Assembly: GCA_026415505.1 (NCBI GenBank)
Contig: JAOAGY010000010.1
Location: forward strand, 18-64,017
DNA length: 64,000 bases
DNA from: Chlorobiota bacterium
GTDB lineage: Bacteria > Bacteroidota > Ignavibacteria > Kapaibacteriales > NICIL-2
Direction of reading: 5' to 3'
The notes beneath the pieces are model-generated. The model was not told the DNA's origin, searched no databases, and worked only from the letters and a program-made list of their open reading frames with translations. A program made the position numbers and the translations under genes. Shown here one piece after another: positions 1 to 64,000 of this stretch. Positions within the stretch are counted from its first letter, which is position 1. Every line of letters starts with the position of its first letter.

Positions 1-331
1 CGAGTGCGCCGCTCGATGCCGTCGAGGCAGCGTCCTTGATCTGCTGGACGAGGTTGCTGATGTTGTCCAAGCCGTCTTGAGCGATGTTGGTGACGCTGGT
101 CGCATCGCCGACAGCGTTGAGTGCGGCTTGGAGTGCGCCGTTGCGGGACTTCAACGCGCGCGAGGTGATGTACCCGGCGACGTCGTCTTGTGCCGAGTTG
201 ATGCGCTTGCCCGTCGAAAGGCGAAGCTGGCGGAGAGCAATGTCGCGGTTGGCTGCATCCAGAGCGTTGTAGGCATTCTCGGCGGGAGTGTTGGTGCGGA
301 TGCGAGCTCCGTTCGTAATTGCGGAAGGCAT
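1..331 (-). CDS. fliC: Flagellin, 5' part (runs off the window start)
   Basis: Manual translation from ATG at 331: MPSAITNGARIRTNTPAENAYNALDAANRDIALRQLRLSTGKRINSAQDDVAG...; RLSTGKRINSAxDD is the flagellin N-terminal signature. GGAGG RBS at 337-341. Not in the ORF track because it is incomplete. Confidence 0.95.
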   Translation of the reverse strand, partial: MPSAITNGARIRTNTPAENAYNALDAANRDIALRQLRLSTGKRINSAQDDVAGYITSRALKSRNGALQAALNAVGDATSVTNIAQDGLDNISNLVQQIKDAASTASSGAL

Positions 332-401
332 AGGAACCTCCATGAAATGGTGCTACCTGAGAGCGGGCATCCTGCCACCGATTGTCACCATCCAGCCGGA
401 A

Positions 402-428
402 GTATCGGGCGCTGTCGGAAAAACTTTA
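402..428 (-). promoter_or_regulatory. sigma28 (FliA) promoter of flagellin
   Basis: Minus strand TAAAGTTT-N11-CCCGATAC versus consensus TAAAGTTT-N11-GCCGATAA, about 70 nt upstream of the flagellin ATG. Confidence 0.85.
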
Positions 429-1991
429 GCGCCGCCAGCGACGCCGTAGAAGGACGCGCGCAATGCGAAGCTGCCGCTGCCGCCGAATCCAGCGCACAAG
501 CCGTCGCCACAGCACCCGCAAAAGCACGCCGAGCGAGAGTCCATCGCCTCGGCGGCTGCCGATCGCTGTACGCACATGGTCGAGCAGCGGCGCCGATGCC
601 GGAATTGCAACGTCCTGATACTGACCGCTCCGCACCGATTGCATCCACTGGCGCAACGCACCTTCGAGTTTCTGCACGAGCGCCTCGAGATGCTGCGCAT
701 CCGGATTGAAGCGCAAAAGATGTCGCACATGATCGAGCAACGCCGCCATGCGTTCGGCGTCCTCGCTGCGATGGTGTGCAGAGAACTCCTCCAACAGCGC
801 CTCGGCGAGTTGTTCCAATTGCTGCTGCCGCTGGGGCGACAGTCGAAACGCCTCCGCTGGATCGAGATCGTCGAGCTGAACGAAAACGTCCGCCAGTTGC
901 TCGATGTCCGTGCCGAAGTGTTCGGTTGCATAACGGGCGATTCGTTCGGCAAGCTCGGCGATCAAGCGATCGAGCACGCCGATGTCGTGCGAAATCATCG
1001 AGCGGCGCATCGCCGTATTGGCGTGCTGCAGATCGAGCTGCAACTGGCGCCGCCGCTCTTGCAGTTCGATCAGTCGCCGTGCATCGGCTGTGCCGAGCTT
1101 GCGGGCGTAGTACTCGACCATCGCCGGCTCGGCGGCGATGCGCTCGTGACCGATTTTGACCGCGTGCAAACGGATGCTTCTGCCCATCAGTTCGGCAAGT
1201 CGCTCGACGTCCAAGTGCGCTGCGCCGTCGGTGACGACCAGAATTTCGGCGTCGCTCAAACTGTGATGCGATCGAATGTCGGCGATGGCGACCTCGATGG
1301 CTTCCTGCATGTTCGTCCCGCGTCCGCGAGCATCGAGCAGCAGGATGCGCCGCAGCAGCTCGCGAAACGACGGCACGTCGTCGGCAGTGTAGCGCTCGCC
1401 GACGTGCTCGGCGAACGTCCGCAGGTGCACCGTCCCCAGCTCGCGCATGTTGCGCTGCAAAAACACGTAGGCGATCGCTTTCGCCAGCACGATGCGCCAA
1501 TGCGAGTTCATCGAACGCGAGACGTCGAAGAGAACGTACACCTTCTGCTTGCGCGGATCGGGAGCGAACGTGTCGCTGGCGGTCGGGAAGCGATATGTGC
1601 GCGGCGGAACCGGACGCGGTAGCCACAGCGATCGCTCCGCAAGCCGCTGGTAGAACACTTCGTCGGGCAAGAGGAACTGGTAGGGGTAGATGAGCGGCAA
1701 TTCGTGGAAGTGGCGAATCAGGTCGGCTTCGTACTCTTCGGCGGCGACGGTCGGCAGCGGCGGAAGCGGTTCCCCGTCGGTTTCGGTCGTGCGTGCGACC
1801 AGCGGCGCCAGGCGCTTGCCCAGCTCGGTGTCGGTGCTCTCGATCACGCGGGCGATCTCGAAAATCAGCCACAGATGATCCGGCAGCCGCTCGGCAAGCT
1901 CGGTTCCGACCAACCCCGCCAGCTCGAACTCCGAAAAGAGCGGCTCTTCTTCGATCACCGCGCGCGCCGAGCGGAAGCGATCGTCGTCCAT
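426..1991 (-). CDS. VWA (von Willebrand A) domain protein, ViaA-like architecture
   Basis: MIDAS motif FDVSRS...GRGTN...VVTDG. Start MDDDRF at 1991 overlaps the usp stop (TGATG). Confidence 0.85.
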   Translation of the reverse strand: MDDDRFRSARAVIEEEPLFSEFELAGLVGTELAERLPDHLWLIFEIARVIESTDTELGKRLAPLVARTTETDGEPLPPLPTVAAEEYEADLIRHFHELPLIYPYQFLLPDEVFYQRLAERSLWLPRPVPPRTYRFPTASDTFAPDPRKQKVYVLFDVSRSMNSHWRIVLAKAIAYVFLQRNMRELGTVHLRTFAEHVGERYTADDVPSFRELLRRILLLDARGRGTNMQEAIEVAIADIRSHHSLSDAEILVVTDGAAHLDVERLAELMGRSIRLHAVKIGHERIAAEPAMVEYYARKLGTADARRLIELQERRRQLQLDLQHANTAMRRSMISHDIGVLDRLIAELAERIARYATEHFGTDIEQLADVFVQLDDLDPAEAFRLSPQRQQQLEQLAEALLEEFSAHHRSEDAERMAALLDHVRHLLRFNPDAQHLEALVQKLEGALRQWMQSVRSGQYQDVAIPASAPLLDHVRTAIGSRRGDGLSLGVLLRVLWRRLVRWIRRQRQLRIARVLLRRRWRR

Positions 1992-2425
1992 CACTGATGG
2001 GGCAATGGAACGACAACGACCGGCACCGACGCATGGCGAAGGACGTATTCGGCAACGCTTCCCTCGACCAGCCGTGCCAATCCTCTGCGCGCGTGTGTGC
2101 CGACGACGATCGCATCGGCGCCGACGTGCTCGGCGGTGCGCAGCAGATCGTGCTTTGGATCGCCTTCGACGAGCACGGTGCGCAGCGGAACCTCGCCGAC
2201 TTCGCGCTTGGCTTGGTCGAGCGCCTGCTGCGCCTCGCGGCGGACGATCATGAGCGCTTCGTCGAAGCCGATGCCGGCATCGATGTCCCCGACCGCTTTG
2301 GTGCGATCGGCAACGGCGATGAGCACCACCTCCCCGCCGAGCTGTCGCGCGAGCATCCCGGCAACCGCTGCCGCTTTCAGCGAAGGCAGCGAATCGTCCA
2401 CACCGACGGCGATCACCTTCCACAT
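1991..2425 (-). CDS. Universal stress protein
   Basis: IAVGVDDS...GDP...ADAIVVGTHARRGL...GSVAEYVLRHASVPVVVV, the UspA family pattern. Confidence 0.93.
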   Translation of the reverse strand: MWKVIAVGVDDSLPSLKAAAVAGMLARQLGGEVVLIAVADRTKAVGDIDAGIGFDEALMIVRREAQQALDQAKREVGEVPLRTVLVEGDPKHDLLRTAEHVGADAIVVGTHARRGLARLVEGSVAEYVLRHASVPVVVVPLPHQ

Positions 2426-2444
2426 GGGAAAAACCTCGTCGTTT

Positions 2445-2816
2445 TCACCGCATGAGCGCTATGCCCGCAACGGTCGCCAGCAATCCGAGCAACGTACTGC
2501 CGACGACGTAAAGCGCCAGCAGCGCGTACTGGCTCGCTTCGACGAGTTCGACGACTTCGTACATGAGCGACGAAAACGTCGTGAACCCTCCGCAAAAGCC
2601 TGTCGCCAAGAGCAACCGCAGTTGTGGGGCAAGTACACCGAATCGCCCGGAAGCACCGAGCACCAGCCCGATGAGAAAGCATCCGACGACGTTGACCGTC
2701 AGCGTGCCGTAGGGAAACCCGATCGGCATGCGGCTGGAGAAAAACACCGCGACCAGATACCGCGCGATGCTGCCGAGCATACCGCCGAGTCCGACCAGTG
2801 CGATGTTCCGAAGCAT
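2445..2816 (-). CDS. crcB: Fluoride channel Fluc/CrcB
   Basis: GGMLGSIARY, PYGTLTVNVVGCF and TGFCGGFTTFSS signatures; 123 aa. Confidence 0.95.
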   Translation of the reverse strand: MLRNIALVGLGGMLGSIARYLVAVFFSSRMPIGFPYGTLTVNVVGCFLIGLVLGASGRFGVLAPQLRLLLATGFCGGFTTFSSLMYEVVELVEASQYALLALYVVGSTLLGLLATVAGIALMR

Positions 2817-3091
2817 CGAACGCCAGCACCAGAATAACTCTGCTCGAAAATACGCAGTGCATACCGAGGGGTTTTCCTGCCGCTCGAGGTACGTTCTGCC
2901 GGTCGCATCAGCCGCTCGATCTATTCCCGATAGAGCCTGCTTTATCGAGACCTCTCCACACGACATTCGAGCTGTCGTTCTGTGCTTCGGTGTACTGGAA
3001 AAACAAACCAGAATACAGACGCTGTTTGTTGCCGCGTACTACCAAGAAGCGTTACGCTCATCCGGTTTCGATGCGGTAGTTCAGATAGGGC

Positions 3092-3118
3092 TACAGTTTT
3101 TTGTAAAGCGAACGATAA
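3092..3118 (+). promoter_or_regulatory. sigma28 promoter of the fliS-fliD operon
   Basis: TACAGTTT-N11-AACGATAA upstream of fliS. Confidence 0.75.
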
Positions 3119-3182
3119 TAAGGCATGGATAGGTCCGCACCGGATGCGGTATCGGTGTAGTTCCATCATGGTAGAGCACGAC

Positions 3183-3521
3183 ATGACGACAGCAGTTGCA
3201 CGGCAGCGATTCCAGCAGTACGTCGGACAAGCGCCAGCCTACCTCGAACAAGAGGTGCTGAGCTGGAGCCCGGAAAAAATCATTCTCAAAACCTACGACT
3301 TGTTCTTGGTCAGTGCACGGCGCGGCGACGAACAACGCATGCGCCGGATACTGGCGGAATTGATCAACGCACTGAATTTCGACTACGGCGAGCTGCCGCA
3401 GCGACTGCTCCGGCTCTACGAATACTGCCAGCGATGCGTGGCGATGCGTCGCTACGAGGATGCTGCGACGATCATCGCCGGATTGCGCCAAGCGTGGGCA
3501 GAAGCATTTCAGCTCGAATGA
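3183..3521 (+). CDS. fliS: Flagellar export chaperone FliS
   Basis: SPEKIILKTYD...ILAELINALNFDYGELPQRLLRLYEYC...LRQAW, the FliS pattern. Alternative start at 3168. Confidence 0.88.
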   Translation: MTTAVARQRFQQYVGQAPAYLEQEVLSWSPEKIILKTYDLFLVSARRGDEQRMRRILAELINALNFDYGELPQRLLRLYEYCQRCVAMRRYEDAATIIAGLRQAWAEAFQLE

Positions 3522-3549
3522 CATGTAGCAGTACCCGAAGAGAAACGCC

Positions 3550-5316
3550 ATGGCAACCGATCCTCTGAGCACAACGTTCCTGGTCGGCAACGGTTTTTCC
3601 GACAGCGGACTGAGCAACGTCGATTTGCTCATTCAGGCGTATCGGCGCACACGCCAGCCGGCGCTCGATGCGCTCACGACCAAGCAAACGACGCTCGAGC
3701 AGCGACAGAGTTTCATGAATACGCTGCGCTCGAAACTCGAAGCACTCCAGAGCGCAGCCGATACGTTTCTCCAAAGTGGCGCAGCGACGAAGTTCCAAGC
3801 GCGGAGCGTGACGGTCTCCGATACGTCCGTGCTGAGCGCTACTGCTGCCGATGGCGCCGCACTCGGCAGCGCCACGATCAAAGTCGAGCGGCTGGCGACC
3901 AGCGACGTCCTGCAATCGGCGCAGCGCACGCTCGCCTCGAGTGCGGGCTTGACTGCTGGCGCAAAATCGTTTACCATTTCCGGCAGGAATTACACCGTCA
4001 CGCTCGACGGCACGGAAACCTACGAAACGCTGATCGGCAAAATTGTTTCGGCGATCAACAGCGACAGCGATGCGAAAGTCACAGCATCGCTGGTCAAAGA
4101 CAGCGCGACAACAGGGCGGCTTTCGCTGACCGCGAAGACAACTGGTGCCGATGGTGCCATTACGTTCAGCGATGCAGGCGGCGTCTTGGCTGCGCTCGGA
4201 TTGACCGGCAGCATCAAACAAACGACCGGAACGACCACGCTCTCGGTGCAGAGTGCCGCAGTTACCAACACCGACACGATTCTCTTCGACTCCAGCGGCT
4301 ACAAGCGTTTCCGCGTCAACGGGGTGGATATGTTCGTCTACATTCCGTCGAGCGTCAGTTCATTCGATTCGCGGGCGTCGGAGACTGCCTCGACATTGCT
4401 CAGTAAAATCGCCAGCGCCATCAACGGTGCGACCGGTGCGGGTGCGACAGCAGCAGTGCAAATAGCAGGTGTCAATCAATCGCGCTTGGTGATTTCGAAT
4501 TCCTCGCCGGGCGGGCAGTTGGTCATCGAAGATGTTGACGGCGTCTTGTCGAAAATCGGTATCGCCAGCCAAACCCTCCGCGATGAACGCACCAAAGCCA
4601 GTGCCACCGGCGCAGGATACGCGCTCGGCACAACAAGCGACCTCAATGCATCGCTGACAGTCAATGGCGTGACGATCAGCCGTTCGTCAAACACTATCAG
4701 CGATGCAATTAGCGGTGTAACGCTCACACTCCTGAAGGCGCAGCAATCGGGTGAAGCGCCGGTCAGCCTCACGACTGGTGTCGGTACCGACAAAGTCGCC
4801 GATACGATCAAGCCGCTGCTCGATGCCTACAACGACGCACTTCGCTACATCAAGGACAACATCAAAACGATCGGTGGCGATGCGGCGCTGCGGACGTTTC
4901 AATCCGACTTGCGTTCGCTCTCGTCGAAAGTATTCTCTGGAACGCTGACATCGCTTGCGGACATTGGCATCAAAGTCGCCAGCGACGGAACTCTTTCCGT
5001 GGACAACAAGGACCGCCTCAAACAACAGCTTGAAACCGATCCGGCAGCGGTCGCAGCGCTCTTTACAGCCAGTGGTGGTTTTGCCGACTCGCTCATGAGC
5101 AAAATCACCGGGCTGGTCGGCAGCGACGGTTTGCTCCAGGCGCGGTCGAATTCGCTCGGACAGCAGATCAAGCGTGTCAGTGACCAGAAGAAGGCGTTGC
5201 AGGATCGCATCGATCGTGAAGTCGAACAACAACGACGCGAGTACACCAAACTGCAGGAGCTTTTTTACTCCTTGCAAGGACAGATGAGCCAGTATTCGGC
5301 ATATGTGCGAGGATGA
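3550..5316 (+). CDS. fliD: Flagellar filament cap protein FliD
   Basis: FliD N- and C-terminal features (IKVERLA, NGVTISRSSNTISDAISGVTLTL, SLADIGI, C-terminal coiled coil); 588 aa. Confidence 0.92.
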   Translation: MATDPLSTTFLVGNGFSDSGLSNVDLLIQAYRRTRQPALDALTTKQTTLEQRQSFMNTLRSKLEALQSAADTFLQSGAATKFQARSVTVSDTSVLSATAADGAALGSATIKVERLATSDVLQSAQRTLASSAGLTAGAKSFTISGRNYTVTLDGTETYETLIGKIVSAINSDSDAKVTASLVKDSATTGRLSLTAKTTGADGAITFSDAGGVLAALGLTGSIKQTTGTTTLSVQSAAVTNTDTILFDSSGYKRFRVNGVDMFVYIPSSVSSFDSRASETASTLLSKIASAINGATGAGATAAVQIAGVNQSRLVISNSSPGGQLVIEDVDGVLSKIGIASQTLRDERTKASATGAGYALGTTSDLNASLTVNGVTISRSSNTISDAISGVTLTLLKAQQSGEAPVSLTTGVGTDKVADTIKPLLDAYNDALRYIKDNIKTIGGDAALRTFQSDLRSLSSKVFSGTLTSLADIGIKVASDGTLSVDNKDRLKQQLETDPAAVAALFTASGGFADSLMSKITGLVGSDGLLQARSNSLGQQIKRVSDQKKALQDRIDREVEQQRREYTKLQELFYSLQGQMSQYSAYVRG

Positions 5317-5383
5317 AGCTGTGCATGATGCATGTCATGATTTCAACACGACCGTGGGATTGTCCCACTTTGGAGATAGAGCC

Positions 5384-5767
5384 ATGAACGAGATCGGTGG
5401 CATCAGCCCGAGCGTGCCGGTTCGCGCGATCGAGTCACCGTCGTTGCAGCAGCGCACGGTGGAGTCGAGCAGTGGTTCGGTTGCCCAGCAGCAGTCGCCG
5501 CTCAGTCAGCACAGCAGCGACAGCAACACCGGTCGAGCAGGGCACCAGGGAACGTCGAACAAAACGACAGAGGCGTTCTTCGACGTGATGCAGCGGCAAA
5601 TTCAGTTCACAGTGGACAAAGAAACGCGGCGGACGATAATCAAAATCGTCGACCCGAAGACGAAAGAGGTTGTCCGCCAGATTCCACCCGACGAAGCGCT
5701 GCGCATCTCGCGCATGATCAGCCGCCTGGTGTCCGATCGCGGAGCGGTGACCGATGAACGTATCTAA
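5384..5767 (+). CDS. flaG: FlaG family flagellar protein
   Basis: IQFTVDKETRRTIIKIVDPKTKEVVRQIPPDE signature; GGAG RBS. Confidence 0.9.
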   Translation: MNEIGGISPSVPVRAIESPSLQQRTVESSSGSVAQQQSPLSQHSSDSNTGRAGHQGTSNKTTEAFFDVMQRQIQFTVDKETRRTIIKIVDPKTKEVVRQIPPDEALRISRMISRLVSDRGAVTDERI

Positions 5768-6134
5768 CATGCACCAGGCGCTTGCACTGATCGGCGACAT
5801 CGAACGTCTCAGCACCCAGCTCGACGAGCAGCTCGCTGCATGGGATGCAGCGACGGAAGCAGGCGATCGCACGCGGCTGCTCGACGCAGTGGGGCAGATG
5901 CTCCAGACTCGTGGCACGCTTGTTGAGGCTTTGGTACGGTGGCTCAGCTCGCCTCACGGTCAGCGAGCCACAGCCAGAGAGCGTCGCCTATGGCAGGATG
6001 CTCTCGCTCGTCTCCGCGACAGCGATGCGCGGCGCGCCGACCTGCTCAGTCGGCTCGTCGCCGATGCCGGAGAACGATTGCGGCAACGGACTGCACAACG
6101 TGCTTTGTTCATTTATCAGCGAGGCGACACATGA
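5754..6134 (+). CDS. Helical flagellar chaperone, FliT/FlgN-like (start 5754 or 5769)
   Basis: All-helical protein of about 120 aa between flaG and flgM; assignment rests on gene position. Confidence 0.5.
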   Translation: MNVSNMHQALALIGDIERLSTQLDEQLAAWDAATEAGDRTRLLDAVGQMLQTRGTLVEALVRWLSSPHGQRATARERRLWQDALARLRDSDARRADLLSRLVADAGERLRQRTAQRALFIYQRGDT

Positions 6135-6415
6135 TTCGCTCTGTCGATGGAAAACCGGAACTGTCCAAGCTCGTTCCCAACGACGCTCGGCAGCCGCAAC
6201 AGACGTCGCACGAAAAACCCGCCGCCACGCAGCAGGGCGACAGCATCGAACTCTCGGATCGAGCGCGCCAGTTGATGCGCAATCCCGAACTGGCAAAGCG
6301 CCAACGCATCGAAGCCGGCATCGAATCGGGCTTCTACAACTCGCCGGAGGTGCTCAACACCGTCGCGCAGCGACTGCTCCGCGATCTCGACAGTGGCGCT
6401 GCATCCGGCGTGTGA
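6131..6415 (+). CDS. flgM: Anti-sigma28 factor FlgM-like
   Basis: 94 aa; DSIELSDRA...IEAGIESGFY...VAQRLL resembles FlgM. ATGA overlap with the previous gene. Confidence 0.7.
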   Translation: MIRSVDGKPELSKLVPNDARQPQQTSHEKPAATQQGDSIELSDRARQLMRNPELAKRQRIEAGIESGFYNSPEVLNTVAQRLLRDLDSGAASGV

Positions 6416-6487
6416 CTTGTACGCCATTTCGTCCCGATTGCGTAATTTTCCCGCCGAAACATGTCGGACCGATCGGGAGAAACGCCC

Positions 6488-6895
6488 GTGGCTCGCAGCC
6501 TCAACAAAGTGTTGCTCATCGGCAACGTCGGCAAAGACCCCGAAATCCGCTACACGCCCGCCGGTGTGCCCGTTGCACAGTTCAGCTTGGCGACCAACGA
6601 AACCTGGCGCGACAAGGAAGGGCAGTTGCAAGAATCAACCGAATGGCATACCATTGTCGCTTGGCGCAATTTGGCGGAACTGGCAGAACGCCACATCCAA
6701 CGCGGCACGCGGCTCTTCGTCGAGGGACGCATTCGCTCTCGCTCGTACGAAGACTCCAGCGGTACCAAACGCTATGTCTTCGAGATTATCGCCGACTCGA
6801 TCATTTTGCTCGACGGACGGAAAGAGCAGGGAACGTCCTCGCCACCCGACACGCCGCCCGAAAGCAGCTCGTCCGGCGACGATGTGCCGTTTTAG
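6488..6895 (+). CDS. ssb: Single-stranded DNA-binding protein
   Basis: SLNKVLLIGNVGKDPE, TEWH, acidic tail DDVPF; GTG start after GGAG. Confidence 0.97.
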   Translation: MARSLNKVLLIGNVGKDPEIRYTPAGVPVAQFSLATNETWRDKEGQLQESTEWHTIVAWRNLAELAERHIQRGTRLFVEGRIRSRSYEDSSGTKRYVFEIIADSIILLDGRKEQGTSSPPDTPPESSSSGDDVPF

Positions 6896-7029
6896 TGCAA
6901 GTGGGCGATTCGATGCGCCGGCAGCAGCCGGCTCCCGCGGCGTGGCGTAATTTCGCCGCGGCGATGGGTCGCTGGCGCAGACAGTAGCCGCGCCCGTCGT
7001 CCGAATGTCGTTCCACTTTCGCTCCCTCC

Positions 7030-7977
7030 ATGTACGGCTCCGAACAACGAACCTACGTCAAAGTCGGCGCGATTACGCTCGCCGCAGTCGTCCTGCTTTT
7101 GCTCGGCATCACGATCGGACGCGGTGTGAACATCTCGACGGCGCCGGTACAGCTCCGCATTCGTGCTGCGTCGGCAGATGGACTGGAAGTCGGCGCGCCG
7201 GTCTGGATCAACGGCATCAAGCGGGGAACGGTCGTCAGTGTCCGACCCGACGGCGATTCGGTGCTCATCGTCGCTGGCATTGACGATGCGACGATGCTCC
7301 GCGCCGATGCGTTCGCGCGGATCGCGATGCTCGAAATCACCGGCGGCAAACGACTCGACATCGTTCCTGGCACGAGCGCCGCACGATGGAACGGCACGAC
7401 GCTCCGTGCGGAATCCTACGGCAATCTCACCGACATGTTCGGTCAGCTCGGCGGGCTTGCATCGCGCGCCGGCGTGGTGATCGATCGGCTCGATACGACG
7501 ATTCGCGCAGCCAATGCGGTACTCGCCGATCGGACCGTGCAAGAGCAGCTCCGCCAAACGATCGAGCAATCCAGCCAGCTCGTTGCCGAACTGCGCCAGA
7601 TGGTCGAAACCAATCGCGCTACCGTCGAGCGCATCGTCGCTGATGTCGGCGCCATCGGTCGCGAGCTGCGCGATGCCATCGAGCACAATCGCCCGACCGT
7701 CGAACGGCTGCTCGAACGGCTCGATCGAACGAGCGCTGAGCTGGAATCGCTGGCGCAGAAAGCATCGCGACTGGCTACCAGTGCCGATACGACGCTCAGC
7801 CAGTTGAACGCGCTGCTCGGCGATCTCCGCTCGCAACGGACCGTGCTCGGCAAGCTGCTCTACGACGAGCAATTGGCATCGAGTCTCGATACGACGCTGC
7901 GCCGCATCGGCGGCTTGGTCGATACGATCAGCCGCTTCGGCGTCAACGTCAACGTGCGATTGGGAACACGACCGTAG
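7030..7977 (+). CDS. MlaD/MCE family protein
   Basis: N-terminal TM helix, GLEVGAPVWINGIKRGTV MCE motif, long helical C-terminus ending GKLLYDEQL. Confidence 0.88.
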   Translation: MYGSEQRTYVKVGAITLAAVVLLLLGITIGRGVNISTAPVQLRIRAASADGLEVGAPVWINGIKRGTVVSVRPDGDSVLIVAGIDDATMLRADAFARIAMLEITGGKRLDIVPGTSAARWNGTTLRAESYGNLTDMFGQLGGLASRAGVVIDRLDTTIRAANAVLADRTVQEQLRQTIEQSSQLVAELRQMVETNRATVERIVADVGAIGRELRDAIEHNRPTVERLLERLDRTSAELESLAQKASRLATSADTTLSQLNALLGDLRSQRTVLGKLLYDEQLASSLDTTLRRIGGLVDTISRFGVNVNVRLGTRP

Positions 7978-7985
7978 GTACAGCC

Positions 7986-8648
7986 ATGTCCACCTCATTC
8001 ACCCCCGTTACCGACGAGATTGCCGCCTACATCGAATCGCTGTTTTCTGCCGAGGACGACTTTTTGCGCCAGCTTCGCCGCGAGGCAGAGCAGGCAGGCA
8101 TGCCGCCGATCCACATCAGCGGCGCACAAGGTGCGGTCTTGCAGGTGTTGCTGCGGGCGATCGGTGCCGAGCGCGTGCTCGAAATCGGCTCGCTCGGCGG
8201 ATACAGCGCGATCACGATGGCGCGCGCACTGCCGCCGTCGGGAAAGGTCGTTTGCTTGGAAATCAATCCGGCGTACTGTGCCTTCATCGAGCGACAAGCA
8301 GCGCGTGCCGGTCTTGCCGATCGCATCGAGGTGCGGTGCGGACCGGCAGCCGAGTTGCTCGCCGCCATGCCCGAAGAGCCGCTCTTCGATGCAGCGTTCA
8401 TCGATGCCGATAAACCGAACTATCCCCGCTACCTGGAGGCGTGCTACCCGCGCGTGCGCATCGGCGGACTCGTCATCGCCGACAACACACTTGCCTGGGG
8501 ACACATCGCCGAGAGCGATCCGTCGTTCGAACCCGCAAACGTCCGCGCACTTCAGCAATACAACCGCGCCGTTGCTGCACATCCGGGCTTGCGTGCAGCA
8601 TTGATCCCCAGCGGCGACGGGATGACCGTCGCTGTCAAGATCGGCTAA
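7986..8648 (+). CDS. SAM-dependent O-methyltransferase (caffeoyl-CoA OMT-like)
   Basis: VLEIGSLGGYS, FIDADK, IADNTL motifs. Confidence 0.92.
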   Translation: MSTSFTPVTDEIAAYIESLFSAEDDFLRQLRREAEQAGMPPIHISGAQGAVLQVLLRAIGAERVLEIGSLGGYSAITMARALPPSGKVVCLEINPAYCAFIERQAARAGLADRIEVRCGPAAELLAAMPEEPLFDAAFIDADKPNYPRYLEACYPRVRIGGLVIADNTLAWGHIAESDPSFEPANVRALQQYNRAVAAHPGLRAALIPSGDGMTVAVKIG

Positions 8649-8651
8649 TGG

Positions 8652-8939
8652 TTACCAGCGCTGCTCTTTGGTTTTCATCTTGCGGATTTGTCGCACCAGT
8701 GCTTCGCGTGCGCCGTGGATGGCTTTGAAAAAGTCGTCGGCGCTTTCTTTGGCGACGAGCGTTTTCCCGTTGACTTTGACGACGAACTCGGCGCTGCACT
8801 CTCCGTTGCTGCGCTCGAGCACGACATCGGCGCCGATGATCGAATCGTGGAACGACCGCACATGGTCGAGCGCTTCGCGCACGAGCGATTCGAGCTCTTC
8901 GCCGGCTTTGAAATGGCGAGAGGTGATGGTGAGCTTCAT
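8652..8939 (-). CDS. hpf: Ribosome hibernation promoting factor (short HPF/RaiA)
   Basis: MKLTITSRHF...AKESADDFFKAI...LVRQIRKMK; GGAGG RBS. Confidence 0.9.
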   Translation of the reverse strand: MKLTITSRHFKAGEELESLVREALDHVRSFHDSIIGADVVLERSNGECSAEFVVKVNGKTLVAKESADDFFKAIHGAREALVRQIRKMKTKEQRW

Positions 8940-8964
8940 AGCGGAACTCCTCCGAGTGGGAAAC

Positions 8965-9741
8965 TTACTGGTGACGACCGATCTGGAAGCGCACGCTGAG
9001 CGAGAGCACCAGCGCACTTCCTCCGACGGCAATGTCGCCTGTCCATTGTTGCAATGTCGCATTGGTGTTGCCATCGGTGTAGCGCCGCAGCGCCGCAAGC
9101 TGCACCGGACTGTACGTGTAGTGCATCTGGAGCACCAAGCCGCCGCGAAACACCGCCGCCGGATCGGCATCGAACAAAAGGTACGTTCCAGCGCCGATGC
9201 GCACAGCCGGTACCGTTCGGTGATCGTCGGTGTTCGGACCGCTGCGCTCGAGGCGTCCGTCGGTCCAGACGCTTTCGTACCACTGGAAGCGTGCAAATGC
9301 TGCGCCAACGGCGGCGCTAAGATACGACCGAAATTGATCGCGCCACGGCTCCCATTCGACCGTCAAGAGCACGGGCATCATATCCAGTTGCATCCGTTCT
9401 TCGAGAACGCGCTGCGGTGCCGTTTGCGGCGAGCCGCGTTCGAGAAATTGCGTGCGGAAATAGTCGGCAGCAGCACCGACGCGAACGCCGCCGAAATCGA
9501 CGAGCACCGCACCGGATGCGACGATCGGCACGTCGAAATCGTTGGCGCGCAGCCCCGTCGCCGCACGGTAACCGTCGAACAGCTCGCTGGCGCCGACGCC
9601 GAGAGCGATACCGCCGCCCCCGCCGAGCACGATCGGCAGCGTCTGTCGCTGTGCCCACAGCGGCACTGCCAGCAGAAGGCTACAGAATACGCTTGCCCAA
9701 AAGCGATGCGACGATTTCCGTGGCGAAAATTGCCGTTGCAT
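8965..9741 (-). CDS. Hypothetical outer-membrane beta-barrel protein
   Basis: Signal-peptide-like [10 protein letters not shown] and amphipathic beta strands. The start overlaps the arginase 3' end, so it is uncertain. Confidence 0.6.
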
Positions 9742-10591
9742 TGCGCACGTCCAAAATGGGGTTGACTTCGGCGACGTCGAGCGAACCGACCATGCCCGAT
9801 TCGGCGAGAATTTCCATCGCCAAATGTGCTTCGCGAAACGTCAAACCGCCCGACACAGGCGTGCCGACACCGGGCGCCAGCGAGGGGTCCACGCTGTCGA
9901 GATCGAAGCTGACGTGCACGTGATCCACCGTGCGACGAAAGCGATCGAGCACTTCGGCGATGACCGTGTGAATGCCGCGCTTGTCGATCTCCGGCATCGG
10001 ATAGACGAGCATCGGTAGCGTGGCGATCAGCTCGCGTTCACCGGGATCGACCGACCGAATGCCGACGAGCGCGACGTGTTCGGGAGCGACCTTCGGTGCG
10101 AAGCCGGCAATGGTTACCAGACGGTCGCTGCCGAATCCCATCGAGACCGCCAGTGGCATACCGTGAATGTTGCCCGACGGCGTCGTTTCGGGCGTGTTCA
10201 TGTCGGCGTGGGCGTCGATCCAAATCACACCGAGCCGTTTGCCTTGCTCGCGGCAGTAGGCGCTCACACCGGCGACCGACCCGATGCCGAGCGAATGGTC
10301 GCCGCCGAGCACGATCGGGAACGCACCGTCGTAGAGCGCGTTGGCGACGCGCGCAGCGAGCATCCGCGAGGCGCGAACGATTTCGGGCAAGTACTTCAAC
10401 TTCGGATTGGTGATGCGCTGGACTTCCTGACCGCGCACGGGCACGTCGCCATCGTCGCTGACGCGGTGACCGAGCGATTCGAGCACCGCCGCAATCCCAG
10501 CGATGCGGAGCGCACTCGGTCCCATGTCCACGCCGCGACGCCCTGCGCCGAGGTCCGAAGGAAAACCGATCAATCGAACGTGTTTGCTCAT
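9680..10591 (-). CDS. rocF: Arginase
   Basis: [18 protein letters not shown] and SFDLDSVDP Mn-binding motifs. Confidence 0.96.
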
Positions 10592-10683
10592 CGTCGGTCG
10601 TGTTCGTTGACAGTGGCAAGATACGACCGCTGCGGTGGCACGCCGAGCCGTAGTTTTGCGACATTCGTTCCGTCGCTATCTCG

Positions 10684-11334
10684 ATGCTCCGTTCCGCACA
10701 GCTCGCAGCAATCCGCCGAGAGTATCGGCTGGCGCGTCTCGACGAATCGAGCCTCGCAGGCGATCCGTTCGAGCAGCTTCAGCGCTGGCTCGACGAAGCG
10801 ATTCGTGCCGAACTGGTCGAACCGACTGCCATGGCGCTCGCTACTGCCGACGCGGACGGAAAACCGACCGTGCGCATGGTGCTTCTGAAGGGAATCGAAA
10901 ACGGTCGGCTGCACTTTTACACCAACCTGGAAAGCCCGAAAGCTCGTGCAATCGCCGCCAATCCCCGCGTGGCGCTGCTGTTTTACTGGGCAGAGTTGGA
11001 GCGTCAAGTGCGCATCGAAGGCATCGCCGAGCTGCTCGATCGTCGGACCGTCGAGGCGTACTTTGCCACTCGACCGCGCGGTGCACAAATCGGCGCCTGG
11101 GCATCGCGCCAAAGCGCGCCGCTTTCCAGCCGTGAAACGCTCGACGAAGCCATCGCCGAATACGAACGCCGCTTTGCCGATGCCGAGCAGATTTCCCCGC
11201 CGCCGTGGTGGGGCGGCTATGCCGTCGAACCGCATGCATTCGAGTTTTGGCAGGGACGCGAAAACCGCCTGCACGACCGTTTCCGCTACGAGCGCACTAC
11301 GACGGGCTGGTCGCGGCAGCGACTGTCGCCGTAG
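10684..11334 (+). CDS. pdxH: Pyridoxamine 5'-phosphate oxidase
   Basis: RMVLLK, FYTN, RQVRIEG, EFWQGRENRLHDR. Confidence 0.96.
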   Translation: MLRSAQLAAIRREYRLARLDESSLAGDPFEQLQRWLDEAIRAELVEPTAMALATADADGKPTVRMVLLKGIENGRLHFYTNLESPKARAIAANPRVALLFYWAELERQVRIEGIAELLDRRTVEAYFATRPRGAQIGAWASRQSAPLSSRETLDEAIAEYERRFADAEQISPPPWWGGYAVEPHAFEFWQGRENRLHDRFRYERTTTGWSRQRLSP

Positions 11335-12520
11335 CGCGTTCGGCGAGCGCGTCGCGAAGAGCTTCCCGCGCGATCGCCCATTCGTTGCTGCTGAGCACCA
11401 GCGGCGGCAGCAGCCGCAGCACCGTCGTCGCCGTGGCATTGGCGATCACGCCGCGGCGGAGCAATGCATCGCGTAGATGCGTGGCGTCTTCGCGCAGCTC
11501 GATGCCGAGCATCATGCCGCGTCCGCGCACGGAAGCGACCAGCGAGGGGAATTCAGCGGCGAGCGTCTCCAGATCGCTGCGCATGCGTCCGCCGAGCTGC
11601 CGCACATGATCGAGCAGTCCCGCTTCGAGCTGTTCCATGACGACGATTCCCGCAGCGCACGCTACCGGATTGCCGCCGTAGGTTGTGCCGTGCTGACCAC
11701 GCTGCCAGACGCCGAGCAAACGCTCGCCGACGAGGATCGCACCGAGCGGCAATCCTCCACCGAGCGCTTTCGCCATCGTCACGATGTCGGGACGAACGCC
11801 ATAGCGTTCGAAGGCGAAAAAGTCGCCGGTGCGTCCACAGCCGCTTTGCACTTCGTCGGCGATGAGCAAAAAGCCGTAGCGCTGGCGCAGCGTTTCGATC
11901 CGCTCGACCAGTGCCGCCGATGCTTCGACGATACCGCCTTCGCCTTGGATGAATTCCAAACCGACGGCGCAGGTTGTTTCGCCGATGGCGTCGTCGAGTG
12001 CATCGGGATCGTCGAACGGCACGATGCGCACGTTCGGCAGAAACGGTCCCATGCCGTCTTTGTAGAGCGGTTTGTCCATTGTCGAGAGTGCGCCGTAGGT
12101 ACGACCGTGGAAGCCACCGCTGAAGGTGACGATGTCGCCGGTTTTGCCGCCGAGGTATCCCCAACGCCGCGCCAGTTTGAGCGCCGCTTCCCACGATTCG
12201 GCGCCGGAGTTCGAATAGATCACCGCCGCGTAGCCTGTTCGCTGGCAGAGCTTTTCGGCGAGCGCAATTTGCGGCTCTTGGTAGTAGAGGTTCGACACGT
12301 GCATGTAGCGCTCGATCTGGGCGCGGACAGCCGCCAGAATCTGCGGGTGCCCGTGACCGAGCGCATTGGTGCCGATGCCGCTGATGAGGTCGAGATACCG
12401 CTTGCCTTCGACATCCTCGATCCAACAACCGTCGGCGCGGGCAATGGCGATCGGCAGCCGGCGATAGATCGGGTAGAGAACGCGCTGTTCGCGCTCGACA
12501 AGATCGGTCGTGCGGGACAT
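11297..12520 (-). CDS. argD: Class III PLP aminotransferase, acetylornithine/ornithine aminotransferase-like
   Basis: NSGAE, FHGRT, EFIQGEGG, DEVQSGCGRTG, AKALGGG, HGTTYGGNP. Confidence 0.85.
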   Translation of the reverse strand: MSRTTDLVEREQRVLYPIYRRLPIAIARADGCWIEDVEGKRYLDLISGIGTNALGHGHPQILAAVRAQIERYMHVSNLYYQEPQIALAEKLCQRTGYAAVIYSNSGAESWEAALKLARRWGYLGGKTGDIVTFSGGFHGRTYGALSTMDKPLYKDGMGPFLPNVRIVPFDDPDALDDAIGETTCAVGLEFIQGEGGIVEASAALVERIETLRQRYGFLLIADEVQSGCGRTGDFFAFERYGVRPDIVTMAKALGGGLPLGAILVGERLLGVWQRGQHGTTYGGNPVACAAGIVVMEQLEAGLLDHVRQLGGRMRSDLETLAAEFPSLVASVRGRGMMLGIELREDATHLRDALLRRGVIANATATTVLRLLPPLVLSSNEWAIAREALRDALAERATATVAAATSPS

Positions 12521-12648
12521 ACGAGCGAGTGTGGAAGTGTGGAAAACCTCGTGCAAAACTACGGGCGATGCTCCGTGGCGCGAAAAAACACGCCAGGGCA
12601 GACCGCAACAGCGATCCGCCCTGCGTGCGTCGGCTTCGAGCAGCGCTT

Positions 12649-13746
12649 TTAGATGCCCTGCTCGACGAACAATGCTACGTGGCGCAAGCGGTCGTTGGCG
12701 TGGAAAGCCAAGCCCGACAGCTTCCGGGCGCACAGTTGGGGAAGCGCCTCCAGACCAGCATCGAAGATGGACGGATCGAGGTGGAGTTCCGTGTGTGCGA
12801 TCTTCATGTGTGTACCGACGCCAGCCGGTGCCTTTTCGATCGTGGCGCCCGAGGTGTCGTCCGGTGCCTGGGATGTGCGTACTCGCGAGAGCATGTGTTT
12901 GAAAAAGCGCGCAAGTTCTCTCGGCGAGAGCACCGGATCGATCGAAATGCTCCGCGCAAGCGATGCATCGCTGAAGTACGAACCGAGAACGCGCTGGTGG
13001 ACTGACGCCCACACGTCGGGACAATCGAAGTACTCGACGGCGTAGTACGTCCGACCGATAGCGATGAGCACGCCGATTTGATCGGGTAGCGGCGTGAGGC
13101 GATCGAGCATGCCGGCGATGCCCTCGCGTCGCATGCTCTCCGAAAGATCACCGGTGCTGCTGTCGATACGCTCTCGCCGAAGACGCTGTCGGACCCGTTC
13201 CCAGACCGCTGCTTGTACCGAGTCTCCGCGTCCTCGCCGCGACAATTCGTACATCTTGGCTGCGCGGACCGAAACCGGCGCGAGGAATTCGACGGGATCG
13301 AATTCGCTCCGATGCGGTTTGCCGTTGCTGGCGTGCATCTGGGGAACCGGTCGTGCGGGATGTGTCCGATGTGGCGGCATGACGGGAATGCGACCAGGCG
13401 ACCATCGTCCCTGTTCGACGCAACTGACCGGAATCGTGTGACGACCGTGCGGCAACAGCAGCGTGATGTGGACGGTGCGATTTTGAAGCCCGCCCCGCAG
13501 CACTTCGCCTTCGGGGATGAGCACGGGCAGATCGCTGTGAACCGTTACGTCGAGAGCGGAAACGCGGCGGGATTGCTCGTGCTCGGTGATAGTCACGGCA
13601 CCGAGCCGATACGCCTCGTGGAGCGTGATCGAATCGCGGCGGAGAAGTGAACCTACTCCGTGCAGCGGATAGACGACCACACCGGCGGCGACGATGCGAG
13701 GAACACCGATACGAACACCGTCGAGCAAACGAGCAGCTTCGAGCAT
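12649..13746 (-). CDS. ARPP-1 (DUF6569-like) domain protein
   Basis: GEVLRGGLQNR and IPVSCVEQGRW motifs, plus QxxVW and QIGVLI...EYFD, recalled as characteristic of ARPP-1. Confidence 0.75.
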   Translation of the reverse strand: MLEAARLLDGVRIGVPRIVAAGVVVYPLHGVGSLLRRDSITLHEAYRLGAVTITEHEQSRRVSALDVTVHSDLPVLIPEGEVLRGGLQNRTVHITLLLPHGRHTIPVSCVEQGRWSPGRIPVMPPHRTHPARPVPQMHASNGKPHRSEFDPVEFLAPVSVRAAKMYELSRRGRGDSVQAAVWERVRQRLRRERIDSSTGDLSESMRREGIAGMLDRLTPLPDQIGVLIAIGRTYYAVEYFDCPDVWASVHQRVLGSYFSDASLARSISIDPVLSPRELARFFKHMLSRVRTSQAPDDTSGATIEKAPAGVGTHMKIAHTELHLDPSIFDAGLEALPQLCARKLSGLAFHANDRLRHVALFVEQGI

Positions 13747-13967
13747 GGCACACAACACGATGGTGGAACAAAAAAGGTGGCAGCCGACGCCGGAGTGTAT
13801 AGACTGCAATTGGTGGAAAGTCATGTCTTCCAAGAAGCTTCTCTATTTCGGGTTCGGTCGGTGCCAAAAGAGCGTGTCCGAAACGATAGGCGGCAATTTC
13901 CCGTCCTCCTTTCCGTCTTGTCGCGTGCATGCTATCTGTTTCACTGTTCGACTTCCAGGAGAGTCCG

Positions 13968-16226
13968 ATGGCGTTCGATTTCGACATGATCACCCGCGTT
14001 TATCAGCGTCTGCCCGAGCGAATTGCAGCCGCACGTCGTCTCGTGGGGCGACCGATGACACTCGCCGAAAAAATTCTCTACGCGCACATGGCAGAGCTGC
14101 CCTCGTCGCCGCCGGTGCGGGGGGAAGACTACGTCGAGTTCTTCCCCGACCGCGTCGCGATGCAAGACGCGACCGCGCAAATGGCGCTGCTCCAATTCAT
14201 GAGCGCCGGCATCCCGAAAGTCGCTGTCCCGACGACAGTGCACTGCGACCACCTCATCAGAGCCGAGCGCGGCGCGAAAGAAGACCTTCAAACGGCGCTC
14301 GTCGAAAACGACGAGGTCTTCCAGTTCCTCGCCTCGGTGTCGAAAAAGTACGGCATCGGTTTCTGGAAACCGGGTGCGGGAATCATCCACCAAGTCGTGC
14401 TCGAAAACTATGCTTTCCCCGGCGGCATGATGATCGGCACCGACTCGCACACGCCGAATGCCGGCGGTCTGGGGATGGTCGCCATCGGTGTCGGCGGCGC
14501 CGATGCAGTGGATGTGATGGCGGGCATGCCGTGGGAATTGCTCATGCCCAAACACATCGGTGTTCGGCTGACCGGCAAAATGAGCGGCTGGACCGCGCCG
14601 AAAGACGTCATCTTGAAGCTCGCCGGCATCTTGACGGTCAAGGGCGGAACGGGTGCGATCATCGAGTACTTCGGCGATGGCTGCGCGACAATAAGCGCCA
14701 CTGGGAAAGCCACCATCTGCAACATGGGCGCTGAAGTCGGTGCGACCACTTCGATTTTCCCCTACGACGAGGCGATGGACCGCTACCTGCGTGCGACCGG
14801 TCGCGCCGATGTCGCCGATGCTGCGCGTCCGCTGGCAGAATTTCTCCGCCACGACGACGACGTCGAGCGCAATCCCGAACGTTACTTCGATCGCGTCATC
14901 GAGATCGACCTTTCGACACTCGAACCACATGTCAACGGTCCGTTCACGCCCGATCGTGCGATGCCGATCAGCGAGTTCGTTCGCGAGGTCGAAAAAAACG
15001 GCTGGCCCGCTGAGTTGCGCGTTGCACTCATCGGCTCGTGCACGAACTCGTCCTACGAGGACATGACGCGCGTCGCCGAAATCGCCGAGTACGCGGCAAA
15101 GCACGGCTTGAAAGCCAAGTGCGAATTGACCATCACGCCCGGCTCCGAACAAATCCGCGCCACGATGGAACGCGACGGCATCCTCGAAAAACTCGAAGCG
15201 ATCGGTGCGAAAGTCCTCGCCAATGCGTGCGGTCCCTGCATCGGACAGTGGAAACGGCACGATGTGCAGAAAGGCGACAAAAACTCGATCATCACGTCGT
15301 TCAACCGCAATTTCAGCGGTCGCAACGATGGCAATCCCGACACTCACGCGTTCGTCGCATCGCCCGAAACAGTGCTCGGTTTTGCGCTGACCGGCGATTT
15401 GCGGGTGGACTTTACCAAGCAGCCGATCAACGGTGCAGTGCTCGATCCGCCGCGCGGCGAAGAATTGCCGTCGCGCGGCTTCGTCCCCGATCCGGAAGGG
15501 TACGTCCCGCCAGCAGAAGATGGATCTGCGATCGAAGTCATCATCAAGCCCGATTCGCAGCGTCTGCAACGATTGGAACCGTTCCCGCCGCCGCGAAAAG
15601 AAGAATTCCGCGACATGGTGCTCTTGCTCAAAGTCAAGGGCAAGTGCACGACCGATCACATTTCGCCTGCCGGACCGTGGCTGCGCTTCCGCGGTCACTT
15701 GGACAACATCTCGAACAACATGTTCACGGGCGCCACGAACGCATTCAACGGCAAGCTCAACTCGGCGAAAAACGTCTTCACCGGCGAGTACGACGAGGTC
15801 CCGCGTGTGGCGCGTGACTACAAAGCGCGCGGCGTGTCGTGGATCGTCGTCGGCGAAGAAAACTACGGCGAAGGCTCATCGCGCGAGCATGCCGCGATGG
15901 AACCGCGCTACTTGGGCGGCAAGGTGATTTTGGTCAAGTCGTTTGCTCGCATTCACGAGACGAATCTGAAAAAGCAAGGGATGCTGCCGCTGGTGTTCGA
16001 CAATCCCGCCGACTATGATCTCATCGGCGAAGACGACCGCTTCACGCTCGATCTCGATCAGCTCCGTCCTGGCGAGCCGATGGAGATAATCGTGCGCAAG
16101 CCCGACGGGAGCGAGCATCGCATCGTCGTCCGTCACTCGATGAACGCCCATCAGATCGAGTGGTTCTGGGCGGGCAGTGCGCTCAATCTCATGGCGCGAC
16201 GGTTGCGGGAGATAGCAGCTATGTGA
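13968..16226 (+). CDS. Aconitate hydratase (mitochondrial-like type)
   Basis: [47 protein letters not shown]; AGGAG RBS. Confidence 0.96.
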
Positions 16227-16251
16227 TATTCTCAACAAAAGCTACTTGCGA

Positions 16252-17322
16252 TCATCTGCCGGAGGTATGCTGTGACGATGGTGTCGCAAAGCGGTTCGCA
16301 ATCGCCACTACCACATAAAGAGCAATTGCGGCGCTGCTCAGAAGCGCTCCCCAACGTCGCATGTGTGGATGGAGCAGCACATCGCTGGTGAGACGCATGA
16401 GCATTCCTGCATGCAGCAGTGCGAGCGGCACGTAAAAATTTGCTCGATACACGACCAATATGCCGAGAACGGCTGGTAAAACGATCGGAGCGTGCGCGAA
16501 AATCATGCTGAAGACAAACCCGACGAATACGGCATGGAGTACAGCATCGTAGAACGTCGTTGCGATGAGCGACGATTGCCATAGAAGCAGAATGCCGCTT
16601 ACTATCAACCAGCCGTAGCCTACCAGAAGCGCGGTGGCAGCGAATCGAGCCAGTCCGTAAGAACGAATCGTCCATCGCGCAATGTCGTAACGTGCCATCC
16701 ACACCGCCGTGCTAATGGTAGCGACACCCGTTGCGTGCCACTCCAATTGTCGGGGGAGTAAGGGTACTGCAGCCCAACATGCCGCTATAAGGGCAAATGA
16801 ACGGTGTGCCCACCGTGAGTGCTGAACGACACGGGATAATTCCAGCCGTTCGGCGGCGATGGTGAGCACCAAGAATGCCATCCATGCAGGCACAACGTCG
16901 GCAATGCTGCTACCCGACAACCTTTGCACGTTGCCGATGAGCCATGCGATACCGGCGAGAACTTGCGCGATGAGGAAATCGGCGCGCTGCTTCCGAAGGA
17001 ATGCTGCAGTGACGCAAACGAATGCAGTACTCGCAATAGCGAAGCATATCCGTGCAGCCAGTTCGCTCGTTCCCACAAGTAAAATAATTCCACCGACTGC
17101 CGCGAGAGCTGGAGCGATATATCCCCATCGTGTTCCGAGCGCAACAGCACGTTCCAGCCCGATAAGGGTCCCTAAAAAGGCGCATACCATCAGCGGCCCG
17201 TGGACGGCGAGCAACGCTGGAGATGGAATCTTCCACCACCAGCCGATGCGAATCAGCCCTGCCCATATGCCTGCCACGAGCGATATAGCTGCACCGAACA
17301 TCAGTAGATAGCGCTGCTGCAC
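16252..17322 (-). CDS. Multi-pass membrane protein, NnrS-like (start GTG 17322 or TTG 17328)
   Basis: About 11-12 TM helices; HGPLMV, ERAVA, ERLELSR, HAVFVGFVFSMIFAHAP His-containing motifs. Confidence 0.7.
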   Translation of the reverse strand: MQQRYLLMFGAAISLVAGIWAGLIRIGWWWKIPSPALLAVHGPLMVCAFLGTLIGLERAVALGTRWGYIAPALAAVGGIILLVGTSELAARICFAIASTAFVCVTAAFLRKQRADFLIAQVLAGIAWLIGNVQRLSGSSIADVVPAWMAFLVLTIAAERLELSRVVQHSRWAHRSFALIAACWAAVPLLPRQLEWHATGVATISTAVWMARYDIARWTIRSYGLARFAATALLVGYGWLIVSGILLLWQSSLIATTFYDAVLHAVFVGFVFSMIFAHAPIVLPAVLGILVVYRANFYVPLALLHAGMLMRLTSDVLLHPHMRRWGALLSSAAIALYVVVAIANRFATPSSQHTSGR

Positions 17323-17324
17323 TG

Positions 17325-17822
17325 TCAACACCCCCGAACGAATGTGACAGCAAGCACGACAACTGCAATGCTGATGATCATAACCAGCCGTCCTGCCCAT
17401 GATGCATGGCATCGCAGTGTGGCGGCAGAGTTCTCCCCTCGCTCGAGTGCCTCTGCTGCACGTGGCCCAAGCCAGAAATCGTGCAGTGCGTGGAGTGCTA
17501 CCATTGCGGTAACCAGCACCACTTTCCATCCGAAGAGGTTGCCGATAGGTGTGTGCCAAAAATTTCCTGTAATGATGGAGTCCCAATCGGTCCAGCGATA
17601 GAAGAGATTGAACGTCCCCGTCACAAGCAAGGTTGCCAATGCGCTCCATGCCACTGGTCGGAAAGCGCGCCCTACGTGCTCGATTATCCGCGAGCGGCTC
17701 GGACGCAAAGACGGATGGCTCAATGCCGGCAGTACGACAGTGACGAAGAACAACATGCCGCCCACCCAGAGAGCTGCTGCAAGAATGTGCAAGGCGACCG
17801 ATGCCAAATAGAGCGCTCTCAT
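17325..17822 (-). CDS. CopD/DUF4149-like 4-TM membrane protein
   Basis: LHILAAALWVGG...LLVTG...K...HDF motif pattern. Confidence 0.7.
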   Translation of the reverse strand: MRALYLASVALHILAAALWVGGMLFFVTVVLPALSHPSLRPSRSRIIEHVGRAFRPVAWSALATLLVTGTFNLFYRWTDWDSIITGNFWHTPIGNLFGWKVVLVTAMVALHALHDFWLGPRAAEALERGENSAATLRCHASWAGRLVMIISIAVVVLAVTFVRGC

Positions 17823-17825
17823 CGC

Positions 17826-18548
17826 TTACTGGCTGCGCTTGACAATTTTCACGCGCCAAGTATCGGGACCCGATTCGAGATACTCCCACTCGAACTGCCC
17901 AGCTCGTTCAAAGTAGAACTGGTAGTACAAGGGTTTGGGATCGTGGTCATTGACGAGCACTATCGAATGTTGCGGTTGGAGTTGGTCGAATGTCGAAAAA
18001 ATGAGAGGATGACGTTCCGCAGGGGGGATGCGACGCACATCGAGCACAAGGGGATCGTCAGGTGCATTCTCGCTTTGCGTGTTGTTCTCATGCATTCTGT
18101 CGAACAAAGCTTGTTGTTCATCGAGTGACAAATGCTGTTCGATGAGTGGCAAATACACACGTTCTTCTTTCTCGATGTGCAAGGCGAGGATAGCGCGGAG
18201 AGCAATCAGTTGATCGTGGAGCCGGCGTGCGAACTGCTGGTGCTTGTCGGGCGCACATCCGATCAGTCGGATCGTGTCTCTGATTGCCTCGACTGCGTGC
18301 TCGATGTGTTCGTGGTCAATGCTCATCGTTGCCGTCGAACGAGCCGATTGCGTCAGCAATGGCTCGACCGCTGGATAGAGCACCTGCTCCTCACCACGAG
18401 CGTGTCCGAGCAGCTCATTGACGAGAAGGTGCTCCAGTTCAAGTGTTGCTCGTCCGCCTGGATCGCTCTCTACTGCGGTTGAAAGCGTGTCGAAGCGGGA
18501 CAAAATGAAACGGTGATGGGAACGAATTGCATCGATCGGTGTGGACAT
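17826..18548 (-). CDS. Hemerythrin (HHE) domain fused to a C-terminal DUF2249 domain
   Basis: HH...HARGEEQVLYP...DHEH...HIEKEERVYLP, then LDVRRIPPAERHPLIF...NDHDPKPLYYQF...GPDTWRV. Confidence 0.85.
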   Translation of the reverse strand: MSTPIDAIRSHHRFILSRFDTLSTAVESDPGGRATLELEHLLVNELLGHARGEEQVLYPAVEPLLTQSARSTATMSIDHEHIEHAVEAIRDTIRLIGCAPDKHQQFARRLHDQLIALRAILALHIEKEERVYLPLIEQHLSLDEQQALFDRMHENNTQSENAPDDPLVLDVRRIPPAERHPLIFSTFDQLQPQHSIVLVNDHDPKPLYYQFYFERAGQFEWEYLESGPDTWRVKIVKRSQ

Positions 18549-18576
18549 AACTGAGCCTATCAGCAAAGTGGGACAA

Positions 18577-18900
18577 TCATGATTGGGATCGAAAACCTAA
18601 CTGCCGACGTGCTTCGGGCTGCATGTACGCAGGTGACCACGGTGGATCCCAAACCCACTCGATGTGCACCCTCTTCAATCCGCAGCCTTGATACCCAAGC
18701 TCTTGAACGATGCGATGTGCGATATAGCGTTTGAGGGGGCATGCCGGTGTAGTCATCGTCATGTGCAGCCTAACAGTTTCAGCATCGGGAAACTCGATGC
18801 CGTAGATCAAGCCAAGTGCAACGATGTCGATACCGAGCTCCGGATCAATGACGCGTTGCAGAGCCGTCACGACAGCCTCGCGGGTCGGTGAGGTATTCAT
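18577..18900 (-). CDS. DUF59/SufT-like metal-sulfur cluster assembly factor
   Basis: VIDPELGIDIVALGLIY, TMTTPACP, WDPPW motifs. Confidence 0.92.
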   Translation of the reverse strand: MNTSPTREAVVTALQRVIDPELGIDIVALGLIYGIEFPDAETVRLHMTMTTPACPLKRYIAHRIVQELGYQGCGLKRVHIEWVWDPPWSPAYMQPEARRQLGFRSQS

Positions 18901-18965
18901 CGGTGCTTTTGACTGAATGCAGCCAGAACAGACAGCTATGCAAAACTCAAAGTCGCTCCGGCTGA

Positions 18966-19709
18966 TTATCGTTGCGATGGCGCAATGATGAAGGTGGGTG
19001 GGGGCTGCTCGCCGATCGAGTGGAAGAGAGCTGCAGGATTGCAGACGGTGAGTTTTGTGCGACCAATTCGAAGCCATCCGCATCGCTGCCAGTGTCGGAG
19101 AACGCGACTAACGGTATAGATCGTTGTACCAGCCAGTTCGGCGATGTCGGCACGGCGGAGTGGTAAACCGATCTCGATACCCCCTGGTGTGCGTCGTCCG
19201 GTTTGGCTCATCAGTTGGATCACAGCGCGTGCAATTCGGTGTGATACATCCTGCGTTGCCACATCGTGGAGGCGTTCCTGTAGCGTGTGAACGACTTGTA
19301 TCAATTGCCGAATCAGTCCAAGGGACAGTGTCCCGTTCCGCGTCAGCATTTCGATGAACGCTTCTGTGCTCCATTCGATCACTGTTGTCGGTATCACAGC
19401 AACGGCTGTCGCGGGATACGAACGGCGGGATTCGAGCAGTGAGACCAATCCGTACCACTCGCCAGCGACAATCAAACGTGCGATGGATTCTTCGCCGTCG
19501 GCACTTGTGCGGACAAGTTTGAGTGCTCCTGTTACGAGTATGCCGACCCGGTGCGCAATGTCGCCTTCAACGAAGAGCATCTGACCCTTGCAGAGGGTTC
19601 GAATTGTCCCTGCGCGATGGAGCATGTCGCGCGTTTGTGCATCCATCCCGAACGATGCGAGCAACTCAGTCAAGCGGTGTTCGATTACGGACTCGGTCAC
19701 AGTATCCAT
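18966..19709 (-). CDS. Crp/Fnr family regulator (NnrR/Dnr-like)
   Basis: cNMP-binding fold plus HTH with TTIYTVSRVL; no FNR N-terminal Cys cluster. Confidence 0.9.
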   Translation of the reverse strand: MDTVTESVIEHRLTELLASFGMDAQTRDMLHRAGTIRTLCKGQMLFVEGDIAHRVGILVTGALKLVRTSADGEESIARLIVAGEWYGLVSLLESRRSYPATAVAVIPTTVIEWSTEAFIEMLTRNGTLSLGLIRQLIQVVHTLQERLHDVATQDVSHRIARAVIQLMSQTGRRTPGGIEIGLPLRRADIAELAGTTIYTVSRVLRHWQRCGWLRIGRTKLTVCNPAALFHSIGEQPPPTFIIAPSQR

Positions 19710-19710
19710 T

Positions 19711-20652
19711 TCACCACAGCGTCGCCGTCGTTCGTATTTCGCCGAACACGCCCCATGTCGGCACGAGCTGGATGCCGTTGGTGCGCTCGTAGAACGGCAG
19801 TTGTGCACCAAGTCGCACCACGAGCGGTTCCCATGCCGTGATGGCAAGCGCCGGGAGAATCTCCATGCGAAACGTCCCCGTTGCAGCAATGACGCGGTCG
19901 CCCTGTCGGTCGGGTGCGGTCCAGCGCAAGCGGCTCAGCAGCATCGGGACAAGTGGCACTTCGTCGAGTGCGGTCGTGCTCAGTGCCAGCAATGCTTGGA
20001 CGTCGGTTCCCATCGTGCGTCCGTTGACGTTCGGACCCGGTCGGCGAACGAGCAGTGAAAGTGCAGCATTCGCTGCCGGCTCGTCGAATCGGTACGACGC
20101 CAGTCCCCACAGCAACGCGTCCCACGAGCTGGTGCCTGGCTGAACGTCGAGCGGCAGTTCGATGCCGCCACTGGCGACGCGATAGTCGCCGGTCGGTGCT
20201 TTTGCGCCGACACCGAGCGCAAGGCTCCACGGCGACAGCGGCGCTGAGGGCACGATGCTGTACTTGACCAAACCGAATGCATCGCCGATGCCGGAGGCGT
20301 GGTATTGCTGGTAGAGTGTCGTGCTCCCGGTGGTGAGATTGACTGTGCGGGCTTTATCGGTGAACGGCAGTACCATCAACACGCTCCAGCGCTCGATCGG
20401 CGACAGTTCGACTTCGAGGTTGAGTGCGTGCGCCGATGCCACACTGCCGTTCGGATTGGGGATCGCGCGTGTGCCGTCGAGCGTCCGCTCCATTGCAGTG
20501 TAGTTGTACACTGCCGCAGCGGTCAGTGTGCCGGCTGCCAGCCCTGCCCGTTCTGTCCCGCCGAGAAACGTTCCTGCTCCCCCACAGCAGCTTTGGGCGT
20601 AACCGTGTGCCGCGAGGGCACTGGCAACGATGGCAGCAACCAGGAGTGTCAT
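19711..20652 (-). CDS. Putative outer-membrane beta-barrel transporter with N-terminal CC motif
   Basis: Signal peptide, QSCCGG, GIGD, GAKAPTG, QPGTSSWD motifs; C-terminal Trp. Confidence 0.65.
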   Translation of the reverse strand: MTLLVAAIVASALAAHGYAQSCCGGAGTFLGGTERAGLAAGTLTAAAVYNYTAMERTLDGTRAIPNPNGSVASAHALNLEVELSPIERWSVLMVLPFTDKARTVNLTTGSTTLYQQYHASGIGDAFGLVKYSIVPSAPLSPWSLALGVGAKAPTGDYRVASGGIELPLDVQPGTSSWDALLWGLASYRFDEPAANAALSLLVRRPGPNVNGRTMGTDVQALLALSTTALDEVPLVPMLLSRLRWTAPDRQGDRVIAATGTFRMEILPALAITAWEPLVVRLGAQLPFYERTNGIQLVPTWGVFGEIRTTATLW

Positions 20653-20999
20653 TGGTGAACGAAGATCGAAAATTCGCGCGTGTCGCTGGCGTTGTGCGGA
20701 TCGCGCACGACCACCTGCATCGTCGTTGTTGTGCCACTGCAGCACGGTGCCGGCAAGAATTGCACCGTTGCACCGCTACCGACGATATTGCCATCAGCAA
20801 CACGCCAGAAATATGAGAGCGAATCTCCGTCGGGATCGTGCGCATAGCAGGTCACATCTACTGCGTAGCCGACCATCGGCATGCCGTGAATGACCAAGCT
20901 ATCAATGACCGGTGCGCGGTTGTTCGGAGCCAGCGGCGAGGATGAATCTTTTGAACAACCGAGGACTGCCACGATGAGAAATAGCGGAAGATAGCGCAT
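20649..20999 (-). CDS. Small lipoprotein with an Ig-like domain
   Basis: Lipobox VLGC, NRAPVI, DPDGDSLSY.W; PCC motif. Confidence 0.7.
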   Translation of the reverse strand: MRYLPLFLIVAVLGCSKDSSSPLAPNNRAPVIDSLVIHGMPMVGYAVDVTCYAHDPDGDSLSYFWRVADGNIVGSGATVQFLPAPCCSGTTTTMQVVVRDPHNASDTREFSIFVHQ

Positions 21000-21025
21000 G
21001 GCGAAACCGATGTTGTGACGCTGAC

Positions 21026-21042
21026 CAAAATTACTAAATTTG
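21026..21042. promoter_or_regulatory. Back-to-back Bacteroidota-type -7 elements
   Basis: TAATTTTG on the minus strand (21026-21033) and TAAATTTG on the plus strand (21035-21042) between divergent genes. Confidence 0.6.
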
Positions 21043-21103
21043 CCGCGCAGACTCGCTGGTGCGAGTGGTGGTGGTTTGTTTCACAATCTCAAGGAGTGTT
21101 CCC

Positions 21104-21502
21104 ATGCGATACGTTCCCCTGATCGGGCGAATCCTGCTGTGCTTGCTTTTCCTGACGAGCGGCTTGACGTTCCACTTCACCCAGCAAGCGGTGCAGTACG
21201 CCGAGGCACAAGGAGTGCCGATGGCATCGCTGCTGGTGCCCTTGAGCGGGATTCTCGAAATCGTCGGTGCGCTCAGCGTCATCGTGGGCTATCGCGCCAA
21301 GCTCGGTGCGTGGCTGCTGGTCGTCTTCTTGGTGCCTGTTACGTTCATGATGCATAACTTCTGGGCAGTCGCCGATCCGATGCAGCGGCAAATTCAGATG
21401 ATGATGTTCATGAAAAATCTCGGCATGCTCGGCGGTGTGTTGCTGGTTGCCTATTGGGGTGCCGGTCCGATCAGTCTCGACGAGCGCAAAGCGCAGCAAT
21501 AA
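21104..21502 (+). CDS. DoxX family membrane protein
   Basis: GRILL...G...HNFW...FMKNLGMLGG...GAGPISLD; AAGGAG RBS. Confidence 0.92.
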   Translation: MRYVPLIGRILLCLLFLTSGLTFHFTQQAVQYAEAQGVPMASLLVPLSGILEIVGALSVIVGYRAKLGAWLLVVFLVPVTFMMHNFWAVADPMQRQIQMMMFMKNLGMLGGVLLVAYWGAGPISLDERKAQQ

Positions 21503-21516
21503 CCGGTAGCTATCGT

Positions 21517-21577
21517 ATCCCGACGGAACCTTCTCTGCGACGTACCTCTGCGCAGAGAAGGTTCTTTGTTTCGGGAT
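21517..21577 (+). terminator. Intrinsic terminator after doxX
   Basis: Perfect 14-bp stem GAACCTTCTCTGCG/CGCAGAGAAGGTTC (21526-21564) followed by TTTGTTT; outer ATCCCGA/TCGGGAT pairing. Confidence 0.75.
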
Positions 21578-21651
21578 TCGGTACAACCGTTGCACAAGTC
21601 AATACGTCAGTGTCGTAAGTTGTCGCATGTGGTTTATTGTGTGATATGCGT

Positions 21652-23385
21652 ATGGAACGGATCGAACAAATCATCGCGTCGCTGCGCCAGCAGGTGCAGA
21701 CCAATCCGCTGATGCGCGACATCGTCGAACTGATCGTCGCCATCGGTGAACAAGTTCTCGCATCGGACGACAGCCCAGCCGAAAGGGTGACAGACGCTGC
21801 ACCGTCGCACGTCGGCAAAAAGGAGGTTCCGGGCACTTCAGCCGACGAGCGAGCCGAACATCACGATCGAAAGCAGGGGCAGGCAGAGGAGCAGTATTCC
21901 CCGCCCTCGGCGGAGGATTTGGAGCGATTGGTCGAGCACTTCCGCAGCGGCAGAGCGTATCAGATTCACGCTTCCCAGAGCCGACGAAACGAGATCGAAC
22001 ACGAGCAGGAACGTCCCGAATTCCTTCGCGGGCGCGATCGTGCAACCGCAGTGGGCGGGCGAGACGATACGACGGCGGAGCCGCTCTACGATGTCGAATT
22101 GGTCGCCACGCGTGCACGGCTCAAAGCGGAAGTCGCGCGGTGGTGTGCCGATCGGCTCCGCGGCGAGATACCCTACGAAGCCGAAACGCGGTACTATCGC
22201 AGTGCCGTCGGACGAGCCAAAGCGCTGCCGCAATGCTACCTGTGGATGCTCGAATACCGCGGTCCCGCGTCGCTGCTCGAATACGTCGCCGATTGCTACG
22301 ATGCCATTGCCGACGTCGCCGAACTGCTCCCGCTGGTTCCCCGCGCCCAACGCCGCCCACGCTGGGCAGAAGAATTGCTCGACGTCGCCGCTGCGATTCA
22401 ATCGGCGCTGCACCATGTGCTCCGCGAGGCGGGGCTGGACGTGCGACGCTATCCCGATCCCGATCAAGATGCGGTCTTTACCTGGCTCAAATGGTACACG
22501 CGCACGTTCCAGAAGTTCATCCAGCGGCATATGGAACTGCGCGATCCGGCGGATTTCACGCGCATCCAACGGTGGGTCGAGGAACTCGATCGGCTCCGCG
22601 AGGAAATGCCGGCTGCTGCCGATCCGCTGAACGATCTCCCCGCAGAAGACCGACACGACAACGCCATCGAACCTGTGGCGCGTATGCAACTGGCGACACT
22701 CCAGGCAAAACAACATCTCCGCACACTTCGCTATCACGTCGGACACATCCTCCGCGGCAGCATCGACCAGGAACACCACTGGCGGCGCATCCGCGAGGAA
22801 ATCGAAACGATCGTCGAACTCGGCGTGCCACCGAGCAACATCGAGTTGCGCTCGATACTCCTGCCGATCGTCGATGATATGCCGACTGACGACACCTACC
22901 TGACACAGCCGGTACGCCTGGTGCTGCGTGAGATCGACCGATACATCACGCGGCAGGAAATACTCCAACCGACCGAGCAGGAACCACCACAACCGAGCGA
23001 GGAAGTCCGCTACGTCCGCCCCGTGCTGGAAGGAAAAACCATCGTGCTCATCGGCGGCGACGAACGCCCACACATGCGCCGAGCTATCGAAGAAGCTTTC
23101 GGATTGCGAGAATTGATCTGGGTCGCAACACGCCCCCACGAATCGCTCGAACTGTTCGTGCCATACATCAAACGGGACGACGTTGCCTTAGTGCTGCTGG
23201 CGATTCGCTGGTCGAGCCATAGCTACGCCGAGATTGCCGATCTGTGCAAGCGGTACGGAAAGCCCTTCGTTCGGCTGCCGGGAGGATACAACCCCAATCA
23301 AATCGCTGCGCAAATTGCCATGCAAGCTGCCAATGCACTCGGTCTGGAAGCTCCGGCGGCAGGACTTGAACCTGCGACCCTCTGA
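21652..23385 (+). CDS. Large hypothetical protein with a C-terminal DUF2325-like alpha/beta domain
   Basis: Long ORF with host-like codon usage; C-terminal VLIGG...LVLLAIRWSSH...GKPFV. Start uncertain (21637-21652). Confidence 0.7.
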   Translation: MERIEQIIASLRQQVQTNPLMRDIVELIVAIGEQVLASDDSPAERVTDAAPSHVGKKEVPGTSADERAEHHDRKQGQAEEQYSPPSAEDLERLVEHFRSGRAYQIHASQSRRNEIEHEQERPEFLRGRDRATAVGGRDDTTAEPLYDVELVATRARLKAEVARWCADRLRGEIPYEAETRYYRSAVGRAKALPQCYLWMLEYRGPASLLEYVADCYDAIADVAELLPLVPRAQRRPRWAEELLDVAAAIQSALHHVLREAGLDVRRYPDPDQDAVFTWLKWYTRTFQKFIQRHMELRDPADFTRIQRWVEELDRLREEMPAAADPLNDLPAEDRHDNAIEPVARMQLATLQAKQHLRTLRYHVGHILRGSIDQEHHWRRIREEIETIVELGVPPSNIELRSILLPIVDDMPTDDTYLTQPVRLVLREIDRYITRQEILQPTEQEPPQPSEEVRYVRPVLEGKTIVLIGGDERPHMRRAIEEAFGLRELIWVATRPHESLELFVPYIKRDDVALVLLAIRWSSHSYAEIADLCKRYGKPFVRLPGGYNPNQIAAQIAMQAANALGLEAPAAGLEPATL

Positions 23386-23424
23386 TTAACAGTCAGATGC
23401 TCTAACCAACTGAGCTACGCCGGA
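23351..23424 (-). tRNA. tRNA-Asn(GTT), CCA not encoded
   Basis: TCCGGCGTAGCTCAGTTGGTTAGAGCATCTGACTGTTAATCAGAGGGTCGCAGGTTCAAGTCCTGCCGCCGGAG folds as a cloverleaf with anticodon GTT. Confidence 0.97.
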
Positions 23425-23433
23425 AACGCGGCG

Positions 23434-23441
23434 CAAAAATA
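23434..23441 (-). promoter_or_regulatory. Bacteroidota-type -7 element for tRNA-Asn
   Basis: TATTTTTG on the minus strand, 9 nt upstream of the tRNA 5' end. Confidence 0.65.
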
Positions 23442-23473
23442 CGGCAGCGAACCGATTTTTTCGATGGGGTCGC

Positions 23474-24172
23474 TTACTGGCGAGACTCCCGAAAGGGAGA
23501 CAGTTCCTGATGCAGACGAATCGCACGAACACTCAGGCGCACCGTGACGATCAACACCGCGATTGCCCCGAGCGACAACAGACTCGGCGAGCCGTAGAAA
23601 ATGAACAGGTCGTAGAGACCGTGCGCGATGATCGCTGCCACGATCGCTGCAATGTGATACGGGCGCGGCGATCCGGCGAACTTGGCAAGACCGAGGAAGT
23701 ATCCCATCAACACTGCATCGGCGGCATGCGCAGGGACGGCGGTGAACATCCGCACGAGCGCGATCGGCAATTGCATGTCCGCCCCGTGCGCGACGACGTA
23801 CATTACATTTTCGACTGTCGCGAATCCCATCGCGACCATCACCGTGTACGTGATGCCGTCGTACGGTTCGTCGAAGTCCGGTCGCCAATACACGTAAGTG
23901 CGCACGACGAAATACTTGGCGAGTTCTTCGACGGCGGCTACCACGAAAAATGCGTAGATGAACGCATGCAACAGTTGACTTGTATCCGGTTCGTAGAAGG
24001 ACGCGAGCGCCACCTCGACGATGCCGACGGGAATGGTGATCGAGGCTCCCCACAGAAAGCAACCGATGAGCAAATCGCGCGGTTCGCGGTCGTAGCGATC
24101 GAGCCACCACACGAGCGCCGCAAGAGCCGGTCCTGGCACGATCGCCAGCACCCAAATCCACCACTGTTCCAT
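23474..24172 (-). CDS. PrsW family intramembrane metalloprotease
   Basis: VEELAK, GFATVEN, PAHA, HGLYD motifs. Confidence 0.92.
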   Translation of the reverse strand: MEQWWIWVLAIVPGPALAALVWWLDRYDREPRDLLIGCFLWGASITIPVGIVEVALASFYEPDTSQLLHAFIYAFFVVAAVEELAKYFVVRTYVYWRPDFDEPYDGITYTVMVAMGFATVENVMYVVAHGADMQLPIALVRMFTAVPAHAADAVLMGYFLGLAKFAGSPRPYHIAAIVAAIIAHGLYDLFIFYGSPSLLSLGAIAVLIVTVRLSVRAIRLHQELSPFRESRQ

Positions 24173-24284
24173 TGTGCATGCCCTGTTGTCGGTTGCAAAT
24201 TTGAAGACAGCGTGCCACAATTCCAAATGCGAACCGATGCGTAAACGTCTTCCCTCGCATCAGATGCGCCGTGCGGCGAGCACA

Positions 24285-25505
24285 ATGCCACAGTGCACGA
24301 CGCTCTCCAACGGTATTCGTGTCGTGACCGACCAGGTGCCGTTTGTGCGCTCGGTTGCGCTCGGAGTGTGGCTCGATTGCGGAAGCAGGGACGATACGCT
24401 ACCGGGCACGGCGCATGTGCTCGAGCATGTGGTGTTTCGCCGCTCTCGACGGTATTCGGGCACCGAACGCTCGCGCGTGGTCGAATCGCTCGGCGCATAC
24501 CTGAACGCCGCGACGACGAAAGAGCAGACCTACTACTACGTCCGCGGACTTGCCGAACACTTCGAGCGATTGGCTGACGTTTTGGTGGAGCTGGCATTTG
24601 CGCCGGCATTCACGCGGGCGGACGTCGAAAAAGAACGCCGTATCGTCGCCGAAGAAATTCGCTCCTACGACGACGACCCCGAAGAAGTCGTCTGCGATCG
24701 GCTCGACGAACTTCTGTTCGGCTCACATCCGCTGGCGCGACCGATCGCCGGCACGCTCGAAACGCTCGGCGAGATCACGCCTGCTGTCCTCGCCGATTTC
24801 CACCGCCAGCAGTACATCGGTCACCGCTGCGTGGTCGTCGCCAGCGGTCCGCTCGAGCACGAGCGTGTCGTCGAGGTGGTCGCACGGCTTGCCGAGCGAT
24901 GGAACGTTCCCGCCGGTTCCACCAGTGCCGCGACCGATCGCCCGCCGCGCAAACGTCCGCCTCGTCGGGTACGCATCGAGCGCACGTTCCAGCAAGCGCA
25001 CTGTGCGTTCGGCATTCGTACCGACGGTGCTCGAAGCAAGGAACGCCATGCGCTGGCATTGCTGAATGTTCTGCTGGGGGATAGCGCCAGCTCGCGTTTG
25101 TACCGTCGCGTGCGCGAACGTCGTGCGTTAGCCTATGCGGTGTATTCGTCGCTCCAGCTCTGGAGCGACTGCGGCGAGCTGACCGTTTATGCCGGCATCA
25201 AAACCGATCGGACCGACGAGGCGATCGCAGCAATCGAGGACGAAATCGCGCGACTGGCTTCGGTACCGCCGACGGCAGCCGAGTTTTCCCGCGCTCGCCA
25301 GCAACTGCGCTCATCGCTGCTGATGAGCACCGAAAGCCTGTCGGCACGGATGCATGCCATTGCGCACATGGTGCTCGTCGAAGGGCAATTGCAACCGCTC
25401 GAGGCGATCGTCAGTGCCGTCGAAGACGTCACGCTCGACGAGGTTCGCCAGGTCGCTCATCGCTACGGAAAGGTCGAACAGTGGTCGCAGGTGCTCTGTC
25501 AGTAA
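24285..25505 (+). CDS. M16 family zinc peptidase
   Basis: HVLEH inverzincin motif, LNAATTKE, SSRLYRRVRE..LAY. Confidence 0.92.
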   Translation: MPQCTTLSNGIRVVTDQVPFVRSVALGVWLDCGSRDDTLPGTAHVLEHVVFRRSRRYSGTERSRVVESLGAYLNAATTKEQTYYYVRGLAEHFERLADVLVELAFAPAFTRADVEKERRIVAEEIRSYDDDPEEVVCDRLDELLFGSHPLARPIAGTLETLGEITPAVLADFHRQQYIGHRCVVVASGPLEHERVVEVVARLAERWNVPAGSTSAATDRPPRKRPPRRVRIERTFQQAHCAFGIRTDGARSKERHALALLNVLLGDSASSRLYRRVRERRALAYAVYSSLQLWSDCGELTVYAGIKTDRTDEAIAAIEDEIARLASVPPTAAEFSRARQQLRSSLLMSTESLSARMHAIAHMVLVEGQLQPLEAIVSAVEDVTLDEVRQVAHRYGKVEQWSQVLCQ

Positions 25506-25509
25506 TCCG

Positions 25510-26397
25510 TTATCGGACGCGAGGAACGACGGCATCGGCACTCCAGAGAAGCTTTTGGCGGAGCACATCGAAGTACGTCGTGTCGGATCGCTTGATCAAG
25601 CGTGCGCTGCTTTGGGATCGGCGGATCGTGCAGCGCATTTCCGGCTCGAACGGTGCCACGTGCTGCCCGTCAGCCACCAGCGATGCAGCGTGACTTTCGG
25701 CATCGAGCATGAGCGTGACTTCCGATGTGTCGCTGACGACGAGCGGACGAAGCGTGAGCATGTGCGGACAGATCGGAACGATGCCGAGCACCGGCGCCGA
25801 GGGCGTGATGATCGGACCGCCGCACGAGAGGGCGTAGGCAGTCGAACCGGTGGGCGTGGTCACCAGCAATCCATCGGCGCGGTAGCGAGCGATGTAGTGT
25901 TCGTCCACCCACGCGTGAATGGTGATCATGCGCGACGAATCGCGCTTTTCGATCGCGAATTCGTTGAGGGCGTAGAGTGTCGTTGGTTTGTCGTCGATTT
26001 CGACGCTCGTTTCGATGAGCGCACGATCGACGATGCGGTAACGTCCGGCGAGAACATCGTCGATCGTTCGGCGGAGATCGTCGGCGGGGAATTCCGCCAA
26101 AAAGCCGAGCTTGCCGAGATTGACTCCCAGCAGCGGCAAATCGCTTTCTGCCAACCGTCGCGCACAGGCGAGCATCGTGCCATCGCCGCCGAAACACATG
26201 ACCACATCGGCGAAGCGACCGAAATCTTCCAGCGGCAATGCCTCGACGTTTTCGGCGACCGACGGAAGCATGCGTGCCTTGACTTCCGGCTCGACGCAGA
26301 CGTCCGCGCCGCGTTCGAGCAGAATTTCGACCGCTTCGACCACACGCCGGAGTGCGTCGGTTTTGCCCAAGTTGACGTAGAGTCCGATGCGGTTCAT
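25510..26397 (-). CDS. nadK: NAD kinase
   Basis: GGDGT, NLGKLGFL, NE, DGLLVTTPTGSTAYALSCGGP. Confidence 0.96.
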   Translation of the reverse strand: MNRIGLYVNLGKTDALRRVVEAVEILLERGADVCVEPEVKARMLPSVAENVEALPLEDFGRFADVVMCFGGDGTMLACARRLAESDLPLLGVNLGKLGFLAEFPADDLRRTIDDVLAGRYRIVDRALIETSVEIDDKPTTLYALNEFAIEKRDSSRMITIHAWVDEHYIARYRADGLLVTTPTGSTAYALSCGGPIITPSAPVLGIVPICPHMLTLRPLVVSDTSEVTLMLDAESHAASLVADGQHVAPFEPEMRCTIRRSQSSARLIKRSDTTYFDVLRQKLLWSADAVVPRVR

Positions 26398-26687
26398 GCG
26401 TGAGCGTCGGGCGGTGGCGATTGATGCGTCGTGGTGCGAGCCTCGCGGAGCTGGACGTAGCCGAGCCGAAGCTGTGTGAGCGCCTGGAGCAGGAAGTGTT
26501 CTTCGTCCTCGGTGCGATTGGCGCGCGTGCGTTCTTCGATGACTTCGAGCAGCTCGATCGCCATCTGGGCGCTGTCGAGATCGGTTTTGTGCTCCCCGCT
26601 CGATGGGTCCGGCACGTGTCCGAGTGCGACGAGCGCATTGTGCACGAAGATCGCCGCGACATCCCGCAAGTCAGGACGCCGGTTCAT
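26394..26687 (-). CDS. DUF1844-like protein
   Basis: ALVALGHVPDP...AQMAIELL...RTRAN...LRLGYV pattern. Confidence 0.75.
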   Translation of the reverse strand: MNRRPDLRDVAAIFVHNALVALGHVPDPSSGEHKTDLDSAQMAIELLEVIEERTRANRTEDEEHFLLQALTQLRLGYVQLREARTTTHQSPPPDAHA

Positions 26688-27004
26688 CGCTCTGCCGAGG
26701 GACGATTGCGGAACATCTCCAGCATCCGATCGGTGACGACGAACCCACCGACGACGTTGAGCGTGCCGAGCACGACGGCGACGAATCCCAGCACCATTGC
26801 AGCGACGTTGTCCGGCGATGCATGACCGAGCACGACGATCGCACCGATGAGCACCACGCCGTGGATCGCATTGGCACCCGACATCAGCGGCGTATGCAGC
26901 ACCGCCGGCACTTTGGCGATGACCTCGACACCGACGAAGATCGAAAGGATGAGCACGTACACCATTTCGATGTGCGTGCCGAGAAACGTCACGAGCGCTT
27001 CCAT
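26684..27004 (-). CDS. NAD(P) transhydrogenase alpha subunit, membrane part (alpha-2)
   Basis: VPAVLHTPLMSGANAIHG and NVVGGFVVTDRMLEMF signatures. Confidence 0.93.
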   Translation of the reverse strand: MEALVTFLGTHIEMVYVLILSIFVGVEVIAKVPAVLHTPLMSGANAIHGVVLIGAIVVLGHASPDNVAAMVLGFVAVVLGTLNVVGGFVVTDRMLEMFRNRPSAER

Positions 27005-27156
27005 CGCAGACAACCGCAAGCGATAGGTTCGACCGAAGCGAAACTACGAAAAGCCACGGTAGCGATTGGTCGGTAGTGCTCGGCGGCTACGACATCGTCT
27101 GCGCTCGATGTGCTATCGCGGCTGTTGCGTGTAGGTCGTCGCCATTCCTGTACCGA

Positions 27157-28329
27157 CTATTGGCGCGACAATGCCGACTGGCTGCCGAGCGTGCGGGCGA
27201 GCCGCTCGATCGTTTCGGCGATGCGTTCGAAGCGGGTTTGCTCGGCGGCACGCCGGGCACCAGCCGCAAAGCGATCGAGCGAGGTTCCCGCCAGCATATG
27301 CTCGAGCGCTGCTGCCAGTGCTGCCGCATCGTGCGGCGGGACGACCAGTCCGGCATCGTACCGGCGCACGTCCTCGGCTAAGCCGCCGACGTCGGTCACT
27401 ACCACCGGCTTGCCGAACGCAAAAGCGATGCGCTGAACGCCCGATTGCGTCCCCGAATGGTACGGCAACACGACGACGTCCGCTGCAGTGTAGTAGAGCG
27501 GCACGTCTTCGTTCGGGACGTATTCGGCGATCCAACGGATGCGATCGGCGACGCCGCTGGCAGCAATGAGCCGGTGGTAGCGTTCGGGGTTTTCGTAGCA
27601 TTCGCCGACGATGAGCAACACGGCGTCGCTGGCGTCGAATCGAGCGAAGGCTTCGATGAGCGTCGCCAGTCCCTTGTACGGTCGGATGTAGCCGAAAAAG
27701 AGCACAACGCGCTTGCCGTCGAGTCCCAGATGCCGCTTGGCGTCGGCGGGTGTCCATCGAACTGGTGCGATGTCGGGCGTGATGAGCAGCGGCAAATGTG
27801 CGCGCTCGACCCGACGGTCTGGATACAGCCGTTGCAGTTCCGTGGCGACCGCATCGGAAAAGGCGATGAACGCATCGGCGAATCGAAACATCCGCCGTGT
27901 CAGCCACCGATCGACCAAGCGTGCCTCGTGCGAGACGATGTTCTCCGCCAAGATTACGATCGGCGCCCGGCAGCGGCGACGCAGCACTCGGAGAATCGTT
28001 CCGTAGCACAGACCGAAAAACGGTTGGTACCAGTCGAGCAGCACCACATCGGGAGCCATCGCCGCGATCGCCGATGCTGTGCGGTACCACGTCGGTAGCG
28101 CGATCGAGTCTATCGTGCGTCTGGCGGGATGCGGTTTGATTGGATGTGTGCTGACGTCTTCTTGTCGCGTGCCCGGAAAGAGCAATTGCGGATACAGACG
28201 CGAAAAGCTGAACACCTCGACCGTGTGGCGCTCCGCCAGCAGGTGGTACAAATGCCCGACGACCGCTGCAGGTCCGCCGCGGTACGGATACGCAGGACCG
28301 ACGATCGCGATGCGCAGCGCCTTACTCAC
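27157..28329 (-). CDS. Glycosyltransferase family 4 (start GTG 28329 or ATG 28359)
   Basis: GPAYPYRGG, FFGYIRPYKGL, VLPYHSGTQSGV, TDVGGL. Confidence 0.9.
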   Translation of the reverse strand: MSKALRIAIVGPAYPYRGGPAAVVGHLYHLLAERHTVEVFSFSRLYPQLLFPGTRQEDVSTHPIKPHPARRTIDSIALPTWYRTASAIAAMAPDVVLLDWYQPFFGLCYGTILRVLRRRCRAPIVILAENIVSHEARLVDRWLTRRMFRFADAFIAFSDAVATELQRLYPDRRVERAHLPLLITPDIAPVRWTPADAKRHLGLDGKRVVLFFGYIRPYKGLATLIEAFARFDASDAVLLIVGECYENPERYHRLIAASGVADRIRWIAEYVPNEDVPLYYTAADVVVLPYHSGTQSGVQRIAFAFGKPVVVTDVGGLAEDVRRYDAGLVVPPHDAAALAAALEHMLAGTSLDRFAAGARRAAEQTRFERIAETIERLARTLGSQSALSRQ

Positions 28330-29008
28330 CGTTGCTCGGCTCTTTGATGCGGTAGCCAATGCCGCGCACGTTGTGGATGAAGCGCTTGCCGTCGAACTCG
28401 ATTTTCGACCGCAGCCGCTTGATGTACACCTCGATGATGTTCGACATCGGCGCCAGCGGATCTTTCCACACGTGCTCCATGATCATCGTACGGCTGACGA
28501 TGCGGTGCTTGTTGCGCATGAGGTATTCGAGCAAGGCGTACTCTTTGGCGGTCAGTTCGATTTCCTTGTCGCCGCGCCAGACAAGATGCGCTGCCGTGTC
28601 GAGCACCAAATCGCCGACGACGATCTTGGTGGACTTCTGCGCGCTGCTTCGCCGCAGAACCGACCGCAAGCGCGCAGCAAGCTCGTCGAAGTGGAACGGC
28701 TTGGGCAAATAATCGTCGGCGCCGAGATCGAGCCCACGCACGCGATCTTTGGTGCTGCCGCGCGCAGTGAGGATGATGACCGGCGTTTCGTTGTCGGCAG
28801 CGCGCAGTTCTTGCAACACTTCGAAACCGTCCTTGCCCGGTAGCATCAAGTCCAGCACGATTGCGTCGTACATTCCCGAAAGCGCCATCTCCAAACCGGT
28901 CTTGCCGTCGCTGGCGACGTCGACGACGTACTGCTCTTCTTCCAGTCCACGCTGGATGAAGTTGGCGACTTTTTCTTCGTCCTCGATGACCAAAATGCGC
29001 ACGGGCAT
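28322..29008 (-). CDS. OmpR/PhoB family response regulator (CusR/CzcR-like)
   Basis: IEDE, LDLMLP, LTAR, GADDYLPKPF, LTAKEYALL, VRGIGY. Confidence 0.93.
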   Translation of the reverse strand: MPVRILVIEDEEKVANFIQRGLEEEQYVVDVASDGKTGLEMALSGMYDAIVLDLMLPGKDGFEVLQELRAADNETPVIILTARGSTKDRVRGLDLGADDYLPKPFHFDELAARLRSVLRRSSAQKSTKIVVGDLVLDTAAHLVWRGDKEIELTAKEYALLEYLMRNKHRIVSRTMIMEHVWKDPLAPMSNIIEVYIKRLRSKIEFDGKRFIHNVRGIGYRIKEPSNGE

Positions 29009-29015
29009 CCTCCGT

Positions 29016-29408
29016 TCAATTGCGACGAAAAACGATCTGCACCGAACGCTGCTCGAGTCGCAGCTCGTCGTGGTCGAGCCGTGCAATGCGAAAACGTTCG
29101 ATGGTCGTTGCACCCGATAGCAGTACGAGCGAATCCGATCGCACCCGGTAGTCGAAGCGGAGCGTATCGCTGCCGACCAGTGGAACGCTGAGCCGCCCGT
29201 TGCGAATTTCGATCGTCGTGCCGCGCGCGATGCTGCTGGCGATGCCCAGCACGAGTGCAGCGCCGCGATCGTTCGAATCGGCTGGAACGATTTCCTCCAG
29301 ACGCCAACTGCCCTCGAGCAACGCCGGATCGAGTCGCATGCATGCAGCCAGCAGCAGTGCGAGTGCCGCTGCCACCGAGTGCCGGTAAAATCGAGCATCA
29401 GCGCACAT
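29016..29408 (-). CDS. Lipocalin-like lipoprotein
   Basis: Lipobox LAAC, LEGSWRL motif; start overlaps the upstream stop. Confidence 0.6.
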   Translation of the reverse strand: MCADARFYRHSVAAALALLLAACMRLDPALLEGSWRLEEIVPADSNDRGAALVLGIASSIARGTTIEIRNGRLSVPLVGSDTLRFDYRVRSDSLVLLSGATTIERFRIARLDHDELRLEQRSVQIVFRRN

Positions 29409-32298
29409 AGAGCACCTCGAACGATTCCCATCCATCGCCGGCTCGTGCCAGGACGTAGTACACGCCGGGCGGTACGAGCTGACCGCTGTCGCTGCGGCAA
29501 TCCCAGACGTCGCAGTACATCTGCCCGCCGGTGCGCACCTGGTCCGCCACGAGCGTTCGGACAAGCCGATCGCTGCTGTCGAAAATGCGAACGGTGACCG
29601 AACCGGTACTGCGCGGTGTGGTCAGGATACGGCACAGCTCTTGTCCGCGCAGAACGGGATTCGGTGCGATCGCCGAGATCAAACGCTGCGACCTCAGCAC
29701 AACTGTCGTGTCGGTTCGACCGCAACTGTTGCGACATGCCCACCGAATCGCGATCGTGTCGCTGCTGCCGATGCGTCCGCGCACGACGACCGTGTCGGTG
29801 GCGAGACTGTCGAGCAGTGTCCACGGCTCCGACGGCGCGTAGCGAACGTACACTGCCGCTACCGAGCACGCCACGGCGCTCGGCACAGCAGCGACGCGAT
29901 ACTCGCAGCAAAATCCCGGTTGCGCGCTGGTGACGACAAGCGGCACCGGAGCCGGCAGCACGCGCAGCCGCAGCGTGTCGGAGACGACCGTATCGGCATC
30001 GCTCGTGCCGATCGCGGTTACCAGCACGAGCGTATCGGCACCGCCGAGCGGCGCCAGCTCGATGCACGGCACATCGAAGCTCGCAACGAAACTGCCCCCG
30101 CCGATCGTCACCGCTGCCGGCAGCGGTTGCCAGCGCTGCCCATTGTCGAACGACACTCTGAGGTGCACCGAGTCAATACACACCGCACTTCCGCCGACGA
30201 TCGCTCGCTCGCCTGCGGTGTAGCTCGATGCAACGGTCGTCGTGTCGAATCGCACCGCACCGCTGATTACGCTGACTCTGCTGCTGGTGTCGCACACGGT
30301 GGAATCAGCCGACAGCCAGACGATGAACCGTCCCGACAGCCCGTGCAGCAGTTGCGCCGGAACAGCCAGCGCCATTGTATCGCCGCCGACGAGCGTATCG
30401 CGTGCGACGATACGGCATGCACCGCCGCTGTCCGGCTCGAAGGCGATCGTGTACCGATGCGCGCCGCTGTAGAAAAAGCGCCATCGCACAGCGATCGTAT
30501 CGCCCGAACATACCGTCGTCGAGGCGGTCGTGTCGCTCGGTGCGACGATGCGGAGACTGTTCGGCGCGAGGATGCCGAGTGTGTAGGTCGCTTTGGTCGT
30601 TGTCGCCACGATGTCCGTGCGTCGGTCGCCATCGAGATCGGCGATCGCGACGTTGGTGATTTCCTCGCCCGGCGCACGCCAGAAGAGTGCCGTGTCGAAC
30701 GGCGAGCCGCTGCGAAAACGAGGATCGGCGTAGTCGCGCATGCGAAGCACGAGCAGGTCGCTACCGTCGGCGATGACGATTTCCGCTTTCCCATCGGCGG
30801 CTCCGTCGAGATCGGCGACGGCAGCGAGCCAGCCGGTGATGCGGAACGTCGCGATCGTATCGAGCGGCAGCAGCACCGATCCCGCTGGCGATGGCTTTGG
30901 CACGGGCGAGCCGCTGCGATAGCGCAAGACCATCAGGCGCGAACCAGCGACGGCAAGTTCGCGACTGCTTTCGGTGAGCACGATCTCCGCGCCCGGATTG
31001 TTCGGGAAAAACGGAAGCAGCTCGTTGCTGGATGTGCCGTCGAGATCGCCGACCGCCAGCGACCAGCCAGCGTCGGTGCGTCCGCGAAAGGGCGGATTCT
31101 GCCGATCCGATGGCAGCGTTATCGGCGTGCCGTCGTCGGCAAAAAGGTGCAATTGCGCTTGACCGAACGAGCCGTCGCGACCACTGTACGACTCTGCCAG
31201 CAGAACGAAGCGACGAAGCTGACTGCCGTCGTAAAGCTCGACCCAGTAGGGTCGAACGATCGGTTTGCTCGCCGGCGCCGAGAGAAACGTATCGAGCCGT
31301 ATCGCGCCGAATCGTTCCCCCAGCAGACCGCTGCTCAGTTGTGCGCAGAAAAGATACGCGCTGCGTCCGTTCGATTGCGAGCCGTAGGGACTGACGATCG
31401 TGGTACTGTCGTCGCTCGGTGTGCACGGCAAAGCGCACGTCCAAAGCGTCGGCGACAGTTGTGCGATGCTCGGCTGGTCGAAACCGACGTGTGGCGCGAC
31501 TGTCATGCGCTCGCCGACGTTGTCGCCGGCATCGGGTATCGGGAACGTTCCGCCGAGCAACGACGGGAGCACGCGCGTGACCGCCATGCCGCGCACGAAA
31601 GGAATGCTCCGCCCGGACGAGTCGGCTTGCGGTGTCGTCGTGCCGAGCACCGAGTACACTGCCAGCGCATCACCAGCAGGCATTGCCAGCACTGGACGCA
31701 CCCATGCGAACAAATTCGGCGCATAGGGGCGCAGGTCGTAGGTCAGCCGTGTGACGAGTGCGACGGTGTCGCTGGCGGCGTCGTAGCCGGCGATGTAGGC
31801 GACGGCGAACGAATCGCGCACCGTCTGGCTTTCCGCAGTTTGGAGAAACAGCAGGCTGGGCAAGCGCTGACGGAGCGCCGACGGCAATTGTGCTGAATCA
31901 GCCACACACGAAATCGCCTGGGCAAACGGTGGAAGCTGCGACGAGTGAAGCGCGCGACCGCTGGCATCGAGCAGCGCGAGTTTCCCGCCGACGACGGCAG
32001 CGACCTCGAGCGACGCCAATCCGCTGCCCAGCGGCAGTGCAGTGTTCGGCACAATGTCGGCAACGACCGGCTGAACATCGCCAGCGATCGCCGGCGATCG
32101 CCACTTGAGCACGAACGCCGAAAGCTGCTGCGGTACCGATGCGACCGGCTGAACGGGCAACGCCGTGCCGCTGCCGCGCGGATAGAGCCACGATGCCTGC
32201 TGCGCACGGCTACTGGCGACCCAGCTCAGCATCAGCAACGCACTGGCGACCCAGCAGCGCCACAACGTCCGACGATGAATTCCGTGCAAAACGATCAC
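29398..32298 (-). CDS. Large secreted protein with FG-GAP/VCBS-like motifs and a C-terminal FlgD-Ig/T9SS-like domain
   Basis: Signal peptide ending SRAQ; DLDG motifs; C-terminal APNP...VRIFD...VRTL...WD...G..VPPGVY. Start uncertain. Confidence 0.75.
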   Translation of the reverse strand: MIVLHGIHRRTLWRCWVASALLMLSWVASSRAQQASWLYPRGSGTALPVQPVASVPQQLSAFVLKWRSPAIAGDVQPVVADIVPNTALPLGSGLASLEVAAVVGGKLALLDASGRALHSSQLPPFAQAISCVADSAQLPSALRQRLPSLLFLQTAESQTVRDSFAVAYIAGYDAASDTVALVTRLTYDLRPYAPNLFAWVRPVLAMPAGDALAVYSVLGTTTPQADSSGRSIPFVRGMAVTRVLPSLLGGTFPIPDAGDNVGERMTVAPHVGFDQPSIAQLSPTLWTCALPCTPSDDSTTIVSPYGSQSNGRSAYLFCAQLSSGLLGERFGAIRLDTFLSAPASKPIVRPYWVELYDGSQLRRFVLLAESYSGRDGSFGQAQLHLFADDGTPITLPSDRQNPPFRGRTDAGWSLAVGDLDGTSSNELLPFFPNNPGAEIVLTESSRELAVAGSRLMVLRYRSGSPVPKPSPAGSVLLPLDTIATFRITGWLAAVADLDGAADGKAEIVIADGSDLLVLRMRDYADPRFRSGSPFDTALFWRAPGEEITNVAIADLDGDRRTDIVATTTKATYTLGILAPNSLRIVAPSDTTASTTVCSGDTIAVRWRFFYSGAHRYTIAFEPDSGGACRIVARDTLVGGDTMALAVPAQLLHGLSGRFIVWLSADSTVCDTSSRVSVISGAVRFDTTTVASSYTAGERAIVGGSAVCIDSVHLRVSFDNGQRWQPLPAAVTIGGGSFVASFDVPCIELAPLGGADTLVLVTAIGTSDADTVVSDTLRLRVLPAPVPLVVTSAQPGFCCEYRVAAVPSAVACSVAAVYVRYAPSEPWTLLDSLATDTVVVRGRIGSSDTIAIRWACRNSCGRTDTTVVLRSQRLISAIAPNPVLRGQELCRILTTPRSTGSVTVRIFDSSDRLVRTLVADQVRTGGQMYCDVWDCRSDSGQLVPPGVYYVLARAGDGWESFEVLYVR

Positions 32299-32375
32299 GC
32301 CTTCTCCGAGAATCGAAGCGGCGCAAATATACCTGCCCGATATTCGCACCGTGCGAACGCTTGTACGAACACGAC

Positions 32376-34028
32376 GTGAAAACATTCTGGCTGGCGATGA
32401 CAATTGCGCTCGTGGGCGCTGTGTGGGCGCAGCAACCCTTGCCGTCGCACCACGACGTCGGCACTCGAACACTGGACGATTCTGCAGCAGCGATTTTGGG
32501 CGCCGTGCACTCGTGGTGGGGCATCGGGCGTGCTGCCGATCCCGATAGCGCGTGTCGTGTGGCGACCGCATGGGCTGCTCGCGATCCGCTTGCGGCGTTC
32601 ATCTTCGCCGAGTGCATCGCCGATCGGCGGAGAATGCCGCCCGATGTGCGTCGTGCCGATTCGGTGTTCGAAGCGGTGCTTGTGCCGCTCCGCGAGCGTG
32701 CCGATCGCGGCGATGCATACGCTCTCGTTGCGCTTGCCGAGTACTACCGCCGCGGTCTCGGCGGTGTCGTACCGGACGACGATGCAGCGACGAGCTTGCT
32801 CCGCCGTGCTGCCGGGATGGGAAATCCACTGGCGGCGTTCCTGCTGGCGCGCACGAGCGACGACTCGACGTCGCTGATGTTTCTTCGCCGTGCCGCCGAA
32901 GGGAACGTCGTCGCGGCAATGGTGATGCTGGCGCGTCGGTTGCTCGCCGATTCGTCGAGCCTCGCCGAGGCAATCGGTTTGCTCCGTCGTGCCGAGGAAC
33001 GCGGCTCGCCCGATGCAGCGCTCGTGCTCGGCGGTTGTTACGATAGCGGACTCGGCGTCGAACCCAATCCGACGCAGGCGCTGCGCTCGATTGCCGTCGC
33101 TGCCGATCGCGGCAGTGTCGCCGCAATGCTCGAACTCGGTGTTCGCTCGATCTACGGTGTCGGCATGCCTGCCGATACGATCGGTGGACTGGTTTGGCTG
33201 CTGCGTGCCGTGGCGCGATCGTCGCCTGCCGAACGCAGAGCGATCGTCGGTCTTCTCTCGACGGTGTGCGATTCGCTGCCGATGGTCGCGCGGCACTTCG
33301 AGCGCGCGTTGGGCATCGTCGCAGCAGAGCTTTCGCCCGCACGGCACGACAGCTCCGCACTGGTGTATCTGCTCACCGGCGACGGTGCGCGTCTGTGGCG
33401 CGCGTGGTGGCGACCGTCGGTCGGTGCGCCGGAGTATGTCGGCTTTCGTCGGGACGGTGCGGCGATAGTGTCCGGCAGCGAGCAGCTTTTCGAGTGGCGA
33501 TGCGACACATCCGGATTGCTCGCTATCACGAACGAAGGCAACAGCAATCGTGCGCGGTTGATTGCTATTGCCGAGGGATTGTGTGCCGTCGAATGGGATG
33601 GCGGCAGTGCTTTCTATTCGCCGATCGAGAGTGCAACACTCGGTGCCGAGCCGTACCGTCGGCATCGTGCATTCGTGCAGCCGTCGGTCGAGCTGCTTCC
33701 GCCGCGCACCGGCGACGATTACGTGCGACTGCGTGTGCGCGTGCGCAATGTTCCTCGCACCGGGCTGGTGCTGATGCCGATCGGCATCGCTCGCGATCGT
33801 GCGGCGACGCATGCGGAAATCGCCGTGAGCGCCGGCATGCTCTGGCGCATCTGGGACGACGGTGTGCACGAGTTGCTGTGGCAGCCGCCGGCAGCGGAGC
33901 TTCCAGCCGGACTCGGCGCCAAGTGCGTGTTGTTCGTGCAGTGCGTTTGGCAGTACGACGGCGACGACCGGAGCATGATCGTCAAATCGCAGCCGATCGC
34001 TGTGCCGTCCCGGTGGCGGCGTCGCTAA
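32376..34028 (+). CDS. Secreted Sel1-like repeat protein
   Basis: GTG start with signal peptide; repeated A..G...A...L...Y..G.G motifs (e.g. AEERGSPDAALVLGGCYDSGLGV). Confidence 0.75.
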   Translation: MKTFWLAMTIALVGAVWAQQPLPSHHDVGTRTLDDSAAAILGAVHSWWGIGRAADPDSACRVATAWAARDPLAAFIFAECIADRRRMPPDVRRADSVFEAVLVPLRERADRGDAYALVALAEYYRRGLGGVVPDDDAATSLLRRAAGMGNPLAAFLLARTSDDSTSLMFLRRAAEGNVVAAMVMLARRLLADSSSLAEAIGLLRRAEERGSPDAALVLGGCYDSGLGVEPNPTQALRSIAVAADRGSVAAMLELGVRSIYGVGMPADTIGGLVWLLRAVARSSPAERRAIVGLLSTVCDSLPMVARHFERALGIVAAELSPARHDSSALVYLLTGDGARLWRAWWRPSVGAPEYVGFRRDGAAIVSGSEQLFEWRCDTSGLLAITNEGNSNRARLIAIAEGLCAVEWDGGSAFYSPIESATLGAEPYRRHRAFVQPSVELLPPRTGDDYVRLRVRVRNVPRTGLVLMPIGIARDRAATHAEIAVSAGMLWRIWDDGVHELLWQPPAAELPAGLGAKCVLFVQCVWQYDGDDRSMIVKSQPIAVPSRWRRR

Positions 34029-34936
34029 AACTGCACGCCGATGCCAACACGGAATTCGTCCCAGAGCATCGGCGTATTGCCGCGGAAGGGGAAGTGCTGT
34101 CCGGACGTGCTGCGGAGCTGATAGATGCCCCACGACAGTGCCGACCGCAGCACAAGTTCAGCAAGTGCAGCAGCGGAAGCGTTGCGCTGCTCGGCACCAG
34201 AGAGTGCAGCGCCCAGCGCTGTCTGTGCGATGCCTTCCAGCAGCAGACTTCCGAGCCAGGGGAAAAAGACGTGGTTTTTGTAGAGCAACACGCGCTGGTA
34301 GCTTGCTTCGAGCATGAGCACCCCGCCGATGCTGTAGCCGATTGTCGCGCTGGTGTTGGCGCCGAAGTGCGAGCTGCGGTAGGCGTCGGCTGTTGCGATT
34401 GCCTGAGCGTTGGCGGCGCTATCGCCGCTGCTCGGTGTGTTGCCGGCTCGCACGAACGACCACGTCCAGCCACCGGAATGGAGGAGATAGAGCCCGCCGC
34501 CTGCGTGGCTTGCCAGACGATGCCCACTGACGAGTCGAAAACCAATACGCCATCCTTCGACCGCGACGCGCGACTCGTCGCGAAATGCCACCGACGGCGA
34601 CAGCGCAGCGACTACGATGCTCGATCCATCGAGCCTGGCAACGCTGCTATCATGACGGAGCCGCCGCGCAGCAAGACTGCCGAAGTCCAGCTCCATTGCC
34701 AGCAGCGGCGAGTACGAAGGAGCGCCACTGACCGATGGCATCGAGTAGCCGCCGGTAATGCGGAGCATCTGAAGTTTCGTCGGAATCAGCATGCCGAGCT
34801 GTACGCTTGCGCCCCTGCGACCGATCCGCACGCCGGAGGCATCGAGGGAATCGTCGTCGCTTCGATCGGAATCGTTTTGTGCGCACAGAACCATCGCACT
34901 CGCCATGAATGCTGCAACGAGCCATCGCAGTGCCAT
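34025..34936 (-). CDS. Hypothetical outer-membrane protein
   Basis: Signal peptide, beta-strand pattern, C-terminal VGIGVQF. Confidence 0.7.
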   Translation of the reverse strand: MALRWLVAAFMASAMVLCAQNDSDRSDDDSLDASGVRIGRRGASVQLGMLIPTKLQMLRITGGYSMPSVSGAPSYSPLLAMELDFGSLAARRLRHDSSVARLDGSSIVVAALSPSVAFRDESRVAVEGWRIGFRLVSGHRLASHAGGGLYLLHSGGWTWSFVRAGNTPSSGDSAANAQAIATADAYRSSHFGANTSATIGYSIGGVLMLEASYQRVLLYKNHVFFPWLGSLLLEGIAQTALGAALSGAEQRNASAAALAELVLRSALSWGIYQLRSTSGQHFPFRGNTPMLWDEFRVGIGVQF

Positions 34937-35012
34937 GTCGCCGTCGAAAAAAGTTGCGATGGCAAAGATACTGCCGCTGCTGCAGCAGCTCGTCGCGGCA
35001 GGGAGGGAGAAA

Positions 35013-36641
35013 TTATTCGACGACGATCGACGAGAGCCAGTGAGTAGTGGTACCTTCGATCACGATCCAGTAGGTGCCGCTGGCGAGTCCATCGGTCGGA
35101 ATCGAAAGCATGTCGTTCTCGATCGCAATCGAGAGTGCACATTCTCTGCCGCTGGCATCGAAGATGCGAACGGGTAGCGCAACCGACTCGATCGCTTCCG
35201 GTAGTTGAACACGCACGATCTGTCCACGTGGTGCTGGCTGTGGATACGCGGTGAGCTTTGTTGCCTGCTCGCTGCGCGGTACAGAGGTCGTCATCGGGTC
35301 GAAAATGTAGAGACCACGCATTGTGCTCACGAGCAATTTTTTCCCCGATCTGGTTATCGAGCATGGAAAGTCCCGCATAATCGAAAAACTCGATGCCGGG
35401 AAAATCTCTTTGAGCGCCAGAGTTCGTACGTTCAATTGTCCACTGGTAGAGGGCTGCAGAAAGTGGATCACAGGGTATGAACTGTCGCCGATCATCATCG
35501 CCGACAGACATGCGATGCTATTGTCGTACGGAGTGTAGAACGAAAATCCTTGAGGGAAGCCGTAGCTGAACCCAAGCAAACGCTCGCAGTGACCGGTGAA
35601 AATGTCGTAGCGGAATGCACTCACCATCGTCGATGTATCGCTCGGCTGCGACGCGGCAAAACGTACACGCGGACAGAGGACATACAAGCAACTGTCGTGC
35701 GACCATACGAAAGCGCCATCGAGAGACTGCAGGTGTGTCAGTCCAGAAGTCGGCGAAACCACCTGGTAGGCGCCTGTCGAGGGATCGACTTTGAGAAATT
35801 GAATCGGGGACGGTTGAGAGGAACCGATCTTGAACGGTAGCGGAGCGATTGCGTAGAGAGCTCCGTCGGCACCGAAAACAGCATTGAACACCATCGGCTG
35901 TGCTGGATAGATGAACGGGTTGTTTTCGATACCGATAGCAGCTCGCAATCGAAGCGTATCGCTCCATGGATTGCCCACGTACACGTGGACTCGCGGATTG
36001 GATAGCGTCATGCCGCTCGAGGGATCGTACTGGCGAAGCATCGAGGAAGCCAGCACGACGGCAGTATCGCTGTAGGCGGGCATCGTACCGCTACTGAGCG
36101 AGAAGAATTTGTCATGTCGCCACCCTGGCGAGGGTGGTAAACCGACGAGTCGCCAGATCGAACGTCCCAATGGCAGAGCTTGTGGGACGTATCCGAGCAA
36201 CCTGCTCGGCGTCGCACTGGGTGGCACTTTTGTGGTGTCGTGAGAGTTCCATCCCCACCACCACAGGGGAGTCGAAAGTGCGTGCTCTTCGGAAAAGGGG
36301 AGGAACAGTGCCATACTGTGGCGGACATCGTTGACCCACCGCGCCGCCGCGGGGAACTCCCCGACGCGGTCGAGAGCCAACCATTGGCTATCGTCGAATC
36401 GCAATCGCCAGAGCGCAGAATAGAAGCCCAGGCTATCGTAATTGTTGCGTGTGTTGGTGAAATCGCCGATTGCCCAGAAGTACGCATCGGTCGAATCGGC
36501 TGCAGCAGCATCGAGGAAGTAAGCAGGGCGCTCGGTCGTTACCCCCATTGTAGCGTTGATGACGCTCAAAGGGATGAAGCGATTCTGTGCCAGTGTCGAA
36601 CCCGCTACCGCTATGCCGATGATCGCGACTATCGCACGCAT
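35013..36641 (-). CDS. T9SS type A sorting domain protein
   Basis: Signal peptide; C-terminal AYPQPA...VRIFDASGR...LASGTYWI; GGAGG RBS. Confidence 0.8.
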   Translation of the reverse strand: MRAIVAIIGIAVAGSTLAQNRFIPLSVINATMGVTTERPAYFLDAAAADSTDAYFWAIGDFTNTRNNYDSLGFYSALWRLRFDDSQWLALDRVGEFPAAARWVNDVRHSMALFLPFSEEHALSTPLWWWGWNSHDTTKVPPSATPSRLLGYVPQALPLGRSIWRLVGLPPSPGWRHDKFFSLSSGTMPAYSDTAVVLASSMLRQYDPSSGMTLSNPRVHVYVGNPWSDTLRLRAAIGIENNPFIYPAQPMVFNAVFGADGALYAIAPLPFKIGSSQPSPIQFLKVDPSTGAYQVVSPTSGLTHLQSLDGAFVWSHDSCLYVLCPRVRFAASQPSDTSTMVSAFRYDIFTGHCERLLGFSYGFPQGFSFYTPYDNSIACLSAMMIGDSSYPVIHFLQPSTSGQLNVRTLALKEIFPASSFSIMRDFPCSITRSGKKLLVSTMRGLYIFDPMTTSVPRSEQATKLTAYPQPAPRGQIVRVQLPEAIESVALPVRIFDASGRECALSIAIENDMLSIPTDGLASGTYWIVIEGTTTHWLSSIVVE

Positions 36642-36662
36642 GGCGTTTTCCTCCAGTAGTGG

Positions 36663-37349
36663 TCAACAACCATCTTCACACGGTTTGGCATACTGCTCTT
36701 GTTCCGTGCAGGGGATCAGGCGATACTTCCCGACCAGACGCAGAGAATAAACCGTTCCCGGCAGGATCGGATTCGGTTGGGTACAGATTTCGTACTCGCG
36801 CTTGCAACACGTCTGCCCGCATGACTGCCATTTCCATGTCTTGACGGTGTTCGTCTGCGGGTCATAATTGGGATCGGGATATTGATAGCCTTCCTCACAG
36901 CCTTCGTGAGAGCTGACTTTGTACGTACAGGAAAGCCAAATACCGCACGCAGCAGTGTACACGCTGGCAGTACGGAGCGTGCCTTGTCCGCAGTCAGGGA
37001 TAGGGTACTGTACGCCGTAGTTGCTATACGCCCCGTTTTCGAGCAGGTACGTTAGCGTCGCCTGCGTGATGTAATCGAGGAGTCCCGAGTAGCTGTGGTG
37101 ATAAAAAACGAGCCGGTCCCAGCCGCCGCATCCTGCCAGTGGTTCGATTCCTGTTTCGTCGAGCGCGATCTCCAAGCGTCCATTGCACACCCGCCATTTG
37201 TACGTTACCCGTGCGACACAGTCAGGAGGACCAAGGGAAAGGTACGTTGTCTCTTCGCTCCACGGAGAACACTGCGGGTCGTCAGGAGGGCAGAGGGGGT
37301 GGGCTGTCGCCAGCAAATGCGCCATCATGAGCGCCACAAGATAACGCAT
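36663..37349 (-). CDS. Secreted cysteine-rich protein (16 Cys)
   Basis: Signal peptide MRYLVALMMAHLLATA; 16 Cys in the mature part; ends CEDGC. Confidence 0.75.
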   Translation of the reverse strand: MRYLVALMMAHLLATAHPLCPPDDPQCSPWSEETTYLSLGPPDCVARVTYKWRVCNGRLEIALDETGIEPLAGCGGWDRLVFYHHSYSGLLDYITQATLTYLLENGAYSNYGVQYPIPDCGQGTLRTASVYTAACGIWLSCTYKVSSHEGCEEGYQYPDPNYDPQTNTVKTWKWQSCGQTCCKREYEICTQPNPILPGTVYSLRLVGKYRLIPCTEQEQYAKPCEDGC

Positions 37350-37479
37350 GACCAAACTCCACCGTGGTTCAACGTGCTCGTGAAGATACAAACCAAATTG
37401 TGATTATACAAATCGAGTGCGATGCTCTTTCGGTTGTGCGGTGGTAATCCGCAGCAGATCGCCGCTGCGGAAAGCAGCG

Positions 37480-38340
37480 CTACACTCGCGCGATCGCGAT
37501 ATCCATCGAGATGTCGAGCGCCGGTGCCGAGTGCGTCAGTGCGCCGACCGAGATGCACGCAACACCCGTTTCGGCAATCGCACGTACGGTGTCGAGTGTG
37601 ACGCCACCGGAGGCTTCGGTTTCGTACCGACCGCCGATGCGTTCGACGGCAGCGCGCAGTTGGTCGATCGAGAAATTGTCGAGCATGATGCGGTCGAAGC
37701 CGCCGACAGCCAATGCACGGTCGAGTTGTTCGAGCGATTGCACCTCGATCTCGACGCGGTACTGCCTGCTCTCGCGGAGCGGCTGGACGGCTGCCAGGGC
37801 GGCTTCGATGCTGCCGGCTGCAGCAATGTGGTTATCCTTGACAAGCACCATGTCGTAGAGTCCCATGCGGTGATTTTCGGCACCACCGATACGGCAGGCG
37901 TATTTATCGAGCAGTCGCCAGGCGGGAATCGTCTTTCGCGTGTCGAGAATGCGTGCACCTGTGCCAGCGACCGCCTCGACGTACCGACGCGCCAGAGTCG
38001 CGACTCCGCTCATTCGCTGCAGAAAGTTCAATGCCGTTCGTTCTGCAGCCAACAGCGACCGCGCAGCGCCGTACACATGCGCGATTGGCGTTCGTGGTTC
38101 GACGCTCTGCCCTTCCTCGACGAGCGCTTCCCACGCTGTTTCCGGATCGACGGTGCGAAACACCAGTGCAGCGATCGGCAAGCCGCAAACGACGCCGGCT
38201 GCTTTCGCGACCAAGGTTGCGCGTGCGCGCCAGTCGGCTGCGATGATGGCTTCGCTGGTGATGTCGCCGCTGCCGATGTCTTCGGCGAGCGCGATCTGCA
38301 CCAGTCGCAGCACCGAGGCGTCGTGTATGAGGCTACGCAC
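37480..38340 (-). CDS. nadC: Quinolinate phosphoribosyltransferase
   Basis: ED...GDITS, ERTALN, DTRKT, HRMGL, KDNH, MLDN, EASGG. Confidence 0.97.
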   Translation of the reverse strand: MRSLIHDASVLRLVQIALAEDIGSGDITSEAIIAADWRARATLVAKAAGVVCGLPIAALVFRTVDPETAWEALVEEGQSVEPRTPIAHVYGAARSLLAAERTALNFLQRMSGVATLARRYVEAVAGTGARILDTRKTIPAWRLLDKYACRIGGAENHRMGLYDMVLVKDNHIAAAGSIEAALAAVQPLRESRQYRVEIEVQSLEQLDRALAVGGFDRIMLDNFSIDQLRAAVERIGGRYETEASGGVTLDTVRAIAETGVACISVGALTHSAPALDISMDIAIARV

Positions 38341-39694
38341 GGTCGTTCAGCGGGAAGTGGCGCTCCAAAATCTCGCGGTAGATCGGCAACATCGCCGGAT
38401 CGTCCCACCGCGCGGCAATGTCCGGCAGCGCCATGATCTCGGCGATGACGCGCTCGTTGGCTTGCCCACGGCGATATGCTTCGTCGTAGGAAACCTCGGG
38501 CGTGAACGTCACGAGCGTATAAAGCGGCGTGTACAAGTCCGGGAAGTGCTCCAACAGCAACACCTCGATTTTTTTGCGGAGCACGAACAAATGGTCGGCG
38601 ACCTTGTCGCGCATCTCCACGAAATTGTCCAACGCCAGTTGCGCGACCGCATCGCCGGCGGGTTTGCGCACACGCTGGTATTCGGCGAGCGCGGCGTCCC
38701 AGTCGTCGCCGAAACGATCGAGCAACTCGTCGAGAATGCGGCAATCTTCGAACCCCGCGTTCATGCCTTGCCCGTAGAACGGCACGATGGCATGCGCTGC
38801 GTCGCCGATGAGCACCGTTCGTCCGACCACCCATGGATAGCAGCGAATCGTCACCAGCGACGAGGTCGGATTGTGTTCGAAGTCTTTCAGAAGCGTCGGC
38901 ATGTGCGGGATCGCGTCGGGAAAGTAACGCTCGAAAAACGCTCGAACATCGGCAGACGTGCGGAGTCGTTCGAACGACGTTTCGCCCTCGAACGGCAGAA
39001 ACAGCGTGCAGGTGAACGTTCCTTCGGGATTCGGCAGCGCGATCATCATGAAGCTGTGGCGAGGCCAGATATGGAGCGCATTCGGTTCGATGCGAAAACC
39101 ACTCCCATCGGCAGCCGGGATGCTCAGCTCTTTGTAGCCGTAGTCGAGGTACTCCTGGCAGTAGTTGTAGCGGTCGCGGTAGTGCAATGCATCGCGCACT
39201 GCCGAATAGGCGCCGTCGGCACCGATGAGCACGTCGCATTCGATGCGCCGTTGCTCGCCGCGTGCGGTGTGAACGAACGTCGCAGCAGGAATCTCCGGTT
39301 CGACGCCGATGCAGCGCCACTCGAACTCTATCGTGACGTTCGGCAGACGGTCGGCAGCCTCGAGCAGTGCCAGATTGAGCCGCCCGCGCGAGAGCGAACG
39401 GATCGCTTGACCGGCGACACCGTAGGGCTGGAAATCGAGCGTCGAATCCTCATGGTGAATCATGCGCCCGTACATCGGAATCGCCAGAGGCAGAATGTCC
39501 TCGGCGATACCTGCGCGTTCAAGTGCTCGAATGCCGCGATCGCTCAGTGCCAAGTTGATCGAGCGTCCGCCGCTGTAGCCGCGTGCACGCATGTCGGGAC
39601 GGCGCTCGACCAGGCGAACCGTATAGCCGCGCCGACCGAGCAACAGTGCCGCAAGAGAACCGACCAAGCCACCACCGACGATGAGCACGTTCAT
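38333..39694 (-). CDS. kmo: Kynurenine 3-monooxygenase
   Basis: GRSINLALSDRG, GADGAYS, YKEL, LHIWPR, GDAAHAIVPFYGQGMN; adjacent to nadC. Confidence 0.92.
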   Translation of the reverse strand: MNVLIVGGGLVGSLAALLLGRRGYTVRLVERRPDMRARGYSGGRSINLALSDRGIRALERAGIAEDILPLAIPMYGRMIHHEDSTLDFQPYGVAGQAIRSLSRGRLNLALLEAADRLPNVTIEFEWRCIGVEPEIPAATFVHTARGEQRRIECDVLIGADGAYSAVRDALHYRDRYNYCQEYLDYGYKELSIPAADGSGFRIEPNALHIWPRHSFMMIALPNPEGTFTCTLFLPFEGETSFERLRTSADVRAFFERYFPDAIPHMPTLLKDFEHNPTSSLVTIRCYPWVVGRTVLIGDAAHAIVPFYGQGMNAGFEDCRILDELLDRFGDDWDAALAEYQRVRKPAGDAVAQLALDNFVEMRDKVADHLFVLRKKIEVLLLEHFPDLYTPLYTLVTFTPEVSYDEAYRRGQANERVIAEIMALPDIAARWDDPAMLPIYREILERHFPLNDRA

Positions 39695-39713
39695 GGCTGC
39701 AGCTATGCCGGGG

Positions 39714-40478
39714 TTAGAATGGATACTGAATCCAGAGCGAGAACTGAACGAATTGTTCGATCGGCTCGTTGGTTTCGAAAATGCGTGTCGGTGTCAGCAA
39801 ATTGCCTCGCCGCTGTGGATCGGTCGTGCGGCTGTCGCGTCCGATGAGATTGAACGCCCCCCATGCGATGTTGACGTTGATCAAGACTTTGTCCTCCAGA
39901 ACACCTTGTGCACCGATCCGCAGTGCGCCGCCGAACCGCACGACCGTTGGTTTGAGCGTCGTATCGAAGGAGAACTCGGCAATGACACGATTGTCGGCTT
40001 TCTCGCTAACGGTGTAAGCGATCTCCGGTCCCGTCACGAGCGACAATCGCGGTTCGATTCCCGCATAGAGGAATGTCTGCGCGAGCGGCAGGTCGGCAAA
40101 CCGATAGTGCAAGCCGACTGTAGCGGTGTACATGTCCGCCGAAACCTGGCCACGCCCGATGTAGATCAGATTCTCTTGCCGCTGCTTGCCGCGAAAGAAA
40201 ATCGCTTCGATGCCGACAGGTAGGAACCACCGTTCGTGCTCGTCGAGCGCCTGCGTGTAGCGAAAAACGATGCCCGATTGTGCGCCGACAAAGCGCGAGC
40301 CAGTCACATACATGCTCCCCGAATCTTGGTCGGCAGGTGTGAAAATCAAGTTCGTCGCAGGGCTGTTGACCAAAAACGTTGCCGTGTAACCGAAAGTCGC
40401 TGTCGCTCGGTACGCCTGTGCGCTGGCTACTATTGCGCTGGTGAATACACAGAACAGTACCAACAGTGGTCTGTGCAT
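39714..40478 (-). CDS. Hypothetical outer-membrane beta-barrel protein
   Basis: Signal peptide; amphipathic strands; C-terminal WIQYPF. Confidence 0.7.
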   Translation of the reverse strand: MHRPLLVLFCVFTSAIVASAQAYRATATFGYTATFLVNSPATNLIFTPADQDSGSMYVTGSRFVGAQSGIVFRYTQALDEHERWFLPVGIEAIFFRGKQRQENLIYIGRGQVSADMYTATVGLHYRFADLPLAQTFLYAGIEPRLSLVTGPEIAYTVSEKADNRVIAEFSFDTTLKPTVVRFGGALRIGAQGVLEDKVLINVNIAWGAFNLIGRDSRTTDPQRRGNLLTPTRIFETNEPIEQFVQFSLWIQYPF

Positions 40479-40545
40479 GAAGATGCCTCTCGGAACGTTG
40501 ACTGCGAGCGAATATACGACCGATTCCGAAGCAAACAATGGCGCG

Positions 40546-41496
40546 TTAGAGTCGCTCCCGCACGTGGTATTCGCGCGTGCTCTGTGACTGGCGCACGATG
40601 AGTTCGCCGACCAAACCGATCGAAATCAGTTGCATGCCGACGATCATGAACGCCACTGCCATCAGCAGCAGCGGGCGATTGGTCAAGTACGTCCCGCCGA
40701 GCGCCCATTCGATCGTCAGCACCATTGCGATGATAAAACCTGCCACGAGCAACAGCGTTCCCACCGAACCGAACAGATGCAGCGGTCGCTTCAAGTAGCG
40801 GGTGGTCAGCAGCACCGTGAGCAAGTCGAGGAAACCTTTGACGTAGCGACTGGCGCCGAACTTCGAGCGTCCGTGCTTGCGCGGATGATGCCGAACGGGC
40901 ACCTCGGTGACGCGAAAGCCTTCCCAGTGTGCCAGTGCCGGGATGTAGCGATGCATCTCACCGTAGATCGTCAGCGTTTTGACGACTTCCGCACGGTAGG
41001 CTTTCAGCCCGCAGTTGAAGTCGTGCAAGCGAATGCCACTTGCCAGCGACGTGACAGCGTTGAACAGTTTCGATGGCAGTGTCTTCTCCAGCGGATCATG
41101 GCGAATGTGTTTCCAGCCGGAAACGACGTCGTAGCCTTCGTCGAGCTTTGCCAGCAGCTTCGGGATTTCGTCGGGGTCGTCCTGCAAATCCGCATCGAGC
41201 GTGACAACGATGCCGTAGCGTGCGTGCTCGAATCCGACCGCCAATGCCGCTGACTTGCCGTAGTTGCGCCGAAATCGAATGGCGCGGATGCGCTCGTTGC
41301 GCGCATGGGCAGCACGAACGACCTCGAAAGAGCCGTCGCGCGAGCCATCGTCAACGAAAACAACTTCGTAATCGTTGCCGGCAAGTCGAGAGAGGACGCG
41401 CTCGAGCCGCTCGATCAGCTCGCCGAGCGAATCGCGTTCGTCGAGAAACGGCACCACCGCACTGATGCCGATGCCAGCGTAGGGAGGTTGCGACAT
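40546..41496 (-). CDS. GT2 glycosyltransferase, polyprenyl-phosphate/ArnC-like
   Basis: VDDGSRD, RNYGKSAAL, DADLQD, DFNCGLK, two C-terminal TM helices. Confidence 0.92.
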   Translation of the reverse strand: MSQPPYAGIGISAVVPFLDERDSLGELIERLERVLSRLAGNDYEVVFVDDGSRDGSFEVVRAAHARNERIRAIRFRRNYGKSAALAVGFEHARYGIVVTLDADLQDDPDEIPKLLAKLDEGYDVVSGWKHIRHDPLEKTLPSKLFNAVTSLASGIRLHDFNCGLKAYRAEVVKTLTIYGEMHRYIPALAHWEGFRVTEVPVRHHPRKHGRSKFGASRYVKGFLDLLTVLLTTRYLKRPLHLFGSVGTLLLVAGFIIAMVLTIEWALGGTYLTNRPLLLMAVAFMIVGMQLISIGLVGELIVRQSQSTREYHVRERL

Positions 41497-41533
41497 GGGC
41501 GCCTACCACCAGAGAGTTGACACTGCACAAAAA

Positions 41534-42487
41534 TCACCGTTCCCATCCGATCGCCGTGCGGATGCCGTAGCGATAGAGCATCCATCGGGCATCGGTCAAC
41601 ACGCTCGCCAGTGGAAACGAGGCATACGCTTCCACCGAGAACGAAAACACGCTGAACGTCGCTTGCCAGCCGATGCAGACATCGGCATGCCATCGCACCG
41701 GCGCTGCCGTCGAAAGTCGCGCTTTGTGGAGAAGCGTGACCGTGTCCTGACCGTTGGCGTAGCGGAGCGACGATTTGGCGTCGGCGATCTGGACGTACTG
41801 CGTCGCTTCGCTCACCACAAGTACGGCGCTGTGGATGCTTGCGCCGACGTAGTAGAACGACGACAAGCGCTCGATCATCAAGCGGCGTGTTGTGTCGAGC
41901 TGGAGCGGCTCGCTGGCGACGAACGCACCGTAGATCGGGATCGTCACGCCGAGCCGAGCACCGAGAAAATGCTCGTTGTTGAACAGCACGCTCACTTCGC
42001 GAAACGGTGTCGGTGTGCCGCCGAGCGAAAGATACTTTCTGCTGGTGTCGAGGCTGTAGAGTCGCTCCCGCGACATTTCGTACATCGCATCGAAGCGAAC
42101 GATTGCACTGAGCAACGGCACGTTCCATTGCACGCGCGCCATGATCGGTGCGCTATAGCCGAGCGAAGGGAAATCGTCGTCGGCATCGTCGTCGGACCAT
42201 GGCTTTTTGATTGCGTTTTCGCCGCTGCGGAATGGATCGTCGGCGCTCCATCGTCCGGCAATCGGTCGCGTGCCGGCAGTGACGATACCCGCTGCGCTGC
42301 TGTGTTGGTAAAAGTTCGCCGCCGAGCCGATGTAGAAGCCGACGGCGTCGTATGGACGCGGAAACCAGCCCGTCGAAAGGTAGCGCAGAAAATCGCTGCC
42401 GGTGATGCTGTCGTCCGGCATACCGCGCTGCTGCGCCATCGCGACGACGCAGCACACAGCGAGCGACAGAGCCACCGAACGCCTCAT
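41534..42487 (-). CDS. Hypothetical secreted or outer-membrane protein
   Basis: Signal peptide MRRSVALSLAVCCVVAMAQ; beta-rich. Confidence 0.65.
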   Translation of the reverse strand: MRRSVALSLAVCCVVAMAQQRGMPDDSITGSDFLRYLSTGWFPRPYDAVGFYIGSAANFYQHSSAAGIVTAGTRPIAGRWSADDPFRSGENAIKKPWSDDDADDDFPSLGYSAPIMARVQWNVPLLSAIVRFDAMYEMSRERLYSLDTSRKYLSLGGTPTPFREVSVLFNNEHFLGARLGVTIPIYGAFVASEPLQLDTTRRLMIERLSSFYYVGASIHSAVLVVSEATQYVQIADAKSSLRYANGQDTVTLLHKARLSTAAPVRWHADVCIGWQATFSVFSFSVEAYASFPLASVLTDARWMLYRYGIRTAIGWER

Positions 42488-42488
42488 G

Positions 42489-44171
42489 CTACTGGAGCAC
42501 TTTCGACAGTTCCACTCGTCGGTTGCGCCGATAGTACACATCGGTCGGCTCGCCCGCTCGGCGCGGCAAGAGCTGGCGTTCGCCGGCGGAAAGACCTTCG
42601 AGCAGCGACCGCGGCACACCACGCTTTTCCAACTCCTCGATGACGAATTCGACGCGGCGTCTGCCCAAATCGAGATTGTACGCATCGCTGCCGTTGGGAT
42701 CGGTGTGCCCGACCAGCACGACGCGCTTGATGCGATCGCGATAGCGCAGTATGTTCGCCGCCACTCGATCGAGTTCGTCCGACCAGCGGCGGTCGGTCTG
42801 CATCCCGTTGGAGTCGAGCACGAACTCGTAGGGCACGCGCGCTTGGTCGTGCGGGAAGTTGATGCGGAGCGTCAAGACTTCGGGAATCGTCAAATCCTCG
42901 GCGAGCGTCACGAGCGTGTCGTCGCGCGAGATGCGAAGGCGGCGTGTGTCGTAGAAACCCGATTCGCTCTGTGCGGTAAGCTCCAGCTCGCGTTCGGTCG
43001 GGACGGTGACTTCGAACGTGCCGCTCGAATCGGTTTCCGTTCGAGCGACCGTTCGGCGACGCTCGATATCGCGAACGCTGACGTCGGCACTGGCGACCGG
43101 GCGTTTGTCGGATGTGCGCACTTTCCCGCGAACACGAGCGCGCGGTGTTTCGTCGGAGTCGGTGGGTTCCTCGTCGTGTGCGACGGCAGGTGGCAGTGCT
43201 TTCGGACGCTCGACGCGGTCGGCGACGTAGAGATCGAAGTTCCGCTCGCGGTGGTTGGAACTCCAGTAGAGCAGCGTGCGCCAATCGCCTGGCGTGGAGG
43301 GAAACAGCTCGTCTGCGCTGGTGTTGATCGGCGGGCGGAGGTTCGTCGGCGTGCCTGCGACGACGCCGCTTGGTGTGCGCTGGAGCGGTGCAGCAAACAG
43401 ATCGTACCCACCGACGCTTTCGTGACCGTTCGAGGCGAACAGCAGCGTGCCATCCGCTGCGATGAACGGCGACAGCTCGTCGCACGGCGTGTTGACCGCC
43501 GGACCGAGATTGCGCAGCGTGTCCCACTGTCCGCTGGCAAGTCGCCGCGAGTACCACAAGTCCAGCCCGCCGTAGCCGCCCTCGCGATTGGATGCGACGA
43601 CTATCAACGCTCCGTCGCTCGAAAGCGCCGGATGCGACGTCCACTGCTGCTGCTCGATCGGCAGAGGTGCGATGCGGATGCTCGATGCATCGGTGAGAGT
43701 TCCGCCGATGCTGACGACGCGCGCGAGACGGGAACCATCCGGCAGCACACCGGCGAGGATCGTTTCGCCGCTTCGGCTGATGCTGCCGATGCTGCGATAA
43801 CCGTTGGGTACGAAATCGCTGCCGGTAACAGCGAGCGAATCGGCGGCGATCAGGTGCACGGCGACCAGTTGCTGCTGTGCTGTCGTGCCGCGCGTGAGGG
43901 CGCCGCGCTGCGAGCCGAAAAAGCACACGGCGTATTCCTGCGCGTCGGTCGCGGCGCCCCGCACCGGACGGATGCGCCACCAGAAGCGTTCGTCGCGATG
44001 CGGCGGAACGGTCGAGGTGTCGAGCGGCTCGCCCGACCACGCGGCTGGCTGGCACTGCGGCGTCGGCGGTGGCGGACATTCCAGCAAGCGAACCGACGGC
44101 GATCGTTGCAAAGCGACGTCGCGACAACCGACGACGACGAGGCAGAGAGCGACAGCGATCAGAACGTGCAT
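42489..44171 (-). CDS. OmpA-domain lipoprotein with PD40 repeats (PorE-like)
   Basis: Lipobox VVGC; PD40 repeats (SNREGGYGGLDLW, NLGPAVNT); carboxypeptidase regulatory-like domain; GHTD...NRRVE. Confidence 0.85.
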   Translation of the reverse strand: MHVLIAVALCLVVVGCRDVALQRSPSVRLLECPPPPTPQCQPAAWSGEPLDTSTVPPHRDERFWWRIRPVRGAATDAQEYAVCFFGSQRGALTRGTTAQQQLVAVHLIAADSLAVTGSDFVPNGYRSIGSISRSGETILAGVLPDGSRLARVVSIGGTLTDASSIRIAPLPIEQQQWTSHPALSSDGALIVVASNREGGYGGLDLWYSRRLASGQWDTLRNLGPAVNTPCDELSPFIAADGTLLFASNGHESVGGYDLFAAPLQRTPSGVVAGTPTNLRPPINTSADELFPSTPGDWRTLLYWSSNHRERNFDLYVADRVERPKALPPAVAHDEEPTDSDETPRARVRGKVRTSDKRPVASADVSVRDIERRRTVARTETDSSGTFEVTVPTERELELTAQSESGFYDTRRLRISRDDTLVTLAEDLTIPEVLTLRINFPHDQARVPYEFVLDSNGMQTDRRWSDELDRVAANILRYRDRIKRVVLVGHTDPNGSDAYNLDLGRRRVEFVIEELEKRGVPRSLLEGLSAGERQLLPRRAGEPTDVYYRRNRRVELSKVLQ

Positions 44172-44743
44172 TGGAGCGACAGTGCCTCCGTAAGTTTGGC
44201 AAGATACTGCCGACGCGGAATCTCGATCGCGCCGAGCGATACGGTGAACGGATTGGCGTATTGCGAATCGAGCAAGACGAAACCTCGCTGGCGAAGGTGC
44301 TCGACCAAGTGCGCAAAACACACTTTCGCTGCGTTGCTGACATGCGAGAACATGGACTCGCCGAAAAACGCACCGCCGAGGGCAACGCCGTAAAGCCCGC
44401 CGACCAAACGATCCTCCTGCCACGCTTCGACCGAGTGCGCGTATCCCAACTGGTGCAATTGGCAGTACAGCCGAACGAGGTCTTTCGAAATCCACGTGTG
44501 CGGACGATCGGCGCAGGCGTGAATCACTTTTTCGAAATCGCCGTTTCTGCGCACGGTGAACACGCGCTTTTTCACCAAGGCACGCACCGAGCGAGCGATA
44601 TGGGCGCGATCGAGCGGAATGATCGCTCGCGGATCGGGCGAATGCCAGAGCACGACATGTTCGGTTTCCGCCATCGGGAAAAAGCCCGTGCGGTAGGCTT
44701 GGAGCAGTTGCTCGACGGTGACGAGCTTGCTCGGCTGTGGCAT
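44159..44743 (-). CDS. aat: Leucyl/phenylalanyl-tRNA-protein transferase
   Basis: AYRTGFFPM, PDPR, TWI, AHSVE, GGLYG, FFGESMFS. Confidence 0.95.
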   Translation of the reverse strand: MPQPSKLVTVEQLLQAYRTGFFPMAETEHVVLWHSPDPRAIIPLDRAHIARSVRALVKKRVFTVRRNGDFEKVIHACADRPHTWISKDLVRLYCQLHQLGYAHSVEAWQEDRLVGGLYGVALGGAFFGESMFSHVSNAAKVCFAHLVEHLRQRGFVLLDSQYANPFTVSLGAIEIPRRQYLAKLTEALSLQCTF

Positions 44744-44838
44744 CAGGTGAAAAAACGCCGTCATCGCTCCGTGTCGGCATACTCGACCGACGGCAAATTT
44801 CGCACTCGTGATTGTTTCACTTTTCCGGACACGATGCT

Positions 44839-45633
44839 ATGGCAGCACGACGTCAGTGGATACCGATGCTGATGATACTGGCGGCGACACTTTCGGCGCA
44901 GGACACTCATCAGCCGCCGATCGCCGGTGCCGGTCGCGACACGTTCGACGAGCAGCGCGAGATCGAACGCCTGCGCCAGCAGCCGCTCGAGTGGTTCGGC
45001 AGTTTCTACTTTGCCTACTCCCAGCCGCGCGGGAATTTCAAACGCTTCCTCGACAGCATCAACAACGGCTGGGGCTTGGGTTTCGGTTTCAACGGTGGTT
45101 ACAAATTCCCCTCGGTGCCGATCGCTGTCGGTGCGATGCTCGATGTGCTCTTCTACGGCTCGCAGGAGCGGAAGTACAGCACACCGTTGATCGTGGGCGG
45201 TGTGCCGCGGATGGTGTACGACACGGTCAATACCTCGATCACATTCGTGCCGATTACCGTCTTTGCGCGCATTGCGCCGGACATCGGCTGGCTGCAGCCA
45301 TACGTCGAAGCAGGAGCGGGGCTGACGGTGATTTCTTCGACGTACTCGCTCGAATCCAACCTGGGAGGCAAGCAAGACGATTCACGATCGCATGTGCCGT
45401 TCCAGTACTCCATCGGTGCGGGCATCAACGTCAAAGTCGCCGACGTGTTCAACATTCCTGTGTCGCGACAGGCGTTCTACGTGCACCTGGGATTGCGCTA
45501 CGTTTACGGCGATTTTTCCGACTACACCTTCTGGCGATTCAGCGACGACGGTAGCCGCGCTGTCGAGACGGTCACCGGTGCGTCGCGAACCGATTTGTAC
45601 GTCGTTTCGCTCGGTGTTCAAGCAGCGTTTTAG
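44839..45633 (+). CDS. Hypothetical outer-membrane beta-barrel protein
   Basis: Signal peptide; QPYVEAGAG; C-terminal LGVQAAF. Confidence 0.7.
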   Translation: MAARRQWIPMLMILAATLSAQDTHQPPIAGAGRDTFDEQREIERLRQQPLEWFGSFYFAYSQPRGNFKRFLDSINNGWGLGFGFNGGYKFPSVPIAVGAMLDVLFYGSQERKYSTPLIVGGVPRMVYDTVNTSITFVPITVFARIAPDIGWLQPYVEAGAGLTVISSTYSLESNLGGKQDDSRSHVPFQYSIGAGINVKVADVFNIPVSRQAFYVHLGLRYVYGDFSDYTFWRFSDDGSRAVETVTGASRTDLYVVSLGVQAAF

Positions 45634-45663
45634 CATGTTTCACCATTTTTCGGAGAAAGCACC

Positions 45664-46080
45664 ATGAAAGCCACTGTCGCATTGCTCGCAACGTTCGTCG
45701 TTTTGCTTCCGGCGCTCGAGGGTTGCAAAAGCGCTGCCGATCATCGTTCGGACGTCGGCGCATCGCGCCGAGAAGATCTGACCGTCGGGAAAGTTCAGCG
45801 CGAGATCCGGCGTGGCATGAGCGGCGCAGAAGTCGCCGAAGCACTCGGCTCGCCGAACATCGTCACCAAAGACGCCGACGGACGCGAAACGTGGGTCTAT
45901 GACCGCATCGCAACCGAGGTGACGTACTCGGACAGCCAAAACGCGCTCTTTCTGATTCTGGCAGGGACGGCGAGCCAATCGGGCGCAACGCTTCGCACGC
46001 AAAAGACGCTGACGGTTGTCATCAAGTTCGACGACAAAGGTCGCGTCGACTCGTTTACCTACCACGCATCGAAATTTTAG
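45664..46080 (+). CDS. BamE/SmpA-like lipoprotein
   Basis: Lipobox LEGC; IRRGMS..EV...LGSP...ETWVY. Confidence 0.7.
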   Translation: MKATVALLATFVVLLPALEGCKSAADHRSDVGASRREDLTVGKVQREIRRGMSGAEVAEALGSPNIVTKDADGRETWVYDRIATEVTYSDSQNALFLILAGTASQSGATLRTQKTLTVVIKFDDKGRVDSFTYHASKF

Positions 46081-46092
46081 CCAGCGTGAGCC

Positions 46093-46674
46093 ATGAAAAC
46101 ACCGGTATGGGTCGTGGCGCTTGCTGCAGCAGTGCTGGGCGGATGTACCATCGTCAATCGCCCGCAGCCGCCGCAGCAGGAGCAAACGCAACTGGAGCGC
46201 CGACAGTACCAGCAGCGCGATTTCGACACCAGCGACACCAAGCTCGTCATGAAAGCCGTGCTCAACACGCTGCAGGACGACGGCTTCAGCATTCGCTTTG
46301 CCGACGCGGATTTTGGACTGATCACCGCTGTCAAGGAAATCATGCTCACCACTCGCTCCCAGGTCGGAGGGACGCGCTCGCCGGCGGAGACGTGGGCGGA
46401 GATTTTCGCCGCAGCGATCTCGCGCGGGCGTTCGCGGCCGACGACACCGCAGCAGCAACCGACGCGCTATCGCAACATCGAGCAGATCGAAGCGACGGTG
46501 AACGTCTCTCCGTTCGGTGCGCGCCAGACGCGCGTGCGGGTCAGTTTCGTCGCGCGTGTTCTCGATAACGAAGGTGCGCTCGTCGAATCGCAGCCAGTCA
46601 CCGATCCGGACGTCTATCAGCAGTTTTTCCTCAAAGTGGACAAGGGCGTGTTCATCGAAAAGCAGAAGTTCTGA
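46093..46674 (+). CDS. Hypothetical lipoprotein
   Basis: Lipobox LGGC; AVLNTLQDDGF...D...GLITA...YQQFF. Confidence 0.7.
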   Translation: MKTPVWVVALAAAVLGGCTIVNRPQPPQQEQTQLERRQYQQRDFDTSDTKLVMKAVLNTLQDDGFSIRFADADFGLITAVKEIMLTTRSQVGGTRSPAETWAEIFAAAISRGRSRPTTPQQQPTRYRNIEQIEATVNVSPFGARQTRVRVSFVARVLDNEGALVESQPVTDPDVYQQFFLKVDKGVFIEKQKF

Positions 46675-46701
46675 TCGCGGCTGCTGCTAATTTTGCCGCC
46701 C

Positions 46702-47577
46702 ATGAAAAACAGCGGATTGGTGCGGTTTGCGATCGGACTGATGGCGATGGGCGTGGTTGCTCTCGGGCAACCACGCATTCTCGTCGTGCAAGCACATCCC
46801 GACGACGAAACCGGTTGTGCAGCGCTGCTGTTCGCACTGGCGCGGTACCAGCGGGCGACAGTGGACATCTGCGTCGTCACCAACGGGGAAGCGGGCTATC
46901 GCTATTCGACGCTGGCAGAGCAACTCTACCGGCTGCCGCTGACGATCGATTCGGTCGGGCGAACGCATCTGCCGCGCATCCGCAAACAGGAAATGCTTCA
47001 GTCGGCGGACATACTCGGCGTGCGTAGGGTGTTTTTCCTCGACGAACGCGATCACGCGTACAACCAGAGCCTGGAAGAGACGCTCGCCGTATGGGATACT
47101 GCTGCCGTGCGTCGGCGTCTGGAGCGCATCATCGTCGAGGGGCAGTACGACGTAGCGATAGGACTGCTGCCGACGCGCTCGACCCACGGCGGACACAAAG
47201 CAGCGACCTATCTGCTCCTTTCTGCTGCTGCCCGTGTTGCGTCGGGGATGCCGGTGCTCGGCGTCGCTGCCGGTGATACGCTGCCCCCGCTGGAGCTGGA
47301 ACCGTTCGCTGCCACTGCCGACCGTGCTGCGCCACTCGTGTTCGATCGCACGAGCAAATTCGGCTTCAACAGCCGGCTCGATTGGACGGCGGTCGTGCGC
47401 TGGATCGCTGCCGTGCACCGTTCGCAAGGACTGATGACGCTCGGACCGGTCGCAGCGCGCGAATACTACTGGCTGCTGTCTCCCCGAACCGCCGAAGCTC
47501 GCCGGAACGTCGAGCGATTGTTTTCGAACCTCGCTGCGACGCTCGACAAAGAACTTCCGAACTACTCTCGCCCCTGA
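46702..47577 (+). CDS. PIG-L/LmbE family deacetylase, secreted
   Basis: [17 protein letters not shown] motifs; signal peptide. Confidence 0.85.
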
Positions 47578-47580
47578 ACC

Positions 47581-48942
47581 ATGAGCGCACGCACGTCACG
47601 TCGCTGGGAACGCCAGCTCCGAAACCGCATCGAAAGCCGCACCCTCGTCGTCGGCGTCGTCGGTCTCGGTTATGTCGGATTGCCGCTGGCGGTCGAATAC
47701 GCTCGGAAAGGTATCCGCACGATCGGCTACGACGTCAGCGCCGAGAAGATCGCTGCGCTGCGAGGCGGCACGAACTACATCCGCGACCTCGACGACCGCG
47801 TTGTCGCCGACTGCGTCGCCAGCGGCATGCTCGATCCCACCGACGATGCGGCGCGTTTGGGCGAGTGCGACGTGGTGTTCATCTGCGTGCCCACACCGTT
47901 TACGGCGAACAAGGACCCGGACATTTCGTTCATTCTGGCAGCGACGCGCACGATCGCTACGCACAAACGCAGCGGGCAGCTCTACGTGCTCAAAAGCACG
48001 ACGTTCCCCGGCACGACGCGCCATTACGTCCAACCGCTGCTCGAAGAAGAACGCTTCCGCTGCGGGGAGGAATACTTTTTGGCGTTCTCGCCGGAGCGTG
48101 TGGATCCCGGCAACAAAGTCTGGCACACCGGCAATACACCGATCGTCGTCGGTGGCATTACACCGAGCTGCACCGAGCTTGCGCGTGCGGCGACGGCACT
48201 GGCGATCGAAAAAGTCGTGACGGTGTCCTCGCCGGAAGTCGCCGAGATGGAAAAGCTGCTCGAAAACATTTTCCGCAGCGTCAACATCGCACTGGTCAAC
48301 GAGCTGGCGCAGCTGTGCGATCGGATCGGTATCAACGTCTGGGAAGTCGTCGAGGCAGCAGCGACCAAACCGTTCGGTTTTATGCCGTTCTATCCCGGAC
48401 CGGGCATCGGCGGGCATTGCATTTTGATCGATCCGTACTACCTGTCGTGGATGGCGCGGCGGTACGATTTTACGACGAACTTTATCGAGCTGGCTGCCGA
48501 GGTCAACGAGTCCATGCCGTATTACGTGCGCGACATGATCGTGCGGGAGATCGCGCGTCAGCCGGTGGAGCTGCGCAAAGCGCGCGTGCTGCTGCTGGGG
48601 ATGGCGTTCAAACGCGACGTGGACGACTTGCGGCATTCCCCGGCGCTCAAAGTCGCCGAGCTGCTTCGCGTGGAAGGTGTCGGTCGCGTGGACTACTACG
48701 ACCCTTACATCCCGTCGGTGGTCTTGTTCGAGGGAAGCGACCGTGCCGAAACGCTCTCCTCGCTGCCGCGACTGAATCGAGCGGTCCTCGAGCGTTACCA
48801 CGTCGTTTGCGTGACGACCGACCATTCCTGTGTGGACTACCAGCAGGTGGCGCGTTACAGCCGCGTTGTCGTCGATACACGCAACGCGTTGCGAGCGATT
48901 CCCAGCCGAGGCAATATTGTGCTTCTCGGCGACGGACGGTAG
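47581..48942 (+). CDS. Nucleotide-sugar dehydrogenase (UDP-GlcNAc/ManNAc 6-dehydrogenase family)
   Basis: [33 protein letters not shown]. Confidence 0.93.
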
Positions 48943-48947
48943 CGCTG

Positions 48948-48980
48948 TTTGCAAAATCGAGGGTACGCACCGTATTTTTG
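48948..48980 (+). promoter_or_regulatory. Bacteroidota-type primary-sigma promoter of the str operon
   Basis: TTTG (48948-48951)-N21-TATTTTTG (48973-48980), matching the -33/-7 consensus. Confidence 0.7.
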
Positions 48981-49046
48981 CGGGCTATTTCTGGAACGCC
49001 CAAAGCGTTTGGAGTCAGTGTCACCGTCGTAAGTAGCTCAACGCGC

Positions 49047-49436
49047 ATGCCAACGATCGCTCAGTTGATTCGGAAGGGTCGTCAAAAGCCCTTCAATAAG
49101 TCGAAGTCGCCGGCGCTGATGGGTTGCCCGCAGCGGCGAGGTGTCTGTACGCGGGTGTACACGACCACGCCGAAGAAACCGAACTCGGCGTTGCGGAAGG
49201 TTGCCCGCGTGCGGTTGACCAACGGTATCGAAGTGACCGCCTACATCCCCGGCGAAGGGCACAACCTCCAAGAACACAGCATCGTGCTCGTTCGCGGCGG
49301 TCGGGTCAAGGACTTGCCTGGCGTGCGCTATCATATTGTTCGCGGAACGCTCGATACACAGGGCGTCAACGGGCGCATGCAAGGGCGCTCCAAGTATGGC
49401 GCCAAGCGTCCAAAACAAGCTGCAGCTAAGAAGTAA
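49047..49436 (+). CDS. rpsL: 30S ribosomal protein S12
   Basis: [31 protein letters not shown]. Confidence 0.99.
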
Positions 49437-49454
49437 TTACCGCGCCGAAATGCT

Positions 49455-49922
49455 ATGAGAAAGAAACGAGCACCAAAACGCTACATCGAGCCGGATCCGC
49501 TCTATAACGACGTGATGGTCGCCAAGCTCATCAATTGCATCATGCGGGACGGCAAAAAGACCACCGCGCGCAAGATTGTGTACGAAGCGTTCACGATCGT
49601 TGGGCAAAAAACCAAGCAGGACCCGCTCGAAGTGTTTCGCAGCGCAGTTGCCAATGTGGCGCCGGTTCTGGAGGTTCGTCCGCGCCGCGTCGGCGGGGCG
49701 ACCTACCAGGTGCCGATGGAAGTGCGCGAGGAACGGCGGCTTTCGTTGGCATTGCGATGGCTCCGCGATTATGCGCGTGAGCGTCGCGATAAAACAATGG
49801 CAATCCGACTGGCAAACGAAATCATGGCTGCCGCTAACGGCGAAGGTGGCGCAATCAAGCGTCGCGATACCATGCACGCGATGGCGGAAGCCAACAAAGC
49901 ATTCGCCCACTTCAAGTGGTGA
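49455..49922 (+). CDS. rpsG: 30S ribosomal protein S7
   Basis: [22 protein letters not shown]. Confidence 0.99.
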
Positions 49923-49978
49923 GCACTCACCAGTTGTGGGCATGGCTCTTTGACGTACGATAACACGCAGTAGGCACG

Positions 49979-52054
49979 ATGGCTCGGCGGTTCGATATTC
50001 GGCGTGTGCGCAACATCGGAATCATGGCGCATATAGACGCCGGCAAAACCACGACGACCGAGCGCATCCTGTTCTATACCGGTATGGCGCATCGGCTCGG
50101 TGAAGTGCACGAAGGCACCACGATCACCGACTACATGGCGCAGGAGCGTGAGCGTGGCATCACGATTACCTCGGCGGCGGTGTCGTGTACATGGCGCGAT
50201 CACCGAATCACGATCATCGATACGCCAGGGCACGTCGATTTCACTGCCGAAGTCCAGCGATCCCTCCGTGTACTCGATGGCGCTATCGCTCTTTTTTCCG
50301 CCGTCGAGGGCGTCGAGCCACAATCGGAGACCGTGTGGCATCAAGCCGACCAATACCGAGTGCCGCGCATTGCCTACATCAACAAGATGGACCGTGTCGG
50401 TGCGGATTTTTCGCGAGCGGTCCAGTCCATCGCCGATAAACTCGGCGCCAATCCGATACCGGTACAATTGCCGCTCGGCATGGAAGAGCAGTTCGCCGGT
50501 GTCATTGATCTGATTGCGATGCGCGCGATCGTTTTCGACGAAGCCTCACTCGGCACGCGATACAATGCGGTCGAAATTCCCGATGCGTTCCGATCGGCAG
50601 CAGAAACAGCGCATGCCGCAATGGTCGAGCGCATCGTCGAACTCGACGACCGCCTGATGGAGCAGTATCTCGATGGCGTCGAGCCGACTGCCGAGCAGCT
50701 CAAAGCCGCGCTACGGACGGCGACGATTCAGCTCCGTGCCGTGCCGGTACTCTGCGGCTCGTCGTATCGCAACAAAGGCGTACAGCAGTTGCTCGATGCA
50801 GTGGTAGATTATTTGCCATCGCCGCTCGATGTCGGTGCCGCCGTCGGGTACGATCCCAGCGATCCCTCGCGTCTGCTGCAACGTCAGCCGCTCGACGACG
50901 AGCCACTGTCGGCACTGGCGTTCAAGGTGGTCGCCGATCGGCATGCGGGACGGCTGGTATTTGTGCGGCTCTACTCGGGATCGCTCCAGCCGGGTCAGAC
51001 TGTGCTGAATGTCTCGACAGGCAAGCGCGAGCGCGTGCAGAAAATCCTGCACATGCAAGCAGATCGGCGTGAGGAAATTCCGGAAGCGTTCGCCGGCGAC
51101 ATCGTTGCTATACCCGGACTGCGTGCGCGAACAGGCGAGACGATCGCCGATCAGAAACATCCGATCGTGTTCGAGCGAATCGAGTTCGTCGAGCCAGTGA
51201 TCGTTCAAGCGATTGAGGCGCGGACGACAGCCGACCAAGACAAACTCGCTGCTGCACTGGCTGCGCTCGCTGACGAAGACCCGACGTTTCGATATTCGAC
51301 CGACCCCGAATCGGGACAGCTCGTTATCAGTGGCGTCGGTGAGTTGCACCTGGAAATTATCGTCGATCGTTTGGCGCGTGAGTTCGGCGTTCCGGTGCGT
51401 GTCGGCAAGCCGCAGGTCGCTTATCGCGAGACGATCACACACACTGCCCGGAAGCACGGACACTTCGAGCGCATGCAGGGACCGAAAGTCTTCGTTGCCG
51501 ATGTCGAAGTCGAAGTCGGTCCGGCGCCGAGCGGTAGCGGATTCGTCTTCAGCGACGATCGCCCGCTCGAGGAGCGACAGTATCTGCCGGTCGAGTGCAT
51601 CCGTTCGATCGAAGACGGCGCGCGCGAGACGCTCATCGCCGGTCCGATCATGGGTTATCCGCTCATTGATATTGCTGTTCGTCTCCTGTCAGCCAGGAGT
51701 GGCGAAACTGAGCCGAACGATATCGCGTTTCGTGTCGCCACGTCGCTTGCGCTGCGCGAGGCATATCGCGAGGCAAGCCCGGTGCTTATGGAGCCGATAA
51801 TGTCGCTGGAAGTGACGACGCCGGATGAGTTCATCGGCGATGTCATTGCCGATATCAACAGCCGGCGAGGTCGAATCGAACAGATCGAGCAGCGCGGTGT
51901 CGTCACGCTCGTTCGAGCTACAGTGCCGTTGGCAGCGATGTTCGGTTACGTCACCCAGTTGCGGTCGCTGACCCAAGGGCGCGGGGCGTACACGATGTCG
52001 TTCTCGCACTATGAACCGGCAGTCGTCTCGACAATGCATCAATCGTACGCATAG
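49979..52054 (+). CDS. fusA: Elongation factor G family GTPase with a divergent domain IV (EF-G2-like)
   Basis: AHIDAGKTT, RGITI, DTPGHVDF, NKMD; str-operon position; domain IV loops non-canonical. Confidence 0.9.
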   Translation: MARRFDIRRVRNIGIMAHIDAGKTTTTERILFYTGMAHRLGEVHEGTTITDYMAQERERGITITSAAVSCTWRDHRITIIDTPGHVDFTAEVQRSLRVLDGAIALFSAVEGVEPQSETVWHQADQYRVPRIAYINKMDRVGADFSRAVQSIADKLGANPIPVQLPLGMEEQFAGVIDLIAMRAIVFDEASLGTRYNAVEIPDAFRSAAETAHAAMVERIVELDDRLMEQYLDGVEPTAEQLKAALRTATIQLRAVPVLCGSSYRNKGVQQLLDAVVDYLPSPLDVGAAVGYDPSDPSRLLQRQPLDDEPLSALAFKVVADRHAGRLVFVRLYSGSLQPGQTVLNVSTGKRERVQKILHMQADRREEIPEAFAGDIVAIPGLRARTGETIADQKHPIVFERIEFVEPVIVQAIEARTTADQDKLAAALAALADEDPTFRYSTDPESGQLVISGVGELHLEIIVDRLAREFGVPVRVGKPQVAYRETITHTARKHGHFERMQGPKVFVADVEVEVGPAPSGSGFVFSDDRPLEERQYLPVECIRSIEDGARETLIAGPIMGYPLIDIAVRLLSARSGETEPNDIAFRVATSLALREAYREASPVLMEPIMSLEVTTPDEFIGDVIADINSRRGRIEQIEQRGVVTLVRATVPLAAMFGYVTQLRSLTQGRGAYTMSFSHYEPAVVSTMHQSYA

Positions 52055-52096
52055 CATTCGTTCTTCATTGTTCCACAGTTCCTGTTCGGAGGTTTT

Positions 52097-53305
52097 ATGG
52101 CAAAAGAAAAATTCGTTCGCACCAAGCCCCACGTGAACGTGGGAACGATCGGTCACGTGGACCATGGCAAAACCACGCTGACAGCAGCCATTACATATGC
52201 ACTGGCACGGAAGTACCCGTCGGTGCAAGCGCGCGCTTACGACCAAATCGACAATGCTCCGGAAGAGCGCCAGCGCGGTATTACCATCAACACGGCTCAC
52301 GTCGAATACGAGACCGAAAAGCGGCACTACGCGCACGTTGATTGCCCGGGTCATGCCGACTACATCAAAAACATGATCACCGGTGCTGCGCAGATGGACG
52401 GTGCGATCTTGGTCGTCGCTGCCAACGATGGTCCGATGGCGCAAACGCGCGAGCACATCCTCTTGGCTCGCCAGGTTGGGGTGCCGCGGATCGTGGTGTT
52501 CCTCAACAAAGTGGATATCGCCGATCCGGAGCTGCTCGACCTGGTCGAAGAAGAAGTGCGCGACCTCCTCAAGAAATACGACTTCCCGGGCGATGAAATC
52601 CCGGTTATCCGCGGCTCGGCGCTCCAAGCACTCGATGCTGGTATGAGCGGTGCTCCGCTCGATGACCCGCGCTTCCAGTGCATTTGGGACCTGATGGACG
52701 CTGTCGATAACTACATTCCCACGCCACAGCGTGATGTTGACAAGCCCTTCTTGATGCCCGTCGAAGACGTCTTCTCGATCACCGGTCGCGGAACCGTCGG
52801 CACAGGTCGTGTCGAGCGCGGTATCGTGCGGCTCAACGACGAAGTCGAGATCGTCGGTTTTGGCTTGCACAAAAAGTCCACGGTCACTGGCATCGAAATG
52901 TTTCGCAAGCTGCTCGATGAAGCACAAGCTGGCGATAACATCGGATTGCTTCTGCGCGGTGTCGAAAAAGACGAGCTCGAGCGCGGGATGGTCATCGCCA
53001 AGCCCGGCACCATTACGCCGCACCGCAAGTTCATGGCGCAAGTTTACGTCCTGACCGCCGACGAGGGCGGACGGAAGACGCCGTTCTTCAGTGGCTATCG
53101 CCCGCAGTTTTACTTCCGAACGACCGACGTGACAGGAACGATTCAACTGCCGGAAGGCGTCGAGATGGTCATGCCCGGCGACAACGTGGACAACTTGACC
53201 ATCGAACTGATCACGCCGGTGGCGATGGAAGAAGGTCTCCGCTTCGCTATCCGCGAAGGCGGGCGCACTGTCGGTGCCGGTGTCGTCACGAAAATTCTCG
53301 ACTGA
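52097..53305 (+). CDS. tuf: Elongation factor Tu
   Basis: [28 protein letters not shown]. Confidence 0.99.
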
Positions 53306-53343
53306 TCAGCGCAGGAAGTTTCACTATCGTGGTTGGAAGCGTC

Positions 53344-53652
53344 GTGGCAACCCAACGCATTCGTATCAAGCTCCGCTCCTACGATCACAACTTGATTGAC
53401 AAGTCAGCCGAGCGGATCGTGCAGACTGTCAAGCTGACGGGTGCGACCGTCTCCGGTCCGATCCCGTTGCCAACGGAGCGCTCGGTTGTGACGGTCAATC
53501 GTTCCCCGCACGTGGACAAAAAATCGCGCGAGCAGTTCGAAACGCGTGTCCACAAACGGCTCATTGACATTTTCAGCTCGACGCCGAAGACCATCGATGA
53601 ATTGACCAAGCTGGATATTCCAGCAGGCGTTGACGTCGAAATCAAAGTGTAG
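53344..53652 (+). CDS. rpsJ: 30S ribosomal protein S10
   Basis: [21 protein letters not shown]; GTG start. Confidence 0.98.
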
Positions 53653-53671
53653 GCTATACCCAGAGGAAACG

Positions 53672-54289
53672 ATGGCAGCATTGCTCGGTCGAAAACTCGG
53701 CATGACGTCGTTCATCACCGAAAGTGGTGAATACGTTCCGTGTACGGTCATCGAAGCGGGTCCATGCCCGGTCGTTCTGCGCCGGACGCTCGAACGCGAT
53801 GGCTACGAAGCGGTTCAGATCGGCTTCGATCCGGTCCCCGAACGTAAGGTCAATCGTCCGCTCAAAGGACACTTCGCCAAAGCCGGTGTGGCGCCGCATC
53901 GTTACTTGCGCGAGTTCCGCGGCATCGAAGCATCGGTCGGCGACGTGCTTACTGTCGAGCAATTTGCCGCAGGCGACCGCGTGAAAGTGTCGGCGACCAG
54001 TATAGGGCGTGGTTTCCAAGGTGTCGTCAAGCGGCATCACTTCGGTGGCGTCGGTTTGGCGACTCACGGGCAGAGCGACCGCACGCGAGCGCCAGGTTCG
54101 ATCGGCGCATCGTCGTTCCCGTCGCGAGTATTCCCCGGCATGCGGATGGCTGGTCGTATGGGCGGGCGCCGCGCGACAATTCGCAACTTGGAAATTCTCC
54201 GAGTGATTCCGGAGGACAATCTGCTGCTGGTCAAAGGCAGCATACCGGGTGCGCCGAATACGTTGGTCGAAATTGTCAAACTTTCGTAA
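53672..54289 (+). CDS. rplC: 50S ribosomal protein L3
   Basis: GRKLGMT, GRGFQGVVKRH, RAPGSIG. Confidence 0.98.
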   Translation: MAALLGRKLGMTSFITESGEYVPCTVIEAGPCPVVLRRTLERDGYEAVQIGFDPVPERKVNRPLKGHFAKAGVAPHRYLREFRGIEASVGDVLTVEQFAAGDRVKVSATSIGRGFQGVVKRHHFGGVGLATHGQSDRTRAPGSIGASSFPSRVFPGMRMAGRMGGRRATIRNLEILRVIPEDNLLLVKGSIPGAPNTLVEIVKLS

Positions 54290-54362
54290 TCGCGGACGCA
54301 GGTTGTCGTCCGGTTGGTAAACGTCGGCGAAAACGCAATACTCACACGCATCAGAATCGGAA

Positions 54363-55016
54363 ATGAACGTTCCGTTGCTATCACAAACCGGCGAGCAGAA
54401 GGGCACCATCGAATTGCCCGATGCCGTCTTCAACATCGAACCGCACGAACACTCGATGTACTTAGCGGTGCGAGCGTATCTGGCGCATCAGCGTCAGGGT
54501 ACGCACAAAACCAAGACGCGGCAGGAGGTCTCCGGCGGCGGTCGCAAACCGTGGCGTCAAAAGGGTCGTGGTACTGCGCGGGCTGGCTCGATCCGATCGC
54601 CCTTGTGGGTCGGCGGTGGTACAGTCTTCGGTCCACAGCCGCACGCGTACACCGTCACGGTGCCAAAGAAAGTCAGTCAGCTGGCTCGGCGGTCGGCGCT
54701 GTCCTGCCGTGCCCAGGAGGGCAACATCATTGTTGTCGAGAGCATCGAGCTGGAACAACCAAAAACCAAGCTGATGGCAGCGGTCATGAAGGCGCTCGGC
54801 GTGGAAGGAACCAAAACACTGCTCCTTGTCGATCGCTTCGATCCGACGGTACTTCGTGCCGGGCGCAATTTGCCGTACCTCGATATGATGCTCGCCGACA
54901 AGGTCTCGACGTACCACATCTTGAGCCATCGGAAGCTTATTCTCGTGCCCGGTGCGATCGAGACGCTGGTGCGTGTTCTGTCGCCGAAAGCAACGACTGA
55001 AGAGATGACGACATGA
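54363..55016 (+). CDS. rplD: 50S ribosomal protein L4
   Basis: RQGTHKTK, KPWRQKGRGTARAGS. Confidence 0.98.
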   Translation: MNVPLLSQTGEQKGTIELPDAVFNIEPHEHSMYLAVRAYLAHQRQGTHKTKTRQEVSGGGRKPWRQKGRGTARAGSIRSPLWVGGGTVFGPQPHAYTVTVPKKVSQLARRSALSCRAQEGNIIVVESIELEQPKTKLMAAVMKALGVEGTKTLLLVDRFDPTVLRAGRNLPYLDMMLADKVSTYHILSHRKLILVPGAIETLVRVLSPKATTEEMTT

Positions 55017-55321
55017 TCCAGATCATCAAGCGACCCATTCTGACGGAAAAGTCGGAGAAAGTCAAAGGCATTCACAATCATTACGTCTTCGAGGTTGACC
55101 GCAGCGCCAACAAAATCGAAATCAAACAAGCCGTTGAGGCGATGTTCGGCGTGCAGGTCGAAAAAGTGCGTACCGTGACTGTCCGCGGCAAACGGAGAAT
55201 TCGCTACACGCGCCGTGGACTCCAAGAAGGACGCACCCGAACGTGGAAAAAAGCATACGTTCGGCTCAAGCCAGGCTTCTCGATCGACGTCGTCAGCGGC
55301 GAAGGTGAAACTAACGATTGA
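55013..55321 (+). CDS. rplW: 50S ribosomal protein L23
   Basis: PILTEK, ANKIEIK, WKKAYV. Confidence 0.98.
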   Translation: MIQIIKRPILTEKSEKVKGIHNHYVFEVDRSANKIEIKQAVEAMFGVQVEKVRTVTVRGKRRIRYTRRGLQEGRTRTWKKAYVRLKPGFSIDVVSGEGETND

Positions 55322-55331
55322 CCGATGAACA

Positions 55332-56171
55332 ATGCCACTGCGTCAACTCAAACCGATAACACCCGGCACGCGGTTTTACTCGGTCAGTGATTTCAGCGAA
55401 CTGACTACCGACCGTCCGTACAAACCGTTGTGCGAGCCGCTCCCTTCGACCGGTGGTCGAAACAACACCGGGCGGATCACTTCGCGGCATCGTGGCGGTC
55501 GCCACAAGCGACTCTACCGTATCATTGATTTCAAGCGCGACAAAACGGACGTCTTCGCGACGGTCGAGACGATCGAGTACGATCCGAACCGCTCATGCCG
55601 CATTGCACTGGTACGGTACGACGACGGCGAGCGGCGATACATTCTCGCGCCGCAAGGTCTCAAAGTCGGCGATCGCATCGTCTCGAGCGACCATGCCGAA
55701 TACAACGTCGGCAACACGCTCCCGTTGGCGAAGATACCTCCCGGTCTTTTCGTGCACAACATCGAGCTAAAGCCAGGTAAGGGCGGTCAGCTCGTTCGGA
55801 GTGCAGGTTTGGGTGCGCAGCTTCTCGGTTTCGATGGCAAGTATGCTCAACTCAAATTGCCGTCGGGCGAAATCCGAATGGTCTTAGCCCAGTGCAAGGC
55901 TACGATCGGTGTGTTGAGCAATGCCGATCATGAAAACATCCTGCTCGGCAAGGCAGGTCGTGCACGGTGGCTCGGTATTCGTCCGCAAACACGCGGCATG
56001 GCGATGAACCCAATCGATCACCCTAACGGTGGTGGCGAAGGTCGCTCCAAGTCGGGCGGAGGACGTCAACATCCACGATCGCCGTGGGGACAACTGGCCA
56101 AAGGTCTGAAAACGCGCAAAAAGCATAAAGCATCCGATCGGCTCATCATTCGACGTCGAACCAAGAACTAA
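55332..56171 (+). CDS. rplB: 50S ribosomal protein L2
   Basis: [25 protein letters not shown]. Confidence 0.99.
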
Positions 56172-56179
56172 CACTGGTC

Positions 56180-56464
56180 ATGGCACGATCGCTCAAAAAA
56201 GGCGTCTTCGTTTACTACAAGCTCCGCAAAAAAGTCGAGCAGCTCAATGCGAGCGGTAGAAAGCAAGTTATCAAAACATGGAGCCGTGCCTCGACGATCA
56301 TTCCGGAGTTCGTCGGGCATACATTCGCTGTGCACAACGGCAGCAAGTTCATTCCGGTGTACGTGACCGAGAACATGGTCGGGCACAAGCTCGGCGAGTT
56401 CGCTCCGACGCGGACATTCCGCGGTCACGCTGGACACCGCAAAGAAGACAAAGCCAAAAAGTAA
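56180..56464 (+). CDS. rpsS: 30S ribosomal protein S19
   Basis: RSLKKG, KTWSR, GHKLGEF. Confidence 0.99.
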
Positions 56465-56482
56465 ACATCACAGATTGGACCG

Positions 56483-56827
56483 ATGGAAGCACGAGCAATT
56501 GCACGTCATGTTCGTTCCTCGCCGCGGAAGATGCGCATTGTGGTTGACTTGATCCGCGGTAAGAGCGCTGCTGATGCGCTGGCGATATTGCGCATGACCA
56601 AAAAGCGCGCCTCCCATGTTGCGGAGATGACGCTGCGGTCGGCAATTGCCAATCTGCAGGCTAAGGCGGACAATCCCTACCTGGCGCCGGAAAACGTCGT
56701 CGTGCAGAGCGCCTACGTGGACAACGGTCCGATGCTCAAGCGGATTCAACCGGCGCCGATGGGACGCGCCTATCGAGTTCGAAAGCGATCGCATCATTTG
56801 ACAATTGTTGTAGCAATGAAGGACTAA
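56483..56827 (+). CDS. rplV: 50S ribosomal protein L22
   Basis: SPRKMR, DLIRGK, KRIQPAPMGRA. Confidence 0.98.
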   Translation: MEARAIARHVRSSPRKMRIVVDLIRGKSAADALAILRMTKKRASHVAEMTLRSAIANLQAKADNPYLAPENVVVQSAYVDNGPMLKRIQPAPMGRAYRVRKRSHHLTIVVAMKD

Positions 56828-56833
56828 CTGGCT

Positions 56834-57472
56834 GTGGGTCAGAAAACAAATCCTATCGGTTTGCGGGTCGGCATCATTCGTGGATGGGACTCCAATTGGT
56901 TCGAGCGGTCGAGCTTTCACCAAAAGCTCAGCGAGGACATCATGCTGCGCAATTACTTGCGTAGCAGGCTCAAGAAAGCCAACGTCTCGCGCATCGTTAT
57001 TGACCGCACACCGAAGCGAATCATGGTGACCATCCACACGTCGCGTCCGGGTGTTGTCATCGGGCGATCGGGAAAAGATGTCGAGCAGCTCGAAGGCGAA
57101 TTGAGCAAATTGACCGGCAGCGACGTCTCGATCACCATTCATGAAATCAAACGCCCCGAGCTCGATGCGCAAATTGTCGCCGACACGATCGCACAGCAGC
57201 TCGAAGGACGAATTGCGTTCCGTCGCGCGATGAAACAAGCTGTCGCCGCCGCGATGCGGATGGGTGCCGAGGGTATCCGCGTCATGTGCGCTGGTCGGCT
57301 CGGCGGTGCTGAAATGTCGCGTACCGAACAGTACAAGGAAGGACGCGTACCGCTCCATACGTTGCGTGCCGATATTGACTATGCAACGGCGACGGCGCAG
57401 ACGGTCTATGGCTCGATCGGCGTCAAGGTGTGGATTTGCAAAGGCGAAATCATCGGCAAACAGTCGGACTAA
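56834..57472 (+). CDS. rpsC: 30S ribosomal protein S3
   Basis: [29 protein letters not shown]; GTG start. Confidence 0.99.
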
Positions 57473-57546
57473 GTCGGCTGCTGCACCACAAGGTGCTGCG
57501 CGTGTATATCGCACGACGAAAAAGCTAACAATCGGAGTTTATAGTC

Positions 57547-57969
57547 ATGCTGCTGCCCAAACGGGTCAAACATCGAAAAGTCCAGCGCGGTCGCCGTAAA
57601 GGCAAAGCCTATCGCGGTTCACAGGTCGCTTTCGGCGCATACGGACTGAAAGCGCTCGAAGCAGCCTGGATTACCAATCGCCAGATCGAAGCCGCGCGGA
57701 TCGCGATCAACCGCCACCTCAAACGCGATGGGAAAGTGTGGATTCGCATTTTTCCCGACAAGCCCTTTACCAAGAAACCGCTCGAAGTGCGGATGGGATC
57801 GGGGAAGGGCAATCCTGAAGGCTGGGTCGCGGTCGTCAAGCCGGGACGAATACTGTTCGAAGTTGACGGTGTCTCCAAAGAAGCCGCATTGGAGGCGCTC
57901 CGTCTGGCATCGCACAAACTCCCGATCAAAACGAAAATCGTCGCACGTCTCGATTTGGTCGAAGCATGA
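57547..57969 (+). CDS. rplP: 50S ribosomal protein L16
   Basis: QIEAAR, RIFPDKP, RMGSGKG. Confidence 0.99.
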
Positions 57970-58169
57970 AACCACGTAAAGCACGCGATTTGCGCGAATT
58001 GAACGATCACGACTTGCTGGCAGCGTTGCGCGAAGCCGAAGAGACGCTCGCAAAACAGCGCTTCCAACACGCGCTCAAACAGTTGCAGGACAGTGCATAC
58101 TTGCGTATTCTGCGCAAGGATATTGCGCGTATGAAAACGATTCTTCACGAACGAAATATCCGAGTGTAA
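57966..58169 (+). CDS. rpmC: 50S ribosomal protein L29
   Basis: RKDIARMKT; operon position. Confidence 0.97.
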
Positions 58170-58172
58170 GCG

Positions 58173-58481
58173 ATGGACGAGCAGCAAACAGTAGATGCGA
58201 CCACGCTATCCGAAGCGTCCGCCGAGCACGAGCGTCGCGGTCGGAAAATCCGTCAAGGCGTGGTCGTTTCCAACAAAATGGACAAGACCATCGTCGTCGC
58301 CGTTGAGCGGCAAGTGATGCATCCGCTCTACAAGCGGTACTACAAGCGGACGAAAAAATACATGGCGCACGACGAACACAATCAGTGCGCAATCGGCGAC
58401 GTTGTCCGCATCGTCGAGTCTCGTCCGCTCAGTCGCCGCAAGCGCTGGATGCTGCTCGAGGTCGTCCAGCGTGCACGCTGA
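58173..58481 (+). CDS. rpsQ: 30S ribosomal protein S17
   Basis: [25 protein letters not shown]. Confidence 0.98.
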
Positions 58482-58519
58482 TCGAAAAACCGAACATTTT
58501 CACGACGGAGGAAACGCCC

Positions 58520-58885
58520 ATGATTCAAGAAGAAACCAATCTCGTCGTCGCCGACAATTCCGGCGCAAAACGTGTCCGCTGCATTCGTGTGCTCGGCGGG
58601 CATGACAAGCGCTATGCCACCGTCGGCGATGTGATCGTCGTGTCGGTCAAAGCGGCGATGCCCAACGGCGCCGTCAAAAAAGGCGATGTCGTCAAAGCCG
58701 TTGTGGTTCGGACCAAAAAGGAAATTCGTCGTCGCGATGGCTCGTTTGTTCGCTTCGATGAAAACGCAGCGGTGTTGCTCAACAACCAGCTCGAGCCACG
58801 TGGGACGCGGATCTTCGGTCCGGTCGCCCGTGAACTGCGCGAAAAATTCATGAAGATCATTTCACTGGCGCCCGAGGTCGTGTAG
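58520..58885 (+). CDS. rplN: 50S ribosomal protein L14
   Basis: [22 protein letters not shown]; GGAGG RBS. Confidence 0.99.
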
Positions 58886-58907
58886 TCGAATGCTCACTGC
58901 AAATGCG

Positions 58908-59168
58908 ATGAAACTCAAAATCAAAAAAGGCGACACTGTCGTCGTCATTGCTGGCAACGACAAAGGCAAAACAGGACGCGTCATCGCTGTCTATCCGAAG
59001 CGAATGCGAGTGCTTGTCGAGGGTGTCAACGTTCGCAAAAAACACGTTCGCCCCTCGCCAGCATATCCGCAAGGCGGTATCGTCTCGAAAGAAATGCCGA
59101 TTCACTACTCGAACGTCATGCTTGTCGGACCAGACGGCAAACCGACGCGCAAACGTCCGACGCCATAA
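58908..59168 (+). CDS. rplX: 50S ribosomal protein L24 (short form)
   Basis: [23 protein letters not shown]. Confidence 0.97.
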
Positions 59169-59226
59169 TCACGGTGTGTGCACAACGACGTACACACGAA
59201 GTCGAATTTCTCGCTGAACTGCTCCT

Positions 59227-59853
59227 ATGGCAAAGCAACAACTGAAAAAGCTCGAGTTCAAGTACGAAGGTCCGCGGCTGGAGGATGTCTCCGCTGTTGA
59301 AATCCCGGTTCCGCGGCTGCAGGTGTATTACCGTGAAACGGTTGTGCCGAACCTGATGAAGCGGTTCGGATACACGTCCGTCATGCAGGTACCTCGACTG
59401 GTGAAAATATCGCTCAACATGGGTGTGGGCGATGGAGCGCAAGACGTCAAGCAAATCCAAAACGCTCTCAACGAGCTGGAGCTGATCGCAGGACAGCGTC
59501 CAGCCGTAGCGCGTGCCAAGCGTTCGATCGCCAACTTCAAATTGCGGCAAGGTCAACCGATCGGGGTGCATGTCACGCTCCGTCGTGGGCGGATGTACGA
59601 ATTCCTCGACCGTTTCATCAACATTGCAGCGCCACGTATTCGTGACTTTCGCGGCTTCCCCGACAAGTCATTCGATGGACGCGGTAATTACACCGTCGGA
59701 GTCAAGGAGCAGATCATTTTTCCGGAAATCGACGTGGACAAAGTGGACCGCATTCGTGGTCTCGATATAACGTTCGTCACCAGCGCCAAAACCGACGAAG
59801 AAGCATATGCGCTGTTGGCTGAGTTCGGTTTTCCGTTCCGCAGAAAAGACTGA
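59227..59853 (+). CDS. rplE: 50S ribosomal protein L5 (N-terminal extension)
   Basis: [32 protein letters not shown]. Confidence 0.98.
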
Positions 59854-59878
59854 AACTCTCACTCTTCGAGAATGAAGT

Positions 59879-60148
59879 ATGGCTACCGATGCCGTCGTTG
59901 CCCGTAATCGCAAGCGTCAGCGCCTGGCAGAAAAGTACGCTGCCAAACGTGCTGCCCTCAAAAAAGCAGGCGATTACGAGGCACTGCAAAAGCTGCCGCG
60001 AAACAGTAACCCCGTCCGTGTGCGCAACCGGTGCTCGGTAACCGGGCGCGGTCGGGGTGTGTATCGGCGGTTTATGCTCTGCCGCAATATGCTGCGGCAA
60101 TTGGCTCTGGAAGGCAAAATTCCGGGTCTGCGAAAAGCCAGTTGGTAA
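59879..60148 (+). CDS. rpsN: 30S ribosomal protein S14 (89-aa form)
   Basis: [23 protein letters not shown]. Confidence 0.98.
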
Positions 60149-60217
60149 TCGGCTGTCGCCACGGTGTATCGAAAATGGTGGCGATGCCGTATTTTCGCGT
60201 TCCTTTCTGCTACTCGT

Positions 60218-60296
60218 GTGCCGACGCATCAGGTAACCGTGGCGCCTGAGATGGTCGGTGCTGTTGTCTGCAAAACGCTCTTGCGTGCAGACCAAC
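60218..60296 (+). ncRNA. Candidate structured rpsH leader (S8-binding helix 21 mimic plus second hairpin)
   Basis: Stem 60218-60261 with a helix-21-like internal loop; second stem 60263-60296; see findings. Confidence 0.5.
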
Positions 60297-60339
60297 GAAC
60301 GTAAAGTCCACGATGTACGATCAATTGCCATAGCAACGC

Positions 60340-60741
60340 ATGCCTGTGACCGATGCAATCGGCGATTTCCTAACGCGGATTCGCAACGCGCAGCGAGCGC
60401 ACCATCGCACTGTGGATGCACCGGCATCGAAGCTCAAAGTCGCTATCGCCGAGATTCTCAAAGACCAGGGCTATATCGCCGATTACGAACTTCTCGATGG
60501 CGACGGTAGCGCTCAACCGACGCTGCGCGTGCACCTGAAGTACTATCAAGGTCAGCCCGTCATTCGCGAAATTCGGCGCATCAGCAAACCCGGTCTCCGC
60601 CGGTATGCGGGCGCCGACGAACTCCCGCGTGTCTATAACGGGCTGGGGATCGCGATCCTTTCGACGTCGAAAGGTGTCGTGACCGATAAACATGCTCGTC
60701 GGCTCAATGTCGGCGGCGAAATCATTTGCACAGTGTGGTAA
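60340..60741 (+). CDS. rpsH: 30S ribosomal protein S8
   Basis: DFLTRIRN, ISKPGLRRY, GLGIAILSTSKG, GGEI. Confidence 0.99.
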   Translation: MPVTDAIGDFLTRIRNAQRAHHRTVDAPASKLKVAIAEILKDQGYIADYELLDGDGSAQPTLRVHLKYYQGQPVIREIRRISKPGLRRYAGADELPRVYNGLGIAILSTSKGVVTDKHARRLNVGGEIICTVW

Positions 60742-60760
60742 CATTTTCTCTTCAGTAGCT

Positions 60761-61300
60761 GTGTCACGAGTCGGTCGCAAACCAGTCGAGATTCCAGCGG
60801 GCGTGACTGTCGTGCTCGAAGGTAACGTGCTCAGAGCAAAAGGTCCGCTCGGAGAACAAAGTCTGACAATTCCGGATGGCATTGCATGCCAGCGCGAGGG
60901 CAACCAGTTGGTATTTACGCGCGCCAATGATGAAAAGCATCTCCGCGCCCTGCATGGTACCACCCGCGCATTGGTAGCGAATATGCTCGCCGGTGTCAGT
61001 AAAGGTTTTGAAAAGCAGCTCGAATTGCAGGGCGTCGGGTACAAAGCAGAACTGCGCGGAAAAAATCTGGTGCTCTCGCTCGGATACTCCCATCCGGTCG
61101 TTTTTGTACCGCCGGATGGGGTGCAAATCCTTGTCCCAAGCCCGACGCAGGTATCGGTCAAAGGTTCCGATCGGCAACTGGTCGGGCAAATCGCAGCCGT
61201 CATTCGGAAGGTTCGCCCACCGGAACCCTACAAAGGGAAAGGTATCCGGTATGTCGGTGAATACGTCCGTCGAAAGGCTGGGAAAGCAGCTGGCAAGTAG
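60761..61300 (+). CDS. rplF: 50S ribosomal protein L6
   Basis: SRVGRKP, GVGYKA, PPEPYKGKGIRY; GTG start. Confidence 0.98.
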   Translation: MSRVGRKPVEIPAGVTVVLEGNVLRAKGPLGEQSLTIPDGIACQREGNQLVFTRANDEKHLRALHGTTRALVANMLAGVSKGFEKQLELQGVGYKAELRGKNLVLSLGYSHPVVFVPPDGVQILVPSPTQVSVKGSDRQLVGQIAAVIRKVRPPEPYKGKGIRYVGEYVRRKAGKAAGK

Positions 61301-61333
61301 CGGATAGATCACACCAACGCACGTAACGAAACG

Positions 61334-61696
61334 ATGATCGTCAATCACAAACTCGAACGTCGCAGTCGGCGGAAAAAAGGTATCCGCAAAAAAATTCGCG
61401 GCACGCCCGAGCGTCCCCGCTTGAGCGTCTTTCGGTCGCTCAAGCACATCTATGCGCAGATCATTGACGATACAGCCGGACGGACGCTGGCGAGCGCGTC
61501 GTCGCTCGATAAGGAGTTGTCGGTCGAGAACGGCGCTCGCAAACTCGACGTCAGCCGTGCTGTCGGTCGTTTGTTGGCACAGCGAGCTGTCGCAGCAGGT
61601 GTCAGTGCGGTCGCTTTCGATCGCAATGGTTTCCTCTATCACGGTAGAGTCCGCGCACTCGCCGAGGGCGCCCGTGAGGGCGGATTGCAGTTTTAG
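61334..61696 (+). CDS. rplR: 50S ribosomal protein L18
   Basis: [21 protein letters not shown]. Confidence 0.98.
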
Positions 61697-61720
61697 TAGT
61701 CAAACGTTCCCAACCCCGTC

Positions 61721-62224
61721 ATGGCACGAGCGAAAGTCTCGCAATTGAACTTGAACGATAAACTCGTCAGTGTCTCTCGGACAGCGAAAGTCGTCAAAGG
61801 CGGTCGCCGCTTTAGCTTTTCGGCGCTGGTGGTCGTCGGCGATGGGCAGGGTCACGTCGGCTACGGTTTAGGGAAAGCCGGCGAAGTCGTCGATGCTGTC
61901 CAGAAAGCGACCGAAGCAGCGAAAAAGAATGTCGTGCACGTGCAACTGCATGGTTCGACGATCCCGCACGAAGTTTTTGCCAAGTACGGTGCGGCAAAAG
62001 TGCTGCTTCGTCCGGCTGCGCCCGGTACCGGTATCATCGCTGCAGGCGGGGTACGGGCTGTCCTCGAAATGGTCGGCGTTCATGACGTGTTGACGAAATC
62101 GCTCGGTTCGTCCAATCCGCACAACGTTATCAAAGCGACGATCCGCGCGCTCGAACAGCTCGAAGACGTCACATCCGTCGCCGCACGGCGAGGTATCTCG
62201 GTCGAAAAAGTGCTCAACGGCTAA
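61721..62224 (+). CDS. rpsE: 30S ribosomal protein S5
   Basis: [28 protein letters not shown]. Confidence 0.99.
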
Positions 62225-62235
62225 TGTCGGTAGCT

Positions 62236-62442
62236 ATGGCAAAAATTCGCATCACACAGATTCGCAGCGTCATTGACTCGAAAGAGCAGCACAAACGAAT
62301 CATCCGTGCGCTCGGACTCGGACGCCCGAAGTACTGGGTCGTTCACAACGATACACCGCAAATACGCGGTATGATAGCGAAGGTCTCGCATCTGGTGCGC
62401 GTCGAAGAACTTTCCAACGGTACCCATGAAGCACATCGGTAA
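62236..62442 (+). CDS. rpmD: 50S ribosomal protein L30
   Basis: ITQIRSVI, ALGL, IRGMIAKVSHLV. Confidence 0.96.
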   Translation: MAKIRITQIRSVIDSKEQHKRIIRALGLGRPKYWVVHNDTPQIRGMIAKVSHLVRVEELSNGTHEAHR

Positions 62443-62884
62443 TCTTTCGTATGCTCCGCGATCGCGCAAAGCGCGCAAGCGAATCGGACGCGGCGAAGGC
62501 TCCGGTCACGGTGGCACTTCCACGCGCGGACACAAAGGGCATCAGTCCCGCGGTAATCATCGCTACAAACGGAACTTCGAGGGTGGGCAGATGCCCTTGT
62601 CGCGCCGCATCCCGAAGTTCGGCTTCGTCAATGTGTTCCGCACCGAATATCAAGTGATCAACGTCGGACGACTCGACGAACTGGCGCGAGAGGGACGCAT
62701 CGGGACAGAGGTCACGCCGGAAACGCTCTACCGCGTCGGCGCGATCTCCAACCGAAACGTGCCTGTCAAAATTCTGGGCGATGGAGAGCTGACAGTTGCA
62801 CTTGCAGTTACGGCACAGAGTTTTTCGACATCGGCGAAGGAAAAAATCCTCGCCGCCGGCGGTCGTTGTACGGTCAGCGAGTAG
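62426..62884 (+). CDS. rplO: 50S ribosomal protein L15
   Basis: RIGRGEGSG, RGHKG, FEGGQMPL, KILGDG. Confidence 0.98.
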   Translation: MKHIGNLSYAPRSRKARKRIGRGEGSGHGGTSTRGHKGHQSRGNHRYKRNFEGGQMPLSRRIPKFGFVNVFRTEYQVINVGRLDELAREGRIGTEVTPETLYRVGAISNRNVPVKILGDGELTVALAVTAQSFSTSAKEKILAAGGRCTVSE

Positions 62885-62920
62885 TAGTTTCGCCAGTAGC
62901 GTTACATCTTTTCAGCATTC

Positions 62921-64000
62921 ATGGCAACGGTCATCGAGACAGTCCGCAACATCTTTCGCATCGAAGAGCTTCGTCAGCGCATCGTGTTCACTGTGCTGAT
63001 GCTCGTCGTGGTGCGGATCGGAGCGCACATCACGATCCCCGGCATAAACATCGAGGCGCTCAAAGCTTCGACGGCGACGAGCGATCCGAACAATCTGTTC
63101 GGACTCTACGATCTGTTCGTCGGTGGTGCCTTTCACAACGCCGCGATATTCGCGATGGGAATTATGCCGTACATTTCGGCATCCATCATCTTACAGCTTG
63201 CCGGCGTATTCGTGCCGGAGCTGATGAAGCTTCAGCGCGAAGGTGAAGAAGGGCGCCGCAAGATCAACCAGTGGACGCGCTACCTGACCGTTTTTGTTGC
63301 TGCCATGCAAGCGATCGGGCTGAGCATCAAGCTCACAGCCACCACCTCTGGCGTCAGTGGCGGTTCGATCGTCGTCGAACCGGGACTTCTCTTTACGTTG
63401 ACGGCAGTAGCGACGATGACCGCCGGAACGATCTTCCTCATGTGGATCGGCGAGCAAATTACCGAACGCGGTATCGGCAATGGTATCTCGCTCATTATCT
63501 TCATCGGCATCATCTCACGGCTTCCGGTCGCGATCCAAAACGAGCTGCAACTGATCAGTGCCGGTGCCCGCAACTGGGTCGTGGATTTGATCTTGGTGGC
63601 ATTCCTCGGCGTGATTGTAGCGCTCGTCGTCCTGGTGACGCAAGGCGCACGACGCATTCCGATTCAGTACGCCAAGCGCATCGAAGGACGCAAGCAGTAC
63701 GGTGGGCATACGACGTACATCCCGCTGCGTGTCAACACCGCCGGTGTGATGCCGATCATTTTCGCCTCGGCGATTTTGTTCATTCCGAACACGATCCTGA
63801 GCTTTTTCCCAGAAAATCAAACGCTCATCAACATCGCGCATTTATTCAGCGACCGTTCGGTTCTCCATGCGGTGCTGTACGCGGCGCTGATCATCTTTTT
63901 CACGTACTTCTACACGGCGATTGCGTTCAATCCGCGCCAAGTTGCCGATGACCTGAAACGAGCGCAAGGATTCATACCGGGTGTACGCCCTGGCAATCCA
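62921..64000 (+). CDS. secY: Preprotein translocase SecY (runs off the window end)
   Basis: Manual translation from ATG 62921: MATVIETVRNIFRIEELRQRIVFT...IFAMGIMPYISASII...GIGNGISLIIF...GVMPIIFA...FIPGVRPG. Confidence 0.97.
   Translation, partial: MATVIETVRNIFRIEELRQRIVFTVLMLVVVRIGAHITIPGINIEALKASTATSDPNNLFGLYDLFVGGAFHNAAIFAMGIMPYISASIILQLAGVFVPELMKLQREGEEGRRKINQWTRYLTVFVAAMQAIGLSIKLTATTSGVSGGSIVVEPGLLFTLTAVATMTAGTIFLMWIGEQITERGIGNGISLIIFIGIISRLPVAIQNELQLISAGARNWVVDLILVAFLGVIVALVVLVTQGARRIPIQYAKRIEGRKQYGGHTTYIPLRVNTAGVMPIIFASAILFIPNTILSFFPENQTLINIAHLFSDRSVLHAVLYAALIIFFTYFYTAIAFNPRQVADDLKRAQGFIPGVRPGNP

Follow-up and report, generated by a model that had tools for sequence, protein, structure and literature searches.

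The 191-nt spacer between rpsN and rpsH in the window (the whole stretch of 64,000 nucleotides analysed here) contains a helix that, among the genomes searched, is found in one Kapabacteria family and solely in front of rpsH. We regard this element as real: a family-restricted, covarying mimic of helix 21 of 16S rRNA, located in the predicted 5' UTR of a unit led by rpsH. As judged from sequence comparison, it is most probably an S8 autoregulatory operator of this rpsH-led unit, with an origin independent of the E. coli operator at rplE, and S8 very probably uses the leader to limit its own synthesis. The combined reading, i.e. a lineage-specific S8 autoregulatory leader with its own promoter, a helix-21 mimic and lowered translation of rpsH, appears likely to us. 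That it is moreover an independent S8 operator which is the first to be defined by covariation outside the Gammaproteobacteria, with a dedicated promoter and a pseudoknot that blocks the 30S subunit without a Shine-Dalgarno sequence, seems about an even chance. A first-pass annotation of this DNA had put forward a candidate S8-sensing leader for rpsH and the genes behind it, and this candidate now has comparative support, as the element stands always and only before rpsH.

The spacer extends from the stop codon of rpsN, which ends at 60148, to the start of rpsH at 60340. The rpsN gene (S14, 89 aa; 59879–60148, plus strand; ORF table, and tblastn against relatives) would be the final gene of the upstream unit, while rpsH (S8, 133 aa; 60340–60741, plus strand; ORF table) would be the first regulated gene and encode the proposed ligand; 3' of rpsH lie rplF, rplR, rpsE, rpmD, rplO and secY. 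In the ribosomal protein cluster from rplD to secY (54363–62921) the rpsN–rpsH spacer is the longest, as all others measure at most 74 nt in the ORF table; the second-longest is the 74-nt gap between rpsC and rplP (57473–57546). The spacer features and pairings listed in the first-pass annotation were found to be placed correctly to the base. The S8 protein itself is ordinary, matching solved S8 chains with an E-value of 7e-44, and its translation shows by eye the Ser-Thr-Ser motif, as LSTSKG, and the aromatic Tyr in RRY. No Shine-Dalgarno-like sequence is evident before rpsH on inspection of the sequence. Two open reading frames that overlap the spacer, one of 46 aa (60164–60304) and an antisense one of 216 aa (59777–60427), were dismissed because the length and sequence of the spacer vary freely in relatives. 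Comparison of 59850–60750 with one metatranscriptome from the same study, which contains hardly any of the sequence words, gave a single 47-nt piece, which lies in rpsH, is less than 90% alike and stems from another organism.

Three hairpins are predicted in the spacer by RNAfold, at 60150–60189, 60218–60261 and 60262–60297. The second of these is the S8-site helix (44 nt, plus strand), which was delineated by RNAfold, by covariation and by mapping through the Rfam SSU alignment. Its lower stem is formed by 60218–60225 and 60254–60261, and the upper stem extends to the pair G60233–C60245. In the numbering of 16S rRNA, the core between them consists of the bulged G60226 (595), the pairs C60227–G60253 (596–644) and A60228–U60252 (597–643), the unpaired G60250 and A60251 (641 and 642), and the pairs U60229–A60249 (598–640) and C60230–G60248 (599–639). 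The internal loop therefore has three unpaired nucleotides (G60226, G60250 and A60251), an odd number. The base-by-base mapping onto the S8 site that had been drawn up earlier is in keeping with how the lineage's own 16S rRNA aligns to Rfam SSU. Region 60210–60300 folds with a z-score of -3.36, none of 200 dinucleotide shuffles folding as well, and the spacer as a whole has a z-score of -2.31. RNAfold leaves C60227–G60253 and A60228–U60252 unpaired, and these two pairs rest on covariation in relatives.

In a tblastn search, 97 loci with both S14 and S8 could be identified, in 22 of which the gap between the two genes exceeds 100 nt. All of these long-gap loci except one (21 of 22) belong to the family of the window, i.e. 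to its genera g1 to g4, the exception being a gammaproteobacterial MAG without the motif; in the remaining 75 loci the rpsN–rpsH gap is 14–58 nt, stop codon included. The long spacers can hardly be aligned as DNA even within a genus, yet one helix is common to all. The sequences that were compared derive from 17 related species and two metagenome variants. In a MAFFT alignment of 15 sequences, which was not fitted to the structure and for which the structure was written by hand, 93.8% of the cells pair. The first-pass annotation had named an alignment of related spacers as the way to look for covariation, and in this alignment compensatory changes on both sides occur in 12 of the 15 helix pairs. 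The covariation score was reached by none of 500 shuffles, and sliding the partner by one to three columns reduced pairing to 21–37%. With the two metagenome variants added (17 distinct rows, model-fitted alignment) pairing was 94.5%, again with compensatory changes in 12 of 15 pairs; as the species are related, the number of events is smaller than the number of cells counted. The upper stem illustrates this variation, occurring as CAGG/CCUG, CAAGG/CCUUG, CGAGG/CCUCG and CACGG/CCGUG, and further as CGAA/UUCG, CGGA/UCCG and CAGAC/GUCUG. Also in these 17 distinct sequences, the 597–643 pair is A-U in nine and G-C in eight.

A covariance model of the helix, R1, gave exactly one match in each of 16 of the 17 genomes of the family; in the other one (G004) the contig with rpsH begins 96 nt upstream of the gene. 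In each of the 14 distinct family genomes checked by tblastn, the match falls in the rpsN–rpsH spacer; for G014 and G015 (loci L016 and L017) the match coordinates lie between the tblastn-placed genes. None of 134 genomes from the ten other families of the order gave a match, nor did any of 149 genomes from outside the family that were sampled across the phylum; these large searches were run with the stricter filters of Infernal, at which a diverged form could be missed. Among metagenome contigs, the element was present in 3 of 80 loci with close S8 relatives, and one more locus is cut 15 nt upstream. This yielded one new variant (L124) and one new variant of the short form described below (L122).

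The internal loop is what identifies the helix as a likely copy of the S8 site. According to the Rfam SSU alignment, helix 21 of the lineage's own 16S rRNA has a core with bulged G595, C-G at 596–644, G-C at 597–643, U-A at 598–640, C-G at 599–639, and unpaired U641 and A642, and an identical core is present in five relatives from three genera (two others from g1, besides g3 and g4). In the leaders, 596–644 is C-G, 598–640 is U-A, 599–639 is C-G and 642 is an unpaired A in 18 out of 18 cases. At 595, 14 leaders have a bulged G and 4 a bulged A; 597–643 is G-C in 9 (g2 to g4) and A-U in 9 (the genus of the window); at 641, G occurs in 7 leaders, A in 5 and U in 6. In g2 to g4 the base at 641 is U or A, and in the genus of the window it is G or A. 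Every invariant nucleotide of the leader core is thus the one found in the organism's own 16S site, while the flanking stems drift, and in g3 the leader and the 16S site of the same lineage even have an 8-nt and a 7-nt strand in common. In four leaders (L008, L014, L016 and L017) an A-A mismatch adjoins the bulge. An internal loop not conserved in relatives had been named beforehand as a refuting outcome, and the invariant core positions are kept in 18 of 18 leaders. The proposed mimicry of helix 21 is supported by a core that is invariant and the same as in the lineage's own 16S rRNA, within a helix that covaries. The match of the core to the S8 site also held up, whereas C-G at 596–644, which the first-pass annotation took as a departure from E. 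coli, is no peculiarity of the leader, because the lineage's own 16S rRNA has C-G there too. R1 does not detect 16S helix 21, with filters off and E-values up to 1, owing to the long apical extension of the latter, so the likeness to 16S rRNA rests on the Rfam SSU alignment and not on a model score.

These features can be compared with structural work on S8 complexes, passages of which (PMC4176348) describe A642 as invariant and as the sole conserved base-specific contact of S8. The same passages describe a base triple with the form A595-(A596-U644) in E. coli and the form G595-(C596-G644) in T. thermophilus, and report that combinations isosteric with (G597-C643)-U641 are tolerated, that A642 can stack on the Ser-Thr-Ser peptide owing to an odd number of loop nucleotides, and that a Tyr contacts N2 of G597 in some S8 complexes. 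By sequence match, the leader of the window and the 16S rRNA of the same organism both have the triple form of T. thermophilus, G595-(C596-G644). A597 has no N2 group, which makes the Tyr contact impossible, and the affinity for S8 may consequently be lower or, at worst, lost. The leaders with A-U at 597–643 in the genus of the window may accordingly represent a weaker operator than the rRNA site.

The helix appears to lie on a transcript of its own. A predicted promoter -7 box, CCG-TATTTTCG-C, is located at 60187–60198 on the plus strand, with TATTTTCG itself at 60190–60197, and corresponds with one mismatch to TAnnTTTG, the Bacteroidetes-type -7 promoter consensus. The extended box CGTATTTTYG occurs exactly four times in the window (at 2845 and 23434 on the minus strand, and at 48971 and 60188), and 16 matches are found against 7.1 expected when one mismatch is allowed. 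One of these boxes precedes rpsL of the str operon (ATG at 49048), where CCGTATTTTTGC at 48971–48980 lies 69 nt upstream of the gene and is itself preceded, within 48946–48980, by TTTG at -33, 21 nt upstream of CCGTATTTTTGC. The succession TTTG, 21 nt, CCGTATTTTTGC is clearly the layout expected of a Bacteroidetes-type promoter, and the -7 box in the rpsH spacer is of the same type as this predicted rpsL promoter box. Of the 18 leaders, 17 retain TAnnTT[TC]G, which stands upstream of the helix at a distance of 14 to about 95 nt; for the g2 leader there is only a weak candidate for a -7 box. A scan for sigma-70 consensus promoters in 58800–61000 found none, which would follow from use of the Bacteroidetes-type box by this lineage. 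From the usual spacing to the -7 box, the 5' end is predicted at about 60201–60206, in a pyrimidine-rich stretch (TCCTTTC..., 60201–60217, plus strand). Such a pyrimidine-rich, TCCYTT-like start (60201–60207 in the window) is seen in nearly all leaders, as TCCTTTC, TCCCTTT, CCCTTAT, TTCCTG or similar.

The region directly behind rpsN may contribute to the separation. The strong RNAfold hairpin at 60150–60189 (plus strand) is followed by UAUUUU, and its DNA shares positions with the -35 region and the spacer of the putative internal promoter; hairpin and U-run may act as a leaky terminator on transcripts that read through from rpsN. A simple terminator scan called neither this hairpin nor the one of L013, as their loops exceed the limit of the scan. 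Genus g3 has a hairpin with a T-run behind rpsN; the scan calls it in L113 (G011), with 16 pairs, and it was recognized by eye in the rest. In three other long-form members of the window's genus there is no hairpin at the place of 60150–60189. Taken together, the comparisons support a cut of the spc cluster after rpsN and a unit led by rpsH with its own putative promoter. An internal promoter that splits the spc operon had been suspected from the window itself, and the -7 box in 17 of 18 related spacers and the apparent terminator after rpsN in g3 speak for it.

Between the helix and rpsH, the leaders occur in a long and a short form. In all 14 long forms the helix is directly followed by a second hairpin, P3 (60262–60297 in the window, plus strand; RNAfold and relatives), the sequences of which are variable and unrelated. 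The apical loop of the helix contains CGUGG (60238–60242, plus strand) in 14 of 14 long forms and in none of the 4 short forms. All 14 long forms also have the complementary CCACG (60308–60312 in the window, plus strand, 27 nt before the AUG), located 25–31 nt ahead of the start codon, and it is missing in all 4 short ones. The short forms (L004, L024, L028 and L122, all in genus g1) have spacers of 117–118 nt and are devoid of P3, CGUGG and CCACG; they keep the predicted promoter and an intact helix core, about 37 nt from the AUG. Since CGUGG and CCACG are complementary, the simplest reading is a pseudoknot between the loop and the downstream strand, a candidate that is suggested by the conservation, the complementarity and the joint loss of the two pentamers; covariation lends it no support, as neither of them ever varies. 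Neither this candidate pseudoknot nor the restriction of the element to one family had been noticed in the first-pass annotation. In genus g3 an outer helix, GUUCAA/UUGAAC, encloses the whole element in 7 of 7 leaders, its 3' strand lying 9–15 nt before the AUG, and in g2 AUUGAU and AUCAAU are seen by eye at the corresponding places. No outer helix is evident in the genus of the window or in g4, and the pairing of UCGU (60214–60217) with ACGA (60317–60320) was rejected as an outer helix of the window because it is not conserved. The folding energies of whole leaders are ordinary, with z-scores of -1.07 and -0.57.

The comparisons establish a conserved structure whose core equals that of the lineage's own 16S rRNA, together with its location and its distribution. 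From these data we infer that S8 binds, that a promoter and a 5' end lie in the spacer, that the pseudoknot forms and that translation is repressed, and we propose the following course of events. A Bacteroidetes-type promoter in the spacer would start a transcript, the 5' UTR of which folds into a helix with the S8 docking site, and S8 in excess over free 16S rRNA would bind to this helix. In the long form the CGUGG of the loop would pair with CCACG some 27 nt upstream of the AUG, and in g3 the outer helix would close over positions -15 to -9 as well. Bound S8 would lock this compact fold, and the resulting bulky complex of RNA and protein would sit at the 5' edge of where the ribosome lands. 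The S8-bound helix would come to lie about 25–37 nt upstream of the AUG, by way of the pseudoknot in the long form and directly in the short form; because the helix itself is 79–122 nt from the AUG in long forms, repression depends there on the candidate tertiary contact. Given the lack of an evident Shine-Dalgarno sequence in front of rpsH, we favour occlusion of 30S binding, be it steric or structural. Translation of rpsH would fall, and the closely spaced downstream genes would follow by coupling.

Parts of the data could also be accounted for in other ways. The promoter box and the terminator-like hairpins would be expected as well if there were only an operon break, made by a terminator and an internal promoter, with the helix as a generic 5' stabiliser or processing site that has no ribosomal protein as ligand and either protects the rpsH mRNA from RNases or serves as an RNase III site. 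Stem-loops at the 5' end are indeed common mRNA stabilisers. However, a stabilising hairpin has no need of an invariant asymmetric internal loop, and here seven invariant core nucleotides together with a bulged purine coincide with the S8 site of the organism's own 16S rRNA, while the surrounding stems vary freely and the element is found only before the gene of S8 itself; we therefore consider a mere operon break unlikely. The ligand might instead be L6, L18, S5, L30 or L15, or else an unrelated factor or metabolite, with the likeness to helix 21 being coincidental. CGUGG and CCACG are conserved outside the S8 site, and ligands of ribosomal protein leaders are often uncertain where several ribosomal protein genes follow, as noted by Eckert and Weinberg 2020 (PMC7247131). 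Yet it is rpsH that lies immediately downstream in every case, and the core matches the S8 site at one position after the other, with an equivalent of the invariant A642 among them, which makes another ligand very improbable.

S8 could also bind the leader with a different output, such as premature termination (e.g. Rho-dependent), mRNA decay or activation. RNAfold and the terminator scan found no intrinsic terminator between helix and AUG, which leaves room for Rho or decay. For activation, the start region would have to be freed from pairing with the beginning of the rpsH coding sequence: the 5' strand of the helix (60220–60233) can pair with codons 2–8 of rpsH (CCU GUG ACC GAU GCA AUC GGC, 60343–60361), and RNAfold prefers this pairing in the window once the coding start is included, which would invert the regulatory logic. 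The pairing beats shuffles (at most 0.035) in just 6 of 18 leaders; it is no better than shuffles in the other 12 and was rejected as not conserved. Also, positive feedback on a ribosomal protein is, to our knowledge, without precedent, and the constant position of CCACG 25–31 nt before the AUG, together with the g3 helix at -15 to -9, points to the start region, so that an output other than repression of translation seems quite improbable. The pairing with codons 2–8 partly reflects the likeness of the 3' strand of the helix to conserved coding sequence.

Autoregulation by S8, the reading favoured here, has a well-known counterpart. That S8 controls the spc operon is textbook knowledge, but this control is known only in Gammaproteobacteria. 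In the passages of Fu et al. 2013 that deal with it (PMC3616713), the gammaproteobacterial S8-interacting RNA is described only at rplE, and the title of that paper refers to its narrow spread in Gammaproteobacteria; a 2024 review (PMC10931766) states that regulation of spc in other species is unknown and that its phylogenetic study has not advanced. The E. coli operator at the start of rplE and the leader described here are alike in being mRNA copies of helix 21's internal loop, with S8 feedback a candidate function in the present case, and in having a conserved core between variable stems, as far as the spc operator is described in the corresponding passages (PMC3616713, PMC10931766). The two differ in location, since the spc operator shares nucleotides with the rplE start codon and coding sequence inside a continuous operon, whereas the Kapabacteria leader is a non-coding 5' UTR with its own predicted promoter, before rpsH and at least 79 nt from the AUG in its long form. 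The leader further differs in the G-(C-G) form of the triple, the added hairpin and the candidate pseudoknot. R1 has no match at rplE, there being one match per genome, and a search of 50000–64000 against Rfam 15 with E-values up to 10 gave no match to the leader and nothing at rplE; this search shows no sequence homology to the spc operator, and a match to isrG on the minus strand inside rpsN was put down to chance. Helix 21 of 16S rRNA shares with the leader the bulge at 595, the 596–644 pair, the unpaired 641 and A642, and the three unpaired nucleotides. It runs on into a long apical extension; the leader, by contrast, is capped by a loop of 9–11 nt after 4–5 pairs, and in the window's genus the leader differs from it by A-U at 597–643 and by G or A at 641.

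Similarities are also found to leaders of other ribosomal proteins. Leaders that mimic rRNA and came from comparative genomics, such as the 20 r-leaders of Eckert and Weinberg 2020 and the leaders of S15 and L20, are likewise, in the account given there (PMC7247131), lineage-restricted, covarying, rRNA-like and located before the gene of the ligand; Table 1 of that paper, with its 20 entries, names S8 as a ligand nowhere and has no leader in front of rpsH. The mycobacterial S15 leader, as outlined in the 2024 review (PMC10931766), resembles the present one by a pseudoknot upstream of the initiation site, and the bound pseudoknot is thought there to prevent ribosome binding and not to trap the ribosome. 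It differs in protein and fold, and the pseudoknot proposed here is derived from two invariant complementary pentamers. No S8 leader before rpsH was found in the full texts searched or in Table 1 of Eckert and Weinberg, and the first-pass annotation knew of no description of one either.

The leader offers a clean, small (44-nt) and testable candidate for an S8 operator, from a distant lineage in which start regions have no evident Shine-Dalgarno sequence. Its natural variants differ in the 597–643 pair (A-U or G-C), in the base at 641 (three kinds) and in the presence (long form) or absence (short form) of the candidate pseudoknot. They constitute a ready-made mutational series, of which the short form is a natural minimal version. 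If the proposed unit is correct, an operon layout regarded as near-universal can be re-cut such that the gene of the regulator leads a unit of its own.

The S8-core pattern is absent from the short spacers of other families (35–58 nt, 37 distinct sequences, some from other phyla). Many short spacers from other families of the order (L037–L062) have TTTTCGAACACGACCAACGACGACGA immediately before the ATG of rpsH. This start region with TTTTCGAACACGACCAACGACGACGA is conserved across different families and is unstructured, i.e. not a hairpin.
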